A stretch of DNA of 64,000 nucleotides from an uncultured Candidatus Saccharibacteria bacterium. GTDB lineage: Bacteria > Patescibacteriota > Minisyncoccia > Phycocordibacterales > UBA9973. Shown here piece after piece: positions 1-64,000 of the stretch. The stretch is from assembly GCA_964484005.1 (NCBI GenBank), contig CAZADR010000003.1, forward strand, positions 24,910 through 88,909, given 5' to 3'. The translations under genes were made by a program, and so were the position numbers. Positions within the stretch are counted from its first letter, which is position 1; every line of letters starts with the position of its first letter. The notes below the pieces were generated by a model. That model saw only the letters and a list, made by a program, of their open reading frames with translations. It was not told the origin of the DNA and searched no databases.

Positions 1-1
1 T

Positions 2-667
2 GGAATAACTAGAAAAATATTAGTTACTAAAACTTCAGAATGTCTCACTTGTAAAAGTTCTGGAGCTAAAGCTGGTTCTAAAATGGAAACTTGTAAACAT
101 TGCAACGGTCAAGGAAAAATTCATGAACAAAAGAGAACAATCTTTGGAACTATTGCCAACACAAAAATCTGCGAGGCTTGTATGGGTGCAGGTGAAGTGC
201 CAAAAGAAATTTGTGAAAAATGTAAAGGCAAAGGAGTGCTCCGCCGAGAAGAAGAAATATCTATTGTTATTCCAGCCGGTATCCGAGATGGTGAGATGAT
301 AAGAATGACTGGTCACGGTGAAGCAATTTTCAAAGGCACTGCCGGAGACTTGTATATCAAAATAAATGTTACTCCTCATCCTGTATTCAAGCGCGAAGGA
401 AGTGACTTGGTGATGAATTTAAATTTGAATCTTTCTGATGCATTACTCGGTACAAAATATCCTATAAAAACTTTAGACGGAGATATTGAAGTTACTATCC
501 CAGAAGGGGTTTCTATTAATGAAATATTAAGGGTGCGAGGTAAAGGTGTGCCAATGTCTAAAAATAAAAGAGGGGATTTGCTTATTAAGCTTCATATAAA
601 ACTTCCCGAAAAACTCTCTCGTAAATCCCGCGAACTCATCGAAGAACTCAAAAAAGAGGGAATATAA
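2..667 (+). CDS. dnaJ: Chaperone DnaJ, C-terminal part (5' end lies outside the window)
   Basis: The frame is open from nt 2. It encodes CxxCxGxG zinc-finger repeats (CLTCKSSG, CKHCNGQG, CEACMGAG, CEKCKGKG) followed by a DnaJ C-terminal domain. Confidence 0.85.
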   Translation, partial: GITRKILVTKTSECLTCKSSGAKAGSKMETCKHCNGQGKIHEQKRTIFGTIANTKICEACMGAGEVPKEICEKCKGKGVLRREEEISIVIPAGIRDGEMIRMTGHGEAIFKGTAGDLYIKINVTPHPVFKREGSDLVMNLNLNLSDALLGTKYPIKTLDGDIEVTIPEGVSINEILRVRGKGVPMSKNKRGDLLIKLHIKLPEKLSRKSRELIEELKKEGI

Positions 668-1257
668 TGGTATTGGAACAAACAATTGCATATGTCGCTA
701 TTTTTATTCAACTGATTGGAGTTTTTTTCTATATAAGGGGAATGTGGAGAGGCTCAACGAAACCCAACCGAGTGACCTGGATAATTTGGGCTCTTGCCCC
801 ACTTATAGGTTCTTGGCTTTCCTGGAAGGCGGGAGCGGGTTTGTCGGTGTTGCCAGTATTTATGGCTGGATTTAATCCGGTCTTAGTTCTTGTCGCATCT
901 TTTGTAATAAAAAATGGATATTGGCATATCACAAAATTTGATATTTATTGTGGAGTTCTTGCAGTTTTTGCATTAATTATTTGGGTTGTTACAAATAATT
1001 TTGCTATATCTATATTGTTTGCAATATTGAGTGACGGGCTGGCTGCTCTTCCAACGATTATTAAATCTTGGAAATATCCAGAAACTGAAACCCCTTCGGC
1101 TTATGTGGGTGGAGTCATCGCAAATATTTTAGGACTTTTAATTATTAAAAAATGGGTATTTTCTATATATTCATTAGGAGTTTACTTTATTTTAGTAAAC
1201 CTTGTGATAATTTTTTCTATATATCGCAAAAAGATTTTATTTTGGTATAATCAATAA
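667..1257 (+). CDS. Hypothetical polytopic membrane protein
   Basis: 196 aa, very hydrophobic, about 6 predicted TM helices. No family recognised. Confidence 0.5.
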   Translation: MVLEQTIAYVAIFIQLIGVFFYIRGMWRGSTKPNRVTWIIWALAPLIGSWLSWKAGAGLSVLPVFMAGFNPVLVLVASFVIKNGYWHITKFDIYCGVLAVFALIIWVVTNNFAISILFAILSDGLAALPTIIKSWKYPETETPSAYVGGVIANILGLLIIKKWVFSIYSLGVYFILVNLVIIFSIYRKKILFWYNQ

Positions 1258-1258
1258 C

Positions 1259-2107
1259 ATGCAAGAAGAAAACGAATTTGATAATTTTTTAGGAATACCA
1301 GAGATTTTACCAGAGGACTCAGATGTCCTCATTTTGCCTATTCCGCTAGAGCTCACTGTGAGCTATGGAAAAGGCACAAAAAACGGCCCAAAGGCAATAA
1401 TAGAAGCCTCAAAGCATGTGGAGCTATATGATCACGAGCTTGGTTATGAGGTAGACAGTAAGGTTAAAATAGCTACCTTGCCTGCAGTCGAAATTAATAC
1501 TGAAGTTCCAGAAGAGGCACAAAAAATCATTTCAAAAGCCATAGAACCATGGACAGAAAAATTTGTTTTAAGTCTAGGAGGAGAACACTCTATCACTCCA
1601 GCGCTCATAAGTGAATATCAAAAAAAATATTCTGATTTATCTATTTTGTATTTCGATGCACATACTGATATGAGAGAGGAATGGGGTGGAACAAAATGGT
1701 CTCATGCTTGTGCGGCACGAAGATGCCAAGAAGGGGGAATAAAAAATATAGTTTGGGTCGGCACCAGAAATACTGCATTATCTGAACAACAATACATAAA
1801 TACTGAACAGGTAAATTATGGAAATAAATACGATTTGAAAAAAATCTTGAGTCAGCTATCTCCAAATGTTTATATTTCTTTTGATATTGATTGTTTTGAT
1901 GTGTCTACTATGCCAGCTACGGGCACACCTGAGCCGGGAGGAATAAGTTGGTATCAAGCGATGGAAATATTTGAAGCTGTGACTAGGGAGAAAAATGTAG
2001 TTGGAGCAGATATCGCTGAATGCGCACCAATAGAAAAACTGCATGGGTATGATTTCTTGGTAGCTAAACTCGCTTTCAAACTAATTGGTTATAAATTTAG
2101 AAAATAG
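1259..2107 (+). CDS. speB: Arginase/agmatinase-family ureohydrolase
   Basis: Ureohydrolase motifs GGEHSIT, DAHTDMR and SFDIDCFD (Mn-binding Asp/His). Confidence 0.65.
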   Translation: MQEENEFDNFLGIPEILPEDSDVLILPIPLELTVSYGKGTKNGPKAIIEASKHVELYDHELGYEVDSKVKIATLPAVEINTEVPEEAQKIISKAIEPWTEKFVLSLGGEHSITPALISEYQKKYSDLSILYFDAHTDMREEWGGTKWSHACAARRCQEGGIKNIVWVGTRNTALSEQQYINTEQVNYGNKYDLKKILSQLSPNVYISFDIDCFDVSTMPATGTPEPGGISWYQAMEIFEAVTREKNVVGADIAECAPIEKLHGYDFLVAKLAFKLIGYKFRK

Positions 2108-2121
2108 AACTATTCCATCGT

Positions 2122-2152
2122 TTGACAAAGCTCTATATCCTTGTAATATAAA
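2122..2152 (+). promoter_or_regulatory. Sigma70-like promoter (TTGACA, 16-17 nt spacer, TAATAT) for the 2205-2642 cassette gene
   Basis: A consensus -35 TTGACA at 2122, then a 16-17 nt spacer and an A/T-rich -10. An AGGAG RBS lies 6 nt before the ATG at 2205. Confidence 0.5.
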
Positions 2153-2204
2153 CACGGGTTAGTTGTTTATATTAACCATTAATTTTCTCTAGAAAGGAGA
2201 AAAC

Positions 2205-2642
2205 ATGAAATTTGGTCTGATTGAAATGGATCGAACGATTCCTCCGACCTACCCCCTTTGGAAGAAAAGGTTGCTCCATCCTGAGCTCGAGTGTGCAGGC
2301 CCTGACGAGTACTACCTTTCGTCCGTTGGACTCTGGCTTCTTGAAGAGCAGAAGCAGAGAGAAGTCAAGGGAAACGTTGTTTTCAATTTCCTGGAAAGTG
2401 CTTCTTTGTTTAAGTCCTGCCTGAACTTGCAGGACGGACTTGCAATCCAGGGAAAGGGCATCATGCCTTTCCGGGAGCTTTTTGGTGGCATGGCTGTATT
2501 CCTCTGGGCCTCCGCCGTGGAGAGTCAGAACGAGCAGGATAGTGTCCCATACCTCTACGAGCAATGGGGTAAAGTTGAAATCGCCTGGCATTGGCTCGAT
2601 GATACCTGGGACCGCTGGCGCCCCGCGCTCATCTTCCAATAA
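2205..2642 (+). CDS. Hypothetical protein, 145 aa, Trp-rich; compositionally foreign (GC around 50%)
   Basis: Strong RBS (aaAGGAGaaaac-ATG), its own promoter and terminator, and codon usage unlike neighbouring genes. No recognisable domain. Confidence 0.6.
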   Translation: MKFGLIEMDRTIPPTYPLWKKRLLHPELECAGPDEYYLSSVGLWLLEEQKQREVKGNVVFNFLESASLFKSCLNLQDGLAIQGKGIMPFRELFGGMAVFLWASAVESQNEQDSVPYLYEQWGKVEIAWHWLDDTWDRWRPALIFQ

Positions 2643-2659
2643 TCTCAGCAGGCATCACA

Positions 2660-2708
2660 ATAGCCCCGAACGCAAAACATCGCGTTTGGGGCTATTTTAT
2701 ATTTTAGA
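2660..2708 (+). terminator. Rho-independent terminator
   Basis: About 14-bp stem (atagccccgaacgc/gcgtttggggctat), loop aaaacat, followed by ttttatatttt. Confidence 0.7.
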
Positions 2709-4064
2709 AATTTTTTGACCCTCTGGTGTGTCTTTTACTTCGTAGCCAAGAGAATTTATTTCACCTCGAAGTTCATCTGATTTTTTGAAATCTTTGTCAT
2801 TGCGAGCTTGTTCTCTTTCTGTAACTATTTTTTTTATATTTTCTGGTATTTCAATTTCTTTTATATTTTCAAAGCCAAGTCCTAACACTTTATCAAAGTC
2901 TAAAATTGTAGCCTTTTTATCTCCATCTGACATATTTTCATCTTTCATTACATCCCAAAGGAGAGCCAATGCTCGAGGGGTGTCTAAGTCGTCTTCTAGG
3001 TATTCCTTGAACTTATTTTGGTATTCCTGGTGGACTTGCCCTAGTGCACTCCCTAGGCCTAAATAAAGGCCATAAAGGCGTTTTAAGGCTGTTTCAGCAC
3101 CTTCTAATGCTTCCCAGACAAAGTTTACTCTGGTGCGGTAATTTGCCATTAAAAGCCAAAATCTATAGGCTAGGGGATTTATTCCTTTTTCTATTAAGTC
3201 TCTCAAAGTAAAAAAATTATTGAAAGATTTTGCCATCTTTTTTTGGTCCACCAAGACCCACTCATTGTGCATCCAATATTTTACAAATTGTTTACCTGTC
3301 GCTCCTTCGGATTGAGCTATTTCATTTTCGTGATGGGGGAAGATATTGTCTACACCACCAGTGTGTAGGTCTATCTGTTCTCCCAAGTTTTTCATAGACA
3401 TAGCCGAGCATTCTATATGCCAGCCGGGTCGGCCTTTACCTAGACTGGTCTCCCAGAAGACATCTCCATCTTTTTCATCCCAAGATTTCCAAAGAGCAAA
3501 ATCTTGAGCGTTGTCTTTTTCGTATTCATCTGTTTTTATTCGGCCAGAAGCATTTTCTTTTTGTTCTTCTAGTACAAGGTGAGAAAGCTCGCCATAATTT
3601 TTAAATTTTTTTATATCAAAATACACACTGCCATCGGGGCTCTTGTAAGCAAGTTCTTTTTCTAAAAGTGTATTTATAATTTTTACCATCTCATCTACAT
3701 AGTCAGTGGCTTTGGTAAATTTTGTTGGTTCTAAGATGTTTAGAGTTTTAATATCTTTGAAAAATTCTGCAGTATAAAACTCTGTAAACTCCTTTAAGCT
3801 TTTGCCTTCTTTTTGAGAGTCACGAATAGTCTTGTCATCTATGTCGGTGATATTCATGATGTGTTTTACTTTATATCCGCTGTAAGTGAGCACACGCTTT
3901 AAAATATCTGCAAAAATATATGCTCTGTAATTTCCGATATGAGGATAATTGTAAACAGTGGGCCCACAAGAATAAAAAGTTACATGTGGAGGATTTATGG
4001 GGGTAAAAGTTTCTTTTGTTCTAGTTAAGGTGTTATAGACTTGCATTTTGTTTAAAGAATTCAT
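2697..4064 (-). CDS. cysS: Cysteine--tRNA ligase
   Basis: HIGN motif (HIGNYRAY) and KMAKS (KMSKS-like). Class I aaRS architecture. The true start may be the internal Met MQVYNTL at about 4046. Confidence 0.9.
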   Translation of the reverse strand: MNSLNKMQVYNTLTRTKETFTPINPPHVTFYSCGPTVYNYPHIGNYRAYIFADILKRVLTYSGYKVKHIMNITDIDDKTIRDSQKEGKSLKEFTEFYTAEFFKDIKTLNILEPTKFTKATDYVDEMVKIINTLLEKELAYKSPDGSVYFDIKKFKNYGELSHLVLEEQKENASGRIKTDEYEKDNAQDFALWKSWDEKDGDVFWETSLGKGRPGWHIECSAMSMKNLGEQIDLHTGGVDNIFPHHENEIAQSEGATGKQFVKYWMHNEWVLVDQKKMAKSFNNFFTLRDLIEKGINPLAYRFWLLMANYRTRVNFVWEALEGAETALKRLYGLYLGLGSALGQVHQEYQNKFKEYLEDDLDTPRALALLWDVMKDENMSDGDKKATILDFDKVLGLGFENIKEIEIPENIKKIVTEREQARNDKDFKKSDELRGEINSLGYEVKDTPEGQKISKI

Positions 4065-5058
4065 TTCGGTATATTGAAATTAGGGTATAGAGCAAGCTGA
4101 CAGTGAGTGGGCCAATCAAGATACCAACAGGGCCCATAAGGGAAATACCTCCGAGTACTGAGAATAGAATAATGATAGAAGGCAGGTGTATCTTTTTGCC
4201 TACAATGAGTGGGCTTAAAAAATTATCTATCATTCCTACAGCAATTACAGACCAAATTATAAGACCGATAGAAGCAGCAGTACTGCCTGTCGCAAAAAGG
4301 AAGATTACAGCAGGGATTGAAACCAAGGCAGTTCCAATCATTGGAAGCAGAGAAGACACAGCAGCTACCACACCCCACAATGCGGGATTTGGTACATTAA
4401 AAATGGAGAGACCGACTCCCATGACTATGCCCTGTACAAGGGCGACAAACATGTATCCTTTTATTACAGCATTTACAGAAGAGGCCAATCTGGAAATAAT
4501 TCTCTCATCTTCTTTGTCTTGTAGGGGAGAGATTAAAACTATGGCTTTTTTCCATCTCGCTCCATCTTTTAAAAGATAAAAGATTATTAGAAGCATTAGT
4601 AAGAATGAAAAGAAGGCGGATACAGTGGAGCTAAAAATATTTGCGATATTCTTTGATAAGTAGGAGATAAATTCTGTGGTTCTTTGGTTTATATCAAAGT
4701 TGATAATTTCTGGTAGGAGATTATTGATTTTATTTTCAATAGAATATAGAAAAGGCTCTGCACTACCTTCGCTTACTACTGCTCTGTATACATCTTGGCT
4801 TTGATTAAAAACAATTGCCCCGATACCTAAAAGTGGTCCGCACAAGAGTAAAATAAAGAGAAGGAGTGTCACTAGGGCGGAGAGCCATTCGGGTAATTTT
4901 CTATTATTTAGCCAAGCATATACAGGATGGAGCACTATAGCAAAAGATATTCCTAAAATAAGAACAATCCAGAAAGGTTGGAAAATAAAAAAAGTAAAAA
5001 TTAAAGTAGCCAATAATAGCCCAAAGAAAAAATATTTCTCTATAATTTTTGGTTGCAT
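4033..5058 (-). CDS. AI-2E family transporter (UPF0118/PerM-like permease)
   Basis: 341 aa, 8 TM topology with the characteristic layout of this family. Confidence 0.7.
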   Translation of the reverse strand: MQPKIIEKYFFFGLLLATLIFTFFIFQPFWIVLILGISFAIVLHPVYAWLNNRKLPEWLSALVTLLLFILLLCGPLLGIGAIVFNQSQDVYRAVVSEGSAEPFLYSIENKINNLLPEIINFDINQRTTEFISYLSKNIANIFSSTVSAFFSFLLMLLIIFYLLKDGARWKKAIVLISPLQDKEDERIISRLASSVNAVIKGYMFVALVQGIVMGVGLSIFNVPNPALWGVVAAVSSLLPMIGTALVSIPAVIFLFATGSTAASIGLIIWSVIAVGMIDNFLSPLIVGKKIHLPSIIILFSVLGGISLMGPVGILIGPLTVSLLYTLISIYRNEFFKQNASL

Positions 5059-5152
5059 ATGGGCATAATTATAGCAGAATTAATGCGGGAGACCAAGTCT
5101 TTTTGGTCCTAGGGTTGCTTTTTTGAGAAATATCATATAATATAAGCCAAGT

Positions 5153-5488
5153 ATGACTAAAACGAAGAAAGATGAATTTGCAGTAATATTTACAGGCGGA
5201 AAGCAATACAAAGTCTCCGAGGGAGGCCTTGTTTCTATTGAGAAAATAAAGGGTGAATACAAAAAAGGGGACAAGTTGTCTTTTGATAAAGTTCTCTTGG
5301 TAGATGACGGCAAAGACACCACAATCGGTACACCTTATATAAAAGGAGCAAAAGTGGATGCTGAAATAGTAGAAATTGGCCGTGCTCGAAAAATATTAGT
5401 TGTAAAATACAAACAAAAATCCCGTTACCTCCGCCGAAACGGCCACCGCCAACCTTTCTTCAAAGTAAAAATAACTTCTATAAAATAA
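5153..5488 (+). CDS. rplU: 50S ribosomal protein L21
   Basis: 111 aa with typical L21 sequence (FAVIFTGGKQYKVSEG...VLLVDDG). Confidence 0.9.
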   Translation: MTKTKKDEFAVIFTGGKQYKVSEGGLVSIEKIKGEYKKGDKLSFDKVLLVDDGKDTTIGTPYIKGAKVDAEIVEIGRARKILVVKYKQKSRYLRRNGHRQPFFKVKITSIK

Positions 5489-5489
5489 A

Positions 5490-5526
5490 TTAAAAAGCCC
5501 CGCAATAAGCACGGGGCTTTTTGTTG
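5490..5526. terminator. Bidirectional rho-independent terminator between rplU and the 5551-5784 gene
   Basis: Hairpin aaagccccg-caataag-cacggggcttt with T-runs on both sides. Confidence 0.7.
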
Positions 5527-5550
5527 CGGGGCGAGATCGATGATCCGGCT

Positions 5551-5784
5551 CTATCTTGGCACGATGTTTCTTGCCCAGAGCTTGCCGTTGTACTTGCACT
5601 TGCTCGGCACGAAGAATACGTCACGGGTCGAGCAAGTTGCGTTGTAGTCGAAGCACATGTCATACAACACACTGGCCTCGTCGTCCTTGACTCGGTAGGT
5701 ATTGCCGTCGTTGGCAATGATTTCCATTACGAACTTGCTTGCGGTGAACTTGCGAAGAACCAGGTCCCCAGTTAACTGACACAT
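5551..5784 (-). CDS. Hypothetical small protein, 77 aa, 4 Cys; compositionally foreign (higher GC)
   Basis: A perfect AGGAGG RBS lies 7 nt upstream of the ATG. The promoter is consensus TTGACA/TATAAT. A terminator follows downstream. No recognisable domain. Confidence 0.6.
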   Translation of the reverse strand: MCQLTGDLVLRKFTASKFVMEIIANDGNTYRVKDDEASVLYDMCFDYNATCSTRDVFFVPSKCKYNGKLWARNIVPR

Positions 5785-5793
5785 TTAAAGACC

Positions 5794-5835
5794 CCTCCTA
5801 ATACACATTATACACCTTTAAGAATATTTTGTCAA
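5794..5835 (-). promoter_or_regulatory. Consensus sigma70 promoter (TTGACA, 16-17 nt spacer, TATAAT) plus AGGAGG RBS of the 5551-5784 gene
   Basis: On the minus strand: TTGACAaaatattctaaaggtgTATAATgtgtattAGGAGGggtctttaaATG. An 8-4-8 palindrome aaatagac-tatt-gtctattt lies just upstream at 5833-5852. Confidence 0.6.
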
Positions 5836-5840
5836 ATAGA

Positions 5841-6452
5841 CTATTGTCTATTTTTGAGAGCGTTTTTGAGAGTGTCGTTGTCTGAATATTCGAGTTCGGT
5901 GCCAGTGGAGAGGCCTTTGCCTAGAGAGGACACTTTTATATTTAATTTTTCTGCAGTGTTTGCGATTTGTTCTCGGACATAAGAATCTGTGTGGTCGCCT
6001 TGGGGACTAATAGAAAAAGCTAAGATAATCTCTTTTAAATCCGCACTCTTTTCAATCCTTTGTTTTAATTCTTCAATACGTACTCGGCTCTTGGTATTTT
6101 TCTCTACTATTGGTACTAGTCCACCCAAAATAAAATATTTTCCATGATAGACTCCGCTCTTGTTTATACTTTCTAAATCAGAATCTTTTTCTACTATCAA
6201 CAAAAGGGAAGAGTCGGTATTTGGACTGCCACAAATCTCACAAATATCTTTTTTGGTTTTACTACCGAGGAAAAATTTATAGCACTCTTTGCATTGAGAA
6301 ACTTCCTTTTTTAATTCTAAGACTAGCTTGGATAAATTGTTGGCATATTCTCCATTTCTAAAAATTAAAAAATAAACAAAACGCTTGGCTTGCCTTTCAC
6401 CAATACCAGGGAATTCTTTAAAAACTTCAGTTAATTTTTCGATAATGTCCAT
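5841..6452 (-). CDS. recR: Recombination protein RecR
   Basis: C4 zinc finger (CKECYKF...CEICGSP) followed by a Toprim domain. 203 aa. Confidence 0.9.
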   Translation of the reverse strand: MDIIEKLTEVFKEFPGIGERQAKRFVYFLIFRNGEYANNLSKLVLELKKEVSQCKECYKFFLGSKTKKDICEICGSPNTDSSLLLIVEKDSDLESINKSGVYHGKYFILGGLVPIVEKNTKSRVRIEELKQRIEKSADLKEIILAFSISPQGDHTDSYVREQIANTAEKLNIKVSSLGKGLSTGTELEYSDNDTLKNALKNRQ

Positions 6453-6459
6453 GTGTTAT

Positions 6460-6571
6460 GAATTCTAAAGTAGCTTCTCTCGAAAAGCAATCTATCTGGC
6501 GCTGTTGCGCCAGCGAACTGCTCGCGCCGTCGCGCTGTGCAAGGCTTTTCTCAAGAACTACTCTAGAATTC
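6460..6571. repeat. GC-rich structured element of about 110 bp, bounded by 14-bp terminal inverted repeats (gaattctaaagtag / ctactctagaattc)
   Basis: Outer inverted repeat matches 13/14. Inner inverted repeat (cttctctcgaaaagc / gcttttctcaagaa) matches 11/14. The GC-rich core has two hairpins (ctggcgc-tgtt-gcgccag and cagcg...cgctg). It overlaps the dnaB stop codon. Confidence 0.45.
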
Positions 6572-7957
6572 GTCAAGATCACCACCAATTTTTGATGGAG
6601 CAAATTCGCTGATGTTGCTCTTTTCAAGGTTCAAGAAGGTGGTGGTTTTTTCGTCGAAGTAGAGCTCTACTTTTCCGGTTGGACCATTGCGGTGTTTTTC
6701 AACTAAAATTTCAGCAATGTTTGTCTTTTCAGATTCATCTTTACCTTTATCTTCGCGGTGGATAAACATTACGACATCGGCGTCTTGTTCGATAGAACCA
6801 GAGTCTCGAAGGTCTGAAAGGCGAGGCTTGCCACCACGAGATTCCACAGCACGAGAAAGCTGAGAAAGAGCCAACACAGGCACATCTAGTTCTTTGGCGA
6901 GACTCTTTAGAGATCTTGAAATTTCAGTGACTTGGTTTACCATAGAATCATAATTTTTTGAAGTTGTCATGAGCTGTAAGTAGTCGACGACGATAAGGTC
7001 TAGTCCTTTTTCGGCTTTTATTCTACGAGACAAAGCTTTCATTCTTACTATAGAGTTTCCTGGAGTATCATCGATAAAGATTTGTGCCTTAGCAAGCTTG
7101 TCTAAAGAATCTCGAAGTTGTGAAAATTCTCTGTCTGAAGACAAGCGTCCGGTGCGCAAGTTCCAAGCATTGACTCTGGATTCTGCAGAGAGCATGCGGT
7201 CTACGAGTTGTTGAGAAGACATTTCTAGCGAGAATATTAAAATGGATTTTTCGTGTATTACTCCTGCCATACGGGCTACATCGAGGGCCAGAGTGGTTTT
7301 ACCCATCGAAGGTCTAGCAGCCAAAATAATAAGATCTGATTTTTGGAAACCTGAAAGCATTGTGTCTAGTTCTTTAAATCCACTAGGAAGACCGCGAAGC
7401 ATTCCTTTATTCTCGTGCAGTTTTTCCATTCGCTCATAAGCTTCAGGTAAGGCGTCTTTTAAATTTACATATTTTTGATTTTTAGGAGAGGATACAACGT
7501 GAAAGATTTTTTTCTCTGCCAAGTCTAAGATATCATCCATGTGGTCATCTCCTTCTTCAAAAGCAAGCTCGGAGACATAATCGGCTGCTTCAATCAAACT
7601 TCGGAGGACATATTTTTTTTGGACAATATCGGCGTAGTGTTTTACGTTTGTAGAAGAGGGAACGACATTTACAATCTCGGCGAGATATTGATTGCCACCA
7701 ATAGCTTCCAGTAATTTTTGTTCACTTAGTTTTGTAGAAAGGGAGAGCATATCTATCGGTTCATTCTTTACTGAAAGGTCGAGCATGGCACTGAAAATCA
7801 TTTTGTGTTTTTCAACATAGAAAGATTCAGCAGTCACCATATCCTCGACTTCATGCATCGCTTCTTTTCGGAGCATAATAGAACCAAGAACTGCTTGTTC
7901 GGATGGTATGCTTTGTGGAGGAATTCGAAGATTATTATTTTTTGCTATTTTTACCAT
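6563..7957 (-). CDS. dnaB: Replicative DNA helicase DnaB
   Basis: DnaB N-terminal domain. Walker A ARPSMGKTTLAL. RecA-like C-terminal domain. 464 aa. Confidence 0.92.
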   Translation of the reverse strand: MVKIAKNNNLRIPPQSIPSEQAVLGSIMLRKEAMHEVEDMVTAESFYVEKHKMIFSAMLDLSVKNEPIDMLSLSTKLSEQKLLEAIGGNQYLAEIVNVVPSSTNVKHYADIVQKKYVLRSLIEAADYVSELAFEEGDDHMDDILDLAEKKIFHVVSSPKNQKYVNLKDALPEAYERMEKLHENKGMLRGLPSGFKELDTMLSGFQKSDLIILAARPSMGKTTLALDVARMAGVIHEKSILIFSLEMSSQQLVDRMLSAESRVNAWNLRTGRLSSDREFSQLRDSLDKLAKAQIFIDDTPGNSIVRMKALSRRIKAEKGLDLIVVDYLQLMTTSKNYDSMVNQVTEISRSLKSLAKELDVPVLALSQLSRAVESRGGKPRLSDLRDSGSIEQDADVVMFIHREDKGKDESEKTNIAEILVEKHRNGPTGKVELYFDEKTTTFLNLEKSNISEFAPSKIGGDLDEF

Positions 7958-8048
7958 GAAGCCATTCTATCACGATAGAAAAATTGTCAAAGTGATAAAG
8001 TTGGTAAAGATGTTATTAAAATGTGAACAAATATGATAATATTTAAGT

Positions 8049-9008
8049 ATGTCAAAAAAGATAGTATTATCAGGGGTTCAGGCTTCAGGTAAGCCTCATA
8101 TTGGTAATTATTTTGGTGCTCTTAGGCAATTTGTGGAGCTATCACAGACCCACGATTGTTTTTTTATGATAGCGGACTATCATGCTTTGCATTCTCTTAG
8201 AAATCCAAAGGAGATGAGTGAAAATATTAAAAATGTTTTACTTGATTATTTAGCTATTGGTCTTGATCCCAAAAATGTAACAATTTTTAAACAAAGTGAT
8301 ATTTTGGAACACACCGAACTCGCTTGGATTTTTGATACGATTATTACCATGCCATATCTGATGCGAGCTCATGCTTTTAAAGATGCGCAAGCAAAAAATA
8401 AAGAAATAGATGTCGGCACCTTCAATTACCCTGTGCTTATGGCTGCAGATATTTTACTCTACAGTCCTGACGTTGTGCCTGTCGGTGCTGATCAAAAACA
8501 ACATGTTGAGATAGCTCGCGACATAGCAGAAAAATTTAATAATGTTTATGGAAACGGAGAAGAAACTTTCAAGCTTCCAGAGCCAATGATATTGAAAGAT
8601 GTAGCGGTGGTGCCCGGAACCGATGGACGCAAGATGAGCAAGAGCTACGGAAACACTATTCCTTTATTTGCTTCTCATGAAGAAATTAAAAAATGCGTGA
8701 TGAGTATCGTCACAGATTCAAGCGGAGAACTTCCTCAAAATGTATATGCTATTCACAAGCTCGTGCGACCCGAAGATGAATTAAAAAAAATATATGCTGA
8801 GAAAGCAGGTAAGTACAAAGAGCTCAAAGAAATGCTCGTAGAAGATTTGGAAAAATTTATCGCACCACTTCGCGAAAAAAGAAAAGAATTTGAAAAAGAT
8901 ATTCCAAAAGCACTTGAAATCTTGAAAATGGGTGGTGAAAAAGCGAAGAGTATCGCTTCTAAGAAGATGCAAGAAGTGCGGGAAAAAATCGGAGTGAATA
9001 TTTATTAG
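8049..9008 (+). CDS. trpS: Tryptophan--tRNA ligase
   Basis: HIGH motif (KPHIGNYFGA) and KMSKS (KMSKSYGN). 319 aa, class Ic. Confidence 0.9.
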   Translation: MSKKIVLSGVQASGKPHIGNYFGALRQFVELSQTHDCFFMIADYHALHSLRNPKEMSENIKNVLLDYLAIGLDPKNVTIFKQSDILEHTELAWIFDTIITMPYLMRAHAFKDAQAKNKEIDVGTFNYPVLMAADILLYSPDVVPVGADQKQHVEIARDIAEKFNNVYGNGEETFKLPEPMILKDVAVVPGTDGRKMSKSYGNTIPLFASHEEIKKCVMSIVTDSSGELPQNVYAIHKLVRPEDELKKIYAEKAGKYKELKEMLVEDLEKFIAPLREKRKEFEKDIPKALEILKMGGEKAKSIASKKMQEVREKIGVNIY

Positions 9009-9040
9009 GATTTATTAAAAGTTCTGTTATTATACTTAAT

Positions 9041-10426
9041 ATGAAAAATCGCATTTATATAAAAGATTTAAAAGACAATGTAGGAAAAGAGGTTACTATT
9101 GCTGGATGGGTGGATGTCAGGCGTGACCAAGGCAAGATGGTCTTTTTTGATATGCGAGACATGACCGGGAAAATTCAATGCGTTACTTTGACAATTCATC
9201 CTGAAGCTTTAGAGAAAGCAAAAGAGATTCGCTCTGAATGGGTTCTCGAAGTTAAAGGTTTAGTCAATGAGCGCAAGGATAAAAATGCAGAAAAGGGTGG
9301 CGGTGTTGAGATTGAAGTTACTGATATTGTTGTCTTAAACAAAGCTGAGACTTCACCTTTTCAAATAAATGAAAGTACTGCAGGCATAAACGAGGATTTG
9401 AGAATGAAATACAAATATCTAGATTTGCGTACAGAGAGAATGCAGAAAAATATTCGTATGCGAGATAAAATAATTTCTTTTTTCCGTAAATATATGCACG
9501 ACAATGATTTTATAGAAATTGAAACTCCTATTTTGATGAAAGGTACACCCGAGGGTTCCAGAGAATATGTAGTACCTTCTAGGCTTTTTAATGGGCAGTT
9601 TTATGTCTTACCCCAATCTCCTCAGCAATTTAAGCAGCTTTGTATGGTGGCTGGATTTGAAAAATATTTTCAAGTAGCTCGTTGCATGAGAGATGAAGAT
9701 ACCAGGGGAGATAGGCAGCCAGAATTTACTCAGTTAGATTTTGAGATGTCTTTTATAACGCAAGAAGAAGTTTTGGAATATACCGAAAAAATGTTTATTG
9801 AGCTTATTAAAAATGTTTATCCTGATAAAAAAATAAGCCAAATTCCTTTTCCGAGAATATCTTATGCAGAATCAATAAAAAAATATGGTTCTGATAAACC
9901 CGATATGAGAATAAATAAAGACGACCCAAACGAGCTAGCTTTTGCTTGGATATTGGATTTCCCAATGTTTGAAAAGACTGACGATGGAGAGCTTCAAGCG
10001 GTGCACCATCCATTTTGCTCAATAAAAGAGGAAGACAAAGAAAAATTTTTAAAAGGAGAAGACTTGTTTTCTATCCGTGCCAACGCTTATGACCTCGTAT
10101 TAAATGGCTATGAACTTTCTTCTGGTAGTATTCGTATTCACGAACGAGAAATTCAAAAACAAGTTTTCAGGCTTTTGAATATTAGTGAAGAAGAACAGCA
10201 AAAGAAATTTGGACACATGCTGGAAGCATTTACTTATGGTGCTCCTCCTCATGGTGGTTTTGCTCCGGGGATAGACCGTATTGTTATGATATTGCAAAAT
10301 GAACCAAATATTAGAGAAGTGATAGCTTTTCCAAAAACTGGAGAAGGAAGAGATTTAATGATGGGCTCTCCAGCACCAATAACTGAAAAGCAATTGAAAG
10401 AACTTGGAATAAAATTAGGTAAGTAA
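9041..10426 (+). CDS. aspS: Aspartate--tRNA ligase (short form lacking the GAD insertion; probably non-discriminating)
   Basis: N-terminal OB fold. Class II motifs FYVLPQSPQQFKQ, RDEDTRGDRQPEFTQLDFEM and GGFAPGIDR. Confidence 0.75.
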   Translation: MKNRIYIKDLKDNVGKEVTIAGWVDVRRDQGKMVFFDMRDMTGKIQCVTLTIHPEALEKAKEIRSEWVLEVKGLVNERKDKNAEKGGGVEIEVTDIVVLNKAETSPFQINESTAGINEDLRMKYKYLDLRTERMQKNIRMRDKIISFFRKYMHDNDFIEIETPILMKGTPEGSREYVVPSRLFNGQFYVLPQSPQQFKQLCMVAGFEKYFQVARCMRDEDTRGDRQPEFTQLDFEMSFITQEEVLEYTEKMFIELIKNVYPDKKISQIPFPRISYAESIKKYGSDKPDMRINKDDPNELAFAWILDFPMFEKTDDGELQAVHHPFCSIKEEDKEKFLKGEDLFSIRANAYDLVLNGYELSSGSIRIHEREIQKQVFRLLNISEEEQQKKFGHMLEAFTYGAPPHGGFAPGIDRIVMILQNEPNIREVIAFPKTGEGRDLMMGSPAPITEKQLKELGIKLGK

Positions 10427-10767
10427 TGAATTACACACTAAAGGGTGTCGTGATAAGGGGAGAAGGATACGGTAGAAAAATTGGTTTTCCTACTGTGAAT
10501 TTAGATGTTAAAAATCAAGAGCTTCCAAAAGATGGAGTGTATGCTGGAGTTGCCACATTAGAAGACAAGAAATATAAGACAGGCATTGTAATCGGTGCAA
10601 AAAATATAATTGGTAAAAAAGTGGAAGCGCACCTGCTCGGTTATAGTGGGGATGCATATGGTAAAGAAGTGACACTCGAGGTAGGAAAATTCTTGCGTGA
10701 ATATAAAAATTTCGACACAGAAATAGAATTAATTACTCAAATAAAAGAGGACATAAAAAGAATCTAG
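10426..10767 (+). CDS. Riboflavin kinase domain protein
   Basis: Motif GRKIGFPTVNL and GY...AHLL, typical of the RibF C-terminal / FMN kinase domain. 113 aa. Confidence 0.75.
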   Translation: MNYTLKGVVIRGEGYGRKIGFPTVNLDVKNQELPKDGVYAGVATLEDKKYKTGIVIGAKNIIGKKVEAHLLGYSGDAYGKEVTLEVGKFLREYKNFDTEIELITQIKEDIKRI

Positions 10768-10772
10768 AAATT

Positions 10773-11690
10773 ATGCAAAAAACTTACAATTACACGGGCC
10801 CTGTATTTATTATCATCGCAGCGATGCTGTGGGCTTTTGATGGTCTTATTCGCCAGCATTTATATTCTCTGCCACCGATTACTATTATTTTCTTTGAGCA
10901 TTTGATTGGGCTAATTATTTTATCTCCTTTTGTCTTTAAGTACATTTTTAAAAATAAACTTTCTCCTCGAGATTGGTGGCTGGTTGTTCTGGTGGCGATT
11001 TTGAGCGGGCTTTTGGGTACGCTTTGGTTTACGACAGCTCTCGGCAAAGTTCATTTTATTTCTATCTCTGTTGTATTTTTATTGCAAAAGCTTCAGCCAA
11101 TTTTTGCTATTACGACTGCTAGGATTTTCCTTAAAGAAAAATTGGACAAAAGATATATCAAATGGGCATTACTCGCAATCGTCTCAGCGTATTTTGTGAC
11201 TTTTCCAAATGGAATAGTAAATTGGAATACTGGAGAGGGAACTATCATAGCCGCACTTTATGCACTCGGTGCTGCTTTTGCTTGGGGTTCTTCCACGACA
11301 TTTTCCAAGATGCTTTTGGGAAGAGTCGATTTTAAAGTGAGTACTTTTTATAGATTTTTAGTCACCGTTCTCGTCGCCTTGCCATTCTTGTATTTTTTCG
11401 GACGAGGGGCGTCCGAAAGTTTAGTAATACCAAACTTTTCACAATTTGGTTTTTTATTTTTAATCGCTGTGTCTACTGGCATGGTGGCACTCCTTATTTA
11501 TTACAAAGGCCTTGCAAAAACTCCTGTACATATTTCTACAATTTTAGAGCTCACTTTTCCGTTTATAGCGATATTTTTGGACATGATAGTAAACGGCACG
11601 GTTCTTTCTGTGTCTCAATGGATTGCTGCTGTTGTTCTAGTGTTTAGCATTTATAAAATTGCAAGACTTAGAGAAAGTGTAAGTTTATGA
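10773..11690 (+). CDS. EamA/DMT-family transporter
   Basis: 305 aa with 10 TM helices arranged as two EamA repeats. Confidence 0.7.
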   Translation: MQKTYNYTGPVFIIIAAMLWAFDGLIRQHLYSLPPITIIFFEHLIGLIILSPFVFKYIFKNKLSPRDWWLVVLVAILSGLLGTLWFTTALGKVHFISISVVFLLQKLQPIFAITTARIFLKEKLDKRYIKWALLAIVSAYFVTFPNGIVNWNTGEGTIIAALYALGAAFAWGSSTTFSKMLLGRVDFKVSTFYRFLVTVLVALPFLYFFGRGASESLVIPNFSQFGFLFLIAVSTGMVALLIYYKGLAKTPVHISTILELTFPFIAIFLDMIVNGTVLSVSQWIAAVVLVFSIYKIARLRESVSL

Positions 11691-11711
11691 CGGATTTAAT
11701 TAAGTAAACAC

Positions 11712-11753
11712 AAAATAAAAGGACGGAGTCGTATGTTTCAACGACTTCCGTCC
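11712..11753 (-). terminator. Rho-independent terminator of the phosphoribosyltransferase gene
   Basis: ggacggaagtcg...cgactccgtcc hairpin followed by ttttatttt on the minus strand. Confidence 0.6.
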
Positions 11754-11757
11754 GAGA

Positions 11758-12381
11758 TTACCCTAAGGCTTCAAGAAAATTTTTCTCAAAACCCTTTTCA
11801 AAATTACGTGCGAAGTAGTTTTGTCTAACAGCTGGGTCGGCAATTAGTGTGGAGAGGGAATTGATAGGGATTTTCTTCCCGTTTATATCCTTTACCACTT
11901 TACAAGAAAAGATTTTTTTAAAGCTTGGTAATTTTTCTTTTCTTGTGACAGGAACAGCTGCATACCAGATGGCACGCGGGAATTTCCAGTTGTTGCGCTC
12001 TCGCACAAGTGCAACAGTTGTTCCGGAACTGATTACGTCGTCAACTACGACAACGTTTTCAATTTCGGAGTTTATACCCCATCCCATTTGGTGAACCAAT
12101 ACAACCGGTTCACTTCCGGGAGACCAAATTCTTTTTGCAAAAACTTCTTGCGAAAGAAAGTGACCATTGAAACCCAAAGATTTCACTCTCTGGGCACTCT
12201 CTCCAGGGTAGATGAAAAGAGTAGATTCTTGTTTTAGTTCCAGTTGCCTAAAGACGGATTCCTGGAGTTCGGCGATTATAGCCTTTTCATCCAAGAACTG
12301 GACCTGTTGAATCCTCGTTTCCATAAACAAGGAGGTTAAGCGGTGAAATGACCTTCCTAGATCGTTAATAATAATTACCAT
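11758..12381 (-). CDS. Phosphoribosyltransferase-family protein (type I PRTase fold)
   Basis: PRPP-binding motif VVVVDDVISSGTT. AGGAGGAG RBS directly upstream of the ATG. GC is higher than in neighbouring genes. Confidence 0.7.
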   Translation of the reverse strand: MVIIINDLGRSFHRLTSLFMETRIQQVQFLDEKAIIAELQESVFRQLELKQESTLFIYPGESAQRVKSLGFNGHFLSQEVFAKRIWSPGSEPVVLVHQMGWGINSEIENVVVVDDVISSGTTVALVRERNNWKFPRAIWYAAVPVTRKEKLPSFKKIFSCKVVKDINGKKIPINSLSTLIADPAVRQNYFARNFEKGFEKNFLEALG

Positions 12382-12475
12382 TTTCTCCTCCTTATGAAGA
12401 AACCCTCTCTTAGAGAGGGGATAAGCGTCCTTTTAAAAAAAGAAAAACTAGCCTCTCTCTATGAAAAAGAGGTTC
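12382..12475 (-). promoter_or_regulatory. Attenuator-like leader with mutually exclusive hairpins upstream of the PRTase gene
   Basis: Minus-strand RNA: cctcttTTTCATagagagagg + U-run (the LOG-gene terminator), then cccctctc-taa-gagaggg + uuucuu about 10 nt before the AGGAGG RBS. The 3' arm of hairpin 1 (tagagagagg) can instead pair with the 5' arm of hairpin 2 (cctctctcta). Confidence 0.35.
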
Positions 12476-12511
12476 TATGTTGTAAATTTAAAATTTTGTA
12501 GATTATTCTTT

Positions 12512-13057
12512 TCATTTTATTGTTGTTTGTTTGATAGCTTTTCTGACTGCGTCTTTTGGGTCTTTGGCCAAAATAATTTTTATTGTTTTTCTTGGGTCAA
12601 GATATTTATCATTTAAAATTTTCCTTGCCCAGCCAAAAGTTTTTTCAATGACAACAATAGGTACTTTGTTTCTATAACTAACACAGATTTCTTGCAGAGT
12701 TCCAGCTCCACCACCGATAACAATAACTGCATCGCACATCAACGGGATAAATACCTCATCAAAACCTGCGATTTTAGAACCCGTGATTATTTCTATGTCT
12801 GTCCATTTATTTGAGGTATTTCTTGGACCAGTAATAACTCCAATAGTAATACCATCATTTTCTTTTGCACCACGAGCCGCATTTTCCATCACTCCTCCCT
12901 TTCCGCCTGTAACAACAATTGCTCCAGCTTTTGCTAATAACGATCCAACTTCCTTGGCAATGATTAATTCTTTTTTTGTCGGTCCACCAATTGGATATTC
13001 TTCAATCCCTGCCCAACCCAATACTCCAATTTGTAATTTTTTTGATATTTTTTTCAT
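12512..13057 (-). CDS. LOG family / TIGR00725 Rossmann-fold nucleotide-binding protein
   Basis: Motifs VVTGGKGGVMENAARGA and VIGGGAGTLQE. 181 aa. Confidence 0.8.
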   Translation of the reverse strand: MKKISKKLQIGVLGWAGIEEYPIGGPTKKELIIAKEVGSLLAKAGAIVVTGGKGGVMENAARGAKENDGITIGVITGPRNTSNKWTDIEIITGSKIAGFDEVFIPLMCDAVIVIGGGAGTLQEICVSYRNKVPIVVIEKTFGWARKILNDKYLDPRKTIKIILAKDPKDAVRKAIKQTTIK

Positions 13058-13106
13058 TTTAGATTATATCTACTTTAGTATAATAAAGTTGTTTAAGTAA
13101 AAAAAA

Positions 13107-13415
13107 TTAATGATTTTCTTTTAATCTTTTTAATATAAGTCTATATCCTCCGATTGGACCTTTGAGCCATTTTGATATTCGGGCTATAGTTGTGGAAGAA
13201 AGGCCAGTATTTTCAATAATGGTGTTGTATTGCACATCTTTGGATAGTAGGCGAGCTGCTTCTAGTCTATTGGAAAATTCTTGTATTTCGCCCTGAGTCA
13301 TTAAATCACGAAGAAAAAACTCAGCTTCTTCGGTATTCTTTAAAGCCAAAACAGCTTCTAATAATTGTTGGTTTTTTTTACTATTCCAATTAACTTCTTT
13401 TTCTATTTCTTTCAT
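13107..13415 (-). CDS. YerC/YecD-family (TrpR-like) DNA-binding protein
   Basis: 102 aa. C-terminal HTH (NTGLSSTTIARISKWL) and overall Trp-repressor-like fold. Confidence 0.65.
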   Translation of the reverse strand: MKEIEKEVNWNSKKNQQLLEAVLALKNTEEAEFFLRDLMTQGEIQEFSNRLEAARLLSKDVQYNTIIENTGLSSTTIARISKWLKGPIGGYRLILKRLKENH

Positions 13416-13417
13416 AC

Positions 13418-13463
13418 TATCTACTTTATCAAACTAAAATACTTTAGTCAAGTAAAGTAGATA
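13418..13463. promoter_or_regulatory. Palindromic operator candidate (tatctacttta ... taaagtagata) upstream of the YerC-like gene
   Basis: An 11-bp perfect inverted repeat at 13418-13429 and 13453-13463. Two further copies of tactttagt occur at 13440-13448 and 13068-13080 (upstream of the LOG gene). Confidence 0.45.
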
Positions 13464-13488
13464 AGGGGTGTGTGGATAACTTTTTAAT

Positions 13489-15990
13489 TTATTTTTTCTT
13501 TAAAAAATCTGTTATTGTTTTTTTGTCTCTTTTTAACCAAGCAATATTTCCTTCGAGGCGCTCTAGGACTTGCTCTATGGCGCGAGTCGCCCCGGGGGCT
13601 TTGTGGGTAGAGAAGAATTTCTTAAACGACTTAAAATGTTTTTCTTCAGCACTTCCACTGATAGCTTTTATAGCTTTTGCTAGGGTGAGTCCGCCTTCGC
13701 CATAATGGGAGACTAGTGTCTGCCAATTTTTCTGTATAAAATTCCACCAAATATCTCTGCCGTTTGGATTTGCGCCAACACTGGAAAGTATTGAGACGGT
13801 ATCTTGGATGCGAACCTCCTTAGACATAGCAAACTTGCAAGTCTTTTCCAAAAGTTGTGAATAAGAAAAATCTCCTAAGGCATTGCCGATGCGATTTTTC
13901 TCTTCATGTAGAGTTTCTTTTTGATACATTTTAACTAGAATACCGTGTTCTTTTGGTCCACCCCAAGTTGCTATTATCCCATATACTGCCCCACGAATAT
14001 CTGGTGAAAGGTTTTTTCTAGTAAGTGCTAGTTGAAATTTCTTTTTAGCTTCAGTAATTATTTTTTTATCACCCGCACGTCCAGCACGAGAAATCGCGAG
14101 AGATCGGAGAAGTGTGTCTGTGTGCTTTTCATTTTCTTTTTTATTCCAGCCGAGTCTGTGTGCAACAGGGGAGAATAGCTCTATTGTGAGTTTATTTATA
14201 TTGTCTACCGAAGTAGTTTTTGTTAAAAGTTGTTCTAGTTTGGCGAGACCTGTTGCTATCTCTAACCACACAGTATAATTGTCCTCATTTTTATATGCTG
14301 TTAGAAACTCCAAAGCATCTGTGGTTGGTACAATTCCCGCCTCAGATAAGGCAAAAAGGTCTCGAATTATACCTAATCTGTCTAGTGGACTTAGGGTCTT
14401 TTTTAAAACAGGTTCCACTAATCTGCTCAAAAGCTCTTTGTCATAAGCCGTACGATAAAATCCAGTTTCCCCATAATTTACTTTATTGTTTTTAAAAGTT
14501 ATAGGGATTTCCCATTTTGTTTTATCTTTACTTTTTGCCTTAGAAATGGGACTAGCGAAGAATCTATTTTGAGAGAAATTTATTTTGCCGTTTAATTTTT
14601 GAGCCCTGATGACGGGGTAGCCGGGCTTGCTCGTCAAACTACGCATCATTTTCGCAACTGGCTTTTTAGATATTTTTTCAAAGGCTTGCCAGAGATGTAT
14701 CGTCTCGGTATTTTTGTAGCTATGCTTTTTTAAATAATATCGGAGTCCGTCTCGGAAATCTTTTTCTCCTAAGTAGTCCGCCAGCATGCGAATGACTGAA
14801 GCTCCTTTTGAGTAGGAAACTTCATCAAAAATTTCTCCAATCTCATCTGGATTGTGCACCTCTACTTCTATGGGGTGAGTGCTAGTAAGTGAATCTAATC
14901 GTAGTGCTACATTTAGGTCGCTAGTAGCAAACTGGGTCCAAATATCCCACTTAGGAAACATTTTATCTACCGCCAAATATTCTATATACGAAGCAAATCC
15001 TTCATTAAGCCAGAGATGCGTCCACCACTCCATAGTCACCAAATTGCCAAACCATTGGTGCGCTAGCTCATGTGCTATGACGAGAGCTACCCACTGTTTG
15101 TTTGAAATAGAGGAATTTTCTTCATCCACTAAGATTGCACTCTCACGATAAGTAACTGCACCCCAGTTTTCCATAGCACCTGAAGCAAAATCTGGAATAG
15201 CTATCATGTCTAGGACAGGCAAGGGGTAGGGAATATCAAAATATTTTTCATAAAATTGAATAGTTCTTACTGCACAATCTAGGGCAAACTTTGCTTGGTG
15301 AATTTTTCCTGGCGTCGTGAATACTCGAATCAGGGTACCTCTATTTGTTTTTTTCTCTATGTTTTCAAAATTTCCAATGATAAAAGCCAAAAGGTAAGTA
15401 GACATTTTTGGTGTCGGCATAAACTTTACGATTTTATACTCGGCTTCGTGTTCTAACACTGAGACAGGTAGAGTGTTTGAAATAGCGGTTTTGTTTTTTG
15501 GTATGATGAGGGATACATGGAATACTGCCTTGTGGGCTGGTTCGTCAAAACAGGGGAAGGCTCTTCTAGCATCTGTGGCTTCAAATTGCGTCGTCGCCAT
15601 AATGCTCTCTTTTCCTTTGACTAAATATTTGCTGCGATAAAAACCACGCATTTTGTCATTTAATATTCCTTGAAAAATAATTATTAAGTTAACTTTCCCT
15701 TTTTCAATTATTTTAGGAAATAAAAAAGTAACAGTTTCACTCTTTTTGTTATAAGAAATTTTTCCTGCAAATATCTTATTTTTCCACATGTCAGACATGT
15801 GGGCAGTTTCTATGTCTATTTCTTTTGAATGCAGGGTCAAGGTTTTTGTCTTCTTTAGAACTTCTAGGGTGATAGTTTCTTTGCCCGAAAAGGTAAAATT
15901 CTCTAAATCTGGCTTGAGTTCAATTTTATATTCTTTTGGAATGACATCTTTTGATAGTCTGACTGATTTTGTGAGATTTTTCTTTTGCAT
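13489..15990 (-). CDS. pepN: Aminopeptidase N (M1 family)
   Basis: GAMEN motif (GAMENWG). HEXXH-18-E zinc site (HELAHQWFGN...LWLNEGFA). 833 aa. Confidence 0.9.
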   Translation of the reverse strand: MQKKNLTKSVRLSKDVIPKEYKIELKPDLENFTFSGKETITLEVLKKTKTLTLHSKEIDIETAHMSDMWKNKIFAGKISYNKKSETVTFLFPKIIEKGKVNLIIIFQGILNDKMRGFYRSKYLVKGKESIMATTQFEATDARRAFPCFDEPAHKAVFHVSLIIPKNKTAISNTLPVSVLEHEAEYKIVKFMPTPKMSTYLLAFIIGNFENIEKKTNRGTLIRVFTTPGKIHQAKFALDCAVRTIQFYEKYFDIPYPLPVLDMIAIPDFASGAMENWGAVTYRESAILVDEENSSISNKQWVALVIAHELAHQWFGNLVTMEWWTHLWLNEGFASYIEYLAVDKMFPKWDIWTQFATSDLNVALRLDSLTSTHPIEVEVHNPDEIGEIFDEVSYSKGASVIRMLADYLGEKDFRDGLRYYLKKHSYKNTETIHLWQAFEKISKKPVAKMMRSLTSKPGYPVIRAQKLNGKINFSQNRFFASPISKAKSKDKTKWEIPITFKNNKVNYGETGFYRTAYDKELLSRLVEPVLKKTLSPLDRLGIIRDLFALSEAGIVPTTDALEFLTAYKNEDNYTVWLEIATGLAKLEQLLTKTTSVDNINKLTIELFSPVAHRLGWNKKENEKHTDTLLRSLAISRAGRAGDKKIITEAKKKFQLALTRKNLSPDIRGAVYGIIATWGGPKEHGILVKMYQKETLHEEKNRIGNALGDFSYSQLLEKTCKFAMSKEVRIQDTVSILSSVGANPNGRDIWWNFIQKNWQTLVSHYGEGGLTLAKAIKAISGSAEEKHFKSFKKFFSTHKAPGATRAIEQVLERLEGNIAWLKRDKKTITDFLKKK

Positions 15991-16012
15991 AAAGAAATGT
16001 TAGCATATAAGG

Positions 16013-16774
16013 GTGGAAACAGAAAGTTACACCATAAAAACAGCTGGTTTTGAAGGCCCCCTTGGGCTTCTTTTGGGTCTTATAGAGAAGCATAAGCTCT
16101 TTATCAATGATGTGTCCTTGGCGCAGGTGACCGAAGATTATTTGAATTACATGAATAAACTAGGTGGCTTGCCTCCCTCAGAGGTTTCAAGTTTTGTTCT
16201 TGTGGCCTCCACCTTGCTTTTAATTAAATCAAAATCTCTTTTGCCTAATTTGGATTTAACCTCTGAAGAAGAGGGAGATATAAAAGACCTCGAAGAGAGA
16301 CTCAGGCTTTATAAAATTTTTACAAAACTTGGCGGAAATATAAAAAATGATTTTGGTAAGAAAATTATTTTTGCTCCGCTAGAGAGAAAAAATGAGTTTT
16401 TGGTATTTTTGCCTGACAACCAAATCACCAGAGACTCTATGATGACTTTTGCACGAAATGTTTTGGGGGCGATGCCGAAAAAAGTATTCTTGCCAGAAGT
16501 GGAAGTAAGGAAAGTCATCAGTCTAGAAGAAATGATAGATAAATTGACCGATAGAATAAAAGATTCTCTCAAAATGAGCTTTAAGGATTTACATGGACAT
16601 GGGGGTGGAGTAAAGACAAAAGAAGAAAAGATATTTGTGATTGTTGGATTTCTTGCTATGCTAGAGTTGGTAAAGCAGGGGACAATAAGTGCGACCCAAG
16701 AAGAGGATGTAGGGGATATTTTTATAGAAAAAACTGAAGTAATAATTGAAACTAATACATCTAGTTATGAATAA
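16013..16774 (+). CDS. scpA: Segregation and condensation protein A
   Basis: ScpA family N-terminal and C-terminal motifs. Its stop overlaps the start of scpB. Confidence 0.85.
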   Translation: METESYTIKTAGFEGPLGLLLGLIEKHKLFINDVSLAQVTEDYLNYMNKLGGLPPSEVSSFVLVASTLLLIKSKSLLPNLDLTSEEEGDIKDLEERLRLYKIFTKLGGNIKNDFGKKIIFAPLERKNEFLVFLPDNQITRDSMMTFARNVLGAMPKKVFLPEVEVRKVISLEEMIDKLTDRIKDSLKMSFKDLHGHGGGVKTKEEKIFVIVGFLAMLELVKQGTISATQEEDVGDIFIEKTEVIIETNTSSYE

Positions 16775-17330
16775 CAATTTAGAAAACAAAATAGAAGCAA
16801 TACTTTTTTTTAAAGGTGAACCTGTTTCTTTTAAGAAATTAGAAGATATTTTGAAAGTTTCAGAAGGTGAAATTAAAGATGCAGTTTTTAATTTAAAAAA
16901 TAATTTACAGAATAGGGGAATAGTCTTAATGGAAAATGACTCTGAGATTACTCTCGGCACTGCACCGGAGCAGGCAGAGCTCATAGAGCATTTACAGAAA
17001 GAGGAATTAAATAAAGAGCTCTCAAAAGCTAGCCTAGAGACATTATCTATCGTTCTTTATAAAAACGGAGCCAGTAGGGCTGAGATAGATTATATTCGAG
17101 GAGTAAACTCTAGCTTCACCCTTCGTGCTTTATCTGTGCGAGGACTCGTAGAAAAAACTATAGACCCAAGCGACAGCCGAAGATATATTTATAAACCAAG
17201 CTTTGAGCTTTTGTCTTTTATGGGAGTGAGTTCGGTAGAAGAATTGCCCGACTGGGGAATTTTAAATAGTTCAGTAGAAACAGCTGCAAAAGAATTTGAA
17301 GACAGCACTAAGCAAGAAGGTGATAATTAA
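16746..17330 (+). CDS. scpB: Segregation and condensation protein B
   Basis: Tandem winged-helix ScpB (IEAILFFKGEPVSFKKL). 194 aa. Confidence 0.85.
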   Translation: MKLIHLVMNNNLENKIEAILFFKGEPVSFKKLEDILKVSEGEIKDAVFNLKNNLQNRGIVLMENDSEITLGTAPEQAELIEHLQKEELNKELSKASLETLSIVLYKNGASRAEIDYIRGVNSSFTLRALSVRGLVEKTIDPSDSRRYIYKPSFELLSFMGVSSVEELPDWGILNSSVETAAKEFEDSTKQEGDN

Positions 17331-18151
17331 ATACAATCTTTATTTATTCCGAGCACAAAATCATTTATTAAGTCTTGTTCGACTACATATTCTTCTCCCA
17401 TGAAGCCACTTATGTCTTCTTCTTTTACTAGTCTTAAATAATTTTTTGTAAAATCTCCTGAAAGTGGTAGATAAGACCAATGCCATTTTTCTTCGTTGTA
17501 GCCCGTGGTTCTTTCAAAGTCTTTTAAATTATAAACTTGGCAAAAACCAAAAACCGCAGCATTTTTTACAAGCCATTCGTATTCTTTTGCACCTTTTTCT
17601 CCCAAAAAATAGGCAGGATTTGCGTCGTTTATATCTATGTCTGTGCCCCAATGGTGCCTAGAAGTACCTGGTGCTGAGCTATATTCTAGAATTTTTTTAA
17701 ATCTTTCCAATCCATCAGGAATACTTTTTGATAGGTCTTTGTTCTCTACTAGAGTGTAGCCAGACCATTTATTATTCCAAAGATTTTTTTGATAATCAAA
17801 GTTTCTAGTAGCGGAAGCAATTTTTAAATGTATATTTTCTTTTTTAGCAGCAGCAGCCATTTCTAGAAAAGCAGACCATGTTTCTTTTCTAAGATACATT
17901 TTGTACCCACCTATGTTGTATTCTTCAGTAACAAAAACAAAATCTTTGTGTAAAGTAGGATCAAATTTACCCATTAAATATAGTTTTTCCTCAGCATCCT
18001 TTTTAGCTTTTTCTTCTAGGAGGTTTTTTTCATAAAGTTCTCTGTCTTTTTTTTCTTGTTTAAAGTCCGCAATAGAGGATGTTATTATGGGAATAAAAAG
18101 AAGACTTAGGACCAAGATTATTACTACATTTTTTAGGGTTATTTTGTTCAC
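17327..18151 (-). CDS. M15-family D-Ala-D-Ala carboxypeptidase-like peptidase, membrane anchored
   Basis: N-terminal TM helix, a coiled region, then the M15 zinc site SRHHWGTDIDIN. Confidence 0.7.
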   Translation of the reverse strand: MNKITLKNVVIILVLSLLFIPIITSSIADFKQEKKDRELYEKNLLEEKAKKDAEEKLYLMGKFDPTLHKDFVFVTEEYNIGGYKMYLRKETWSAFLEMAAAAKKENIHLKIASATRNFDYQKNLWNNKWSGYTLVENKDLSKSIPDGLERFKKILEYSSAPGTSRHHWGTDIDINDANPAYFLGEKGAKEYEWLVKNAAVFGFCQVYNLKDFERTTGYNEEKWHWSYLPLSGDFTKNYLRLVKEEDISGFMGEEYVVEQDLINDFVLGINKDCI

Positions 18152-18211
18152 CCCCGAACAATATCACAAGGATGTGTTTTAATCAAAAAGATTAAGTGGT
18201 ATAATGACTTT

Positions 18212-19267
18212 ATGCTTTTAAATTTAGTTAAAATTTCAATACCTACGGCTTTTGCCTTTTTTTTGGCTCTTTCCATTACCCCTATCGCGACTCATTTCTT
18301 TTACAAATATAAAATGTGGAAAAAATATTCTAGGAGCGTCAGCGCCTCGCAGTCAGATTTTCATAAAATTCACAATGAACAAGAAGAATTAAAAACTCCT
18401 CGCGTCGGAGGAATTATTATTTGGGTTTCAGTATTGCTCTCTACTCTTATATTTTTTTTAACTTCGATTATTTTTCCATCTGAAAATACTGAAAAAATGA
18501 ATTTCTTGAGTCGAAATCAAACATTCATTCCATTTTTCACACTTCTTTTGGGTTCACTTATAGGTCTCTGGGATGATTTAATACAAATTTATGGCAGTGG
18601 AAAGTTTGCTAGAGATGATAAGTCTTGGCGTAAGTGGAAAGCTTTTTTGGTAATGCTTGTTTCCTTGTTTATTGGAATATGGTTTTTTTATAAACTTGGA
18701 ATGACCTCAATTCATATTCCTTTTGGTGGTGAATTATATTTAGGTATTTTAATTATTCCTTTTTTTATACTGGTGGCTTTAGCTACTTTTTCTGGAGGAG
18801 TGATAGATGGTATAGATGGACTTTCTGGAGGAGTACTCGCATCTATTTTCGGTGCATATTCGATTATTGCTTTTGCAAACAATCAGATAGACTTGGCTGC
18901 TTTCTCTGGGGTAGTAACAGGCGTGATACTAGCATTTCTTTGGTTCAATATTCCACCAGCAAGATTTTATATGGGGGAGACGGGGATAATGGGGCTCACT
19001 ATTACCTTGGCTACTATTGCCTTTCTAACAGACTCAGTTCTGATTCTTCCTATTGTAGCCCTTCCACTTGTTATAACTTCTGGTTCAGTTATATTGCAAC
19101 TTCTCTCTAAGAGATTTAGAGAAGGAAAGAGGTTGTTTAAGCTCGCTCCGATACATCATCATTTTGAAGCCAGTGGGTGGTCTCAATACAAAGTCACTAT
19201 GCGTTTTTGGATTCTGTCAATTATTTTTGCTATTGTTGGAATAATTTTAGCAATTGTTAGTCGATAG
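18212..19267 (+). CDS. mraY: Phospho-N-acetylmuramoyl-pentapeptide transferase
   Basis: 10 TM helices. Motifs DDLIQI, VIDGIDGLSGG and NIPPARFYMGETG. Located upstream of ftsW-murG. Confidence 0.85.
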   Translation: MLLNLVKISIPTAFAFFLALSITPIATHFFYKYKMWKKYSRSVSASQSDFHKIHNEQEELKTPRVGGIIIWVSVLLSTLIFFLTSIIFPSENTEKMNFLSRNQTFIPFFTLLLGSLIGLWDDLIQIYGSGKFARDDKSWRKWKAFLVMLVSLFIGIWFFYKLGMTSIHIPFGGELYLGILIIPFFILVALATFSGGVIDGIDGLSGGVLASIFGAYSIIAFANNQIDLAAFSGVVTGVILAFLWFNIPPARFYMGETGIMGLTITLATIAFLTDSVLILPIVALPLVITSGSVILQLLSKRFREGKRLFKLAPIHHHFEASGWSQYKVTMRFWILSIIFAIVGIILAIVSR

Positions 19268-19273
19268 TTAGGT

Positions 19274-20371
19274 ATGAAAGGAAAAAAAGTAGATAAATTT
19301 TTTTTAATAGTAGTAGGTATATTACTAGCACTTGGAGTTGCTATGTTTATCTCTGCGTCTCTAGGGGTTTTGGATAGAAATCAGGAAACTTTCCGTGGAG
19401 TACTATTTAGTCAGCTGATTTTGGGCCTTGGTTTGGGGCTCTTCGGAATGTTTATTTCTTCTAAGATTGATTACAAACTTTGGCGAAAATTTTCTTTTAT
19501 TTTATTTATTGGTTCAATTCTACTCACCGCTGCTGTTTTTATTCCTTCTTTGGGTTGGAGCCATGGTGGAGCCGAAAGATGGTTACAGATTGGAACTTTT
19601 ACATTTCAACCTGTTGAATTTTTAAAATTTGGTTTTGTAATTTATTTTGCAGCTTGGCTCTCTTGGGCCAAACAGAGAGTACAAGATTTTAAATTTGGAA
19701 TTTTACCTTTTGCTATAATGCTTGGAGTTATTGCTCTTATTTTATTAAACCAACCAGACACAAAAAGTTTTATTTTAATCACGGTTACTGGAATATTGAT
19801 GCTTTTTATATCAGGAGCTCCTATTAAATATATTTTTTGGATTGGATTAGGTTTAACAATTTTATTTGGAGTTTTACTTTATTTCAAGCCATATTTACAA
19901 GAACGAGTAAAAACTTTTATTAATCCAGCTCAGGACTCTCAAGGTTCTTCTTATCAGATTCAGCAATCTTTTATTGCTCTTGGATCAGGAGGTATATTTG
20001 GTAGGGGTTTTGGGCAAAGTGTTCAGAAGTTTAGCTATCTTCCAGAACCACAGGGGGATTCTATCTTTGCTGTTTTGGGAGAAGAAATTGGTTTTGTCGG
20101 GGCCTTTATTACTATTTTTCTTTACTTACTTTTTATTCTGCGTGGATTTCATATAGCCAATCGGTCTCCAGATTATTTTAGTAGACTTTTAGTCTATGGA
20201 ATTGTTATACTTATTACAGTGCAATCTTTTATGCACATGGCCTCAGTCTCGGGAGTTTTTCCTTTGACGGGTGTGCCACTTGTTTTTATGAGTCAGGGCG
20301 GAACTTCGCTTATGGTTTATCTTGTGGCAGTTGGAATCGTTCTAAATATATCAAGATTTAGTAAAAATTAA
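19274..20371 (+). CDS. ftsW: SEDS-family peptidoglycan glycosyltransferase FtsW/RodA
   Basis: 365 aa polytopic SEDS protein sitting between mraY and murG. Confidence 0.85.
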   Translation: MKGKKVDKFFLIVVGILLALGVAMFISASLGVLDRNQETFRGVLFSQLILGLGLGLFGMFISSKIDYKLWRKFSFILFIGSILLTAAVFIPSLGWSHGGAERWLQIGTFTFQPVEFLKFGFVIYFAAWLSWAKQRVQDFKFGILPFAIMLGVIALILLNQPDTKSFILITVTGILMLFISGAPIKYIFWIGLGLTILFGVLLYFKPYLQERVKTFINPAQDSQGSSYQIQQSFIALGSGGIFGRGFGQSVQKFSYLPEPQGDSIFAVLGEEIGFVGAFITIFLYLLFILRGFHIANRSPDYFSRLLVYGIVILITVQSFMHMASVSGVFPLTGVPLVFMSQGGTSLMVYLVAVGIVLNISRFSKN

Positions 20372-20384
20372 CGAATAATTAGTC

Positions 20385-21518
20385 ATGAAAATAGTTTTTA
20401 CAGGAGGAGGAACAGGCGGTCATTTTTATCCGATAATAGCCGTTGTACAAAGAGTAAATCAAATAATAGACAAAGAACATATAATAGGAGCCAAGCTCTA
20501 CTATGTTTCTGATAGTCCTTATGATAAAGAAATACTAGTAGAAAATAGATTATTTTATGAGGAAGTTGTTTCTGGTAAAATGCGTACTTATTTTTCTATA
20601 AAGAATTTCTTTGATATTTTTAAAATTTTCTTTGGAACAATAAATGCAATTTATAAATTATTTTCTATTTATCCCGATGTGGTTTTTGGCAAAGGTGGCT
20701 ATGCGTCTTTTCCTGCTATTTTTGCTGCCAAGATTTTGCGCATTCCAATTTTAATTCACGAATCAGACTCGGCTCCAGGGCGTGTAAATAAATGGGCAGG
20801 GCGTTTTGCAAAAAAAGTAGCTGTTTCTTTTCCAGAAGCTGCAGAATATTTCCCAGCCAAGACAGTAGCTTGGACTGGCCAGCCGATAAGAACTGAAATA
20901 GAACACGGGGCTTCAAAAAAAGAAGCCTTAGAATATTTTAAATTAGAAGAAGATTTGCCAGTGATTTTAATTTTAGGTGGATCGCAGGGGGCAGAATTAA
21001 TCAACAATGCTGTCTTAGATGCACTTCCTAGATTGGTTGGAAATTATCAAATTATTCATCAAACAGGAGTAAAAAATTTCAAAACAGTTTCCGGACAGTC
21101 TGATGTTGTGTTGGTAGAAAATAAATTTAAGTTTAGATACACACCGTTCGCTTTCTTAAATTCTCTACAGATGAAAATGGCGGCTGGTGCAGCAACAATA
21201 ATAATCTCCCGCGCGGGCTCAACTATCTTTGAGATAGCTTCTTGGGGTGTTCCGTCTATTTTGATTCCTTTTAATAATTCAAACGCAGATCATTCTAGAA
21301 AAAATGCTTTTTCTTATGCACGAGCTGGTGGATGTAGTGTAATTGAGGAAGCCAACATGACTGCAAACATTTTAATTTCAGAAATAGAAAGAACACTAGA
21401 AAACAAATCCAGCTATGAGACAATGGTTCAAAATGCAAAAGTTTTTGGCAAAGAAGGCGCAGCTGAAAAAATCGCTCGAGAACTTGTAAATATGGCTTTG
21501 AGTCATGAAGAAAAATAA
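20385..21518 (+). CDS. murG: UDP-GlcNAc:lipid I N-acetylglucosaminyltransferase MurG
   Basis: N-terminal G-loop (FTGGGTGGHFYP). GT28 fold. 377 aa. Confidence 0.9.
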   Translation: MKIVFTGGGTGGHFYPIIAVVQRVNQIIDKEHIIGAKLYYVSDSPYDKEILVENRLFYEEVVSGKMRTYFSIKNFFDIFKIFFGTINAIYKLFSIYPDVVFGKGGYASFPAIFAAKILRIPILIHESDSAPGRVNKWAGRFAKKVAVSFPEAAEYFPAKTVAWTGQPIRTEIEHGASKKEALEYFKLEEDLPVILILGGSQGAELINNAVLDALPRLVGNYQIIHQTGVKNFKTVSGQSDVVLVENKFKFRYTPFAFLNSLQMKMAAGAATIIISRAGSTIFEIASWGVPSILIPFNNSNADHSRKNAFSYARAGGCSVIEEANMTANILISEIERTLENKSSYETMVQNAKVFGKEGAAEKIARELVNMALSHEEK

Positions 21519-21556
21519 AGGTTACTTTTACTCAAATTAAATGCTAAAATAGAAGA

Positions 21557-22981
21557 ATGGATAATAAAGTTGTAACTAGATTTGCGCCTAGCCCTACGGG
21601 TTTTATGCATGTGGGCAACTTACGCACGGGTCTTTTTGCTTGGCTTTGGGCTCGTAAAAATAAAGGAACTTTTATACTGAGAATAGAAGATACTGATAAA
21701 AAAAGAGAAGTAGAAGGTTCGATTGAGCATATAAAAGAATCTCTGAAATGGATAGGGGTTGATTGGGACCAAGGCCCGGATATCGGGGGGCCGTATGCGC
21801 CATATGTACAATCTGAAAGGTTAGATTTATATAAATCTTACGGAGAAAAATTAGTTGCTAAAGGTTTGGCATTTGCAGATCCTTATACGGAAGAAGAACT
21901 AAACGCATTCAGAAAACAAGCTGAGGCAGACAAAAAACCATTTTTATATCGCGAGCATCGACCCGAGAATCCGCCAAAGTGGGACGGCAGTATGCCTCTT
22001 CGTTTTAAGGTGCCAGAAATAAAAAAATATTCTTGGACAGACGCAGTTTGGGGAGAGCTTTCTGCGGGTCCTGAAGCGTTGGATGATTTTATTTTGATAA
22101 AGAGCGACGGATATCCTACATATAATTTTGCCCATCTAGTAGATGACATAGAGATGGGGGTGACACATGTGATGCGCGGGCAGGAGTTTATATCTTCAAC
22201 GCCAAAGTATCTTTCTGTGTACGAAGCGCTTGGAGTGAAGCCACCGATATTTGCGACTACTCCGCCGGTTATGTCCGAAGAAGGAAAAAAGAAATTAGGA
22301 AAAAGAGACGGAGCAAAAGACGTTCTCGAGTATGCCAAGAAAGGATACTTACCGCAAGCAATGCTTAATTTTCTCGCGCTTTTGGGCTGGAACCCTGGGG
22401 GAGAAAAAGAAGTTTTCACTAAAGATGAGCTTATAGAACTTTTTAGTTTAGAAAAAATCCAGCACTCTGGCGGGCAATTTGGTGATGAAAAATTAGATTG
22501 GCTGAATAAAGAGCATATAAAGTTATTGCCTCATGAAGAAATAGAAAAAAATATTTTAAAATTCTTGCCAGAAAATATGCAAAATGAAATAGGTAAAAAA
22601 TTGGTAACAATCATTTTAGAGAGGATTTCTAAATGGGCAGATGTGAGAGATATGGCTGAAAGAGGGGAGTTGGACTTTTTCTTTACGGCTCCACAAGTTG
22701 AGAAACAAAAATTAATTTATAAAAATGTTTCTCTGGAAAAAATAGGACAAAATTTAAAACAAGCTGTAGAAGTCTTAGAAAAAATAGATGTGAAAGATTT
22801 TACTTTAGAAAACATAAAAAATGGTTTGATGTCAATAGCGGATAAATTGGAAAGTAGGGGAGAGCTCCTCCACCCTGTTCGTTTTGCCCTTTCTGGCTTA
22901 GATAAATCCCCAGACCCTTTTACAATAGCTTCGATTATAGGAAAAAATGAAACTTTACTTAGATTACAAAAAGCTATTTAG
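21557..22981 (+). CDS. gltX: Glutamate--tRNA ligase
   Basis: HIGH region (PSPTGFMHVGNLRT). KLSKR (KMSKS-like). 474 aa. Confidence 0.9.
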   Translation: MDNKVVTRFAPSPTGFMHVGNLRTGLFAWLWARKNKGTFILRIEDTDKKREVEGSIEHIKESLKWIGVDWDQGPDIGGPYAPYVQSERLDLYKSYGEKLVAKGLAFADPYTEEELNAFRKQAEADKKPFLYREHRPENPPKWDGSMPLRFKVPEIKKYSWTDAVWGELSAGPEALDDFILIKSDGYPTYNFAHLVDDIEMGVTHVMRGQEFISSTPKYLSVYEALGVKPPIFATTPPVMSEEGKKKLGKRDGAKDVLEYAKKGYLPQAMLNFLALLGWNPGGEKEVFTKDELIELFSLEKIQHSGGQFGDEKLDWLNKEHIKLLPHEEIEKNILKFLPENMQNEIGKKLVTIILERISKWADVRDMAERGELDFFFTAPQVEKQKLIYKNVSLEKIGQNLKQAVEVLEKIDVKDFTLENIKNGLMSIADKLESRGELLHPVRFALSGLDKSPDPFTIASIIGKNETLLRLQKAI

Positions 22982-24209
22982 TTTTCTTTTGTTGGGGTTT
23001 TTTCTTTTAACCCCAGCCTTTTTTTCTTATGGGCAAAGTGCCGAAGAAATAAGAAATAAAATAAATGATAAAAGTGAGGAGATAGCTCTGCTAGAGAGGC
23101 AAATAAAAGAATATCAAGCCGAATTAAACACACTGGGAAAACAAAAAGATTCTCTTAGTGTTTCTTTAAAAGAACTTGATATTACTAAAAAAAAATTAAA
23201 TGCTGATATTTCGGTAACTCAAAATAAAATCGATAAAACAAATTTACAAATTAAAAATTTATCTAGCGACATTGGAGACAAGGAAAGCTCTATCGCTCTC
23301 AATGTGGATTCCATAAAACTTGAAATAAAAAAAATAAATGAATTTCAAAATACAAGCTTTGTAGAAACCTTTCTTTCGAATGATGATTTTTCTGTTGTTT
23401 GGAATGATATAGACAACATTATGACAGTGCGTGAATCTATGAGAGAAAACATTAAAAGACTCAAAGAAACAAAAACAGTATTAGAAGACACGAGAGGAAA
23501 AACAATTGCCGCAAAAAATGAATTAACAAGATTGAAAACTCAACTCTCTGATCAGCAAAAAATAATTATTCAAAATACTAATGAAAAAAATAAATTACTT
23601 GCTCAAACAAAAAACAACGAAGCAAACTATCAAAAATTAGTAAAAGAACAACTCGCTAAAAAGGTAGCTTTTGAAGCAGAATTGGAAAATTATGAATCAC
23701 AACTAAAATTTATTTTAGATCCTTCGTCCATCCCTTCTGGTAGAGTTTTAAGTTGGCCATTAGACAGTATATATGTGACTTCGCCTTATGCTCCAAGATG
23801 GGGAGGATTTCATCGTGGGACAGACTTTCGAGCTTCAGTGGGAACAGCGGTCAAAGCTATGGCTGATGGCGTCGTACAGGGCACGGGAGATACAGATGCA
23901 TGTTGTCCTGGAGCATCTTTTGGTAAGTGGGTATTTATTGAATATAGCAATGGACTTTCGAGTACTTATGGTCATCTTTCGTTAATTTCTACGAGTAAAG
24001 GAAATCAAGTAAAAAGAGGACAAGTAGTGGGGTATAGCGGGAATACCGGCTCGTCTACAGGTCCACATTTACATGTCTCACTCTATGTATCAAATGGCGT
24101 AGAAGTAGCTTCTTTCCCAAGTAAGTCATATCCTGGTAAGACTTTAATTCAACCTATTTCGGCCACAGAGGCTTATCTTGATCCAATGAAATACTTACCG
24201 GCACTGTAA
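22947..24209 (+). CDS. M23-family peptidase with N-terminal coiled-coil (EnvC-like)
   Basis: Signal peptide, long coiled-coil, then the LytM site HRGTDF...GHLS...HLHVSLY. Confidence 0.8.
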   Translation: MKLYLDYKKLFSFLLLGFFLLTPAFFSYGQSAEEIRNKINDKSEEIALLERQIKEYQAELNTLGKQKDSLSVSLKELDITKKKLNADISVTQNKIDKTNLQIKNLSSDIGDKESSIALNVDSIKLEIKKINEFQNTSFVETFLSNDDFSVVWNDIDNIMTVRESMRENIKRLKETKTVLEDTRGKTIAAKNELTRLKTQLSDQQKIIIQNTNEKNKLLAQTKNNEANYQKLVKEQLAKKVAFEAELENYESQLKFILDPSSIPSGRVLSWPLDSIYVTSPYAPRWGGFHRGTDFRASVGTAVKAMADGVVQGTGDTDACCPGASFGKWVFIEYSNGLSSTYGHLSLISTSKGNQVKRGQVVGYSGNTGSSTGPHLHVSLYVSNGVEVASFPSKSYPGKTLIQPISATEAYLDPMKYLPAL

Positions 24210-24251
24210 GAATTTACATTCTTTATTAATTTGTAGTAAAATATAAATAAC

Positions 24252-24422
24252 ATGCAAAATAAAATACTTGTCCCGTCCATGGCGGGGAAAAATAAAGAAG
24301 GTGGCTTTCTCCAAATAATAATCCTTATTATTATTGCATTACTTATTATGAAATATCTTGGGATAACTGTCTCTGGGTTGATAGATTGGTTTTCGTCCTT
24401 TTTTGCAAGTGTTTTAAGATAA
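24252..24422 (+). CDS. Hypothetical small membrane protein (56 aa; below the ORF-track cutoff)
   Basis: ATG at 24252 with a single TM segment (GGFLQIIILIIIALLIM). Sits just before a second small TM protein gene. Confidence 0.35.
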   Translation: MQNKILVPSMAGKNKEGGFLQIIILIIIALLIMKYLGITVSGLIDWFSSFFASVLR

Positions 24423-24428
24423 AATAAA

Positions 24429-24752
24429 ATGAAAAAATTAGGTCAACAGCAAGGCATAAGCATACTAGGAATCATTTTTTTTGGGTTTATTATTGTCTTA
24501 ATACTTAGCTACTTCAATGTTAGTATAAAAGCTGTCGTAGAGAGCCCTACTGGGCAAGAAAATATAAACTATGTAGGGGAGACCACCAAGAGCTTTTGGG
24601 CCACTTATTTAGAAGAACCAGCTTCTTATTTATGGAATGATATTTGGATAAATATTTTTTGGAAAAGTTTTATCTATAACATGGAGAGAATAAGAGACGG
24701 ACAACCGACAGATGTAGATGCTGCAGCAGAAAATCTAAAAATTGCTCAATAA
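24429..24752 (+). CDS. Hypothetical membrane-anchored protein
   Basis: 107 aa with an N-terminal TM helix (ISILGIIFFGFIIVLIL). Confidence 0.45.
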   Translation: MKKLGQQQGISILGIIFFGFIIVLILSYFNVSIKAVVESPTGQENINYVGETTKSFWATYLEEPASYLWNDIWINIFWKSFIYNMERIRDGQPTDVDAAAENLKIAQ

Positions 24753-24836
24753 TAGGGGGAGTGCTTTTCTCGTTATGTTGTATGTTTATATAGAATACAA
24801 CTGCACCCAACATATATTGTGCGACACGATACATAT

Positions 24837-25220
24837 TTAAATACATGAGCTAGAAAGCGTGTATCCAGATGCTTCTGCTTCTTCCCCTGTTGCAAAATAG
24901 ACACGATTTTCTTGTTTTATAGTTTTACCCGCAGAACAACCAATAGAATAATATTTACTCCCCCTATTTGAAGCAAAAAAACTTTTTTCTTTTAATCCAG
25001 TTGTCTCCTTAGGCACATTTGCTGAAATTGAGCTTGCAGGCTGGTTGTACAAGCTCTGCGGTACATTGGTGCCCTTATATTCGATTTTAAGGCCCGAGGA
25101 GCTGTTTTCTTTAGATAATCTACCTAACTCAAATGACCCCAACCCAACTAAAATAACTATCAGAACTATCATGATATCTTTTCCCTTTTCGCTATTTATA
25201 AAATGCTTGATTTTTTCCAT
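24837..25220 (-). CDS. Membrane-anchored protein with a C-terminal Ada-like metal-binding domain
   Basis: N-terminal TM helix. C-terminal KYYSIGCSAGK...NRVYFATGEEAEASGYTLSSSC resembles the Ada_Zn_binding pattern (Y..C...K...N.V.F....A...G....C). Confidence 0.4.
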   Translation of the reverse strand: MEKIKHFINSEKGKDIMIVLIVILVGLGSFELGRLSKENSSSGLKIEYKGTNVPQSLYNQPASSISANVPKETTGLKEKSFFASNRGSKYYSIGCSAGKTIKQENRVYFATGEEAEASGYTLSSSCI

Positions 25221-25267
25221 GGAATTGTTTATACTCTACTGGCGTTTAATTATAGCATTAAAACAAT

Positions 25268-25540
25268 ATGGCACATAGAAAAGCCGGCGGAACCGCCAAA
25301 AACTTAAGAGACTCACAACCAAAGTACCTAGGTATAAAGCTTGCTGATGGCCAAAAGGCTCAATCAGGCTCAATTATCGTTCGTCAGCGTGGTACAGCTA
25401 TTCTAGCGGGTACCAATGTATCTACTGGAAAGGACCATACCCTCTTTGCCCTCAAGGACGGCACAGTAAAATTTGGATCAAAACGTAAGACTTCTTTTCA
25501 CGGAAGAACAGCCGTCAAGAAAACTGTGAATGTAATATAA
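25268..25540 (+). CDS. rpmA: 50S ribosomal protein L27
   Basis: [24 protein letters not shown]... is a canonical L27 N-terminus. 90 aa. Confidence 0.9.
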
Positions 25541-25552
25541 TAAATAAAACTA

Positions 25553-25590
25553 ATTAAAAATCCCCACCAAGCGTGGGGATTTTTATATTT
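25553..25590. terminator. Bidirectional rho-independent terminator (rpmA / rplI)
   Basis: Hairpin atccccac-caagc-gtggggat flanked by A-run and T-run. Confidence 0.7.
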
Positions 25591-26026
25591 TCTCTATAAC
25601 CAATTTAAAAGAAGATTTTTTCTTTTTTATCTCAATTTGTATTTCATGCTCCCCTACTTCTTTTACTGGTTTTTCTAAAACAATAAATTCTTCACTTATG
25701 TCTACATGGTTCTGTTTTTTCATTTCCTCTAAAATCTCTTTTTTGTGAATAGCCGAGAAAAGATGACCTTGTTCATTTGCTTTACCTTTTATGGTGATGG
25801 TCTTCCCTTTTATCTCTTCTAAATTTTTCATCAAGAGATCTTCTTGAACTTCTCTTTCAATCTCTATATTCTTTTTTCTTTTTTCTAATTCTGCGGTGGA
25901 GCTAGGAGTAGCGAGCTCTGCTAACTTTCGAGGAATAAGAAAATTCATAGCATAACCACTGTTTACTTCTTTTATGTCATGTTTTTTGCCTATTCTGGGG
26001 ACATCTTGTAGAAAAATTACTTTCAT
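25583..26026 (-). CDS. rplI: 50S ribosomal protein L9
   Basis: MKVIFLQDVPRIGKKHDIKEV... 147 aa. Confidence 0.9.
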   Translation of the reverse strand: MKVIFLQDVPRIGKKHDIKEVNSGYAMNFLIPRKLAELATPSSTAELEKRKKNIEIEREVQEDLLMKNLEEIKGKTITIKGKANEQGHLFSAIHKKEILEEMKKQNHVDISEEFIVLEKPVKEVGEHEIQIEIKKKKSSFKLVIEKI

Positions 26027-26036
26027 ATATGTATGT

Positions 26037-27254
26037 TTACTTGTTTAATAATTCTACAGCTTTTTCAAGTTGAGGATCTCTTTTTGCGTCGACATCTTTT
26101 TGGGTAAACTCTACGACATAATCAGGAGTAAGTCCTGTTTCAGAAATAGAAGTTCCATTTGGAGTAAGCCATTTTGCAACAGTTATTTTTAAAAGAGTAT
26201 CTGGTGTGATTTTGATAACTTCTTGTACAGAACCTTTGCCAAAGCTTTGAGTTCCCACTAACTTGGCTCGTCCGCTATCTTGCATAGCTCCAGCTAATAT
26301 TTCTGAGGCAGAGGCTGAACCTCCGTCTATTAATATAACAAATTTTAAATTGTCATTAAAAATATCGTAACCTTTACTTCGGAATACTTCTGATGGGCTA
26401 TTTTCTCCATAATCTTCTGTCACTACTACTTTTCCTCCCGCCAAGAACCAACTAGCCATGTCTACTGATGCATCAAGATATCCCCCAGGGTTGCCTCGTA
26501 AGTCTAGGAGAAGTTTTCCACTCTTAGAATCGATAAATTCTTTCATTGCATTTCTGAAAAGATTTATAGAATTTGCAGAAAAGCTGTAGAGCTTGATAAC
26601 AAAGATTCCATCTTCTCGCAATTCTGTGTCTAGAGTAGGAATGTTTATTGTGTCTCTGGTAATTTCTATTACCTTGGGCTTGTCTAAGCCTTCACGAAAA
26701 ATAGTTAGGCTCACCGTTGTTCCCTTTGGACCCCTAATCATTTTTACCGCCTCTTCTACACTTAGACCCGAGGTGGTTTTGTCGTTAATCTCTAAAATTT
26801 TATCCCCAGACTTAATGCCAGCCCTGAAAGCAGGAGTATCTTTTAGGGGTGCAATAACAGTCAGAACTTTGTCTTTCATTCCTACTTCCATTCCAATTCC
26901 CTCAAAATTTCCAGCGATTTCTTCTTCAAATGACTTAGCTTCTTCTGGAGCAAAAAAGACGCTATATGGGTCATCCAGGGAGCTTAGAAGGCCAGAAATA
27001 GCCCCATAGACTCGAGCTTGGTCGGTTATTTTAGAAGCACTAGGGTATTTTTCATTTATTGTATTCCAAGCTTTCCAGAACGGTGAAAAATCGACATCGG
27101 TAGCAACTGCAGTTTCTTTTCCGGTAATTCCTTCGACTTTCTCTATTTCAGGACGACTTTTGTCTCCAATATAGATACCAAATATAAAAGATACTATTAC
27201 AAAAAAAATAGTAACAGCCAGTGTGATGCGTTTTGTTTTAAAAAATTCTTTCAT
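26037..27254 (-). CDS. ctpA: S41-family C-terminal processing peptidase (with PDZ domain)
   Basis: PDZ domain plus S41 catalytic region (GNPGG...DGGSASASEILAGAMQD). N-terminal TM helix. Confidence 0.85.
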   Translation of the reverse strand: MKEFFKTKRITLAVTIFFVIVSFIFGIYIGDKSRPEIEKVEGITGKETAVATDVDFSPFWKAWNTINEKYPSASKITDQARVYGAISGLLSSLDDPYSVFFAPEEAKSFEEEIAGNFEGIGMEVGMKDKVLTVIAPLKDTPAFRAGIKSGDKILEINDKTTSGLSVEEAVKMIRGPKGTTVSLTIFREGLDKPKVIEITRDTINIPTLDTELREDGIFVIKLYSFSANSINLFRNAMKEFIDSKSGKLLLDLRGNPGGYLDASVDMASWFLAGGKVVVTEDYGENSPSEVFRSKGYDIFNDNLKFVILIDGGSASASEILAGAMQDSGRAKLVGTQSFGKGSVQEVIKITPDTLLKITVAKWLTPNGTSISETGLTPDYVVEFTQKDVDAKRDPQLEKAVELLNK

Positions 27255-27262
27255 GAGATGTT

Positions 27263-27541
27263 TTATTGCAGTGTATCTTCTTCTCTGTATAATCTTTCTT
27301 CCTCTACTGGTTCCCTCTCTCTTCCTTTAAAATCACTATTTTCTGAAAAATTATCAAAGTTTTTTACTTTTTTCTTTTTTTCTTTGTATAAAGAATAACT
27401 AACATAAATTACACCCAAACCCGAAAGACTAAAAAGGATATCTTTCCAAGAATAAGGAAAACCCAAAAAGGGCAAAATCGCTATCCAGGTTCCTAAAATT
27501 AAAAGAATTCGTGCTTTGCTCATCCGTCTATTATATTTCAT
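27263..27541 (-). CDS. Hypothetical small membrane protein
   Basis: 92 aa, two TM helices, acidic C-terminal tail. Confidence 0.4.
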   Translation of the reverse strand: MKYNRRMSKARILLILGTWIAILPFLGFPYSWKDILFSLSGLGVIYVSYSLYKEKKKKVKNFDNFSENSDFKGREREPVEEERLYREEDTLQ

Positions 27542-27577
27542 GCATACCCTAAATGCAAATGTACTTTGTGTGGGTTA

Positions 27578-29284
27578 TTATTCAAAATATTCAGGTGTAT
27601 TTAAAGACATCCAATCCAACAAACCTCCCATTATAGAAGAAGCTCCCACGCTAGTGGTATTGGGGCCTGCTTCCATCATTATGGTAAAAGCGTATTTAGG
27701 ATTTTCATATGGGAAGAATCCTACTATCCAAGAATTTACTTTATTTTTTGCGACTCCGATTTGAGCAGTACCAGTTTTTGCTGCAACTTCTACATAGGGT
27801 ACATTTAGGGCTACTGCTGTGCCATAAGTCACAGCTTGCCTCATTCCGTCATGCACGATGTCGTAATGCTCCTTTTTAAAATCGAGTGTAGACACAATGT
27901 TTTCTTTTTCGATATCGCTCAACACAAAATGAGGAGTTAATAATTTCCCATTGTTTGCTAGGGCACCCACCGCTCGAACCATCTCTATCGGAGTCACCTG
28001 AAAGCCGTATTGTCCTATCGATGTATGGTAAGTATTTCCTACTCGCCAAGGATCTCCATTAAAATTTTTAAGCTTCCATTCTGGGCTAGGTATTACCCCT
28101 TGTTTTTCGTCTGGTAAGTCAACTCCAGTTTTTTCATCAAAACCAAAAAGCTTTGAATATTTTTCGATATTAGCTATTCCTAAACCTTTTTGACCTTCAA
28201 ATCCCCCGCCGATTTCATAAAAATAGATGTCAGAAGATACGGCGATAGCTTCCATCATGTTGGTCCAGCCGTTCACTCTCCAGTCTTTAAAGACAGTTTT
28301 TTGGTCTGGAAAATAAGGATTTGGAATTGAGATAGACCCAGTGGAGAGAATCTCGGTGTTGGGGTCTATGATACCCTCTGCTAAGGCCGCTAAAGCAAAA
28401 AAAGGTTTTACAATGGAACCAGGTGTGTATAATCCAGAGATGTCTCTATCTAGAAAGAACTTTCTTTTATCTGTGAGATAAGTTTTTATTTTATCTGAAT
28501 CTTTTCCAAAAGAAAGAGTTTCAGAATTATATTCAGGAAAACTTGTGGAAGTTAAAATTTCTCCATTTTGTACGTTCATAATTATTCCTGCTCCCCCGGT
28601 AAATGATTGTTTTTCTGATAGATCTTTTATGAGTGTGTACAATTCTTTTTGAATGCGCGAATCTATAGTGGTGACTAAGTCGCTGCCTTCTTTTGGTGTG
28701 TTTACAATATTTTCTGAATAGACTCTACCTAGGGCGTCTGTCTCTATTATTTTTGAGCCATTTTCTCCCTTAAGTTTTTCATTGTATTGTTTTTCTAGTC
28801 CATCTTTTCCTATAAAATCTCCTTGCCAAAAGATACCCTTACTGTCTTTAGTCGGATAGCTTACATAACCCAAAAGATGTGAAAACCCTGGTGAAATATA
28901 TGCTCGGGTGGGAACAGAAGTAGAATCTTTGTTTTCTTCAGTCTTTTTGTTCCAAGCCAGCTCTACTTTATTGCGGTCATAGATTATCCCCCTGTCGCTG
29001 AATAAGATGTCTTTTTCGAGCGTGTTATTTTGACTCCTTTGGAAATAGGCTTCACCTTTTTCTATTTGAAGATAAAAAAGACGAGTTCCAAAGACTCCAG
29101 TAAAAAATAAAAATAAAATGCCTAAAAGGATAATAGTTTTCTTTGGTATTGGTTTTTCAATACGACCTTCAAATTGTTGTCGGTCAAAATTTTGCAAATT
29201 TGTAGAATCTAAAAAAATTTCGTCGGGTTCTACAAAAGAGCTACCATTTCTAATTTTATTTTTTTTAATAATCCTGTTTATCAT
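27578..29284 (-). CDS. mrdA: Penicillin-binding protein 2 / peptidoglycan D,D-transpeptidase
   Basis: N-terminal TM helix, PBP dimerisation domain, and transpeptidase motifs S-I-V-K, SSD and KTGT. Confidence 0.85.
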   Translation of the reverse strand: MINRIIKKNKIRNGSSFVEPDEIFLDSTNLQNFDRQQFEGRIEKPIPKKTIILLGILFLFFTGVFGTRLFYLQIEKGEAYFQRSQNNTLEKDILFSDRGIIYDRNKVELAWNKKTEENKDSTSVPTRAYISPGFSHLLGYVSYPTKDSKGIFWQGDFIGKDGLEKQYNEKLKGENGSKIIETDALGRVYSENIVNTPKEGSDLVTTIDSRIQKELYTLIKDLSEKQSFTGGAGIIMNVQNGEILTSTSFPEYNSETLSFGKDSDKIKTYLTDKRKFFLDRDISGLYTPGSIVKPFFALAALAEGIIDPNTEILSTGSISIPNPYFPDQKTVFKDWRVNGWTNMMEAIAVSSDIYFYEIGGGFEGQKGLGIANIEKYSKLFGFDEKTGVDLPDEKQGVIPSPEWKLKNFNGDPWRVGNTYHTSIGQYGFQVTPIEMVRAVGALANNGKLLTPHFVLSDIEKENIVSTLDFKKEHYDIVHDGMRQAVTYGTAVALNVPYVEVAAKTGTAQIGVAKNKVNSWIVGFFPYENPKYAFTIMMEAGPNTTSVGASSIMGGLLDWMSLNTPEYFE

Positions 29285-29285
29285 T

Positions 29286-29549
29286 TTATTTATAAAACTT
29301 CAATTTCTTTTTAAGAATTTCTATCAATATCAATAATACTAGAGACAAGAAAAAAGAAACAAAAAGCATATCAAAAAATCTTGCTTCTTTTGTGCCATAG
29401 AGTAAGTCTGACAAAAAGAACAATAAAACTGCTTCAAAGTAGGTAGAAAAATAAAACATACAAACTATAGCAAGTATGACAGAAACCCAAAAGGGCATAA
29501 AAAATATAGAAAATGCTAAGACAATAAAGGCAAAAATTCTCTGAGGCAT
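29286..29549 (-). CDS. Small hydrophobic protein, possibly MreD-like
   Basis: 87 aa with 3 TM helices, immediately upstream of PBP2 (the position MreD occupies in mreBCD-mrdAB operons). Confidence 0.3.
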   Translation of the reverse strand: MPQRIFAFIVLAFSIFFMPFWVSVILAIVCMFYFSTYFEAVLLFFLSDLLYGTKEARFFDMLFVSFFLSLVLLILIEILKKKLKFYK

Positions 29550-29588
29550 ACCCTCATATTACACGCTTAATTTTAAAATACAAATCCT

Positions 29589-30659
29589 TTATTCGCCCAC
29601 ATCATATTTTTCTAAATATGATGTTAAGAGTCTATTCACTTTCAAAAAAGTTGCTCTTTTGGGAAATTCTTTTAGCTGCCTAGCTCCAATATAAGTAGAG
29701 GTGCTTCTAAGCGATCCCATTAGGTCTTGGATGAAATCATGGATGTCTCCCTTGTGAGGAATGAGAGTGTATCTGCCTTCGCTCGCTCTGTGAATATCTT
29801 TTTTACCATAAAATTCTTTCATGGCTTTGTTTGAAGAAGAGCCAAAATATTCTTTGAATTTTTTACCATCTTTTAAGACGGTTTCACCTCCGCTTTGTTC
29901 AAAACCAGAAAATAACGAACCACACATATTAAAATCTGCTCCGCCACAAAATGCCTTTGCTATGTCTGAAGTATATTGTTGACCACCATCTGCAATTATT
30001 CTTCCGACCCCTCTTTCATTAGCGACTCCGTGAGCAGAATCTGCACATTCTATGACGGCTGAGAGTTGAGGATATCCTACACCCGTCATCTTTCTGGTGG
30101 TGCAGGCGGAGCCGGGACCAATCCCTATCTTTACTATGTCGGCTCCAGCTAAAATAATCTCTTCAGTCATTTCGTTGGTGACAACATTTCCTGCAATTAT
30201 TATATGTTTTGGGCAAATTTTTCTAACCTCTTTTATTACTTCTAGAAAAATTTGTAGATAACCATTTGGCACATCCAAACAAATAAAAGAGAATTTTTCC
30301 AATAAACCCTTTTTCTTCATCAATTTTAATTGCTGGATATCTTTTTCCCTAATACCTAATGTGTAGCAAATATAATCTGGGTTTTTGAAACTTTTTAAAA
30401 ATTTTTCGTAATCTTTTATAGTGTAGTATTTATGAAAGGCTGTCAGCATCTTGTATTTTGAAAGTTCTTTTGCCATTTCAAATGTTCCACAAGTTGCCAT
30501 ATTGGAGGCAAAGATTGGGAGACCTGTCCATTTTTTGGGAGAATGATAAAAAGTAAAAGTTCTTTCAAGAAGAACATCTTTTCTTGATTCCAAGGTACTT
30601 CTCTTTGGTCTGAGTAGTACGTCTTGATAATCCAATTTTACATCATCTAATATTCTCAT
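29589..30659 (-). CDS. guaC: GMP reductase
   Basis: N-terminus MRILDDVKLDYQDVLLRPKRSTLESR is almost collinear with E. coli GuaC. IMPDH/GMPR TIM barrel with GIGPGSACTTR. Confidence 0.85.
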   Translation of the reverse strand: MRILDDVKLDYQDVLLRPKRSTLESRKDVLLERTFTFYHSPKKWTGLPIFASNMATCGTFEMAKELSKYKMLTAFHKYYTIKDYEKFLKSFKNPDYICYTLGIREKDIQQLKLMKKKGLLEKFSFICLDVPNGYLQIFLEVIKEVRKICPKHIIIAGNVVTNEMTEEIILAGADIVKIGIGPGSACTTRKMTGVGYPQLSAVIECADSAHGVANERGVGRIIADGGQQYTSDIAKAFCGGADFNMCGSLFSGFEQSGGETVLKDGKKFKEYFGSSSNKAMKEFYGKKDIHRASEGRYTLIPHKGDIHDFIQDLMGSLRSTSTYIGARQLKEFPKRATFLKVNRLLTSYLEKYDVGE

Positions 30660-31079
30660 TTATTTTTTTAGCCAGATTTTGTCTAGAGACCAAGAGTCTA
30701 TTCCATTTAAGAAAATTGAAAACATTGCCATTGTGAGTCCAAAATCACGAACTCCTACACCTGTATAGCCTACTACAGTCGTGATATGAAGCAAGTGTAG
30801 AGCTAGAACAAGTGATACTACTCTTGTAAAAAGGCCCAACAAGAGACAAGAGGCAAAAATAACCTCAAATACTCCATTTATATAAACTAAAGTGACAGCA
30901 GACATACCAGACATAGAAATAATCCAATCTGGAATCAAGCTCGTCCATGCGTTGGTATTTAAAAGCTGTTGTGAACCAAACCATAAAAACACTAAAGATA
31001 AACCAATACGAACAACTACAGGTGCAAAAGACTTCATTTTTTCTGCCCAATTTTTATTTTGATTATATATTTCTTCCAT
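30660..31079 (-). CDS. DoxX-family membrane protein
   Basis: 139 aa with 4 TM helices and DoxX-like N-terminal VVVRIGLSLVFLWFG. Confidence 0.65.
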   Translation of the reverse strand: MEEIYNQNKNWAEKMKSFAPVVVRIGLSLVFLWFGSQQLLNTNAWTSLIPDWIISMSGMSAVTLVYINGVFEVIFASCLLLGLFTRVVSLVLALHLLHITTVVGYTGVGVRDFGLTMAMFSIFLNGIDSWSLDKIWLKK

Positions 31080-31080
31080 T

Positions 31081-31560
31081 TTATTTTTTATAAGTTCCTA
31101 TTAAAAAAGTTTCTAATTTAGATTCTTGTTTTTCTTTACCACCATGTTGTCCTTCAAAAGCGAGGGTTCCATCCTTACCACAAATTTTAAGAATATTTTC
31201 TTCTCCGCCTGGGTGCATATTTATCCACGGGGTTAAATCATATACATTATCTTTTACTATGGTCCAGCAGCTTGCTGCACCACCATGAGCTGTTACTTCT
31301 GCCAAAGTGTAAGCTTTGGTGATTGCGGGTGTTTCTGTATTATTTTGAATCTGTATATTTGAAATATTTTCTTCTACAGGTTTTATGTCCTCCACAATTT
31401 CTGGAACAGTTTCAACTGAGGTTGGTTTGTCTTTAGTATATTTTAACCCAAATACGATTGCTATTATTAATACAAACAAGGAAACTAAAAAAATGATTGT
31501 TGATTTCATAGGTTTGTATTTTAACATTTTCACAAAAAAATGTGAATTTTTATTTTTCAA
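31081..31560 (-). CDS. Membrane-anchored cytochrome b5-like heme-binding domain protein
   Basis: N-terminal TM helix. C-terminal cyt-b5 fold with HPGG and a second His (FEGQHGG). Confidence 0.7.
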   Translation of the reverse strand: MKNKNSHFFVKMLKYKPMKSTIIFLVSLFVLIIAIVFGLKYTKDKPTSVETVPEIVEDIKPVEENISNIQIQNNTETPAITKAYTLAEVTAHGGAASCWTIVKDNVYDLTPWINMHPGGEENILKICGKDGTLAFEGQHGGKEKQESKLETFLIGTYKK

Positions 31561-32167
31561 CCAAAACTGCGGTCACCACTAGGCGTTTGTCGTGTGTTTT
31601 GTAGTCTTGAATCCAAGTTCCTGTGCAAGTAATAAGTTTTATTAATTTTTGATCATTACCAGTGAAGACCTCACTTAATCTTGAGTCGAAATTAAAAACA
31701 TCTGTTTTTGTTACTGAAAAATGTAAAAGCTGACCGTCTTCTCTCTTTATATAAATATCGTCTCCTTCTTGGAGTTCTTCTAGTCTGCTAAAAACAGCCG
31801 GAAGAGCGATACCGTTGTTTACATGGCCTGCTATTATGGCACTACCACTATTTCCCGGTATTACTCCGTATTTATACCATCCTACATCTGTAAAGTTATT
31901 TGGGGCTGCCATATTGCCTTTTTTAGAGATACCAACTTTTTGAATTTCCGTGTCTATTTCAAGTTTTGGAATAGAAATATATGCTGGATATTCTGGCGTT
32001 GTGGATGTTTTGGTACTGTCGGTATTTATGACACTATCTTGTATATTTTCTATGGCCTGTGGATCTAGTGGTATTTCGTCATTTGGGGCATAGAAAAAAG
32101 TCCTAATTAAAACTAGACAAAAAACAAAAATTATAAAGATACTTGTTAATAGTTTTATTGTGCGCAT
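31550..32167 (-). CDS. Sortase-family transpeptidase
   Basis: N-terminal TM anchor, catalytic His (IIAGHVN), TLxTC-type motif (LIKLITCTG) and conserved Arg (RLVVTA). Confidence 0.85.
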   Translation of the reverse strand: MRTIKLLTSIFIIFVFCLVLIRTFFYAPNDEIPLDPQAIENIQDSVINTDSTKTSTTPEYPAYISIPKLEIDTEIQKVGISKKGNMAAPNNFTDVGWYKYGVIPGNSGSAIIAGHVNNGIALPAVFSRLEELQEGDDIYIKREDGQLLHFSVTKTDVFNFDSRLSEVFTGNDQKLIKLITCTGTWIQDYKTHDKRLVVTAVLVEK

Positions 32168-32201
32168 TATAATTTTTAGGGTTTTTTAAAGTAAGAACAA
32201 A

Positions 32202-32232
32202 GAACGAGTATCATTTTTTTTGATACTCGTTC
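32202..32232 (-). terminator. Perfect 12-bp hairpin between the sortase-substrate gene and the sortase gene
   Basis: gaacgagtatca-ttttttt-tgatactcgttc, followed by a U-rich tract on the minus strand. Confidence 0.5.
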
Positions 32233-32246
32233 CTGTCCTTTTCAGT

Positions 32247-32741
32247 TTAAGATTTACGAGATAAACGGGTAAGATGCAAGAAACCAAAACTTGCAGCAAT
32301 TCCCAAGCCTATAAGCAGTAAGATGTTTTGAAGAGTATTTCCTCCAAAACCTGTGACAGGAAAGCCAACGGATGATGTTGTTCCTCCGCCAGCAGGCCCA
32401 AATATGGTTCCATTACATGCCCAACCATTTATCGTGCTGTACCCAAGTGTGGATGAACACCCAGCTAGATAAGAAAATAGAGCGACAGAGCCTCCACTAC
32501 ACGGTGCCCCATTTGCTGTACTATATCCCAATGCGGATGAAGAACATCCGGACAAAAATCCCATATAGGCAGCCGAACTGCCATTACAAGGATTTCCAGT
32601 CGTCACGCTGTATCCGAGGCCGGATGCACAACCTGAAGGAAATGAAGCAGTCTGAGCATTGGCTTTAGATACTCCAACGAATCCAACTCCAGCAACAATA
32701 ATTGCTAAAGAAAGAAAAAGATAAAAAGTTTTTGTTTTCAT
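32247..32741 (-). CDS. Predicted sortase substrate: secreted 4x Cys-repeat protein with C-terminal FPVTG sorting signal
   Basis: Signal peptide. Four repeats of about 27 aa (GC.S.LGYS..NG.PC.G), giving 8 Cys. C-terminal FPVTG + hydrophobic segment + RLSRKS tail. Confidence 0.7.
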   Translation of the reverse strand: MKTKTFYLFLSLAIIVAGVGFVGVSKANAQTASFPSGCASGLGYSVTTGNPCNGSSAAYMGFLSGCSSSALGYSTANGAPCSGGSVALFSYLAGCSSTLGYSTINGWACNGTIFGPAGGGTTSSVGFPVTGFGGNTLQNILLLIGLGIAASFGFLHLTRLSRKS

Positions 32742-32861
32742 AAAATTAATAATCTTTCTGTTACAGAGTTGATAATATTATTAACTAATAAATACGACCT
32801 TTATATCTATGTAATTATAGACCTAAAGTGTCAATTTAGCACTAGTAGCTAGGAAAAACCC

Positions 32862-33305
32862 TTATTTTTCAACAAAAGAGAGATCTTTGTCGTCGAGCTG
32901 TTTTGCCATTTCTTCTCTGGTATAGCCTTGGATATTTTTTGTATTGTAGTGGTATATATTTCCACCGTTATAAGCCAAAGTTACGCAATCACTGCCGTTT
33001 TTGCATGAAGCATGAATTACAAGATGAATATCTTTTGGAGAGATGCCTTGCTCTAGCCACTCTTTTCTAAGAGTTTCTATTAGGGCAACTGTGTCTTCTG
33101 TGCTGTTTAGATATCCTCCTAATTTATTTCTTTCATCTTCTTGTCTTAATTTTTCAGCGAGTTCTTCTGCTTCTGGATTTGCTAAATCAATTGAAACTAG
33201 CTCTACTCCACTTTCAGCGGCTACTTCTTCTTCAGAAGGAAGCTCTGAAGGCATTCCTAGGTCTTTTAACTTCCCTTCCCATTCATTCATTGATTCCATG
33301 TTCAT
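32862..33305 (-). CDS. Hypothetical acidic protein
   Basis: 147 aa. No recognisable family. Confidence 0.4.
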   Translation of the reverse strand: MNMESMNEWEGKLKDLGMPSELPSEEEVAAESGVELVSIDLANPEAEELAEKLRQEDERNKLGGYLNSTEDTVALIETLRKEWLEQGISPKDIHLVIHASCKNGSDCVTLAYNGGNIYHYNTKNIQGYTREEMAKQLDDKDLSFVEK

Positions 33306-33334
33306 ATTTTTATTATAGCACTGTTAATATGCCC

Positions 33335-33994
33335 CTAGTCACTGTTTATTAAAAATTTAAAGCTCTGTATTATTTTTTCAAGTTCATTTTGAATTTTGAG
33401 TTTATTAAACTCTGTGATTCCTTGGTCTCCCGAATAGTTTTCAATATTTGTGGAATGAATAGTATATTCAATAGCATAACAATCCCCATCCACTATACCC
33501 TTGTAACTCGTGGAGTCATAGAAATTTCCCACAGCGCCTTCACTAAATGTAAATTTTTTGAATTGAAAATTGTCTACAGTCACAAAACCATTGTCGCTAT
33601 AGCTATCTAGTGTTTTGTTTAAGCAATTATTTATGGCATTTGGTTTAGTAGATCTTCCTACGGTGAGAAAGGCATTAGAGAAATTTGTATTTGGCATATA
33701 TTCTTTTGGAACATTTATTCTTGTAAGGACAATGCCGAGCTCTTTTGCATTCAAACTCCATTCTATCGTGGGGATTTGTGCTCCCTCTGTATTTGTAAAA
33801 GATGAGTTGTAATTAAAAGAAAAAACATTATTGGAGTCGGTAAAATTTTTGTCTTCAGGTAAAGAGCTAGAGACAGCCTCTGTCTCTGTCGATAAAATTT
33901 TATCAACTAATTTGGGCACCCAGATTTTTTGAGTAAATAGTAAAGCTATTCCGATAATTATTAAAATCAATAAAAATATTCTTAATGTTTTCAT
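33335..33994 (-). CDS. Hypothetical secreted/membrane-anchored protein
   Basis: 219 aa, N-terminal TM helix or signal anchor. No recognisable family. Confidence 0.45.
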   Translation of the reverse strand: MKTLRIFLLILIIIGIALLFTQKIWVPKLVDKILSTETEAVSSSLPEDKNFTDSNNVFSFNYNSSFTNTEGAQIPTIEWSLNAKELGIVLTRINVPKEYMPNTNFSNAFLTVGRSTKPNAINNCLNKTLDSYSDNGFVTVDNFQFKKFTFSEGAVGNFYDSTSYKGIVDGDCYAIEYTIHSTNIENYSGDQGITEFNKLKIQNELEKIIQSFKFLINSD

Positions 33995-34029
33995 ATTTTA
34001 TATTATAGCAAAAATTAGAACTTTACTCC

Positions 34030-34308
34030 TTACTTTTTAAGTAAGGCAAGTTTGGTTTTAGTGCCACCTTTTCCAGAATATCCACCAATGGAGCCATCAC
34101 TCCTTATTACTCTATGACAAGGTATTTTTATTGTTACAGGATTAGCTCCGACAGCATTTGCTACGGCCCTGATTGCTTTTGGCTTATTTATTTTTTTCGC
34201 GAGTTCTTTATAGGTAATAGTTTTTCCTTTTGGAATTTGAAGCAAAGACTTCCAAACCTTTTTCTGAAAGTCTGTGCCTTTTAATTTATTAATATTTATA
34301 TTCGGCAT
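34030..34308 (-). CDS. ogt: Methylated-DNA--protein-cysteine methyltransferase (DNA-binding/active-site domain only)
   Basis: Active-site PCHRVI motif. 92 aa, so a C-terminal MGMT domain alone. Confidence 0.8.
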   Translation of the reverse strand: MPNININKLKGTDFQKKVWKSLLQIPKGKTITYKELAKKINKPKAIRAVANAVGANPVTIKIPCHRVIRSDGSIGGYSGKGGTKTKLALLKK

Positions 34309-34314
34309 AAATTT

Positions 34315-34662
34315 TTAGTAAAAGGATAAAATTATTCTGAGTATTACTATCAATAAACCAGTGATAAAAATGGTTCCAAAAATCTGCTTGTTGTATTTTG
34401 CTAATTTTTCTGGAAGATAAATATCAAAATTAGCTTCCCTGTTCTCGGTATATTTCATTGCCATTGGCGTCAAAGGACAAAACCATTTATTTACAAATAG
34501 TACTAGAGATTCTAAAACTAAAAGCCCTATCGAAATCCAGAGCCAGATAGAAAATATTCCGATTACTCCTGCGTAGAATATATATATTGTAGCCGAGGCC
34601 ATAACCACCCAAACTGCCGTATGTAAGATTTTTATAAGAGCAAGTACGGTTTCATTTTTCAT
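34315..34662 (-). CDS. Hypothetical membrane protein
   Basis: 115 aa with 3 TM helices and a WFCPLTP motif. Confidence 0.45.
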   Translation of the reverse strand: MKNETVLALIKILHTAVWVVMASATIYIFYAGVIGIFSIWLWISIGLLVLESLVLFVNKWFCPLTPMAMKYTENREANFDIYLPEKLAKYNKQIFGTIFITGLLIVILRIILSFY

Positions 34663-34675
34663 TGTTTTATTATAT

Positions 34676-34709
34676 CAAAAAAGAAAAAGCAGACCTATGC
34701 CAGATCTGC
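34676..34709 (-). terminator. Rho-independent terminator of the 34695-34955 gene (its hairpin contains the stop codon)
   Basis: gcagatctggcataggtctgc hairpin followed by tttttcttttttt on the minus strand. Confidence 0.65.
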
Positions 34710-34955
34710 TTTGTTTTGAAAAACTTGAATGTCAGCTTCATTGATTTCCCAGTGTATGGTGCATCGATCCTCCTCATTGGGATCACAGCAGTCACACTCC
34801 CAGTCATCTTCCCACGCGAAAAATTTTCCGTTGGGGGTTTTGATGACATGTATGTCATGATTCCTGCCCTTGAGGATGCACTCAGCCAAGTAGCCTTCAC
34901 TCGGGTAATAGCCAGTCATCTGCCATTGCCTTGGAGCAATCTTTCCACAAGTCAT
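34695..34955 (-). CDS. Hypothetical Cys-rich small protein, 86 aa (CDCC...C cluster); compositionally foreign
   Basis: AGGAGG RBS 6 nt upstream of the ATG (aaAGGAGGctcttt-ATG). Its own promoter and terminator. GC is well above neighbouring genes. Confidence 0.6.
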   Translation of the reverse strand: MTCGKIAPRQWQMTGYYPSEGYLAECILKGRNHDIHVIKTPNGKFFAWEDDWECDCCDPNEEDRCTIHWEINEADIQVFQNKADLA

Positions 34956-35067
34956 AAAGAGCCTCCTTTCTGAAATTATCCTAGCTTATGACACAACAAG
35001 AAGCAAATAAGAATCTGATGGATTTTTACTCAGATTTATGTTATAAATTATAATGTTTTTAAGAAAT

Positions 35068-35138
35068 TGGGAGATCGTCTAACGGTAGGACAGCGGCCTT
35101 TGAAGCCGTGAATCTTGGTTCGATTCCAAGTCTCCCAG
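35068..35138 (+). tRNA. tRNA-Gln (anticodon UUG)
   Basis: Cloverleaf: acceptor tgggaga/tctccca (U1-A72, as in bacterial tRNA-Gln), anticodon loop cTTTGaa, T-loop ttcgatt. No CCA encoded. Confidence 0.85.
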
Positions 35139-35160
35139 CAAATTCTGGTATAATAAAAAC

Positions 35161-35784
35161 ATGCCAAAAGAAAATTGGGATACCCAACACATAAAATATG
35201 CAGAAGCTGAATGGATAGATAAACCTAGTATATTTGCGCAAAATGCAATTAAATTTTTTCCAGATACTGGGAATATTGTTGACTTGGGTTGTGGTCAAGG
35301 ACAGGACTCAAGATTTTTTGCTCAACATGGCTACAATGTTGTAGGGGCAGATTTTTCAAGTGAAGCAATTAAAATTGCTAAGGAAAAAAGTAAAGATTTA
35401 GATTTTAAAGTTTTAGACATTTCAAAACCTCTTCCTTTCGAAGATACATCTTTTGATGTTGTGTATTCCCATCTTGCTGTCCACTATTTTAATAAAGAAA
35501 CAACAGAATTAATTTTCAAAGAATTATCTCGTATCCTAAAAAAGGATGGTGTCCTAGCAATTTTTGTTAATTCAGTGAATGATCCAGAGTATGGAACTGG
35601 CACACAAATTGAAGAAGACTATTTTGCTATTGGAAACATGCAGAAACGTTATTTTAGCCAAGAATCCCTAAAGCATTATGTTGAGGGATTTGAACCTTTG
35701 CTATTAGACGAGAAAGGTGAAACATATAAAGACAGGGCAGTTGGTGTTTCAAACTTAGTCCAGTTCATAGGAAGAAAGATTTAA
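35161..35784 (+). CDS. Class I SAM-dependent methyltransferase
   Basis: Motif I VDLGCGQGQD. Methyltransf_11-like fold. 207 aa. Confidence 0.8.
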   Translation: MPKENWDTQHIKYAEAEWIDKPSIFAQNAIKFFPDTGNIVDLGCGQGQDSRFFAQHGYNVVGADFSSEAIKIAKEKSKDLDFKVLDISKPLPFEDTSFDVVYSHLAVHYFNKETTELIFKELSRILKKDGVLAIFVNSVNDPEYGTGTQIEEDYFAIGNMQKRYFSQESLKHYVEGFEPLLLDEKGETYKDRAVGVSNLVQFIGRKI

Positions 35785-35868
35785 GGCGGTTCCAACGTCG
35801 TGCCAGACTCCCAGCTCGTCGTTTAAGCTATATAAAATAATATAAATAGGTTTAATCCTAAATAATTT

Positions 35869-36036
35869 TTAACTCAATTTTTTCCATCTATGAGTCTTTT
35901 TTCTATTACTGCAATTGGCACATTTGAAATCATCAGGAACATCTTCCCATTTGGTGCCAGGTGCTATTCCTCTTTCGGGATATCCTTTTATTTCGTCATA
36001 TATCCACCCGCAATCTGAACATTGATATTTAGACAT
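35869..36036 (-). CDS. Rubredoxin-like protein (55 aa; below the ORF-track cutoff)
   Basis: MSKYQCSDCGWIYDE...GIAPGTKWEDVPDDFKCANCS: the first motif CxxCG is canonical, and the second is CANCS where CPxCG is usual. Sits immediately downstream of dnaX on the same strand. Confidence 0.65.
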   Translation of the reverse strand: MSKYQCSDCGWIYDEIKGYPERGIAPGTKWEDVPDDFKCANCSNRKKTHRWKKLS

Positions 36037-36041
36037 AAATT

Positions 36042-37082
36042 TTATTTATCTTCTGAAATTATTTTTACAAGTGCAAGTTCTAACGGCAATTCGGTGATAA
36101 AGGCATTGTCCATATTTTGATATGCTTCTAGAAGTATAGATAGTGCCGGTGAGCGCAGCATACCGTCTTTATCATCTTTTACGAGCTTTTTTAGAAATTC
36201 TAAATCACCTTCTGAAAGGTCTCCGGTCATTTCTTCTTGCAGTTTTGGAGCATAGCGCAGGATTATCGCCATACGAAATTTTTGCAGGATGAGCTTGAAG
36301 TATAATTGCATATCTAAATTTGCTTCGGAAGCAATTCTTACCGCTCCTATTCCCTTTTCTATATTCTTTTCGGCGATGGCGGAAATAAAATCATTTACTA
36401 AAACTGTTTTTGGTGCGCCAGTAATCTTTTCTATATCTTCTCTTGATATTTTCTTTCCTTTTGAGAAGTTTAAAACTTTCTGAAGCTCACCTAAGGCATC
36501 TCGGAATGAACCATCTGCTAATATTGCAAGGAGCTCGGCGCTTCCGGCATCCATTTCAAATCCTTCCTTTTTGGCGACATCGAGGAGCATCTTTTTGCAG
36601 ACAGTGTCAGACGCTTTTTTAAATGTAAAAACCTGACAGCGAGAAATAATTGTATCCGGGACTTTGTGAAATTCTGTTGTAGCTAAAATAAAGATGACAT
36701 GCTTTGGGGGTTCTTCCAGAGTTTTCAAAAGCGCACCCCAAGCATCTTTGGAGAGCATGTGCACCTCGTCTATGATGTAGACTTTGTATTTTGAATCAAA
36801 AGGTAATACTCGCACTCCATCTCGTAATTCTTTGATATCTTCAATTCCTCTGTTTGATGCAGCGTCTATTTCATATAAATCATTTACAGATACTCCGATG
36901 CTCGTTGCAAAGATTCTGGCCACAGAAGTCTTACCTGTGCCCCTAGAGCCAACAAATAGATAAGCATGGGAGACTTTGTTTGTGTCCACAGAGCTCTCCA
37001 AAACTTTTGTAATATGGTCTTGTCCGAGGACTTCTTTAAAGCTTTTTGGCCTGTATTTACGATATAAAGCTAAATCATGCAT
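36042..37082 (-). CDS. dnaX: DNA polymerase III subunit gamma/tau (short form)
   Basis: Walker A GSRGTGKTS. AAA+ clamp-loader motifs. 346 aa. Confidence 0.88.
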   Translation of the reverse strand: MHDLALYRKYRPKSFKEVLGQDHITKVLESSVDTNKVSHAYLFVGSRGTGKTSVARIFATSIGVSVNDLYEIDAASNRGIEDIKELRDGVRVLPFDSKYKVYIIDEVHMLSKDAWGALLKTLEEPPKHVIFILATTEFHKVPDTIISRCQVFTFKKASDTVCKKMLLDVAKKEGFEMDAGSAELLAILADGSFRDALGELQKVLNFSKGKKISREDIEKITGAPKTVLVNDFISAIAEKNIEKGIGAVRIASEANLDMQLYFKLILQKFRMAIILRYAPKLQEEMTGDLSEGDLEFLKKLVKDDKDGMLRSPALSILLEAYQNMDNAFITELPLELALVKIISEDK

Positions 37083-37094
37083 ATTTTTATTATA

Positions 37095-38099
37095 CTAGAT
37101 TTTCTTTAGAAAATCATTAATAATTTTTTCTACTTGTTTGGAATTTTCAGTTTCCATTAGCTTTACTCGGAGTTCTTTGGCACCATCAAAACCATTTACA
37201 TAAGCTTTGAGATGTTTCTTCATCACAGCAAAGTTTTTATATTTAGGTTTCAAAAGTTCTTTTTCAAAAACCTGTGTATGTTCTATCAGCACCCTCAATT
37301 TATCTTCAGCTGAAATATCTTTTTTTTCTTCTAATAAAAAGAACCAAGGATTTCCGAAAACTCCCCTGCCAATCATTACGCCATCACAGCTATACTCCAG
37401 AGCTTTCTCTTCTGCATCTTTCATACTCAAGACATCTCCATTTCCTATCAGCAATATTTCTTTGCCACTTTTCTGAATGAGTTCTTTTATTTTTTTAAGA
37501 TGGCTCCAATTTGCAGGTACGAGTGAAAGCTCTTTTACTGTGCGCAAGTGAATCGTCAAAGCCGAAATATCTTCTTTCAATAATTCTGGAATCCAAGTAT
37601 CTATCTCTTCTTTATTAAAACCAATTCTTGTTTTCACCGAGACTGGGATATCTTGCCCTGCGGCAGCTATACCAGCGTGGGCAGCTTGGATTATCTTTCT
37701 AGCGAGCGCTGGAGTCTTTATAAGGCCTCCACCAGCTCCTTGGCTGACCACAGACCTATCAGGACAGCCCATGTTTATATCTATACCATCAAAACCAAGG
37801 CTCGCGATATATTGGCATGCCTTCTGCATGTTTTCAGGATTAGCGCCGAAAACTTGTGCCACAATTGGCTTTTCATTTTTTGAAAATTTTAAAATATGTG
37901 AGAGCTTTTTCTTGGCGAGCTTGTTGCACAAGCCATCTGCGGCCACAAATTCTGTCCAGAAGACGACTCGGTCCTTGTTCTCTCTATTTTTGCCGTATTT
38001 TGCCAAGATATGGCGAAAAGCAATATCAGTCACATCTGACATGGGGGCTAAGCAGAAAAAAGGTTTATTTAGTTTTTCCCAAAAGCCTAATTTACTCAT
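37095..38099 (-). CDS. dusB: tRNA-dihydrouridine synthase
   Basis: FMN-binding TIM barrel with LAPMSDVTD N-terminal motif. The ORF extends to 38138, but Met at 38099 (MSKLGF...) is the likely start. Confidence 0.8.
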   Translation of the reverse strand: MSKLGFWEKLNKPFFCLAPMSDVTDIAFRHILAKYGKNRENKDRVVFWTEFVAADGLCNKLAKKKLSHILKFSKNEKPIVAQVFGANPENMQKACQYIASLGFDGIDINMGCPDRSVVSQGAGGGLIKTPALARKIIQAAHAGIAAAGQDIPVSVKTRIGFNKEEIDTWIPELLKEDISALTIHLRTVKELSLVPANWSHLKKIKELIQKSGKEILLIGNGDVLSMKDAEEKALEYSCDGVMIGRGVFGNPWFFLLEEKKDISAEDKLRVLIEHTQVFEKELLKPKYKNFAVMKKHLKAYVNGFDGAKELRVKLMETENSKQVEKIINDFLKKI

Positions 38100-39033
38100 T
38101 GAACTTAAAGTAAACCTTATTTCCGAAGCGTAAGTCAATATACTGCAATAAGGAGTATTTATTTTTCATTTTTGATTTTAAGGGTTCGGTAGTTATGGCA
38201 GCGTCTAAGTTTTCAGCAACATTTTGGAAGTCGGCATCAATCTTTAAAAGTATCTTTGGATTTTCGGATGAAAGTGCTCCTTTTGAAAGATATATTTCTA
38301 CATCACCATCTTCTTTTATATAAAGTTGTGTTGGTTTTAGTTTTAGATCAGATAAAAAGTTCTTAAAGAAGACAAGCTGGCTAAAACTTTGTTCTGAAAA
38401 ATAAGAACCTTGTGGATTTTCAATATTTAAATTATTTTTGCCATAAAATTTGAAATAAACTTCACCAGAAAAATATGGAGCTTCAACAAAAGTAAAACCC
38501 TCTTCATCTAAAAAGTAGCATTTCTCTTCGGTATTTTCTTCTGTGGGTATAGATGCTCCGCACCACAAGTATTTTGCAGTTCTTTCATCTAAAGATACTG
38601 TGAGGATTTTGTTATCTTTTATGGTTAGGTTTATGTTCTTTAATCTTTTAAAGTTATTTTCTAGGGCACTTTGTATAGAATTTTTAGGATAAGACAAGAC
38701 ATTTGTTTTAGGAAAGAGCCAGAGATATTTTCCAGATATTTCTTTCAATATTGTTTCTTCTAATAAAACAGTTTCAATTGTTTTATTACCTACAATTTCT
38801 ATTTTTGAAATATTTAGTTTTTCTATACGAGAGACATAAGCTAAAAAAGCAAAAATCGCCGTAAGTCCGAACAGCGAAATAAAAATCTTGCTCCAAATAG
38901 CCTTCTTTCGGCTCTTTTTTAATTCCAAAAGGCGTGGAGAATTTAAAACATTTCTTTTTTGCATTGATTTCGCGAAATCATGCCGCGCAACCGTCCATTT
39001 TAGCGCGGCTTTACTTGATAAACTCTTTTCCAC
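38092..39033 (-). CDS. FtsQ/DivIB-like cell-division protein (TM + POTRA)
   Basis: Cytoplasmic N-terminus, one TM helix, POTRA-like ISKIEIVGNKTI..., beta-rich C-terminus. Confidence 0.5.
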   Translation of the reverse strand: MEKSLSSKAALKWTVARHDFAKSMQKRNVLNSPRLLELKKSRKKAIWSKIFISLFGLTAIFAFLAYVSRIEKLNISKIEIVGNKTIETVLLEETILKEISGKYLWLFPKTNVLSYPKNSIQSALENNFKRLKNINLTIKDNKILTVSLDERTAKYLWCGASIPTEENTEEKCYFLDEEGFTFVEAPYFSGEVYFKFYGKNNLNIENPQGSYFSEQSFSQLVFFKNFLSDLKLKPTQLYIKEDGDVEIYLSKGALSSENPKILLKIDADFQNVAENLDAAITTEPLKSKMKNKYSLLQYIDLRFGNKVYFKFNE

Positions 39034-40318
39034 CCATGTAAGGCTTCAATACGGGAGGAATCTTTATAGAACCATCTTCTTGCTGATAGTTTTCAATGAT
39101 AGCAATCAAAGTACGGCCGATAGCGATAACAGTGGCATCGTTCATATGTACGGGTTCTATTTTCCCATCACTTCTTCGTACTCTGGTATTTAGGCGACGA
39201 GATTGAAATCCTCCAGTAGAATCTGAGCTATGAGTTTCTCTGTATTTATTTTGTCCTGGCATCCATGTTTCAACATCAATCTGTCTATTGTCTGGAAAGC
39301 CCATGTCTCCAGTACACACAGCCACTACTTGATAAGGTAGATTTAAAACTTTTAAAACATGTTCTTGTATTGCAACAAGAAAATTTTGTTCTTGCATTGA
39401 ATTTTCGGGTAAAGAAAAAACTTCCATTTCCAATTTATCAAATTGGTGTTGTCGTAAAATACCATTTGTGTCTTTTCCTGCGGCACCAGCTTCCCTCCTG
39501 AATGCAGTCGAATATCCAGCATATCTAATTGGTAAATCTTTTTCTTCAAAAATTTTATTCATATGCATTGAACCGAGAGTATGTTCAGCGCTTCCTATCA
39601 GCATCAAGTTGTCGTTTGGGAACATATAATGTTCTTCTGGGGTCATAAATCGAGCCATCTTTACTTGAACAATAGGACGAATAAAAACGGGTGGAATGAT
39701 AGGTAGAAATTTTGAAGGAGTTATGGACACTTTTGCTTCTTCTGCTATTTTTTTGAGAGTTTCTTCATTGGTAAGGATTTCTAAACACATTTGTATTAAA
39801 GCAAATTGCATTATAACCAAATCCCCTTTTAGATATGAATATCTTGCACCTGCAACATCTGCGGCAGTCTCGGTATCTATTATCCCCAAAGCTTTTCCTA
39901 ATTCAAAATGTTCTTTTGGTGTAAAAGAAAATTGTGTTTTTTCTCCCCAATTTCTTATTACTTGGTTTCCACTATCGTCAGGACCTTCGGGCGTATCAAC
40001 AGAAGGAATGTTTGGTATTTTCAACATTATTTTCTGCCACTCGTCCATGGTTTCTTTTAATTTTTCTTCTTTTGCCTTGATGTCGTCTTTGACGAGGCGC
40101 ATCTCTTCTATCAACTGGATTTTGAGGGCGGAATCTTGATTGCGGCCAATGTCGTTTGAGACGCGGTTTACTTCACTGCGTAAGTCTTCCACTTCTTTTA
40201 ATTCTTTTAATCGCAAATCGTCCAAGGTAATCAACTTTTCAATATCAATTTCAATGCGCTTTTTCTTGGCGCCTGCCTGTACTATGTCTTTGTTTTCACG
40301 AATAAATTTTATGTCTAA
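39011..40318 (-). CDS. serS: Serine--tRNA ligase
   Basis: N-terminal coiled coil. Class II catalytic core. The canonical start is MLDIKFIREN at 40318; the ORF extends to 40342. Confidence 0.9.
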   Translation of the reverse strand, partial: LDIKFIRENKDIVQAGAKKKRIEIDIEKLITLDDLRLKELKEVEDLRSEVNRVSNDIGRNQDSALKIQLIEEMRLVKDDIKAKEEKLKETMDEWQKIMLKIPNIPSVDTPEGPDDSGNQVIRNWGEKTQFSFTPKEHFELGKALGIIDTETAADVAGARYSYLKGDLVIMQFALIQMCLEILTNEETLKKIAEEAKVSITPSKFLPIIPPVFIRPIVQVKMARFMTPEEHYMFPNDNLMLIGSAEHTLGSMHMNKIFEEKDLPIRYAGYSTAFRREAGAAGKDTNGILRQHQFDKLEMEVFSLPENSMQEQNFLVAIQEHVLKVLNLPYQVVAVCTGDMGFPDNRQIDVETWMPGQNKYRETHSSDSTGGFQSRRLNTRVRRSDGKIEPVHMNDATVIAIGRTLIAIIENYQQEDGSIKIPPVLKPYMGGKEFIK

Positions 40319-40360
40319 CATGATTAGTAGTATATAATACAATTGTCATAATTACAAAAC

Positions 40361-41227
40361 ATGAAATTTAACCTAAAAGTTTTAGAGAAAAATAAGATAC
40401 CAAAAGATTTACGCGAAATTCCTCAACCTCCAAAAAAACTTTATATCTGCGGAAACCTGCCACCAGAAGATATGGTGTGCTTGGCAGTAGTTGGCTCTAG
40501 AAAAGCGACTAGCTATGGCAAAGATGTAGTCAAGAAATTAATTTCTGGGTTAAAAGGCTACCCTATCGCTATAGTTTCTGGGTTGGCCATCGGCATAGAT
40601 TCTTTTGCCCATGAGGCTGCGCTCGATGCCGGCCTCTTTCCTGTTGCTTTTCCTGGTTCTGGTATTTCTGAAAATACTCTTTATCCAATTTCAAATTTGC
40701 GTTTGGCAGAAAAAATAATTATTGCGGGAGGATGTATTATTTCAGAATTTCCACCAGAGATGAAAGCTGAACTTTTTACTTTTCCAATGCGTAATCGCCT
40801 GATGGCTGGTCTCTCCAGGGCGTCGCTCATAATAGAAGCGCAAGAAAAGTCTGGTACGCTCATCACTGCGAGGATGGCCCTCGATTACAATAGAGATGTC
40901 TTGGCCGTACCAGGGCCAATCAATTCTATTTATTCAAAAGGTACAAATAGGCTTATAAGACAGGGCGCTACTCCGGTAACTTGTAGTGATGATATTTTGG
41001 AAGCGCTTGGTTTTAAAGTAGACAATGAAAGTAAGCAAAAAAGCCTTTTTGATGACGCATCACCAGAAGAAAAAAAGATATTAAAAATACTTACAGAACC
41101 CCTTGAGAGAGACGAGCTAATCCGCACGATGAAAATGCCTACAGGGCAAGCTAATGCGATACTCTCTATCATGGAGATCAAAGGTTTAATCAAAGAAGAA
41201 CTCGGTGAAATCCGCGCTAGTTTTTAA
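40361..41227 (+). CDS. dprA: DNA-processing protein DprA (Smf)
   Basis: Rossmann-like DprA domain (GLAIGIDSFAHEAAL) with a C-terminal winged helix. 288 aa. Confidence 0.85.
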   Translation: MKFNLKVLEKNKIPKDLREIPQPPKKLYICGNLPPEDMVCLAVVGSRKATSYGKDVVKKLISGLKGYPIAIVSGLAIGIDSFAHEAALDAGLFPVAFPGSGISENTLYPISNLRLAEKIIIAGGCIISEFPPEMKAELFTFPMRNRLMAGLSRASLIIEAQEKSGTLITARMALDYNRDVLAVPGPINSIYSKGTNRLIRQGATPVTCSDDILEALGFKVDNESKQKSLFDDASPEEKKILKILTEPLERDELIRTMKMPTGQANAILSIMEIKGLIKEELGEIRASF

Positions 41228-41297
41228 TATTATTTTTTAATAAAAATCATTTTGTAATTTGCGTTTAAAATATATTTCGTGTAATACTTGGAAAGTC

Positions 41298-43514
41298 ATG
41301 AAACTTTTAATTGTCGAATCACCATCAAAAGCAAAGACTATCGAGAAATATCTCGAAGGCGCTTTTACTGTGCGCGCATCCGTTGGGCACATTCGTGATT
41401 TGCCAAAATCAAATAAACAAGCGATAAATATCGAAGCAGGATTTGTGCCTCATTATGAGATTTCAAGAGGTAAAGAAAAGATTGTGCACGAGCTCCAGGG
41501 TTTGGCTGAAAAAGCGACAGAGATAATGCTAGCGACAGACCCCGACCGTGAAGGAGAAGCAATAGCTTGGCACATTGAGACTTTACTTAAACAAGATAAA
41601 AAAGTTAAAGCAAAAATCGAAAGAGTAGCTTTCCATGAGATTACAAAAGATGCAGTAGAAGAAGCATTAAAGCATCCGAGAAAAATAGATACTGACCTTC
41701 GTAAGGCTCAAGAAGCCAGAAGGGTGCTAGACAGGCTTGTTGGTTATGATTTATCTGGATTGATTTGGAAGAAGGTACGCTATGGCCTCTCTGCGGGACG
41801 AGTGCAATCCCCTGCGCTTCGCATAATAATGGAACGCGAAAGAGAAATCCGTGCTTTTGTGCCAGAAAAATATTGGCGGATTTTAGGATTATTTGAAACA
41901 AAAAATACAGATAAAATAACCTTAGAATGTTCTGAAGAACCTCGTGATGAAAAATTAGTGGAAAAGATAATGACCGAGGGCAAGAAAGGTTCTTGGAAAA
42001 TTAAAAGGGTCAAAGAAAGTGAACAAAAGCGTTCACCTCGTGCACCATTTACTACTTCTACATTACAGCAGACTGCGAGCTCAAGACTCGGCTACTCTCC
42101 TTCGCGTACTATGCAGATAGCGCAAAAGCTCTATGAGGCTGGGCATATTACTTATATGAGAACAGACAGCACCAATCTCTCGGCCGTGGCTCAAGGACAA
42201 ATTATATCTTTTGTAAAAAAAGAATACGGAGACAATTATGCTGAGGCACATGTTTATAAAACTAAATCTAAAAATGCTCAAGAGGCGCACGAAGCCATCC
42301 GTCCTACACATATAGAGAAATTACACACTGGACACGATGATTTTGATAGACTTTATCGTCTCATCTGGGAGCGCGCAGTTTCTTCACAGATGTCTGATGC
42401 AAAATTATTGAAGACAAAAATTACTGCTGTTATTGAGGGGCACGAAGATTTACCTCCGTTTGGAGCAAATGGTTCTCGCCTTTTGTTTCCCGGCTGGCTG
42501 GCTGTGGACACTGGAGCTAGGGGTGAAGATGTGGAGCTTCCTATTTGTAAAGAAGGAGATAATATAAAATTATTAAATTTAAATAGTGAAGAAAAATTTA
42601 CTGAACCGCCAGGCAGATATAGTGAAGCTGGACTCGTAAAAGAGCTAGAGGCTCGAGGGATAGGCAGACCTTCTACTTATGCGTCTATCATGAAGACGAT
42701 AGAAGAACGAGGATATGTAAACAAAGAAAACAAAACATTGTTCCCTACTGATGTGGGTGAAGTCGTGTCTGATTTTTTGGAAAAACATTTTGCAAATTAT
42801 ATTTCGGATACTTTTACGGCAGAAATGGAAGATGAACTTGATGAGATATCTAGAGGTGAACGCGAATATGAAAAAACTCTAAAGGATTTCTATACACCTT
42901 TTTCTAAAGATGTAAAATCAAAAGAGAAATTAGAAAAAGCTACAAACTTAGGAGATGCACCAGAAAATATAAAATGTCCTAAATGTGGAAGCTCAATGAT
43001 AATCAAACTTTCTCGTGCAGGTAAGTTTTATTCTTGTTCAAAATATCCAGATTGTGATGGAGCACTCATGCTCGATGGAACGGAGCTCAAAGACCCAGCA
43101 GAGACTGGAGAGATGTGTCCTTTGTGTGGGGAAAAGAAAGGAAAGTCTGGCGGAGGCAAACTTGTCGTGAAAGAGAGACGAGATGGCACTGGTACTTTTA
43201 TTTCTTGCTCTAGGTATCCAAAATGTAAATTTATAAAACAAGATGAAGCCGAACTGGCCAGAAAAAGAACCGGAGTACTTTGTCCTACATGCAAGACTGG
43301 AGATATTTCTGAAAGACGCGGACGCTTTGGAATATTTTATTCTTGTTCAAATTATCCAGATTGTAAATTTGCTATCAAAGCAAAGCCAACAGGAAATATC
43401 TGTAAAGAATGTGGAAGTCTAATGATGGAAGGCACAAAAACTATCCCTGAACGATGTAGTAACAAGGCTTGTAAGATGCACAACCCTCACAAGATACCTA
43501 AAATAGATCCATAA
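41298..43514 (+). CDS. topA: DNA topoisomerase I with C-terminal zinc ribbons
   Basis: Toprim (MKLLIVESPSKAKTI), catalytic Tyr region and three C4 zinc ribbons. The ORF extends to 41259, but the canonical start is at 41298. Confidence 0.9.
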   Translation: MKLLIVESPSKAKTIEKYLEGAFTVRASVGHIRDLPKSNKQAINIEAGFVPHYEISRGKEKIVHELQGLAEKATEIMLATDPDREGEAIAWHIETLLKQDKKVKAKIERVAFHEITKDAVEEALKHPRKIDTDLRKAQEARRVLDRLVGYDLSGLIWKKVRYGLSAGRVQSPALRIIMEREREIRAFVPEKYWRILGLFETKNTDKITLECSEEPRDEKLVEKIMTEGKKGSWKIKRVKESEQKRSPRAPFTTSTLQQTASSRLGYSPSRTMQIAQKLYEAGHITYMRTDSTNLSAVAQGQIISFVKKEYGDNYAEAHVYKTKSKNAQEAHEAIRPTHIEKLHTGHDDFDRLYRLIWERAVSSQMSDAKLLKTKITAVIEGHEDLPPFGANGSRLLFPGWLAVDTGARGEDVELPICKEGDNIKLLNLNSEEKFTEPPGRYSEAGLVKELEARGIGRPSTYASIMKTIEERGYVNKENKTLFPTDVGEVVSDFLEKHFANYISDTFTAEMEDELDEISRGEREYEKTLKDFYTPFSKDVKSKEKLEKATNLGDAPENIKCPKCGSSMIIKLSRAGKFYSCSKYPDCDGALMLDGTELKDPAETGEMCPLCGEKKGKSGGGKLVVKERRDGTGTFISCSRYPKCKFIKQDEAELARKRTGVLCPTCKTGDISERRGRFGIFYSCSNYPDCKFAIKAKPTGNICKECGSLMMEGTKTIPERCSNKACKMHNPHKIPKIDP

Positions 43515-43556
43515 ACAACTTTTCCAAGATTCCAAAAGAAGTGTTATAATCCCTTA

Positions 43557-45026
43557 ATGTATGATGTTGGGGAAATAATAAGTCTTATAGAGGGTGGTAT
43601 AAACAAAAAAGAAGAAGACCTTATAAATAAGGCTTTTAAATTTGCTGAAAAGGCACATGAGGGTCAAAAAAGGTTGAGTGGAGAGCCATATTTTGTGCAT
43701 GCTTTTGAGGTATCTAAAACTTTAGCTAGGCTCGGTATGGATGCGCAGACAATATCTGCAGGGCTTCTGCATGATGTCTTGGAAGACACAGAGATAACAG
43801 AAGAAGAAATTCAAAAAGAATTTGGAGATGATATTGTATTTTTAATAAAAGGTGTGACTAAGCTCGGAACTCTAAAGTATCGAGGACATGAAAGACACGT
43901 AGAATCATTAAGAAAATTCTTTGTCGCTATGGCAAATGATTTGCGGGTGGTCATTATAAAATTTGCAGATAGATTACACAATTTAAAAACGCTAGAGCAT
44001 ATACGTGAAGATAAAAGAAATAGAATTGCAGTAGAATCTATCGAAGTCTATGCTCCTCTTGCCAATCGTCTTGGAATGGGAAAGCTAAAAGGAGAAATCG
44101 AAGATGCTGCTTTTCCATATGCATTTCCAAAAGAGTATGCACAGGTGGAAGAAATAATAAAAGAGAAAAAAGAGTCTTTTAAGAAAAATCTTGCTGAAGT
44201 CAGTGAAAAACTAGAAAAAGAATTAAAGAAAAATAAAATTAAATTTGCGGAGATTGATTATAGAATAAAACATAAATATAGTCTCTATAAAAAACTTCTT
44301 AAATATGAGATGGATATAGAGAAAATTTATGACATTGTGGCACTTCGAGTGGTGGTAGATACTATAGAAGAATGTTATCGAGTTCTCGGATTAGTGCACT
44401 CTATCTGGAACCCTTTACCTGGTAGAATAAAAGACTATATTGCTGTACCAAAGCCAAATGGCTATCGCTCTATACACACCACTATCTTTACTGGTCTTGG
44501 TAGAGTCGCTGAAATACAAATAAAGACAAGAGAAATGCACGCTGAAGCGGCTTATGGTATCGCTGCACACTTTGCTTACAAAGAACAAGGAAATAAAAAA
44601 GCAAAAGACGATAAAAATAAATTTAAATGGATTGAAGAATTAAAAGAATTAAAATATTTACCAAATGATCCTAAAAAGTTTATAGACCACCTCAAAATGG
44701 ATTTCTTTAATGATAGAATTTTCGTTTTTACTCCACAGGGAGATGTTATAGACTTACCAGAAGATTCTTCGCCGATTGATTTTGCTTATTCTATTCACTC
44801 AGATATCGGAGACCATACTTCTAGCGCAAAGATAAACAATAAAATGTCCCCACTTTATACAAAGCTAAAGAATGGAGACATTGTAGAGATAGCAACCAAA
44901 AAAGACGCCAAACCATCTGACAAATGGGCTGATAATGTCAAAACATCTATAGCAAAGAAACATATCAAGGCTTATCTAGAAAAACATAGCTTGTTGGCTA
45001 AATTAAAATCTTTTGGACGTAGCTAA
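43557..45026 (+). CDS. RelA/SpoT-family (p)ppGpp synthetase/hydrolase, HD + synthetase domains only
   Basis: HD motif (HAFEV...LLHDVLEDT) and synthetase motif (DYIAVPKPNGYRSIHT). No TGS/ACT C-terminus at 489 aa. Confidence 0.8.
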   Translation: MYDVGEIISLIEGGINKKEEDLINKAFKFAEKAHEGQKRLSGEPYFVHAFEVSKTLARLGMDAQTISAGLLHDVLEDTEITEEEIQKEFGDDIVFLIKGVTKLGTLKYRGHERHVESLRKFFVAMANDLRVVIIKFADRLHNLKTLEHIREDKRNRIAVESIEVYAPLANRLGMGKLKGEIEDAAFPYAFPKEYAQVEEIIKEKKESFKKNLAEVSEKLEKELKKNKIKFAEIDYRIKHKYSLYKKLLKYEMDIEKIYDIVALRVVVDTIEECYRVLGLVHSIWNPLPGRIKDYIAVPKPNGYRSIHTTIFTGLGRVAEIQIKTREMHAEAAYGIAAHFAYKEQGNKKAKDDKNKFKWIEELKELKYLPNDPKKFIDHLKMDFFNDRIFVFTPQGDVIDLPEDSSPIDFAYSIHSDIGDHTSSAKINNKMSPLYTKLKNGDIVEIATKKDAKPSDKWADNVKTSIAKKHIKAYLEKHSLLAKLKSFGRS

Positions 45027-45030
45027 AGAA

Positions 45031-46014
45031 TTAGACGCTAAAATTTGAAATATTATAGAGCTCTGTATCATCTTCCTGTTTCTCTTCTTTGTCTCTATCA
45101 TCGACAGGAGCTTCTTCGGGTGCTACATTTTCAGCCTCACTCTTGGCAATATGGTTGTCTAGCATGTCTCCTGGGTTTTTATTTATTTCCCCTCTTTGAA
45201 TCAAATCTAGGATTGTTCTTAAGTCTTCCGTAGAGAAAAAATCTATCTTTATTTGTCCGCCAAGCTCTGTTCTGTCGATGTGTACACGAGTACCGAGTTT
45301 TTCTTGAAACTCTTCTTCGAGTTCATTTATCTCTGGATCAGGCATAAACTCTTTCTTTCTTACCCGGTCAAAAGCTACTTTTCTAGCTATTTTTTCTGCT
45401 TCACGAACAGTAATTTTTTTGTAAATTATTTCCTTAAACAATACTTGTTGTTCTTCTGGGTAGTCTACGAGCATCAAGATGGGTCTGGTGTGACCTTCAG
45501 TCATCTTGCCTTCTGATAAAGCATTCAATATTTCTTCTGGCAAAGACAAAATACGCAAAGAGTTTGAGACATATTCCCTACTCTTACCCATTTTCTTGGC
45601 AATTTCGTTGTGAGTAAATTTGAACTCAGACACTAATCTAAAAAAGGCACGGGCTCTATCTACGGCATTTAGGTCTTCGCGTTGAAGGTTTTCTATTATA
45701 GCGAGCTCCAACTTCATTATGGTCGTATCTCCGGTACGGATGACGGCTGGAACTTGAGATACTTGGGCGAGTTTGGCTGCTCGGAGCCTGCGTTCTCCTG
45801 CAATCAGTTCATATTCTGTCACCATTCCTTCCCCACCTTCTTTTTCTACTTCTACCCTAGAGACAATCAGCGGTTGGAGGACTCCATATTGCTTGATTGA
45901 GTCTGCTAAGTCTTGCAACCTAGCTTCGTCAAATTCTCGCCTTGGTTGAAAAGGGTTTGGTTTGATCTTGTCGGTGTCAATCCAGAAAATTGAATTTGAA
46001 TATAAATTAGACAT
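45031..46014 (-). CDS. parB: ParB/Spo0J-family partition protein
   Basis: ParB box GERRLRAA and HTH, with an acidic C-terminal tail. No parA is adjacent. Confidence 0.85.
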   Translation of the reverse strand: MSNLYSNSIFWIDTDKIKPNPFQPRREFDEARLQDLADSIKQYGVLQPLIVSRVEVEKEGGEGMVTEYELIAGERRLRAAKLAQVSQVPAVIRTGDTTIMKLELAIIENLQREDLNAVDRARAFFRLVSEFKFTHNEIAKKMGKSREYVSNSLRILSLPEEILNALSEGKMTEGHTRPILMLVDYPEEQQVLFKEIIYKKITVREAEKIARKVAFDRVRKKEFMPDPEINELEEEFQEKLGTRVHIDRTELGGQIKIDFFSTEDLRTILDLIQRGEINKNPGDMLDNHIAKSEAENVAPEEAPVDDRDKEEKQEDDTELYNISNFSV

Positions 46015-46098
46015 GAATTGATTCTAGCACAAAGGATTTATTTTTAACAATTGATTTTTAAGCGTATTTTGTGTAAAATGTGTGAATTGATGTGGAAT

Positions 46099-46182
46099 GC
46101 CCAGGTGGCGGAATTGGTAGACGCGATAGACTCAAAATCTATTGATGGCAACATCATGAGAGTTCGATTCTCTCCCTGGGCA
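46099..46182 (+). tRNA. tRNA-Leu (anticodon CAA)
   Basis: Acceptor gcccagg/cctgggc, anticodon loop ctCAAaa, long variable arm (gatggcaacatc), T-loop ttcgatt. A promoter TTGATT-17-TAAAAT lies upstream. Confidence 0.85.
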
Positions 46183-46277
46183 CAGAGTAAGCAAACTAAT
46201 TTGCTTACGTGGAGGAATCGAAAGGATTTTCGTTGCTGAACATCGTGAAGCCGAAAATCACCTGGATATGTAATATC

Positions 46278-46297
46278 CGATTCTCTCCCTGGGCACA
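46278..46297 (+). repeat. 20-nt direct repeat of the tRNA-Leu 3' end (cgattctctccctgggcaca)
   Basis: Identical to 46165-46184, which is the 3' T-arm and acceptor part of tRNA-Leu. Lies 9 nt before the murA ATG. Confidence 0.7.
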
Positions 46298-46306
46298 CGA
46301 TATAAT

Positions 46307-47638
46307 ATGAAAAAAGAAAAAATACAAATAAGCCACTCAATTGATTTTCAAGTAAACGGAGGTAAGAAATTAAGTGGAAGTATCAAAACAAATTTTTCAA
46401 AGAACGGTTCTGTCGGCTTGCTTTGTGCTTCTCTTTTAAATAGTGGTACGACTACACTTCATGGTATTGCTCGTATTGAAGAAGTAAATAGAGTAATTGA
46501 AATACTTGAAAGTATCGGAGTATCGGTAAAATGGACAGATCGTAATACTGTAAAGATTACTCCTCCTAAAAAATTTGACTTAAAAAATATAAATGTTGAA
46601 TCAGCTATAAAGACTCGTTCCATAGTAATGCTTATGGGTCCCCTTATTCACAAATTTTCTTCTTTTTCTCTTCCTCATGCTCAAGGATGCAATCTCGGCA
46701 AGCGAACTATCGCCGCTCATACCTTTGCCCTCAATGAACTTGGTGTAAAGATAAAAACAAATTCAGCAGACTATGCGATTAGCCATAAAAAACTGAAGGG
46801 GGCAGAAATCGTGATGTATGAATCCGGAGACACTGCTTGTGAAAATGTTTTGACAGCTTCGGCATTAGTAGATGGAATGACCACTATCTCTTTTGCTAGT
46901 GCAAACTACATGGTTCAGGAAATTTGTTTCTTTCTGGAAGCCTTGGGGGTAAAAATAGATGGTATTGGTACTTCTACCTTAATCGTTCATGGACTCAAAG
47001 AAATAAATAAAAATATAGAGTATTGGAACAGTGAAGATCCTATTGAATCTATGATGTTTATCTCTGCTTGTATCGTCACAGACTCTAGACTCACCATCAC
47101 CAGATGCCCGATAGATTTTCTTTCTCTTGAATTGGAAAAATTAAAGAGAATGAATTTGAAATATAAAATATTAAAAAGATATTATTCAAACAATGGACGA
47201 ACCAAGCTCGCAGATATTGAAATCTTACCAAGCAAACTAAAAGCTTTAGTAGATAAAATACATTCAAACCCTTACCCAGGTATAAATATAGACAACTTGC
47301 CTTTTTTTGTGCCTATCGCCATCCGCGCTAAGGGTCAGACCATGATACATGACTGGGTTTATGAAAATCGGGCTATTTATTTTACTGAATTAAATCGACT
47401 TGGAGCCAATATATCTTTGGCTGATCCACACCGAGTATATATTACAGGTGGAACTTCTCTTTATGCTGCGCAAGTAGTCTGCCCTCCTGCCCTACGCCCA
47501 TCGATGGTAATACTCATTTCCATGTTAGCCGCAAAGGGCACTTCTATCCTTCGAAATGTATATATGATAAATCGAGGTTATGAAGAAATAGCGGAACGCC
47601 TAAACTCTATCGGTGCAGATATTAAAATAATTCATTAA
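46307..47638 (+). CDS. murA: UDP-N-acetylglucosamine 1-carboxyvinyltransferase
   Basis: EPSP-synthase fold. N-terminus aligns with MurA (KIQISHS...GSVGLLCASLL). 443 aa. Confidence 0.9.
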   Translation: MKKEKIQISHSIDFQVNGGKKLSGSIKTNFSKNGSVGLLCASLLNSGTTTLHGIARIEEVNRVIEILESIGVSVKWTDRNTVKITPPKKFDLKNINVESAIKTRSIVMLMGPLIHKFSSFSLPHAQGCNLGKRTIAAHTFALNELGVKIKTNSADYAISHKKLKGAEIVMYESGDTACENVLTASALVDGMTTISFASANYMVQEICFFLEALGVKIDGIGTSTLIVHGLKEINKNIEYWNSEDPIESMMFISACIVTDSRLTITRCPIDFLSLELEKLKRMNLKYKILKRYYSNNGRTKLADIEILPSKLKALVDKIHSNPYPGINIDNLPFFVPIAIRAKGQTMIHDWVYENRAIYFTELNRLGANISLADPHRVYITGGTSLYAAQVVCPPALRPSMVILISMLAAKGTSILRNVYMINRGYEEIAERLNSIGADIKIIH

Positions 47639-47644
47639 TTTATT

Positions 47645-48487
47645 TTGAAAAAAGTTATTGTAATTTTAGGACAAACAGCCACAGGCAAAAGTGACTTGGC
47701 AGTAAAAATAGCAAAAAAGATAAATGGAGAAATAATCTCAGCTGATTCAAGGCAGGTGTATAAAAACTTAGATATTGGCACAGGAAAAATATCTAAGAGA
47801 GAGATGAAGGGTGTTTCCCACTATCTGCTTGATATAATGAATCCCAAAAAGAAATTTACAGTAGCAGAATATAAAAAACTCGCTGAAGAAAAAATAAAGG
47901 AAATAATTTCCCGAGATAAAACACCTATTATTTGTGGAGGCACAGGGTTTTATATAGATGCTGTTACTAAAGGTGTTGTTTTTCCCGAAGTTCCTCCAAA
48001 TGTAAAATTAAGAAAAATTTTAGAAAAAAAAGAAGCTCCAGAGCTCTTAAAGATCTTAATAAAATTAGATAAAGTCAGGGCCAAAAATATAGATATAAAC
48101 AATAAAGTCAGATTAATCAGGGCTATTGAGATAGCTAAAGCTCTGGGGAAAGTTCCAAAAATCAAAGAAACAAAACCTTTGTATAAATTTATAAAAATTG
48201 GCCTGTATTTGCCGGCAGAAAAACTAGAAAAGAAAGTAGAGAAAAGAGTGGCTAAAATGTTTCAAGCTGGCTTGTTAAATGAAATTAAAAAGTTAAAAAA
48301 GCTGGGAGTATCTGATAAGAGATTAAAGGAATTTGGTTTTGAATACTTTGAACCTACCAAAGATAAGGTGATTTTGGGAACTATTAAATACGCCAAACGC
48401 CAAATGACTTGGTTTAAACGCGACAAGCAAATAAAGTGGTTTGATGTTTCAAAAAAAGTTGACCGTGATATAATAAAACTATTATGA
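47645..48487 (+). CDS. miaA: tRNA dimethylallyltransferase
   Basis: P-loop GQTATGKS and IISADSRQVYK motif. TTG start. 280 aa. Confidence 0.85.
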   Translation: MKKVIVILGQTATGKSDLAVKIAKKINGEIISADSRQVYKNLDIGTGKISKREMKGVSHYLLDIMNPKKKFTVAEYKKLAEEKIKEIISRDKTPIICGGTGFYIDAVTKGVVFPEVPPNVKLRKILEKKEAPELLKILIKLDKVRAKNIDINNKVRLIRAIEIAKALGKVPKIKETKPLYKFIKIGLYLPAEKLEKKVEKRVAKMFQAGLLNEIKKLKKLGVSDKRLKEFGFEYFEPTKDKVILGTIKYAKRQMTWFKRDKQIKWFDVSKKVDRDIIKLL

Positions 48488-48822
48488 AAACAATAATACA
48501 TTGGCTTATATCAGCCTTAGCTATATTAGTAACAGCGTATTTATTACCAGGGGTTCATGTGGATGGTCTGCTCGCAGCGTTTATATTAGCAATAGTTTTG
48601 GGAGCGATAAATACATTTTTGCGCCCAATATTAGTCTTGCTAACATTGCCACTCACTGTGGTGTCCTTGGGACTCTTTGTGTTGTTTATAAATGGATTTT
48701 TGGTAATCTTAGCGACATATATAGTTCCAGGATTTTCAGTTACAAACTATTGGTGGGCATTCCTATTTGGAATAGTCCTAGCTATTGTGAGCTATGTTCT
48801 AGAAATTTTTGAGAAAGAATAA
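48484..48822 (+). CDS. DUF360 / phage-holin-family-4-like small membrane protein
   Basis: 112 aa with 4 TM helices and LLPGVHVDG / IVPGFSVTNYW motifs typical of this family. Confidence 0.6.
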   Translation: MKTIIHWLISALAILVTAYLLPGVHVDGLLAAFILAIVLGAINTFLRPILVLLTLPLTVVSLGLFVLFINGFLVILATYIVPGFSVTNYWWAFLFGIVLAIVSYVLEIFEKE

Positions 48823-48884
48823 AAGCTTTTGACTTTTTGTTCCGAAAATATCACAATCAAAGCATTATAATCTAATAAAAACAA

Positions 48885-49349
48885 ATGCATCCAGAAAAAA
48901 AATTAGGAGCAATATTTCCAAGGAGAGAAAAAACTGAAGATCAGATTACAATTGATTTATCCAATCTAGAAAATTACGAAGAAATGCTTCAGTGGATGAA
49001 AAGCGAGGTGGAAAGCTTCGCTAAAGAGCACAGTGATTACATGTCTAAAAGCATGCTTAAGGAACAATTTGAAAAAATTGCTCGGTCTTTGGCAAAAAAA
49101 TTAAATATAACAATAGAACAACTTAACATTGATGCTATCGTTAAATGTGACGAAGAAACAAATTACCCACCCGACGAACCTGAGAGCGGAACCACTGAGG
49201 GAACATTTTCATTACTAGGTAAAAATATTTTTGATTATTATTCATTCTCTGACGGTTATAACTTTAGAATAACAGGGTGGCTAGATAGTGAGTTAAAGAC
49301 TGCACTGCCTCTATTGATTCAATATTTAAAAGATCAAGGTAAAAATTAA
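48885..49349 (+). CDS. Hypothetical acidic protein
   Basis: 154 aa. No recognisable family. Confidence 0.4.
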   Translation: MHPEKKLGAIFPRREKTEDQITIDLSNLENYEEMLQWMKSEVESFAKEHSDYMSKSMLKEQFEKIARSLAKKLNITIEQLNIDAIVKCDEETNYPPDEPESGTTEGTFSLLGKNIFDYYSFSDGYNFRITGWLDSELKTALPLLIQYLKDQGKN

Positions 49350-49515
49350 GGAGATTGCAATAAGGAAAACGCGAGTACGCTTTCGGTCACGAGTATTTTT
49401 CTGTTGAAAAATCTCTCGATCCCGCCTCGCACCGTCGTGCTCTGGCTTTCGATTCCCTATCTCCACGCGCAGAAGAATACTCAGATAGCATTTAGCTATC
49501 TTGCGTATTTCTTTG
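49350..49515. ncRNA. GC-rich intergenic region of about 165 nt, candidate structured ncRNA (strand and identity unresolved)
   Basis: GC is far above the local background. There is no protein-coding potential (the best ORF is 34 aa). It ends with hairpin agatagc-attta-gctatct and abuts the tRNA-Trp 3' end. Confidence 0.3.
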
Positions 49516-49586
49516 CGGGCGATGAGGGAATCGAACCCCCGCCAGCGGTTTTGGAGACCGCTGTTCTACCACTAAACTAATCGCCC
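49516..49586 (-). tRNA. tRNA-Trp (anticodon CCA)
   Basis: Minus strand: acceptor gggcgat/atcgccc, anticodon stem gcggt/accgc, loop cuCCAaa, T-loop ttcgatt. Confidence 0.85.
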
Positions 49587-49664
49587 TTTCAATATAAACT
49601 TGAGCTCCATATAACAAAAAACGACCTTAGGCCGTCTTTAGTATAGCAGAAAAGCAGAGAAAAT

Positions 49665-49823
49665 CTATTTTTTGATCTCTTTGTGCTTGGTCTGCTTTCG
49701 GCACCATTTGCAGAATTTTTTAAGCTCGATTTTTTTAGTAACGAGTTTCTTGTTCTTGCTGGACCAATAATTTATGTGTTTGCAAGTTCCACAGGCGAGT
49801 TTTATAAGTCTATCTTGTGACAT
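49665..49823 (-). CDS. rpmG: 50S ribosomal protein L33 (52 aa; below the ORF-track cutoff)
   Basis: MSQDRLIKLACGTCKHINYWSSKNKK...LKKFCKWCRKQTKHKEIK: L33 zinc-ribbon pattern CxxC...CxxC. The classic rpmG/tRNA-Trp linkage holds here. Confidence 0.8.
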   Translation of the reverse strand: MSQDRLIKLACGTCKHINYWSSKNKKLVTKKIELKKFCKWCRKQTKHKEIKK

Positions 49824-49859
49824 ATCTATACATTAATACATTTTTTACTAAAATGCAAA

Positions 49860-51044
49860 TTATTTTATAATCCTTTTTACCAGAGGATTTATACGGTAAA
49901 AACGCTTGATTATAGGGTTTATGCGAGTAGTAATCTCATAATTTATGGTGTCTGAGTCTTGCGCCATGATGTCTGCCTCTGCGTAATGCCCATAATCACC
50001 TCCAATAATGGCGACTTCATCCCCCACTTTTGCTTTTATGCCGGTCAAATCTATGGCAATCATGTCCATAGACACTCGTCCGATGAGTTTTACTTTCTTG
50101 CCGTTTACATTAAATACTCCTTTTCCTGATAGAAGTCGTGGATACCCATGCCAATACCCTACTGGCACGATTCCTAATACAGAATTATGTTTTAATTGTT
50201 CCGTCAGGTCATAACCAATCTTTGTTCCCTTTGGTAAATTTTTTGTTTCTGTGATGATTGCTTTCCAAGAAAGAACTGGGTAAAGTTTGTATTTTTTATT
50301 CATGGCAACTTTTGTTTCCGGAGAAGGCCAAAGACCATACATGCCGATTCCAACTCTCACCATATCAAAATGTAATTCAGGGAAAAACATTGTAGAAGAA
50401 GTGGCAGAAATATGTTTTAAGGGTTTGTGTCCAAGTTTTCTGAACTCTTCGTGCCACTTTTCCAGCTTTTCTGCTTGAAGCATGGTATATTCTCTTCCTT
50501 CTAGTGCTTCGCCTACTGCCAGGTGGCTATACAAACCTTCTATTTCTATGTGTTTAGTTTTATTTTTGTCTTTAAAGAAATTTAGAACTTTGACCATGTC
50601 GTGCATCAAAAATCCCTGACGTCCCAATCCAGTATCAGCTTTTAAATGAATTTTTATTTTCTTACCAGATTTATTTTTTATTTTCAAGAGAGCACTAAGA
50701 GCAGGAAAACTAGAAATCGTAATAGAAATATTTTTTCTTATAGCTTCATCATAAAAAGCTCCTGAAACATAGCCAAAAACCATAATTTTTGTTTTTATGC
50801 CTGCCTTTCGTAGCTCTAGTGCTTCATCAAAAGAGTCTACTCCTAAAAATTTAATTCCTTGTTTTACAATTTCTTTTGAAAAAGGAACAAGGCCGTGCCC
50901 GTAGGCATTGGACTTTACTACAGCCATCAAGATGCATTTGTTCCCTATTATTTTTTTGAAAGTTTCAAAATTCTTTTTTATAGATGCCCTGTCGAGCTCT
51001 ACCCAAGTACGTAGTTTTGTTTTTTCTATTTGAGAAAGGCTCAT
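49860..51044 (-). CDS. alr: Alanine racemase
   Basis: PLP-lysine motif VVKSNAYGHG. 394 aa. Upstream of ddl on the same strand. Confidence 0.88.
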   Translation of the reverse strand: MSLSQIEKTKLRTWVELDRASIKKNFETFKKIIGNKCILMAVVKSNAYGHGLVPFSKEIVKQGIKFLGVDSFDEALELRKAGIKTKIMVFGYVSGAFYDEAIRKNISITISSFPALSALLKIKNKSGKKIKIHLKADTGLGRQGFLMHDMVKVLNFFKDKNKTKHIEIEGLYSHLAVGEALEGREYTMLQAEKLEKWHEEFRKLGHKPLKHISATSSTMFFPELHFDMVRVGIGMYGLWPSPETKVAMNKKYKLYPVLSWKAIITETKNLPKGTKIGYDLTEQLKHNSVLGIVPVGYWHGYPRLLSGKGVFNVNGKKVKLIGRVSMDMIAIDLTGIKAKVGDEVAIIGGDYGHYAEADIMAQDSDTINYEITTRINPIIKRFYRINPLVKRIIK

Positions 51045-52132
51045 ATGCTAGTCTTTAAATTTTTTTCTCTTTCAAATCTCTCTAGGGCGAGTTCAATCAA
51101 TTTATCTAAGAGCTTTGGTAGAGGTAAACCACTCGCTTCCCATAACTTAGGGTACATACTAATGGAAGTAAATCCGGGAATTGTATTTATTTCATTAACA
51201 TAAACCTTACCACTCTTTGTTAGAAAACTGTCCACTCTACCAAATCCTTCGCAATTTAGAACTTTAAAAGTCTTTACGGCAAGTTGTTGAACTATTTTTA
51301 TTTCTTTCTTAGAAATTTTAGCCGGAATTTCTGCGACAGATCCCTCATCTATATACTTCGCATCGTAAGAATAAAATTCCTGATTTGCAATAATTTCGCC
51401 CGGTATAGATGCTTTGGGATTATTATTTCCTAGCACCGAGCACTCTACTTCGCGTCCATTAATAAATTCCTCAATTATGACTTTTGTATCAAATTCAAAT
51501 GCTTCTTTTACTGCTTTATTAAACTCGTTTTTGTTTTTGACCTTACTCACTCCTACAGAAGAGCCCATATTTGCCGGCTTAATAAAAAGTGGCAAACCCA
51601 AGTCTTTTTTTGCTTTCTCAAAACTAACTTTTTCTCCATATCTCAAAGTAATAAATTTACCTATAGGAATACCAGCGTCTCGCATAAGGCATTTCATTAC
51701 ATCTTTATCCATTCCAACCGCAGATCCTAAAACACTCGCACCAACGAAAGGAATATTTGCCAGTTTCAACATTCCTTGCACCGTACCGTCTTCACCAAAA
51801 GGTCCATGCAACACCGGAAAAACAACATCAATGAAAGTTTTTGAATTAGTATTGCTTAAATTGGAAATCATCCCGCCTCCTTGCGGAACAAGAGCAACGC
51901 TATCACTGTTTGCAGAATTTAGTTTGTAAAGTTTCGGATTAGTTTTATCTAAAAGTTTTATTGAAGAATTACCAAGTATCCATTTGCCTTTCTTGTCTAT
52001 ACCAATCAACACTACTTCATATTTATTTTTATCAAGAGCATTAAAAACATTTTCCGCAGAGCGCAGAGAGACTTCGTGCTCTGCCGACTTTCCCCCAAAA
52101 AGTATTCCAATTTGTAATTTATCTTTTTTCAT
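51041..52132 (-). CDS. ddl: D-alanine--D-alanine ligase
   Basis: ATP-grasp fold. N-terminus [15 protein letters not shown]. 363 aa. Confidence 0.9.
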
Positions 52133-52137
52133 ATTAC

Positions 52138-53268
52138 CTAAAACAACTTAATTACGTCGTGGTAAGTGATGAGAAGCATGAAGAATATCAAAATAGAAAA
52201 ACCGATTGCATTAGCAGTGTTGGCAACTTTTGGTTTTATAGGAGAGCCTTTAATTTTTTCAATTAAAAGAAAGAATAAACGGCCACCATCGAGTGCTGGA
52301 AAAGGCAGTATGTTAATGATTGCAAGATTGATTGAAATAAGTGCCGCAAAGGACATTAAATAAACAAAACCAAATTCATAAGCATCTCCGACGATGCCGA
52401 CCATTCCCACAGGTCCTGTGACTGAATCAAAGCTCCCGTTGCCCTTTATGGCCTCAGAAATAAGCGTATAAAGCCCTACAGCGGTACTTTTGGTCATAAA
52501 CCAGTTCAAACGCAGACCTTGCCAAAATGCCTGAAATAGAGGCAATTTAGCCGTACCAATTTGATCCATAGATATGCCTATAAATAGCTCGTCTGCTGCA
52601 TTTTTTTCAGGAAGAAGTACGGTATTTTTTACTTCTTGGTCTTTACCTCGAATATACCCAATATTAATTTCTTTTCCCTCACTTCCTACTACAAAAGATT
52701 TTACAGTCTCTGGACTAATATAAGAAGTGGAAATACCTTCTCTTTCAATATTTACAATCTTATCACCTGTCTTGAGTCCAGCATCATACGCAGGAGATAG
52801 AGGTAAGACAGAAGTAACTACTAGATTTATATCTTTTAATTCAAAATTGGCCAACTCACTGTTTACCGAAGTAGGAAGTCCAGACATAAGACCAAAAGAA
52901 AACAAAACCCAAGCTAATAAGAAATTGGAGAAGATTCCAGCAAAAAGAACTATCGCTTGTTTCCATTTTGCCTTGTGTACAAAACTTCTAGATAAATCTG
53001 GCTTTATTTTTTTGTCATCTTCCAAAAAGCCGACTTCTACAAAGTCAGCTTCTTCAAAACTTTCTCCAAAAATTTTAACAAATCCACCAAGGGGTAATAA
53101 ATTGAAACTATATTCTGTCTCCCCTATTTTTTTACTGAATAATTTTGGCGGAAAACCAAAACCAAATTCATCTACTCTGATACCAAATTTTTTCGCAGCA
53201 AAAAAATGCCCAAACTCATGCACTAAAACCAAAACCAATAATATTATTATAAAAATTAATATATTCAT
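52138..53268 (-). CDS. rseP: RIP metalloprotease RseP (site-2 protease) with PDZ
   Basis: [10 protein letters not shown] zinc motif in TM1, a PDZ domain and a C-terminal LDGG motif. Confidence 0.85.
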
Positions 53269-53274
53269 GCGTTT

Positions 53275-53826
53275 TTAACCCATCACTTCCTTTTCTTTCT
53301 TTTTAAAGACAGCTTCTAGGTTGCTATTTACTTCGTTGATAATCTTTTGAAGTTCTTCTTTGGCTCGAAATCTCTCGTCTTCTGTCATTTTCCCTTCTTT
53401 TTCTTTTTCTTCAATATCGCTCATTACTGCTTCACGTTCTTTGCGAACAGTAATTCTACTTTCTTCCAATTTTTCTTTTAAAACTTTTACGAGAGTTTGC
53501 CTGGTTTCGGTAGTAAGTTGGGGAAAAATAACTCTTATGCCCATATCATCGGTGGCTACGGATAAGCCCAAGTTTGAACCGATAATTGCTTTTTCAATAT
53601 TTTTGACCAAGCTTTTATCCCAAGGTGCGATGCGTAATGTTTTAGAATCTTCAATAGAAACAGAGGCGGTGTTTTTTAATGGAACAAAAGAGCCATAGGA
53701 CTCTACCGAGACTCCATCTAAAACCATAGGTGAAGCCCTGCCTATGTTTAACTGAGTATATTCTTTGCTTAAATAATCCTCTACTTTTTTGAGTTCGTTC
53801 TTAAAATTTGAAAAATTGTATTGCAT
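53275..53826 (-). CDS. frr: Ribosome recycling factor
   Basis: 183 aa RRF with typical N-terminus and a C-terminal helical bundle. Confidence 0.9.
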   Translation of the reverse strand: MQYNFSNFKNELKKVEDYLSKEYTQLNIGRASPMVLDGVSVESYGSFVPLKNTASVSIEDSKTLRIAPWDKSLVKNIEKAIIGSNLGLSVATDDMGIRVIFPQLTTETRQTLVKVLKEKLEESRITVRKEREAVMSDIEEKEKEGKMTEDERFRAKEELQKIINEVNSNLEAVFKKKEKEVMG

Positions 53827-53847
53827 ATATTTCTAGTATAACAGAAA

Positions 53848-54576
53848 TTAAAAAATGGGGGTAATTAGGGCTACGGATTCCATTAAAGTCTTAGTAGAGC
53901 TTCCTGGCATGCGTAAAAATTCACGAACTTTGAAAAAATGCTCCAAACAAGCTATGTGAGATTTATACCATTCAGAATTCTTTAATAGTTTGTTGTAAAC
54001 AACAGCCTCAAGTGTGTTTAAGAATTTCAATGATTTTGAGCGTGCTGAGTCTAAAATCATAATTTTGTTTCCCTCTTCATCTTTTTCTTCGGGATCATTT
54101 AATAATTCTTTTATGAAATCTATTCTTTCTCGAAGTGACATGGAGATAAATTTTTCTATTTCTTTTACATTTTCCCCTAAGCCCGGTTTAGGGGAAATAA
54201 AGTAAAATCTAGAAATAAGGGTTTTTAATAAAACACCTGTATCTGGAATTACTAAAAAGAAATGAGTATTTTCAATCGGCTCTTCAAACATTTTCAGTAA
54301 GACATTTTGGGCATCAAGGGTAATAGTATTAATACAAATTAAAAATACTTTTTTTGTTACAGAAAAACTTTTATCAGAAGACATCGCTCGTAAAGAAAAT
54401 GCTTCATCAATTTTAAAATTATCTATTGTAATATGACAAAAGTCCGGGTTGCCCACAGTGCTCAAGCCCATTAGTTTAGATAATTCTATTATTTCTGGAA
54501 CAATTTCGTCTCGTACACCCTCTATCAAATATGCATGGTGCAGATTTTCTTTATCTAAATGTTGTAAAATATTCAT
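53848..54576 (-). CDS. holB: DNA polymerase III delta' subunit-like clamp-loader protein
   Basis: AAA+-like fold with LLKMFEEP (the LLKTLEEP-box equivalent) and sensor ISRF. 242 aa. Confidence 0.6.
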   Translation of the reverse strand: MNILQHLDKENLHHAYLIEGVRDEIVPEIIELSKLMGLSTVGNPDFCHITIDNFKIDEAFSLRAMSSDKSFSVTKKVFLICINTITLDAQNVLLKMFEEPIENTHFFLVIPDTGVLLKTLISRFYFISPKPGLGENVKEIEKFISMSLRERIDFIKELLNDPEEKDEEGNKIMILDSARSKSLKFLNTLEAVVYNKLLKNSEWYKSHIACLEHFFKVREFLRMPGSSTKTLMESVALITPIF

Positions 54577-54578
54577 TA

Positions 54579-55592
54579 CTATTTTTTACTTAAAACAGTT
54601 TTTTTGTAGACATCAAGATGTTCTAATGCGATACCTGTTCCCTTTACTACGCAAAACAATGCATCATCTGCCAAGGTAGCTTTTACTCCTGTCTTTCTGA
54701 AAACCAAATCGGTAAGGTTTCTAAGTTGAGACGAGCCACCAGTCATAATAATTCCATGATCTATGATATCAGAAGCTAGTTCGGGAGGAGTTTCCTGCAA
54801 AACATCTTTTATGGCCTTGATTATTTGTCTAAGTTCGGGATCAATAGCTTTTACTATTTCATTGGTTCCAACTTGGGCTGATCTTGGAAGTCCTTGAATA
54901 AAATCTCTTCCTTTTATCGTTACTCGGAGTTCTTCGTCGAGTTGAACAGCAGCACCAATTTTTATTTTTACTTCTTCAGCTGTTCTGTCTCCGATAGCAA
55001 GGTTAAAGGTTTTTTTAATATAATCTGCGATGGCTTGATCAATTTTATTTCCAGCAAATTTTACGGAGGTAGAAGCTACTATTCCTCCAAGGGAGATCAC
55101 GGCTACGTCTGTCGTGCCTCCACCTATGTCTACTACCATGTATCCCTTTGATTCATAAATAGGAATACCTGCGCCGATGGCAGCTAAAATTGGCTCTTTG
55201 ACTACATATGCATTTTTTGCTCCTGCGCGGATAGCTGCTTCTACTACGGCTCGTCTTTCAGTAGAAGTTACTCCTGCAGGTACAGAAACCATAACATCTG
55301 GTTTGAAGAAACTAAATTTTCCCATTGCCTTACTAATAAAATAACGAAGCATCGCTTCGGTTACTCGATAATCTGCGATTACTCCGTCTTTCATTGGACA
55401 ATATGTAATAATAGAATCTGGCGTTTTACCAACCATGTCTTTTGCCTCAAATCCAATAGCCAAGATTTTGTTGTCTTGCTCAGATACAGCAACAACAGAA
55501 GGTTCATTTAAAACTATGCCTTTGCCAGGCACAAAAACAAGCGTGTTGGCTGTGCCTAAATCTATACCTAATTTACGCGAAAAAAATCCCAT
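54579..55592 (-). CDS. mreB: Rod-shape determining protein MreB
   Basis: Actin-like ATPase. Start at MGFFSRKLGIDLGTANT. The ORF extends upstream to 55685, but the canonical MreB N-terminus begins at 55592. Confidence 0.9.
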   Translation of the reverse strand: MGFFSRKLGIDLGTANTLVFVPGKGIVLNEPSVVAVSEQDNKILAIGFEAKDMVGKTPDSIITYCPMKDGVIADYRVTEAMLRYFISKAMGKFSFFKPDVMVSVPAGVTSTERRAVVEAAIRAGAKNAYVVKEPILAAIGAGIPIYESKGYMVVDIGGGTTDVAVISLGGIVASTSVKFAGNKIDQAIADYIKKTFNLAIGDRTAEEVKIKIGAAVQLDEELRVTIKGRDFIQGLPRSAQVGTNEIVKAIDPELRQIIKAIKDVLQETPPELASDIIDHGIIMTGGSSQLRNLTDLVFRKTGVKATLADDALFCVVKGTGIALEHLDVYKKTVLSKK

Positions 55593-55660
55593 AAAGCTAA
55601 TATAACATATATTTATGTTAGAATGAAGTTGTAAAAAGGTTATAAAAACATTCAAAAAAC

Positions 55661-57604
55661 ATGAAAATAGTATCGGTAATACCATTTAAAAAAGGAATTC
55701 CAAAGGGAGATTTGACCTATTTTACCAGCTTAGACATACATCTGGGTAATATTGTGTCTGTTCCCGTAAGAAGCAAGGAAACTCTTGCCTTAGTTGTTTC
55801 TATTGAAGAGCTTAAGGAAACAAAGAGCAACATCAAAGGAATGAATTTTAAATTAAGAAAAGTAACCGAAGACAAAGGTGACTCAGTTTTTTTGAAAGAA
55901 TTAATGTATACAATTTTTGATATAAATAAATTTTTTGCACAACATCAAAATAATTCCATCTCTTCTTTAATTCCCAATATATTTATAGAAAAATACGACA
56001 AAATATTAAAAATAAAAAATAAAGAAGAAAAAATAATTGATGACAAGAGAAATCTTCGAGCTGAAAAATTCCTTTTTCAATATGGAATCAAGGAGCGTAT
56101 ATCTGTATATAAAACCCTTGTTCGTGAATCATTTGCAAGAGGAAAGTCTGTTTTTATGGTTTTACCTACTGAGTTTGATATAGAAATATTTTACAAAGAA
56201 CTCTCGAGGGGTATCGAGCAGTTCACCTTTTCTGTACATAGTGGAATTACCCCAAAGAAAAACTTAACGGCTTATGAAGAAATCATTACTTCATCTCACC
56301 CTGTCCTTATAATAGGGACTCCCCCATTTTTGGCTATTCCCAGGAGAGATATCGGAACTATCATCTTGGAACACGAAAATTCTAATGCATACAAGATGAT
56401 AAGACGACCATATTTTGACCTAAGGGTATTTGTGGAAACTTATGCTTCTAAAATAAAAGCTAGATTGATAATGGCAGATGAGATACTTCGATTTGAAACA
56501 ATTGGCAGAATGGAAAGAGATAATTTTTTACCCCTACACCCTCTTTCTTTTCGAATAGATTTTGATGGAAAAATAGAAGTTGTAGAGGCTGCATATGGAG
56601 AGAAGGAAAGAAAAGAAAAAGAATTTAGAATATTTAGTGACGAAACAATTGAAGAAATAACGCAAGTTTTAAAAAGTAGAAAAAATGTTTTTATTTTTTC
56701 TTTGCGAAAAGGTCTTGCCACGATGACCGTCTGTAGGGATTGCGGAGAAAGTGTAAATTGCGAAGAATGCCAAGCTCCTTTGGTTTTATATTTATCACAC
56801 AAGGGAGATAAGAGGATGTTTGTATGCAACCGATGTGAGACAGACAGAGGTGGTGAAAAATTGTGTGATAAGTGTGGTAGTTGGAATTTGATGCCACTTG
56901 GTATTGGCACTGATACGGTATACGAAGAAATAAATAAGTTTTTCCCTAAAGAGAAGATTTTAAAACTCGATAAAGAGTCTGCTAAAACAGCATTGGGAGC
57001 CAAAAAAATCGTAAAAGATTTTAATGAAAACAAAGGTTCAATATTAATAGGAACTGAAATGGCTTTTTTCTATCTAAAAAATAAAATACCTCTGTCTTTA
57101 ATTTCTTCATTTGATTCTCTTTGGAGTATACCAAACTTTAAAATGAGTGAAAAAATAATTCAAATTGTACTTTCTGCGATAGGCAATACTACAGAAAAAC
57201 TTATTATACAGACCAAAAATGAAAAAGATGGGGCAATTTTAGCTATAAAATCTGGAAATCTGCTGTCTTTTGTTCGTGAGGAATTAGAAATAAGAAAAAA
57301 ACTTGGCTATCCACCATTTAAACGATTTATAAAAATTGTATTCCAGGGAGACAAAACAGAAACCCTAAAAGCTAAAAAAATATTAGAGGAAATGTTTGAA
57401 GAATATTCTCCTTTAATTTACAACGGATTTGTTCCTCGTCTTAAAGATAAATATGTAACAAATGCATTAATAAAGATTGATCCATTAAACTGGTCATTGC
57501 CAGAATTTTCTCTAAACTCTTCTTTTGATGAAAATCTTTTTGTAAAAATTTCTTCACTTCCTAGTTCTTTTGAAGTATTGGTCGACCCAGAAGATTTGCT
57601 CTAA
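55661..57604 (+). CDS. Primosomal protein N' (PriA)-like, helicase motifs degenerate
   Basis: N-terminal 3' DNA-binding-domain-like region and a PriA Cys-rich zinc region (CRDCGESVNCEECQ...CNRCE...CDKCGS). No intact Walker A GxGKT. Confidence 0.55.
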   Translation: MKIVSVIPFKKGIPKGDLTYFTSLDIHLGNIVSVPVRSKETLALVVSIEELKETKSNIKGMNFKLRKVTEDKGDSVFLKELMYTIFDINKFFAQHQNNSISSLIPNIFIEKYDKILKIKNKEEKIIDDKRNLRAEKFLFQYGIKERISVYKTLVRESFARGKSVFMVLPTEFDIEIFYKELSRGIEQFTFSVHSGITPKKNLTAYEEIITSSHPVLIIGTPPFLAIPRRDIGTIILEHENSNAYKMIRRPYFDLRVFVETYASKIKARLIMADEILRFETIGRMERDNFLPLHPLSFRIDFDGKIEVVEAAYGEKERKEKEFRIFSDETIEEITQVLKSRKNVFIFSLRKGLATMTVCRDCGESVNCEECQAPLVLYLSHKGDKRMFVCNRCETDRGGEKLCDKCGSWNLMPLGIGTDTVYEEINKFFPKEKILKLDKESAKTALGAKKIVKDFNENKGSILIGTEMAFFYLKNKIPLSLISSFDSLWSIPNFKMSEKIIQIVLSAIGNTTEKLIIQTKNEKDGAILAIKSGNLLSFVREELEIRKKLGYPPFKRFIKIVFQGDKTETLKAKKILEEMFEEYSPLIYNGFVPRLKDKYVTNALIKIDPLNWSLPEFSLNSSFDENLFVKISSLPSSFEVLVDPEDLL

Positions 57605-57607
57605 AAA

Positions 57608-58282
57608 TTAGGCAACGATAACAGTAAACTCCCCTTTTTGTTTTACGGGATTTTTTATTAAATAGTCCAATATTTCTTTTGGTGTACCAGTTTTAAATTC
57701 TTCATAAATTTTAGTAAGTTCTCGAGCAATACAAACTTTTTTTTCTGGACAAAATTTATCTAAGGATTCAAGTGTTTTTAAAATTCTATGTGGAGATTCA
57801 TAAAAAACCATGGTGCGTTTCGCATTACTAATTTCTTTAAATAAAGTCTCTCTACCTTTTTTATGAGGCAAAAAACCCAGAAAAGTAAATTCATGGGTTG
57901 GTAAACCTGAAGCAGAGAGTGCTGTGATTACAGCCGTAACACCTGGAATAGGAACAACTTGAACAGTGTCACCAAGCCTTTCTTTAATTTGAGAAACGAG
58001 TAGTGCTCCGGGATCAGAGATTCCAGGAGTTCCTGCGTCAGAAACCAATGCTAAATCTTTTCCCTCCTCTAATAAAAGAAAAATTTTGTCCATTTTTGCG
58101 AGCTTGCTTTGAGCATGATAGCTCATGGTTGTATTGTTTATGTTGTATTTATCTAAGATTTTCTTTGTCTCTCGTGTGTCTTCACACAATATCAAATCAA
58201 CACTTTTCAATGTTTCAATTGCTCGGAGAGTAATGTCTCCCATATTTCCTATTGGTGTCGCCACTACATAAAATTTAGACAT
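57608..58282 (-). CDS. rsmI: 16S rRNA (cytidine1402-2'-O)-methyltransferase
   Basis: Tetrapyrrole-methylase fold (YVVATPIGNMGDITLRAIETL, LCEDTR). Likely start MSKFYV at 58282; the ORF extends to 58342. Confidence 0.85.
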   Translation of the reverse strand: MSKFYVVATPIGNMGDITLRAIETLKSVDLILCEDTRETKKILDKYNINNTTMSYHAQSKLAKMDKIFLLLEEGKDLALVSDAGTPGISDPGALLVSQIKERLGDTVQVVPIPGVTAVITALSASGLPTHEFTFLGFLPHKKGRETLFKEISNAKRTMVFYESPHRILKTLESLDKFCPEKKVCIARELTKIYEEFKTGTPKEILDYLIKNPVKQKGEFTVIVA

Positions 58283-58310
58283 ATGTTTTGAGTATAGCAA
58301 AATATAACTA

Positions 58311-58350
58311 TAAAAGAAAAAGCCTTGGGCACTGTGGCCCAAGGCTTAAA
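58311..58350 (-). terminator. Rho-independent terminator of the 58370-58903 gene
   Basis: aagccttgggc-caca-gtgcccaaggctt hairpin followed by tttttctttt on the minus strand. Confidence 0.7.
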
Positions 58351-58369
58351 TCATTCGATGTTAAAAAAA

Positions 58370-58903
58370 CTAAACAACCAACTTGAAGACAAAGATATCT
58401 TCACCATCCCACACATACCAAGGTGGGGCAAAGAGTGCATCGAGAGATAGAGTTCCGTCTTCTTTGCACTCTACTACAAACACATCACCGACATCTACTG
58501 TCTCCTTGACTGGAATTGGCTCCATCGCAATTCGGGGGAATTTGTTTTTTGGGTTTATCTCCATGTACTGGTCCAAATATTGGTCTCGCAAAGCAGGACC
58601 AACTTCTGCCGGACATAGATCTCCGACCCTTTTGATGGCATCGAAGATTTCTGTGGTGGTGGCAATCATTTTGCCGGTAAGGTCCACCACGCTTGCTCGG
58701 CAAAGAAAAATCTTCTGCTCCTTTTGGGCCAACGCAAAAGCGGGCTGGCACAAAAAAGCTAAAACCTCTTTCTTAATTTTGAACTTTTCCATTGAAAGAA
58801 GTAGGATTTCAAGTCTCTTGTAGAGACCAATCGTTACTGATCTCCATAGAGAAAACCGTACTTCATGAGTCTGAACTTCCTGTTCAACTGCATGCAAGCT
58901 CAT
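58370..58903 (-). CDS. Hypothetical protein, 177 aa; compositionally foreign (GC around 50%)
   Basis: AAGGAG RBS 5 nt upstream of the ATG at 58903 (MSLHAVEQ...). Its own promoter/operator and terminator. No recognisable domain. The ORF track extends to 58948 without an RBS. Confidence 0.55.
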   Translation of the reverse strand: MSLHAVEQEVQTHEVRFSLWRSVTIGLYKRLEILLLSMEKFKIKKEVLAFLCQPAFALAQKEQKIFLCRASVVDLTGKMIATTTEIFDAIKRVGDLCPAEVGPALRDQYLDQYMEINPKNKFPRIAMEPIPVKETVDVGDVFVVECKEDGTLSLDALFAPPWYVWDGEDIFVFKLVV

Positions 58904-58944
58904 TCTTTCTCCTTTTGTTGTTGTTTTGGTGCAAATATCTAAAA

Positions 58945-58976
58945 ACACAATAACACATATTGTGTAATTGTGTCAA
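58945..58976 (-). promoter_or_regulatory. Promoter -35 (TTGACA) overlapping an operator-like inverted repeat acacaat/attgtgt (x2)
   Basis: acacaat at 58945-58951. attgtgt at 58959-58965 and 58967-58973. tgtcaa (the -35 on the minus strand) at 58971-58976. Confidence 0.4.
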
Positions 58977-58998
58977 TCTAGAATGTATTATACTATTT

Positions 58999-59445
58999 CT
59001 ACTTTCGATACTTTCGAGTGCGCCACTTGTCGGCAATTTTTACTCGAGTAAGTGAGCGTTCTAATTCAGCTTCAAAGTGTTCAAAGTCAACATGTTCTTT
59101 ATTTTCCATCAATTTCTTTAATTCTTCTGCTCGAGTTTTAGCTTTTTCTACAGCTAATTCTGAAAGCTCTCCTATGTGCTCGGCAAAATCTGCCAAGACA
59201 GCAACTTCAGTATCCCCTTTTTCATTTTGTTTTATTTCAACAAAGCCTCCTACCACTGCCATTGGAACATGTTCTCCATTGGTATAAGCCACCACATCTC
59301 CAGAAGTAAGTTTTGTTATTAAGGGTACGTGGTTTGGTAAAACTGTAATTTCACCTAGAGTTGTAGGCAAAGACACTTGTTCTACAAGTTCTTCGAGAAC
59401 TAATTTTTCAGGTGTTACTATTTTTAATTTTAATTGTTTAGACAT
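58999..59445 (-). CDS. atpC: F-type ATP synthase epsilon subunit
   Basis: N-terminal beta-sandwich and C-terminal helical hairpin. 148 aa. Downstream of atpD. Confidence 0.85.
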   Translation of the reverse strand: MSKQLKLKIVTPEKLVLEELVEQVSLPTTLGEITVLPNHVPLITKLTSGDVVAYTNGEHVPMAVVGGFVEIKQNEKGDTEVAVLADFAEHIGELSELAVEKAKTRAEELKKLMENKEHVDFEHFEAELERSLTRVKIADKWRTRKYRK

Positions 59446-59465
59446 TGATTTTGTGAAATCTTTTA

Positions 59466-60836
<1,371 letters not shown>

Positions 60837-60868
60837 TTAATAATTGATTTAACGAAGTTGCTAATAAT

Positions 60869-61795
60869 TTAACTTACACTTGCCATTCCGGCGCTAATTT
60901 CTGATATTTCCCTGGTAATGTTTGCTTGTCTTGCTTTGTTAAACATTAGGGTCAAGTCATCTATCATCTCTCCTGAGGCCTCACTGGCGTTTTTCATTGC
61001 CATCATTCTGGAAGATTGCTCTGAGGCATTTGATTCTAAGAACATCTGATACACTTGCATCCTGGTAAGTTTTTCTGCTAATGAAGTAATCAATTCGTCT
61101 TGGTCCCCTTCAAATAAATAATCTATCTTTTTCTCTGAGTCTTTTTTTATCTTTTCTTTTTCTAGAACATCTTCTGCTAAATTTTCTCCCAAAGTATCTA
61201 TAAATTCTTTTAGGCTTGCTTTGGAGATTGGTAGAATTTGTTTAATGTTTGGTTTTTGAGTTAAAGCAGACACAAAGTCTGTATAACTTATTAAAACTTT
61301 GTCGTAACGAAGTGAATTGTATTCATCGGTTATAAGCTTCGAAATTGGGACAATATCAGAGAGAGAAATATTATCAGGCAAATCAGTAAAGCTCGCTATT
61401 ATATTTTTCCCGACTCTCCTCATAGCTGTGTCACCCTTTTTTCCTATAGCGATAAAATCAATATTAATATTTTTATTTTCAATTTTTAACAATGCGATAG
61501 CTTTTTTAATAACTTGCGCATTATATGCACCACAAAGTCCACGATTTGAAGTAATCAAAACCATTAATATGTTTTTTACTTCTCTGTTTAGGAAAAAGGG
61601 ATTTGTTGATTCTTCTAAATTTTGAGAAACAGAAGTTAAAATTTCCCATGAATATTCTGCATACAGCCGAGAGGACAAAGTAGAAGAAACTGCTCGTTTC
61701 ATCTTTGAAGCAGCCACCAGCTCCATCGCTTTGGTGATTTTTTTTGTGTTTTTAACACTTTTTATTCTTCTTTTAATTTCTTTTGTCCCTGCCAT
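60869..61795 (-). CDS. atpG: F-type ATP synthase gamma subunit
   Basis: 308 aa gamma-subunit architecture, located between the alpha and beta genes. Confidence 0.88.
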   Translation of the reverse strand: MAGTKEIKRRIKSVKNTKKITKAMELVAASKMKRAVSSTLSSRLYAEYSWEILTSVSQNLEESTNPFFLNREVKNILMVLITSNRGLCGAYNAQVIKKAIALLKIENKNINIDFIAIGKKGDTAMRRVGKNIIASFTDLPDNISLSDIVPISKLITDEYNSLRYDKVLISYTDFVSALTQKPNIKQILPISKASLKEFIDTLGENLAEDVLEKEKIKKDSEKKIDYLFEGDQDELITSLAEKLTRMQVYQMFLESNASEQSSRMMAMKNASEASGEMIDDLTLMFNKARQANITREISEISAGMASVS

Positions 61796-61799
61796 TTGA

Positions 61800-63305
61800 T
61801 TAGCTTTTAGTAATATTAGCTTTAAAATCTTCTATTACTTTTTTTAATTCTTCTTCCCCTTTATCGCTCCACATTTTCTTTTCCAACACTTCTTTGTAGA
61901 AAACTTTTGCATTACGCTCGCTGTAATCTATGAGTCCTTTTTCAAACTCTTTAATCTTGGAAATTTCCACATCATCCATATAACCCTTGATAAGAGCAAA
62001 AAGGGTGACGACTTGGTGTTGGAGTTTTACTGGAGCATATTGTAGCTGTTTCAACACTTCCACAGCCCTTTTGCCTCTTTCAAGTTGTCTTTTAGTAGAA
62101 TCATCTAAATCAGAACCGAATTGAGAAAATGCCTCTAATTCCCTAAATTGAGCTAGATCAAGCTTTAGAGTTCCAGCCACTTTTTTCATTGCTTTTATTT
62201 GAGCACTAGAACCTACGCGAGACACAGAACTACCGACATTTACCGCAGGACGAATTCCTTTGTAAAACAAATCTGTTTCAAGGAATATTTGTCCGTCAGT
62301 AATAGAAATAACATTTGTAGGAATATAGGCAGAAATGTCTCCAGCTTGAGTTTCGATTATTGGGAAAGCAGTAATAGAACCTCCTCCATATTTTTCATTT
62401 CGGCGACAAGCTCTTTCTAGTAAACGAGAGTGCAAATAGAAAACATCTCCTGGGTAAGCCTCGCGACCTGGTGGACGACGAAGAAGAAGAGAAATTTCGC
62501 GATAAGCAACTGCGTGTTTTGAAAGATCATCATAAATAATTAATACATCTTTTCCTTGATCCATAAAATACTCTGCGATTGAAACTCCAGTGTATGGAGC
62601 AATATAAGAAAGAGATGCAGCTTCAGATGCACCAGCGGAAACGATGACTGTATAAGCCATAGCACCACCCTCTTCTAATCTCGCTTCTATTTTTCTTAAT
62701 TTTGAATCTTTTTGTCCAATAGATACATAAACACAAATCATATCTTGACCTTTTTGGTTTAAAATTGTGTCTATGGCTATAGCAGTTTTACCAGTTTGTC
62801 TGTCTCCGATGATAAGCTCTCGTTGACCGCGTCCGACAGGAATAATGGCATCGATAACTTTGATACCAGTGGCAACTGGTTGATCGACAGAAAGACGAGT
62901 AACGACTCCAGGAGCAACTTTTTCTATAGGGTATGTCTTGTCTGCTTTTATTGGTCCCTTGCCGTCTATTGGTATACCGATAGCATTTACTACACGACCT
63001 AAAATATTGTCTGAAACTGGAATTTCTAAGATTCTACCCGTGGCAACGACATCATCGTTTTCTTTAATTTTTGAAAAATCTCCCAAAATAATGACTCCGA
63101 CAGCATCTTCTTCTAGGTTAAGGGCAACTCCTCTTTCACCATTTGGAAAAGTAACCATTTCGGAAGACTTTATATCTGACAATCCAGAAACTTTTGCGAT
63201 ACCATCAAATACTTCCAACACCTTACCTACTTTTTCTACCTTAACTTGAGCAGAAAAGTTTTCTATTTCTTTTTTTAAATTTTCTACGATGTTGTTTGTA
63301 CTCAT
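61800..63305 (-). CDS. atpA: F-type ATP synthase alpha subunit
   Basis: P-loop GDRQTGKT. 501 aa. Confidence 0.95.
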
Positions 63306-63712
63306 ATGTTACTTGTTAAATGTTCTTGTAATTTCTTCATCCTGTTTCGTAGTGTCAGGTCTATTATTTCATTATTTACTTCTATCTTTAGCCCACCGAT
63401 TAGTTTTTTGTCTAAAATCTCTACTAACTTTATTTCTCTAACTGAATACCTTTTTATCAATGCTTGAATCAATTCTCTGCCAGTCTTTTCGTTTATTTTT
63501 TCACTACTGTAAACCTTTGCCTCTAGTACTCCCTCATGTTCATTTATAATTTTTTTCAAGTGAGAGAGAATATCTTTTGTTTTTGATAGTAGTCTTTTTT
63601 TAATCAAAAACTGAAGAGTCTTTTTTGCCACCAAAGATTGCTCTTCGTTATTTTTATCTTTTGACGCTAAATATATAGCGTGGGCTATGTTTTTATTTGA
63701 AACTGCGGTCAT
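63302..63712 (-). CDS. atpH: F-type ATP synthase delta (OSCP) subunit, short
   Basis: 136 aa helical protein between atpF and atpA. Its stop overlaps the atpA start. Confidence 0.7.
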
Positions 63713-63714
63713 TT

Positions 63715-64000
63715 TTATAAATTATTCAAATCTTGCTTACTATTAAGTAATTTTTCTGTAGCCACCATAGTTAAAGACACAATTTCCTTTTTAGCTTCTT
63801 CCACTATTTTCATCTTTTCTATTTCTAATGTTTTTTTGCCATTTTCTATTGTTGTTGCTACTTCTTGTTTTGCTTTTTCTAGCATTGATATTTTTTCATT
63901 TTCAGCTTCCTTTTTTGTATCTTGAAATATTTTATTCGCTTCCGCACGAGCTTGCGTTAAAACTGCATCATACTCAGCACGAGTTTTTACTAAAAGACTT
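63715..64000 (-). CDS. atpF: F-type ATP synthase subunit b (C-terminal part; 5' end lies outside the window)
   Basis: The open frame runs to the window edge. It is Lys/Glu/Ala-rich coiled coil (…EAENEKISMLEKAKQEVATTIENGKK…) ending LLNSKQDLNNL* just before atpH. Confidence 0.7.
   Translation of the reverse strand, partial: SLLVKTRAEYDAVLTQARAEANKIFQDTKKEAENEKISMLEKAKQEVATTIENGKKTLEIEKMKIVEEAKKEIVSLTMVATEKLLNSKQDLNNL

Follow-up and report, generated by a model that had tools for sequence, protein, structure and literature searches.

A predicted two-gene surface cassette of a class F-like sortase and a Cys-loop protein in a Paceibacteria/Nomurabacteria-type bacterium

Sortases have been reported from more than half of the CPR genomes (PMC6744442). 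The locus described here raises the question of which protein such a sortase might anchor, whether an FPVTG motif in the place of LPXTG reflects a specificity of its own, and whether the cytochrome b5 and DoxX genes that follow the sortase gene belong to the same functional unit. The window, that is the whole stretch of 64,000 nucleotides analysed, comes from a CPR bacterium of the Paceibacteria/Nomurabacteria type with genes for peptidoglycan synthesis: MraY, FtsW, MurG, Ddl, Alr and PBP2 are encoded within it, as are subunits of an F-type ATP synthase. The features of the locus are as follows.

32247..32741, minus strand: sortase substrate gene; 164 aa with signal peptide, three Cys-loop repeats and cell-wall sorting signal
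32200..32234, minus strand: intrinsic-terminator-like hairpin between the substrate and sortase genes, from folding energy and a terminator scan
31550..32167, minus strand: sortase gene; 205 aa, membrane-anchored, class F-like (Pfam Sortase)
31081..31509, minus strand: cytochrome b5 gene; 142 aa with N-terminal membrane anchor and extracytoplasmic cytochrome b5 domain (Pfam Cyt-b5)
30660..31079, minus strand: DoxX gene; 139 aa, polytopic membrane protein (Pfam DoxX)
29589..30659, minus strand: GMP reductase gene, given as context; last tightly packed gene of the row (NCBIfam NF003470)

The substrate-sortase pair

All open reading frames that an initial annotation had described at this locus were recovered at the same coordinates in the ORF list. 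The genes from the sortase onwards follow one another closely, with 40 nt between the sortase and cytochrome b5 genes (ATG start at 31509), 1 nt between the cytochrome b5 and DoxX genes and 0 nt between DoxX and GMP reductase, the latter identified by a match of 448 bits against a cut-off of 397. Such close packing would fit a functional operon running from the sortase gene to that for GMP reductase, with cytochrome b5 and DoxX as members. Rfam and tRNA scans returned just three tRNAs and no match around the sortase cassette, and in a scan for consensus promoters the sites were no commoner than in shuffled sequence, none of them being convincing upstream of the substrate gene.

The sortase matches the Pfam profile PF04203 over its full length (positions 1-125 of 125; 77.7 bits, cut-off 26.6, E = 8.4e-22), and the catalytic triad noted earlier could be assigned to His115 (AGH), Cys181 (LITCTG) and Arg195 (KRLVV), which are kept in 22 paired orthologues. 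Among the NCBIfam sortase classes the class F model NF033748 gave the top score (118.5 bits, under its cut-off of 166), followed by class C with 39.9 bits. Homologues of the enzyme carry the NCBI name class F sortase, and its sequence matches in the PDB were weak and to class C/D sortases. Because the class F score is by far the best yet lies under the curated cut-off, we refer to the enzyme as class F-like. The prototype of this class is the housekeeping sortase of Cutibacterium/Propionibacterium acnes (Di Girolamo et al., 2019, as cited in PMC8225981). Like class F sortases, the window sortase has an N-terminal membrane anchor, the His-Cys-Arg triad and a predicted recognition of LPXTG-type signals; unlike them, it scores below the class threshold, belongs to a CPR host and not to an actinobacterium, and appears to tolerate Phe at P4. 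Moreover, the prototype is a general housekeeping enzyme, whereas the window sortase is, within the window data, paired with one dedicated small substrate.

The claim that the sortase is accompanied by an adjacent cognate substrate was supported by comparison with related genomes. Since the substrate gene lies directly upstream of the sortase gene in 14 of 15 related species genomes, we regard the two as a dedicated two-gene cassette. The same order was found at the P0023 locus and in L062, with a sortase identity of only 45% in the latter. In one species (L006/L011) no sortase gene adjoins that of the substrate, and at the P0134 locus a sortase homologue stands without a same-strand upstream partner. 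The sortase most likely anchors the neighbouring small cysteine-loop protein to the cell wall.

The hairpin between the two genes had been described as a perfect 12-bp terminator; the 12-bp core is present, and the full stem is longer, with about 19 pairs. Its folding energy is -25.3 kcal/mol (z = -6.5 against shuffles), the terminator scan lists it too, and it has the features of an intrinsic (Rho-independent) terminator, namely a GC-rich stem-loop located 3' of the stop codon and followed by a U tract (T-rich tail in the DNA). A GC-rich hairpin with a U tract, unrelated in sequence, occupies the matching position in 9 of 15 related loci. The element is thus a strong candidate for an intrinsic terminator, and its position after the substrate gene would allow the structural protein to be made in excess over the sortase.

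The FPVTG sorting signal

Three features could be distinguished within the substrate.

32655..32741, minus strand: signal peptide, residues 1-29; MKTK, hydrophobic core and ANA|Q, read from the sequence
32379..32636, minus strand: three Cys-loop repeats, residues 36-121; Cys pairs 38/52, 66/81 and 95/109
32250..32363, minus strand: cell-wall sorting signal, residues 127-164; FPVTG, hydrophobic segment and RLSRKS tail

The C-terminus reads as originally reported, with G-FPVTG, a stretch of about 25 hydrophobic residues (FGGNTLQNILLLIGLGIAASFGFLHLT) and the basic tail RLSRKS at the extreme end of the protein, as in LPXTG-type signals. Among 55 sequences P128, T130 and G131 are invariant, and the Pro and Gly in front of the pentapeptide show a conservation of at least 90%. 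It might be argued that this segment stays uncleaved as a plain membrane anchor and that the sortase next to it serves other proteins of the genome; the NCBIfam LPXTG-anchor model gave no match to the substrate at E <= 0.1, and one genome has the substrate without an adjacent sortase. The strict conservation of the pentapeptide would be hard to explain for such an anchor, and the adjacency of the sortase in 14 of 15 genomes likewise argues against it, so that we consider this explanation very improbable.

The initial annotation had treated FPVTG as a distinct, non-canonical class of signal. Orthologues have either F or L at position 127. A signal could be recognised in 62 small family members, of which 17 are F-type, 42 L-type and 2 I/V-type at the first residue; the F-type count becomes 18 when P0023, which was mis-scored by the pattern, is included. 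The exchange occurs between close relatives: the substrates P0006 (FPTTG) and P0008 (LPTTG) are 75% identical with near-identical tails, and the sortases paired with them are 72% identical with near-identical catalytic domains. A sortase co-evolved with its substrate to be specific for Phe, and orthogonal to LPXTG sortases, could account for the clustering of F-type signals in the clade nearest the window protein (P0001-P0007), and the wild-type SrtA of Staphylococcus aureus indeed took FPxTG only after engineering, which yielded SrtA-F1-20 (PMC8248031). However, the swap between P0006 and P0008 leaves the catalytic domains almost unchanged, no column of the sortase alignment discriminates the 10 F-type from the 12 L-type pairs, and F-type signals reappear in separate branches (L010, L020, P0011). 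An altered specificity is therefore improbable in our judgement, and the distinct class was not upheld. Because the sortase alignment columns do not track the change between F and L, FPVTG is read as a permissive lineage variant of LPXTG, apparently tolerated by this sortase clade and with no separate specificity.

Natural FPXTG signals are already on record, in the form of one FPXTG protein of Streptococcus agalactiae NEM316 (PMC8225981). In both this signal and the sequence recognised by SrtA-F1-20, Phe replaces Leu as in the window signal (PMC8225981, PMC8248031). The S. agalactiae protein is a single exception, whereas in the CPR family F-type signals make up 17-18 of 62 and alternate with L.

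The initial annotation had also proposed a search of the genome for other proteins with [FL]PxTG C-termini. Our scan for sorting signals covered the window and about 1500 ORFs from all fetched related loci, and within this set the substrate was the sole ORF with such a signal; the sortase may have further substrates in the rest of the genome. An FPLTG within the polytopic FtsW (19274-20371) and matches in non-gene ORFs were discarded as false positives.

The Cys-loop repeat protein

The signal peptide of the substrate was assigned by eye, and its A-x-A site is well preserved, with A27 and A29 at least 90% conserved in an alignment of homologues (A1). The repeats that follow share the motif G-C-x-S-x(1,2)-L-G-Y-S-x3-(N/T)-G-x-x-C-(N/S)-G. 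Four repeats of 27 aa with two Cys each had been counted; the Cys pairs were found as described, but the repeats number three, with six Cys in total, and their length is 28-29 aa. All six Cys are invariant in 55 family members. The close homologues (n = 29, about 160 aa) all come from Nomurabacteria/Paceibacteria, and a profile search retrieved 421 representatives. Neither the repeat nor the substrate had a match in Pfam, NCBIfam or the PDB; in the PDB the sequence profile search (alignment A4) gave nothing meaningful, with a best E-value of 0.93. The AlphaFold2 model built from 29 sequences reached a pLDDT of 64 and that built from 55 sequences 76.9, the latter with short hairpins only and no Ig-like fold.

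The mature domain (residues 30-130) has zero charged residues and zero Lys, and Lys is also absent from it in 21 of 24 orthologues. This composition bears on the idea that the substrate is a pilin-like subunit polymerised by the sortase into a fibre in the manner of class C enzymes, as the position of a dedicated sortase beside a small structural gene and the presence of class C pilus sortases among the PDB sequence matches could suggest. Without Lys the mature domain offers no pilin-motif nucleophile, the model lacks an Ig-like fold, and the NCBIfam class C score is far below that of class F (39.9 against 118.5 bits). We have therefore rejected the pilin reading, which we regard as extremely improbable.

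A conserved Cys pair is found in some sortase-anchored coat proteins of actinomycetes. The long chaplins and other SrtE-dependent hydrophobic proteins of these bacteria resemble the substrate in being small, of low charge and sortase-anchored (PMC13251363), the anchoring of the substrate being predicted. No sequence similarity was detected between the two groups; furthermore, the actinomycete coat proteins are hydrophobic, whereas the CPR repeat has a high content of Gly, Ser and Thr, and the coat sortase belongs to class E, whereas the window sortase is F-like.

The Cys-loop repeat is also found in large proteins that bear PG_binding_1, and many of these have a classical PG_binding_1 sequence at the C-terminus. 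The possibility that such matches are an artefact of the Cys repeat was rejected, since the two lie apart in P0154, where PG_binding_1 matches at residues 52-106 and the repeat is best matched at 216-299. As to the part of a host-cell adhesin that the initial annotation had considered for the substrate, the occurrence of both in the same proteins only suggests a role in envelope-related or glycan-related binding. The repeat is an undescribed envelope module that, as far as its sequence context allows a prediction, would probably have a ligand, for which a glycan is the most likely candidate.

The cytochrome b5 and DoxX genes and a model of the cassette

The identity of the two downstream genes is well supported by Pfam (PF00173, 65.6 bits, cut-off 23.7, E 4e-18 for the cytochrome b5 domain; PF07681, 38.2 bits, cut-off 23.6, E 2.2e-09 for DoxX). 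In 32 homologues of the cytochrome b5 protein the predicted axial ligands are the invariant His of HPGG and the His of QHGG, which is at least 90% conserved; a pair of cysteines (Cys81/Cys110) is invariant in the family. The protein had been called secreted, which holds in a loose sense only, since it has an N-terminal membrane anchor and no evident cleavage site. An overlap of its gene with the sortase gene exists solely if the alternative TTG start at 31560 is used; the ATG at 31509, which is found in public gene calls (142 aa) and agrees with homologues of 139-143 aa, leaves the 40-nt gap. The overlap proposed for DoxX was not found, its gene being separated from the cytochrome b5 gene by 1 nt and abutting that for GMP reductase.

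These genes had been taken as part of a redox or disulfide-handling module tied to surface display. If they acted as one unit with the substrate and the sortase, the heme domain and DoxX would oxidise, or serve as the electron sink for, the three substrate disulfides before anchoring. Several findings would fit such an integrated unit. The spacing on one strand is very tight (40, 1 and 0 nt), and the order substrate-sortase-cytochrome b5-DoxX recurs in L005/L016 with a substrate of 52% identity. In addition, the cytochrome b5 family repeatedly adjoins thiol/disulfide machinery, with VKOR, thioredoxin-like (Pfam Redoxin) or DoxX genes directly beside it in about 8 of about 19 dereplicated lineages. 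A precedent is known from Actinomyces and Corynebacterium, where the disulfide-forming machine MdbA/VKOR is linked to sortase-dependent assembly (cited in PMC6744442); the shared concept, as outlined there, is that exported Cys-bearing sortase substrates need oxidative folding, and the relatives of the window cytochrome b5 that adjoin VKOR and Redoxin genes add to the likeness. On the other hand, the window has DoxX and not VKOR, the surroundings of the cassette showed no DsbA-like gene, and the linkage of redox genes to the sortase is not conserved. The cytochrome b5 gene adjoins a sortase gene in only 2 of 15 species, and in 4 of 15 a DoxX gene is nearby; the close relative L022 has the block cytochrome b5-DoxX-GMP reductase-PBP2 and lacks the substrate-sortase cassette; and no sortase was found near about 33 other cytochrome b5 loci (L022-L056). 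In L005, L007, L009 and L022 the gene that directly follows DoxX is the one for IMPDH or GMP reductase, and this constant neighbourhood suggests inherited synteny. The DoxX protein itself lacks a CxxC motif and contains just one Cys. In Mycobacterium tuberculosis a DoxX of the same Pfam family, likewise a membrane protein and only distantly related, is described as part of a membrane oxidoreductase complex acting in thiol redox homeostasis (Nambi et al., 2015, via PMC7907618); its partners there are SodA and SseA, whereas at the window locus DoxX accompanies a cytochrome b5 domain protein.

Taken together, an envelope redox module of cytochrome b5 and DoxX is plausible, but its conserved connection to the sortase was not borne out, and we hold the integrated unit to be unlikely. 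Because the cytochrome b5 gene is rarely beside a sortase, the pair persists without the cassette, and the cytochrome b5 family elsewhere adjoins VKOR, Redoxin or DoxX genes, the pair is, judged by its neighbourhoods, a separate extracytoplasmic redox module placed here by local synteny, which may be co-transcribed with the sortase. A more far-reaching proposal, which we put forward with marked reserve as unlikely, is that in quinone-poor CPR bacteria a membrane-anchored extracytoplasmic cytochrome b5 with DoxX or VKOR, together with a thioredoxin-like (Pfam Redoxin) protein, would form a heme electron outlet for the making of disulfide bonds; in this lineage it would be co-transcribed with the sortase and oxidise a triple-disulfide substrate before anchoring, and the repeat would serve these episymbionts as a novel glycan-binding module for attachment.

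The reading that we favour, and consider likely, is that of a two-gene surface cassette in which the class F-like sortase would anchor the Cys-loop protein to the wall, the cytochrome b5 and DoxX genes standing apart. The substrate would be made as a small and abundant pre-protein, leave the cell through Sec and have its signal peptide removed after ANA. A disulfide would close each of the three short loops (38-52, 66-81 and 95-109), and the C-terminal helix and basic tail would hold the protein in the membrane. The sortase would then cut FPVTG between Thr130 and Gly131 and transfer the uncharged, Lys-free domain of about 101 residues onto a peptidoglycan precursor, which would result in covalent display on the wall.

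CPR sortases and FPXTG variants are already known, and the cassette overturns no current knowledge. In CPR bacteria, VKOR or DoxX was seen as the partner of cytochrome b5 domains, and this pairing is a testable lead on how electrons from disulfide formation might be disposed of without quinone synthesis. A sortase clade that would naturally accept either Phe or Leu as the first motif residue is of possible interest for the engineering of sortase ligation. The unannotated Cys-loop repeat, shared by small sortase substrates and large peptidoglycan-binding proteins, deserves a family definition and a structure. For the Paceibacteria/Nomurabacteria, whose surface biology is barely known, the cassette provides a concrete, conserved and probably abundant predicted wall-anchored protein.

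Conservation of the substrate-sortase cassette

The secreted substrate and its predicted sortase are encoded in a compact minus-strand gene row that spans 29.6-32.8 kb of the window.

Features of the gene row, in the order of transcription
32247-32741, minus strand: substrate, open reading frame for a 164-aa protein
between the 32247-32741 and 31550-32167 genes: 79-nt spacer with a strong hairpin
31550-32167, minus strand: sortase, 205 aa (Pfam Sortase, 77.7 bits)
31081-31509, minus strand: cytochrome b5-domain protein (Pfam Cyt-b5, 65.6 bits), ATG start as in public gene calls
30660-31079, minus strand: DoxX (Pfam DoxX, 38.2 bits), beginning 1 nt past the end of the cytochrome b5 gene
29589-30659, minus strand: GMP reductase (Pfam IMPDH/GMP reductase), abutting DoxX

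We were able to confirm the signal peptide of the substrate (MKTK, a hydrophobic core and ANA/Q), its C-terminal sorting signal (G-FPVTG, a hydrophobic segment and RLSRKS), the catalytic triad of the sortase (His115, Cys181 and Arg195) and the hairpin terminator after the substrate gene (32200-32234, -25.3 kcal/mol, z = -6.5, with a T-rich tract behind it). The four 27-aa repeats of the initial annotation proved to be three Cys-pair repeats with a period of 28-29 aa (Cys pairs 38/52, 66/81 and 95/109). The mature part (residues 30-130) consists to 64% of Gly, Ser, Thr, Ala and Asn and contains no charged residues, Lys included; a pilin-type polymer of the substrate is ruled out by the lack of Lys. 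The sortase is nearest to class F by NCBIfam, with 118.5 bits, which is below the curated cut-off of 166 (next class, 39.9).

Metagenome contigs from ENA and Logan carry identical copies of the sortase in an unchanged gene order. Homologues bear the labels Candidatus Nomurabacteria, Paceibacterota or Minisyncoccia, and MraY, FtsW, MurG, Ddl, Alr, PBP2, VanY, MreB and F-ATPase subunits are encoded elsewhere in the window; the host is therefore a peptidoglycan-making bacterium of the candidate phyla radiation (CPR).

One genome per GTDB species was scanned, and relatives of the small substrate protein were encoded at 15 loci. A sortase ortholog follows immediately on the same strand in 14 of them, the exception being L006/L011. 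The same arrangement was found for the homologue P0023 on a JGI contig and at the locus L062, though the sortase there is only 45% identical; the upstream gene encodes a 165-aa Cys-loop protein, again with three repeats, that ends in LPRTG. No same-strand partner of the sortase homologue was found at the P0134 locus. The conserved unit is the substrate together with the sortase. The spacer of nine of the 15 loci contains a GC-rich hairpin and U tract, unrelated in sequence from locus to locus, and the genes abut or overlap in the remainder; from this pattern we infer that the structural gene product would be made in excess over the sortase. No credible sorting signal was detected among the other ORFs of the window or the approximately 1500 ORFs of all fetched loci. 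An FPLTG near the C-terminus of FtsW/RodA (19274-20371), followed by hydrophobic segments, is a false positive of simple sorting-signal patterns.

Several neighboring genes deserve mention. Upstream of the cassette lie two genes without family assignment, one for a very acidic 147-aa protein (32862-33305), with a homologue in the related locus L022, and one for a 219-aa protein that has a helix at its N-terminus (33335-33994), whose 327-aa homologue in L017 is encoded just 3' of the sortase gene, on the other strand. A polytopic membrane protein of 361-364 aa (MPLIEPIRNFYSRYERPISS...), absent from the window, is encoded directly 3' of the sortase in L007:7230-8315, L013:2278-3372 and L014:7061-8155. 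Just upstream of the substrate gene, L007:4647-5908 and L009:4668-5898 hold, as read by eye, an ECF-type sigma factor gene and a second gene, possibly for an anti-sigma factor. About 4.6 kb upstream in L005:166-1409, a sigma-70 r2/r4 gene precedes a DUF5667 gene, both with Pfam support, and similar sigma-like genes, read by eye and without Pfam support, are on the opposite strand in L017:3108-4935 and L021:4735-5244. Such genes may place the cassette under envelope-stress regulation in those genomes; the window contains no pair of the sigma/anti-sigma type.

The sorting motif and the Cys-loop repeat family

A profile search with the Cys-pair (Cys-loop) repeat against 1.84 billion representatives returned 421 proteins at E <= 1e-3, which fall into two architectures. 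Small members (up to 260 aa, 3-5 repeats) carry a recognizable [LF]PxTG signal in 62 of 93 cases, whereas 80 of 82 large members have no sorting signal and 67 of the 82 contain PG_binding_1, often together with Ig-like, PKD or Kre9/KNH domains. One large protein, from Ca. Paceibacterota, bears the annotation peptidoglycan-binding protein. The invariant Gly-Tyr-Ser within the loop, predicted to be disulfide-closed, and the co-occurring PG_binding_1 suggest that the repeat might bind glycan. Seven large proteins (P0218, P0242, P0273 and four others) have Pfam matches, with E down to 1e-10, to the N-terminal heparin-binding domain of amyloid A4 (APP_N), a domain that is unexpected in bacterial envelope proteins; three of the seven have a C-terminal sequence of the type YCKKW.PNT...W...CVQ.

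The FPVTG motif had been proposed as a non-canonical class of sorting signal. Across the aligned family the pentapeptide keeps P, T and G without exception, and its first residue is either F or L; the 62 small members with a recognizable signal comprise 42 L-type, 17 F-type (18 if P0023, mis-scored by the pattern, is included) and 2 I/V-type signals. Indeed, F and L interchange between close orthologs: P0006 (FPTTG) and P0008 (LPTTG) share 75% identity and have nearly the same tail, and their partner sortases are 72% identical overall, differing mostly in the N-terminal linker region. Moreover, no alignment column separates the partners of F-type (n=10) from those of L-type (n=12) signals among 22 paired sortases. 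FPVTG is thus better described, as far as sequence comparison goes, as a benign F-for-L variant than as a new class. A natural FPXTG signal is on record for one protein of S. agalactiae NEM316 (PMC8225981), acceptance of FPxTG has been engineered into S. aureus SrtA (PMC8248031), and over half of the CPR genomes are known to have sortases (PMC6744442). In P0003, which is 82% identical to the substrate, the motif reads FPVTD, perhaps as a genuine variant or else through an error of sequencing or assembly.

The cytochrome b5-DoxX pair

The gene overlaps described in the initial annotation did not hold: that of the sortase and cytochrome b5 genes requires an unlikely TTG start at 31560 (giving 11 nt), and DoxX overlaps no gene. 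The cytochrome b5 protein, taken to be secreted, is membrane-anchored instead. It adjoins a sortase gene only in the window organism and L005/L016, and DoxX lies near the cassette in four species, each time with IMPDH or GMP reductase as the next gene downstream. In L022, where the cytochrome b5 protein is 78% identical to that of the window, the row (2592-7940) runs MGMT-like, lipoprotein, 147-aa-gene homologue, cytochrome b5, DoxX, GMP reductase, small membrane protein and PBP2, and matches the window (27578-34308) without the substrate-sortase cassette, apparently a clean case of presence versus absence of two genes. A Lipoprotein_15 gene occupies there the place of the 219-aa gene. A 356-aa GMP reductase is encoded just after the DoxX/sortase position in L022 and in the window (29589-30659; NF003470 score above the cut-off), and the same syntenic position in relatives holds a 488-500-aa homologue (L005:8017-9483, L007:8772-10262, L008:2973-4475 and L009:8105-9604), to which, in the case of L005, precomputed Pfam matches assign IMPDH and CBS domains.

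Members of the cytochrome b5 family are about 155 aa long and N-terminally anchored, with an invariant HPGG His and a nearly invariant second His. Equally invariant is a Cys pair (SCW...ICGKDGT; residues Cys81 and Cys110 in the window protein of 142 aa), which is not known from classical cytochrome b5 and which is consistent with a disulfide of structural role in a domain outside the cytoplasm. The family was sampled at 38 further loci (L022-L059), 35 of them with a cytochrome b5 ORF. Among lineages dereplicated at 80% identity, VKOR lies immediately 3' of cytochrome b5 in four (often with a Pfam Redoxin gene next and sometimes with DoxX before), DoxX does so in four, and neither in about ten. 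No sortase was found near cytochrome b5 in these loci. The cytochrome b5-VKOR order, often continued by Redoxin, occurs in Minisyncoccia-type contigs (L023-L037, L042, L043 and L047; for example L023:3544-5938 and L024:4001-5966), and L023, L025 and L030 have the order DoxX-cytochrome b5-VKOR-Redoxin. This row may represent a heme-linked module for disulfide formation in bacteria that presumably cannot synthesize quinones.

Of the proposed redox or disulfide module linked to surface display, the extracytoplasmic redox module is therefore supported by its VKOR, Redoxin and DoxX neighbors, but its coupling to display is not, since the further cytochrome b5 loci lack a sortase. Judged by gene neighborhoods, cytochrome b5 and DoxX would form a redox pair independent of the adjoining cassette, that is, a separable module. 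A functional connection in this lineage is possible, because DoxX has been implicated in thiol homeostasis of M. tuberculosis (Nambi et al., 2015, as cited in PMC7907618) and a VKOR-based disulfide machine of Actinomyces has been linked to sortase-dependent assembly (work cited in PMC6744442).

The cassette is a real and well-conserved sortase-substrate pair of an already known kind in a CPR host, and the novelty, which is modest, lies in the unannotated Cys-loop repeat family and in the association of cytochrome b5 with VKOR or DoxX.

Follow-up and report, generated by a model that had tools for sequence, protein, structure and literature searches.

A small acidic protein of 86 amino acids (aa), encoded next to a tRNA-Gln gene of an uncultured Candidatus Saccharibacteria bacterium, belongs to a previously unannotated family whose conserved Cys and His residues most likely form two structural tetrahedral zinc sites. 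Its gene is a self-contained unit, and the copy analyzed here looks, from sequence comparison, like a xenologous allele swapped into a shared slot of a tRNA-anchored gene-exchange hotspot and not like an intact mobile element. We place the probability of this reading at about 0.6, and a guessed role in genetic conflict is considerably less certain. The gene lies within 64,000 nucleotides of contig CAZADR010000003.1 (assembly GCA_964484005.1, positions 24,910 to 88,909), referred to below as the window, and all coordinates are window positions. The CPR/Patescibacteria have small genomes, and their accessory gene content is largely uncharacterized.

RESULTS

The 86-aa open reading frame is a gene with a probable promoter and a terminator of its own

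An earlier note on this DNA had proposed a minus-strand gene preceded by AGGAGG and a TTGCTT-17 promoter and ending in a terminator hairpin that contains the stop codon. All of these elements were located, as follows.

34695-34955, minus strand: open reading frame (ORF) of 86 aa, ATG start, TAG stop
34967-34962, minus strand: Shine-Dalgarno sequence AGGAGG, then a 6-nt spacer (ctcttt) and the ATG at 34955
34978-35006, minus strand: probable promoter, -35 TTGCTT (35006-35001), 17-nt spacer, -10 TAGGAT (34983-34978), then AAT
34676-34712, minus strand: intrinsic terminator, 12-bp stem (34712-34686) followed by a T-tract

The TAG stop codon (34697-34695) opens the 3' arm of the terminator stem, and the hairpin folds with -15.7 kcal/mol (z = -4.8), a value equalled by none of 200 shuffled sequences. 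This stop-in-hairpin arrangement was found in 10 of 13 homologues, most of which also carry a purine-rich, Shine-Dalgarno-like motif close to the 5' side of the start codon, and compensatory changes were seen in the stem of two relatives (L030 and L018). The TTGCTT-17-TAGGAT promoter was not called by a consensus scanner because its -35 hexamer shares only 3 of its 6 bases with TTGACA. The same two relatives have TTGCTT-16/17-TATGAT in the equivalent position, and the promoter assignment, which draws on this conservation and not on a strong consensus match, is probable.

The minus-strand ORF overlaps a longer antisense ORF (34662-34973, plus strand, 103 aa), which was the one selected by a longest-ORF picker. 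The interpretation that this frame, or no gene at all, accounts for the region was refuted for practical purposes, and the antisense ORF was rejected as a real gene. Its frame is open because the sense gene lacks TTA, CTA, and TCA codons, having just 3 Leu codons (ttg, ctc, and ctg) and 1 Ser codon (agt), so that openness is a by-product of sense-strand codon content; moreover, none of the antisense ORFs overlapping the L018 homologue reaches 70 aa. The sense product, on the other hand, has a family of 213 clusters with conserved Cys and His residues, a Shine-Dalgarno sequence, a terminator, and a confidently predicted fold. The 86-aa ORF is thus a genuine gene, organized as an autonomous promoter-gene-terminator unit. 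A single accessory gene bracketed by its own promoter and terminator is the arrangement of phage morons, which share the autonomous one-gene layout and the tight terminator; in contrast to morons, the window copy is chromosomal and has no surrounding prophage, and no phage genes were found around it.

The family carries eight conserved ligand-type residues

The product is a 10-kDa cytoplasmic acidic protein with a pI of 4.6, a net charge of -8, 6 Cys, and 3 His. The family comprises 213 clusters (50% identity) at E <= 1e-3 and 64 at E <= 1e-10, and its median pI is likewise 4.6. The window protein matched nothing in Pfam (E <= 1) or PADLOC, and its best match in PHROG and NCBIfam had an E value of 0.15. 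No consistent match to Pfam or PHROGs was obtained with 60 family members, the family profile matched no PDB sequence at E <= 10, and ten longer members (122 to 280 aa) carried extensions without a Pfam domain. No description of the family was found in literature searches. A constant partner gene was also sought, and none was found, the neighbors changing in every lineage.

Cys3, Cys26, His36, Trp48, Cys54, Cys56, Cys57, and Cys65 each showed at least 87% conservation among 157 sequences. Cys3 was invariant in all 130 sequences that reach the N terminus, and Cys3, Cys26, His36, Cys54, and Cys65 were present in at least 95% of the sequences covering each position; the corresponding values were 92% for His32 (145 of 157), 90% for Cys57, and 87% for Cys56. 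The window protein has N32/H33 in place of His32. The family signature is therefore made up of eight ligand-type residues of the Cys6His2 type, two of them His, arranged in two groups (Cys3/Cys26/His32 or 33/His36, and four Cys at 54 to 65 in a CxCC-x7-C pattern). Of the C-terminal blocks, 53 read CxCC-x7-C and 28 read CxCxxC-x7-9-C, and the four Cys were also retained in variants spaced as CxxC...CxC; His36 was replaced by Cys in 2 sequences. In being near-invariant, interchangeable between His and Cys, and constant in number when the spacing varies, the eight residues behave like metal ligands, and they most likely constitute one Cys2His2 and one Cys4 zinc site, as judged from these residue patterns. 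Arg9 was found in about two-thirds of the sequences covering it and was nearly invariant among the 60 closest. Among alleles with measurable synonymous divergence (dS), dN/dS was 0.09 to 0.14. Structure prediction, one of the checks suggested beforehand, gave an AlphaFold model (from 60 sequences; pLDDT 90.4, pTM 0.80) consisting of a three-stranded beta-sheet and a C-terminal helix, a fold that the eight ligand-type residues would hold in place. The proposal of an acidic, small metal-type protein with a CxCC...C cluster was borne out by the family-wide conservation, except that the cluster proved to be only half of the eight-ligand set.

Conservation of the four-Cys block by number and not by spacing would also fit a redox or iron protein. 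Such a protein would carry electrons at an Fe(Cys)4 or Fe-S center, or else buffer or chaperone metal, in a housekeeping or stress role. CPR bacteria are anaerobes or fermenters with many small Fe proteins, and a rubredoxin gene lies 0.9 kb from the 86-aa gene. Rubredoxins (PF00301) are likewise small acidic proteins with a four-Cys metal site, but that site is built from two CxxC(G) knuckles about 30 residues apart, which are absent from the family (C3, C26, CxCC-x7-C). The family differs further in its additional Cys2His2 set, with two His and two Cys typical of structural zinc, in its predicted topology, and in the lack of any HMM match. Kinship with the neighboring rubredoxin was rejected (hhalign probability, 0.3%; no Pfam match at E <= 1), and there was no Pfam rubredoxin or ferredoxin match. 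The rubredoxin gene, moreover, sits in a separate variable segment and was absent wherever homologues were examined, and a patchy, horizontally exchanged distribution would be unusual in a core redox carrier. A redox or iron function thus appears improbable compared with structural zinc binding.

Two further groups, the Kti11/Dph3 CSL zinc fingers and the WhiB-like (Wbl) proteins, are also acidic and small (about 80 aa) and use four Cys to bind Zn/Fe or a 4Fe-4S cluster, and the Wbl spacing C...CxxC-x5-C is loosely like C26...C54-x2-C57-x7-C65 of the family. Neither gave a Pfam match. Kti11 appeared only among non-significant Foldseek matches (E = 1.4 to 1.8) obtained with a poorer first model, and Wbl proteins are all-alpha, whereas the family model is beta-rich.

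The tRNA-Gln locus is variable on both sides

The earlier note had pointed to the adjacent tRNA-Gln gene as an integration hotspot, and the locus was therefore compared across relatives. The features of this part of the window are listed below.

34030-34308, minus strand: MGMT-like gene (PF01035), the conserved opposite flank; 85% aa identity in L031
34310-35017, unstranded: variable segment A, 5' of the tRNA, with the 86-aa gene and a 115-aa multi-TM gene (34315-34662, minus strand)
35025-35054, plus strand: promoter-like site of tRNA-Gln, TTTACT-18-TATAAT, in the conserved tRNA-proximal spacer
35068-35139, plus strand: tRNA-Gln(UUG), anchor of the hotspot, divergent from the 86-aa gene and identical (100%) to the L030 tRNA
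35170-36060, unstranded: variable segment B, 3' of the tRNA, with the methyltransferase, GC-rich stretch, and rubredoxin
35161-35784, plus strand: class I SAM methyltransferase (Methyltransf_11, E = 4e-23)
35788-35830, unstranded: GC-rich stretch
35869-36036, minus strand: rubredoxin (PF00301, E = 1e-18)
36042-37082, minus strand: DnaX/HolB-type clamp-loader gene, a conserved flank that was used to find relatives

Relatives were retrieved through their DnaX proteins (84 to 96% aa identity; L018 and L030 to L034, named Paceibacterota/Nomurabacteria); DnaX sequences at least 85% identical make up more than 120 clusters. All of these relatives keep the order DnaX...tRNA-Gln with other genes on either side, and in seven relatives the interval from DnaX to the following conserved block had a lineage-specific gene content. 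The hotspot is bounded by the DnaX block and an MGMT...IMPDH block of this Paceibacteria/Parcubacteria genome, and its conserved core comprises only tRNA-Gln and short stretches of about 50 nt on the 5' side and 30 nt on the 3' side. In blastn comparisons, homology to L031 around the tRNA was limited to 35018-35169; on the 5' side it ended at 35018 and restarted at 34309 in the MGMT-like gene, and on the 3' side homology to both L030 and L031 ended at 35169 and restarted at 36061 in DnaX. The ATG of the 86-aa gene is 112 nt from the 5' end of the tRNA, and the tRNA-proximal spacer is 89% identical to that of L030 and is also kept in L031, which lacks the gene.

The segment A interval holds DUF3850, glyoxalase, and other genes in L031 and the family gene with DUF1761 in L030. 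In segment B, relatives have SWEET/HAD/PCC genes, a GIY-YIG gene, a 235-aa ORF, or nothing. Elsewhere at the locus, a large serine recombinase gene abuts tRNA-Gln in L018, two genes recognized by eye only, one for a DNA methyltransferase and one possibly for a restriction endonuclease, lie directly 3' of the tRNA in L019, a GIY-YIG gene accompanies duplicated, disrupted tRNA-Gln copies and a 63-nt repeat in L032, and 18 nt of the tRNA 3' end are repeated in L015. With the family HMM, the gene was found in the window, L030, L018, L005, and L019 and not in L031, L032/33, or L034, i.e., in five lineages but not in three others. Presence/absence and content polymorphism between conserved flanks are what characterizes hotspot cargo, and the proposed variable region anchored on tRNA-Gln was thereby supported. 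The gene would have been expected throughout the lineage, with host-like composition, had it been an ordinary resident; its absence from L031, L032/33, and L034 departs from that pattern. Midway through the analysis we had regarded the gene as part of a conserved resident flank, with variation confined to the region 3' of the tRNA, but this view was abandoned because the relatives found through DnaX revealed absence of the gene, incongruence of its alleles, and changes in gene content both 5' and 3' of the tRNA.

The methyltransferase, GC-rich fragment, and rubredoxin, described beforehand as forming a small islet with the 86-aa gene, are indeed present as variable cargo and are missing from the relatives whose DnaX is 84 to 96% identical, but the rubredoxin lies in the separate segment, and nothing was found to link it to the 86-aa gene. 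Compared with PADLOC, the methyltransferase matched only the methyltransferase domain of "mad2," and Pfam identified it as a generic class I SAM methyltransferase. The GC-rich stretch 35788-35830 was unique in the window and in the compared loci. It was rejected as an att site or tRNA remnant because it shares with the tRNA 3' end only a chance-level 8-mer (35808-35815); the window contains about 80 matches of this kind, and the alignment score of 17 was reached by 134 of 2,000 shuffles. It was likewise rejected as an RNA element (fold z = -0.7), Rfam giving only three tRNAs in the window at the gathering threshold. No integrase or recombinase gene was found between DnaX and the MGMT-like gene, no integrase or transposase gene was found in the window as a whole, and no significant direct repeat of the tRNA 3' end bounds an insert there. 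A DprA gene is present in the window.

The recurrence of the gene beside tRNA-Gln could instead reflect a functional tie, in which the protein acts on tRNA-Gln or in Gln-tRNA synthesis or modification. The pair is divergent and about 110 to 155 nt apart in the window, L030, and L017/18; in L015/L020 the gene is preceded at 230 nt by a CUG isoacceptor in the same orientation, in L012 the two are convergent and 800 nt apart, and in L005 and L019 they are separated by 2 to 5 kb. The association has been kept through local inversions relative to DnaX. Close relatives nevertheless retain tRNA-Gln without the gene, a failure of co-occurrence that is already partly seen, and there is no tRNA near the members located at FtsA-FtsZ, RNase III-SMC, PPase-ClpP, RuvX, or in phage. 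In addition, a pI of 4.6 is unfavorable for RNA binding. Since integration scars, an integrase, and GIY-YIG genes occur at tRNA-Gln, the adjacency is explained as an effect of the hotspot, and a functional tie to the tRNA is very unlikely.

The window allele is discordant with its genome

The 86-aa gene has a GC content of 0.464 and a third-position GC content (GC3) of 0.517, compared with a GC3 of 0.291 (standard deviation, 0.057) in the 57 window ORFs of at least 120 aa. Of the 13,120 possible 87-codon segments of these 57 ORFs, only 93 (0.7%) reached a GC3 of 0.517, and 90 of the 93 fall in two other odd ORFs. Peaks of GC content of at least 0.46 over 200 nt are common in the window (26 were counted); therefore, the anomaly lies in third-position GC and not in raw GC, and to that extent the composition check upheld the proposal of a GC-rich gene. 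Across the family, GC3 ranges from 0.33 to 0.53 while host GC3 ranges from 0.29 to 0.66. The adjacent 115-aa gene in variable segment A has host-like GC, so that any transferred piece would comprise only about 350 bp.

Between the window and L030, identity was 100% in the tRNA, 89% in the proximal spacer, 61% in the promoter, and 64% in the coding sequence, the fall from 100%/89% to 61% occurring about 35 nt from the tRNA. L030 and L018, which are more distant genomes, share 81% identity in the promoter and 76% in the coding sequence. Of the three alleles, those of L030 and L018 are thus the most similar two, although among the genomes it is the window and L030 that are most closely related. 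At the protein level, the window and L030 products are 57% identical; by comparison, DprA, Dus, and DnaX reach 92 to 96%, and the vertical neighbor under the least constraint reaches 70%. The corresponding dS was saturated for the 86-aa gene but 0.86 to 0.94 for DnaX and Dus; estimates of both GC3 and dS are noisy for the 86-aa gene because it is short (86 codons). Pairwise identities within the family are star-like, at 50 to 72%.

This discordance of composition and phylogeny with the host marks the window gene as hotspot cargo, and the copy looks, by these comparisons, like a xenologous allele placed in a shared slot. The earlier description of a foreign cassette therefore held for the GC3 and for the variable region but not for novelty of the insertion, the same family occupying the same slot beside tRNA-Gln in several relatives with promoter and terminator homologous to those of the window. 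The window allele was probably acquired by recombination, with one end in the conserved tRNA side and the other in the cassette or downstream of it, from a donor that would have had a higher GC content.

We weighed against this the view that the gene is resident and vertically inherited, evolving fast outside its ligands, with a high GC3 that arose by chance in so few codons. L030 and L018 share the divergent layout beside tRNA-Gln with alignable promoter and terminator, the DnaX...tRNA-Gln...family-gene neighborhood recurs in the distant L005 and L019, a weakly constrained neighbor of 313 aa is likewise just 70% identical to its L030 counterpart, and the coding sequence is just 86 codons long. 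At a slot shared with L030 and L018, horizontal transfer could also be mimicked by an old balanced polymorphism or by accelerated evolution. Vertical descent is nevertheless at odds with saturated dS where flanking genes are at about 0.9, with allele relationships that contradict the genome relationships of the window, L030, and L018, with the abrupt drop to 61% identity so close to the tRNA, with a GC3 in the top 0.7%, and with absence of the gene from L031, L032/33, and L034. Inheritance without any transfer is accordingly considered unlikely, and replacement by a xenologous allele is preferred.

Homologues in a phage contig and elsewhere

One viral homologue (E = 5e-15) was recovered by a degenerate DNA pattern search from a temperate-phage contig of IMG/VR (L035), where it adjoins a Lar-like restriction-alleviation gene, with an integrase gene at a distance of about 1.9 kb and an HNH gene at about 3.7 kb. 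No match was obtained for the family in an IMG/VR peptide-pattern scan, in a tblastn search of 50,697 phage records, or in a Foldseek search of BFVD. Some homologues lie between core genes (FtsA-FtsZ, RNase III-SMC, and PPase-ClpP), which could equally be a sign of a housekeeping role, and others without a nearby tRNA are found at RuvX and in phage. Lar (PF14354/phrog_599) is a small Cys-rich anti-restriction protein, and the 86-aa product is likewise small and Cys rich; the family has no sequence similarity to Lar or to PHROGs.

A role in genetic conflict was proposed because the hotspot holds integrase, restriction-modification, and GIY-YIG genes and because one homologue is situated beside a Lar-like gene. 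The protein would bind and modulate a partner protein in such a conflict, perhaps in the manner of an inhibitor or immunity-type factor, through the conserved residues Arg9, Trp48, Glu49, and Asp51, which are assumed to form a surface patch. This conflict role as a whole is speculative, and we treat it as a tentative possibility. A broader reading, which we consider more doubtful still, is that a new-fold two-zinc family spreads through Patescibacteria and their mobile elements as one-gene cassettes engaged in genetic conflict, with tRNA-Gln hotspots serving as sites of allele exchange in naturally competent CPR cells. The family would then inhibit a restriction or defense nuclease or serve as an immunity factor.

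DISCUSSION

Hotspots that lack recognizable mobile elements and are kept by recombination at conserved flanks have been described (Oliveira et al. 2017, PMC5635113). Like the horizontal gene transfer hotspots and tRNA-anchored islets of that study, many of which have no recognizable mobile element and turn over by homologous recombination at their conserved flanks, the tRNA-Gln locus is a short, tRNA-adjacent interval between core genes with rapid turnover, and relatives carry integrases, restriction-modification genes, and homing-type nucleases at the same spot. It differs from them in being located in a CPR genome of roughly the 1-Mb class, in being very small (segments of about 0.7 and 0.9 kb) and two-sided around the tRNA, and in that the event inferred here would be replacement of an allele within a family and not the gain of a new island.

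The locus thus illustrates, in compact form, how a hotspot of gene exchange is anchored on a tRNA in a CPR genome, with breakpoints placed at the level of single bases. The predicted small metalloprotein family, which has a confidently predicted structure and no known relatives, is tractable for structural and biochemical work. If the proposed conflict role is false, it would be another conserved hypothetical protein in an ordinary hotspot. If that role is true, the family would represent a class of small anti-defense or immunity proteins from a lineage whose phage-host biology is barely known.

Gene unit beside tRNA-Gln

The 86-codon open reading frame (ORF) beside tRNA-Gln carried the ribosome-binding site, TTGCTT-17-TAGGAT promoter, stop-bearing terminator, and raised GC that the earlier note had described, and the methyltransferase, GC-rich fragment, and rubredoxin that it placed beyond the tRNA were all present.

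Features of the gene unit and its neighbors
34695-34955, minus: ORF of 86 codons, ATG start, TAG stop
34967-34962, minus: Shine-Dalgarno AGGAGG, 6 nt 5' of the ATG
35006-35001 and 34983-34978, minus: candidate promoter, -35 TTGCTT, 17-nt spacer, -10 TAGGAT then AAT
34712-34686, minus: terminator, 12-bp hairpin plus T-tract, at the end of the unit
35068-35139, plus: tRNA-Gln(UUG), divergent from the ORF, with its own TTTACT-18-TATAAT site
35161-35784, plus: class I SAM methyltransferase, beyond tRNA-Gln
35788-35830: unique GC-rich stretch of 43 nt, beyond tRNA-Gln, in the convergent methyltransferase/rubredoxin intergenic region
35869-36036, minus: rubredoxin, beyond the GC-rich stretch

The ORF promoter (TTGCTT-17-TAGGAT) was not called by the consensus scanner because its -35 element shares just three of six positions with TTGACA. 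The terminator folds at -15.7 kcal/mol (z = -4.8), and the TAG stop supplies the first bases of the 3' arm of its hairpin. Since an extended -10 element (TGaTATAAT) for the next gene (start at 34662) follows immediately past the T-tract, the ORF is a monocistronic unit; it looks expressed and autonomous. Its GC content is 0.464 and its GC3 is 0.517, compared with a mean GC3 of 0.291 (standard deviation, 0.057) over 57 larger ORFs in the window; this GC3 was reached in just 0.7% of 87-codon windows of the larger ORFs, nearly all of them within two other odd ORFs. Thirteen family loci (the window, L005, L010 to L012, L014, L015, L018, L019, L021, L024, L025, and L030) were checked for a stop codon in or at the terminator hairpin, and 10 had it; in these, the gene's final codons make up the 5' arm of the intrinsic terminator, with the stop codon in either the loop or the 3' arm. 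The hairpin thus partly determines the variable C-terminal tail of the protein.

Beyond the tRNA, the methyltransferase was typed by Pfam as a generic TehB/UbiE-like class I SAM methyltransferase; its PADLOC match to "mad2" of the MADS defense system (E = 7e-22) was limited to the methyltransferase-domain part of the model (positions 283 to 405 of 492). The GC-rich stretch had no second copy in the window or in any fetched locus, showed no significant structure when its fold was tested, and had no more in common with the 3' end of tRNA-Gln than an 8-mer, a match at chance level.

A family of small Cys/His proteins

Pfam, NCBIfam, PHROGs, and PADLOC gave no match for the 86-aa protein, which belongs to no PHROG or PADLOC family. 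A word-indexed search across 5.8 billion proteins returned three relatives only. When a profile was run exhaustively against 1.84 billion cluster representatives, 213 clusters reached E ≤ 1e-3 and 64 reached E ≤ 1e-10; most were 70 to 105 aa long, and none of the ten clusters looked up bore a name. Nothing was found with the family profile among PDB sequences, and ten longer members carried no known fused domain. AlphaFold gave a mediocre model from four sequences (pLDDT 70) and a pLDDT of 90.4 with a pTM of 0.80 from 60; the latter model has three strands (36-39, 45-50, and 66-71) and one helix (75-85). Foldseek searches against PDB (with the first, four-sequence model) and against BFVD gave no significant match. 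The family is absent from curated libraries, has no confident fold neighbor, and is a new member of a broad class, the small Cys/His metal-stabilized proteins.

Among 157 aligned sequences, Cys3, Cys26, His36, Trp48, Asp51, Cys54, Cys56, Cys57, and Cys65 were conserved in at least 87%, Cys3 being kept in every sequence that reaches the N terminus. Conservation was 77% for Glu49 and about two-thirds for Arg9, the latter counted over sequences covering that position; His32 was present in 145 of the 157, and the window protein has N32/H33 there. The C-terminal four-Cys block was kept across different spacings (CxCC-x7-C, n = 53; CxCxxC-x7-9-C, n = 28; CxxC...CxC in a few), and His36 was replaced by Cys in two members. 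Conservation of Cys number while spacing varies, together with the His36/Cys exchange, is the behavior expected of metal ligands. These patterns suggest eight ligands arranged as two tetrahedral sites, which in the simplest division would be Cys2His2 and Cys4; the sites would be structural zinc sites, and Arg9, Trp48, Glu49, and Asp51 would be the functional residues. An iron or redox protein appears unlikely. A rubredoxin identity was rejected, the rubredoxin features tested not being found in the 86-aa protein. The family is acidic (median pI, 4.6; window protein pI, 4.6, net charge, -8), and dN/dS was 0.09 to 0.14 where dS was measurable. The product is thus an acidic protein of about 10 kDa under purifying selection, with conserved ligand-like Cys and His residues.

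The tRNA-Gln locus in relatives

The window DnaX had thousands of close homologues, named as Candidatus Paceibacterota, Nomurabacteria, or Minisyncoccia, which makes the host a CPR bacterium of the Parcubacteria type. The loci of several relatives were compared.

Gene orders, written with DnaX on the plus strand and reading onward from it; percentages are DnaX aa identity to the window
Window: rubredoxin, methyltransferase(-), tRNA-Gln(-), family gene(+), 115-aa membrane protein, then MGMT ... Cyt-b5-DoxX-IMPDH
L030 (96%): SWEET, HAD, 107 aa, 109 aa, PCC (all -), tRNA-Gln(-), family gene(+), DUF1761, glyoxalase
L031 (95%): left side as in L030 but with a 63-aa ORF and without PCC; tRNA-Gln(-), DUF3850, glyoxalase, two ORFs, MGMT ... 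IMPDH; family gene absent
L032/L033 (90%): GIY-YIG, tRNA-Gln(+), 87 aa, PBP2; family gene absent
L034 (88%): 235 aa, tRNA-Gln(+), other ORFs, IMPDH; family gene absent
L018 (86%): family gene(-), tRNA-Gln(+), large serine recombinase (Resolvase + Recombinase + Zn_ribbon_recom)
L005 (53%): tRNA-Gln(+), two low-GC genes, family gene, NUDIX, 16S
L019 (DnaX partial): GIY-YIG, tRNA-Gln(+), DNA methyltransferase and possible restriction endonuclease (by eye), further ORFs, two peptidase-like ORFs, family gene

DNA homology between the window and L031 was confined near the tRNA to 35018-35169 and picked up again at 36061 (DnaX) and 34309 (MGMT-like gene); these breakpoints define two variable segments, 34310-35017 and 35170-36060, flanking a conserved tRNA core. 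Other family members lay away from any tRNA, in the FtsA-FtsZ interval (L024), in the RNase III-SMC interval (L014), in the pyrophosphatase-ClpP interval as a 250-aa fusion (L021), 3' of RuvX (L025), and with a reverse transcriptase nearby (L013). Across the loci examined, no partner gene traveled with the family gene. With members at such sites and tRNA-Gln present where the gene is missing, a factor related to tRNA-Gln itself is very improbable.

Neither an integrase nor a significant tRNA repeat was found in the window, and the window copy is not part of any identifiable integrated element. Several relatives showed signs of integration at tRNA-Gln. L032/L033 has one complete tRNA-Gln (7365-7436) and two more copies or fragments broken by an 18-nt palindrome (CCTGCCTGCGCAGGCAGG/GGG) in the D-loop region: within 7053-7545, a GIY-YIG ORF (7099-7344) lies between the 5' fragment and the complete tRNA, and the extra copy follows at 7455-7545. 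Identity to the window tRNA is 95% for the disrupted copy and 86% for the intact one. In L015, the 18-nt 3' end of tRNA-Gln(CUG), GAATCCTAGTCCCGCAGC, is directly repeated (7752-7769 and 7945-7962) on either side of about 175 bp of hairpin-rich DNA, the second copy lying 40 nt 5' of the family gene ATG; the repeat is an att-like scar of a mostly deleted element. The 512-aa large serine recombinase of L018 (231-1769, plus) overlaps tRNA-Gln (1708-1780, minus), terminating in the 3' part of the tRNA just before the contig end, and probably represents an element integrated there. In L005, a palindrome of about 24 nt (TTGTCSRACACTSRGTGTTCGACAA, at about 8866-8895 and 9897-9925) follows each of the two low-GC genes (GC, 0.33 to 0.35, versus about 0.56 for the host) between tRNA-Gln and the family gene; these palindromes may be cassette boundaries or terminators.

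Origin of the window allele

Between the window and L030, identity dropped sharply from the tRNA-proximal spacer to the promoter.

DNA identity, window versus L030, then L030 versus L018
tRNA-Gln: 100%, 85%
tRNA-proximal spacer: 89%, 86%
Promoter/5' untranslated region: 61%, 81%
Coding sequence: 64%, 76%

As genomes, L030 and L018 are less closely related than the window and L030, but their two alleles resemble each other more than either resembles that of the window. Between the window and L030, the family protein was 57 to 58% identical, compared with 92% for DprA, 96% for Dus, 95 to 96% for DnaX, and 70% for a weakly constrained 313-aa neighbor; NG86 dS was saturated for the family gene and was 0.86 for DnaX and 0.94 for Dus. 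Pairwise identities across the family were star-like (50 to 72%) irrespective of host distance, family gene GC3 stayed at 0.33 to 0.53 while host GC3 spanned 0.29 to 0.66, and presence of the gene varied among near relatives. A resident gene, inherited vertically and evolving fast, might be proposed for divergence of this kind and is unlikely given the closer alleles of the more distant pair. Judged by these comparisons, the window copy is foreign in the sense of a xenologous allele.

The earlier note had proposed a foreign cassette at a tRNA hotspot. Allele discordance, composition, and presence/absence fit that proposal, but the exchanged allele belongs to a family already using the slot; the observation was confirmed, and its interpretation was partly, indeed largely, upheld. 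The three close alleles (window, L030, and L018) have homologous promoters (TTGCTT-16/17-TAkGAT) and homologous terminators. Hotspots that lack recognizable mobile elements and turn over by homologous recombination at conserved flanks, notably in transformable bacteria, have been described (PMC5635113). DprA is encoded in the window. A tRNA-anchored hotspot of horizontal transfer is a well-known phenomenon, and this locus is of the ordinary kind.

Other regions of the window

The seryl-tRNA synthetase (39011-40342, minus) was 49 to 54% identical in amino acids to those of five relatives, whose DprA (encoded adjacent to it), Dus, and DnaX were 59 to 92%, 56 to 96%, and 84 to 95% identical to the window proteins (92%, 96%, and 95% in L030, the closest). 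Against L030, its dN was 0.42, versus 0.02 to 0.03 for DnaX and Dus, and its GC is host-like; from these values it looks like an in situ xenologous replacement of an aminoacyl-tRNA synthetase. The strongest GC-rich patch, 2181-2780 (GC up to 0.565), contains an ORF (2172-2639, minus; GC3, 0.56) whose translation does not look protein-like; it gave no Rfam match at E ≤ 0.1, no tRNA, and no tmRNA and is probably another of the "foreign-looking cassettes" of the earlier note. A further GC-rich patch (5490-5800, up to 0.54), between ribosomal protein L21 and RecR, holds a Cys-containing 77-aa ORF (5551-5784, minus) and overlapping plus-strand ORFs.

Possible function

A role in genetic conflict, for example, as an inhibitor or immunity-type binder, may be suggested speculatively because restriction-modification genes, a serine integrase, and GIY-YIG genes keep company with the family at the hotspot and because one viral homologue exists. 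That homologue (E = 5e-15), in the IMG/VR contig L035, adjoins a Lar-like restriction-alleviation gene, with an integrase about 1.9 kb away and, farther along the same row of genes, one PAPS-reductase-like and one HNH gene. Against such a role, other viral and phage searches for the family were negative, and several homologues sit among core genes. The locus presents an uncharacterized family of small metalloproteins, with predicted metal sites, that is structurally tractable and possibly mobile.
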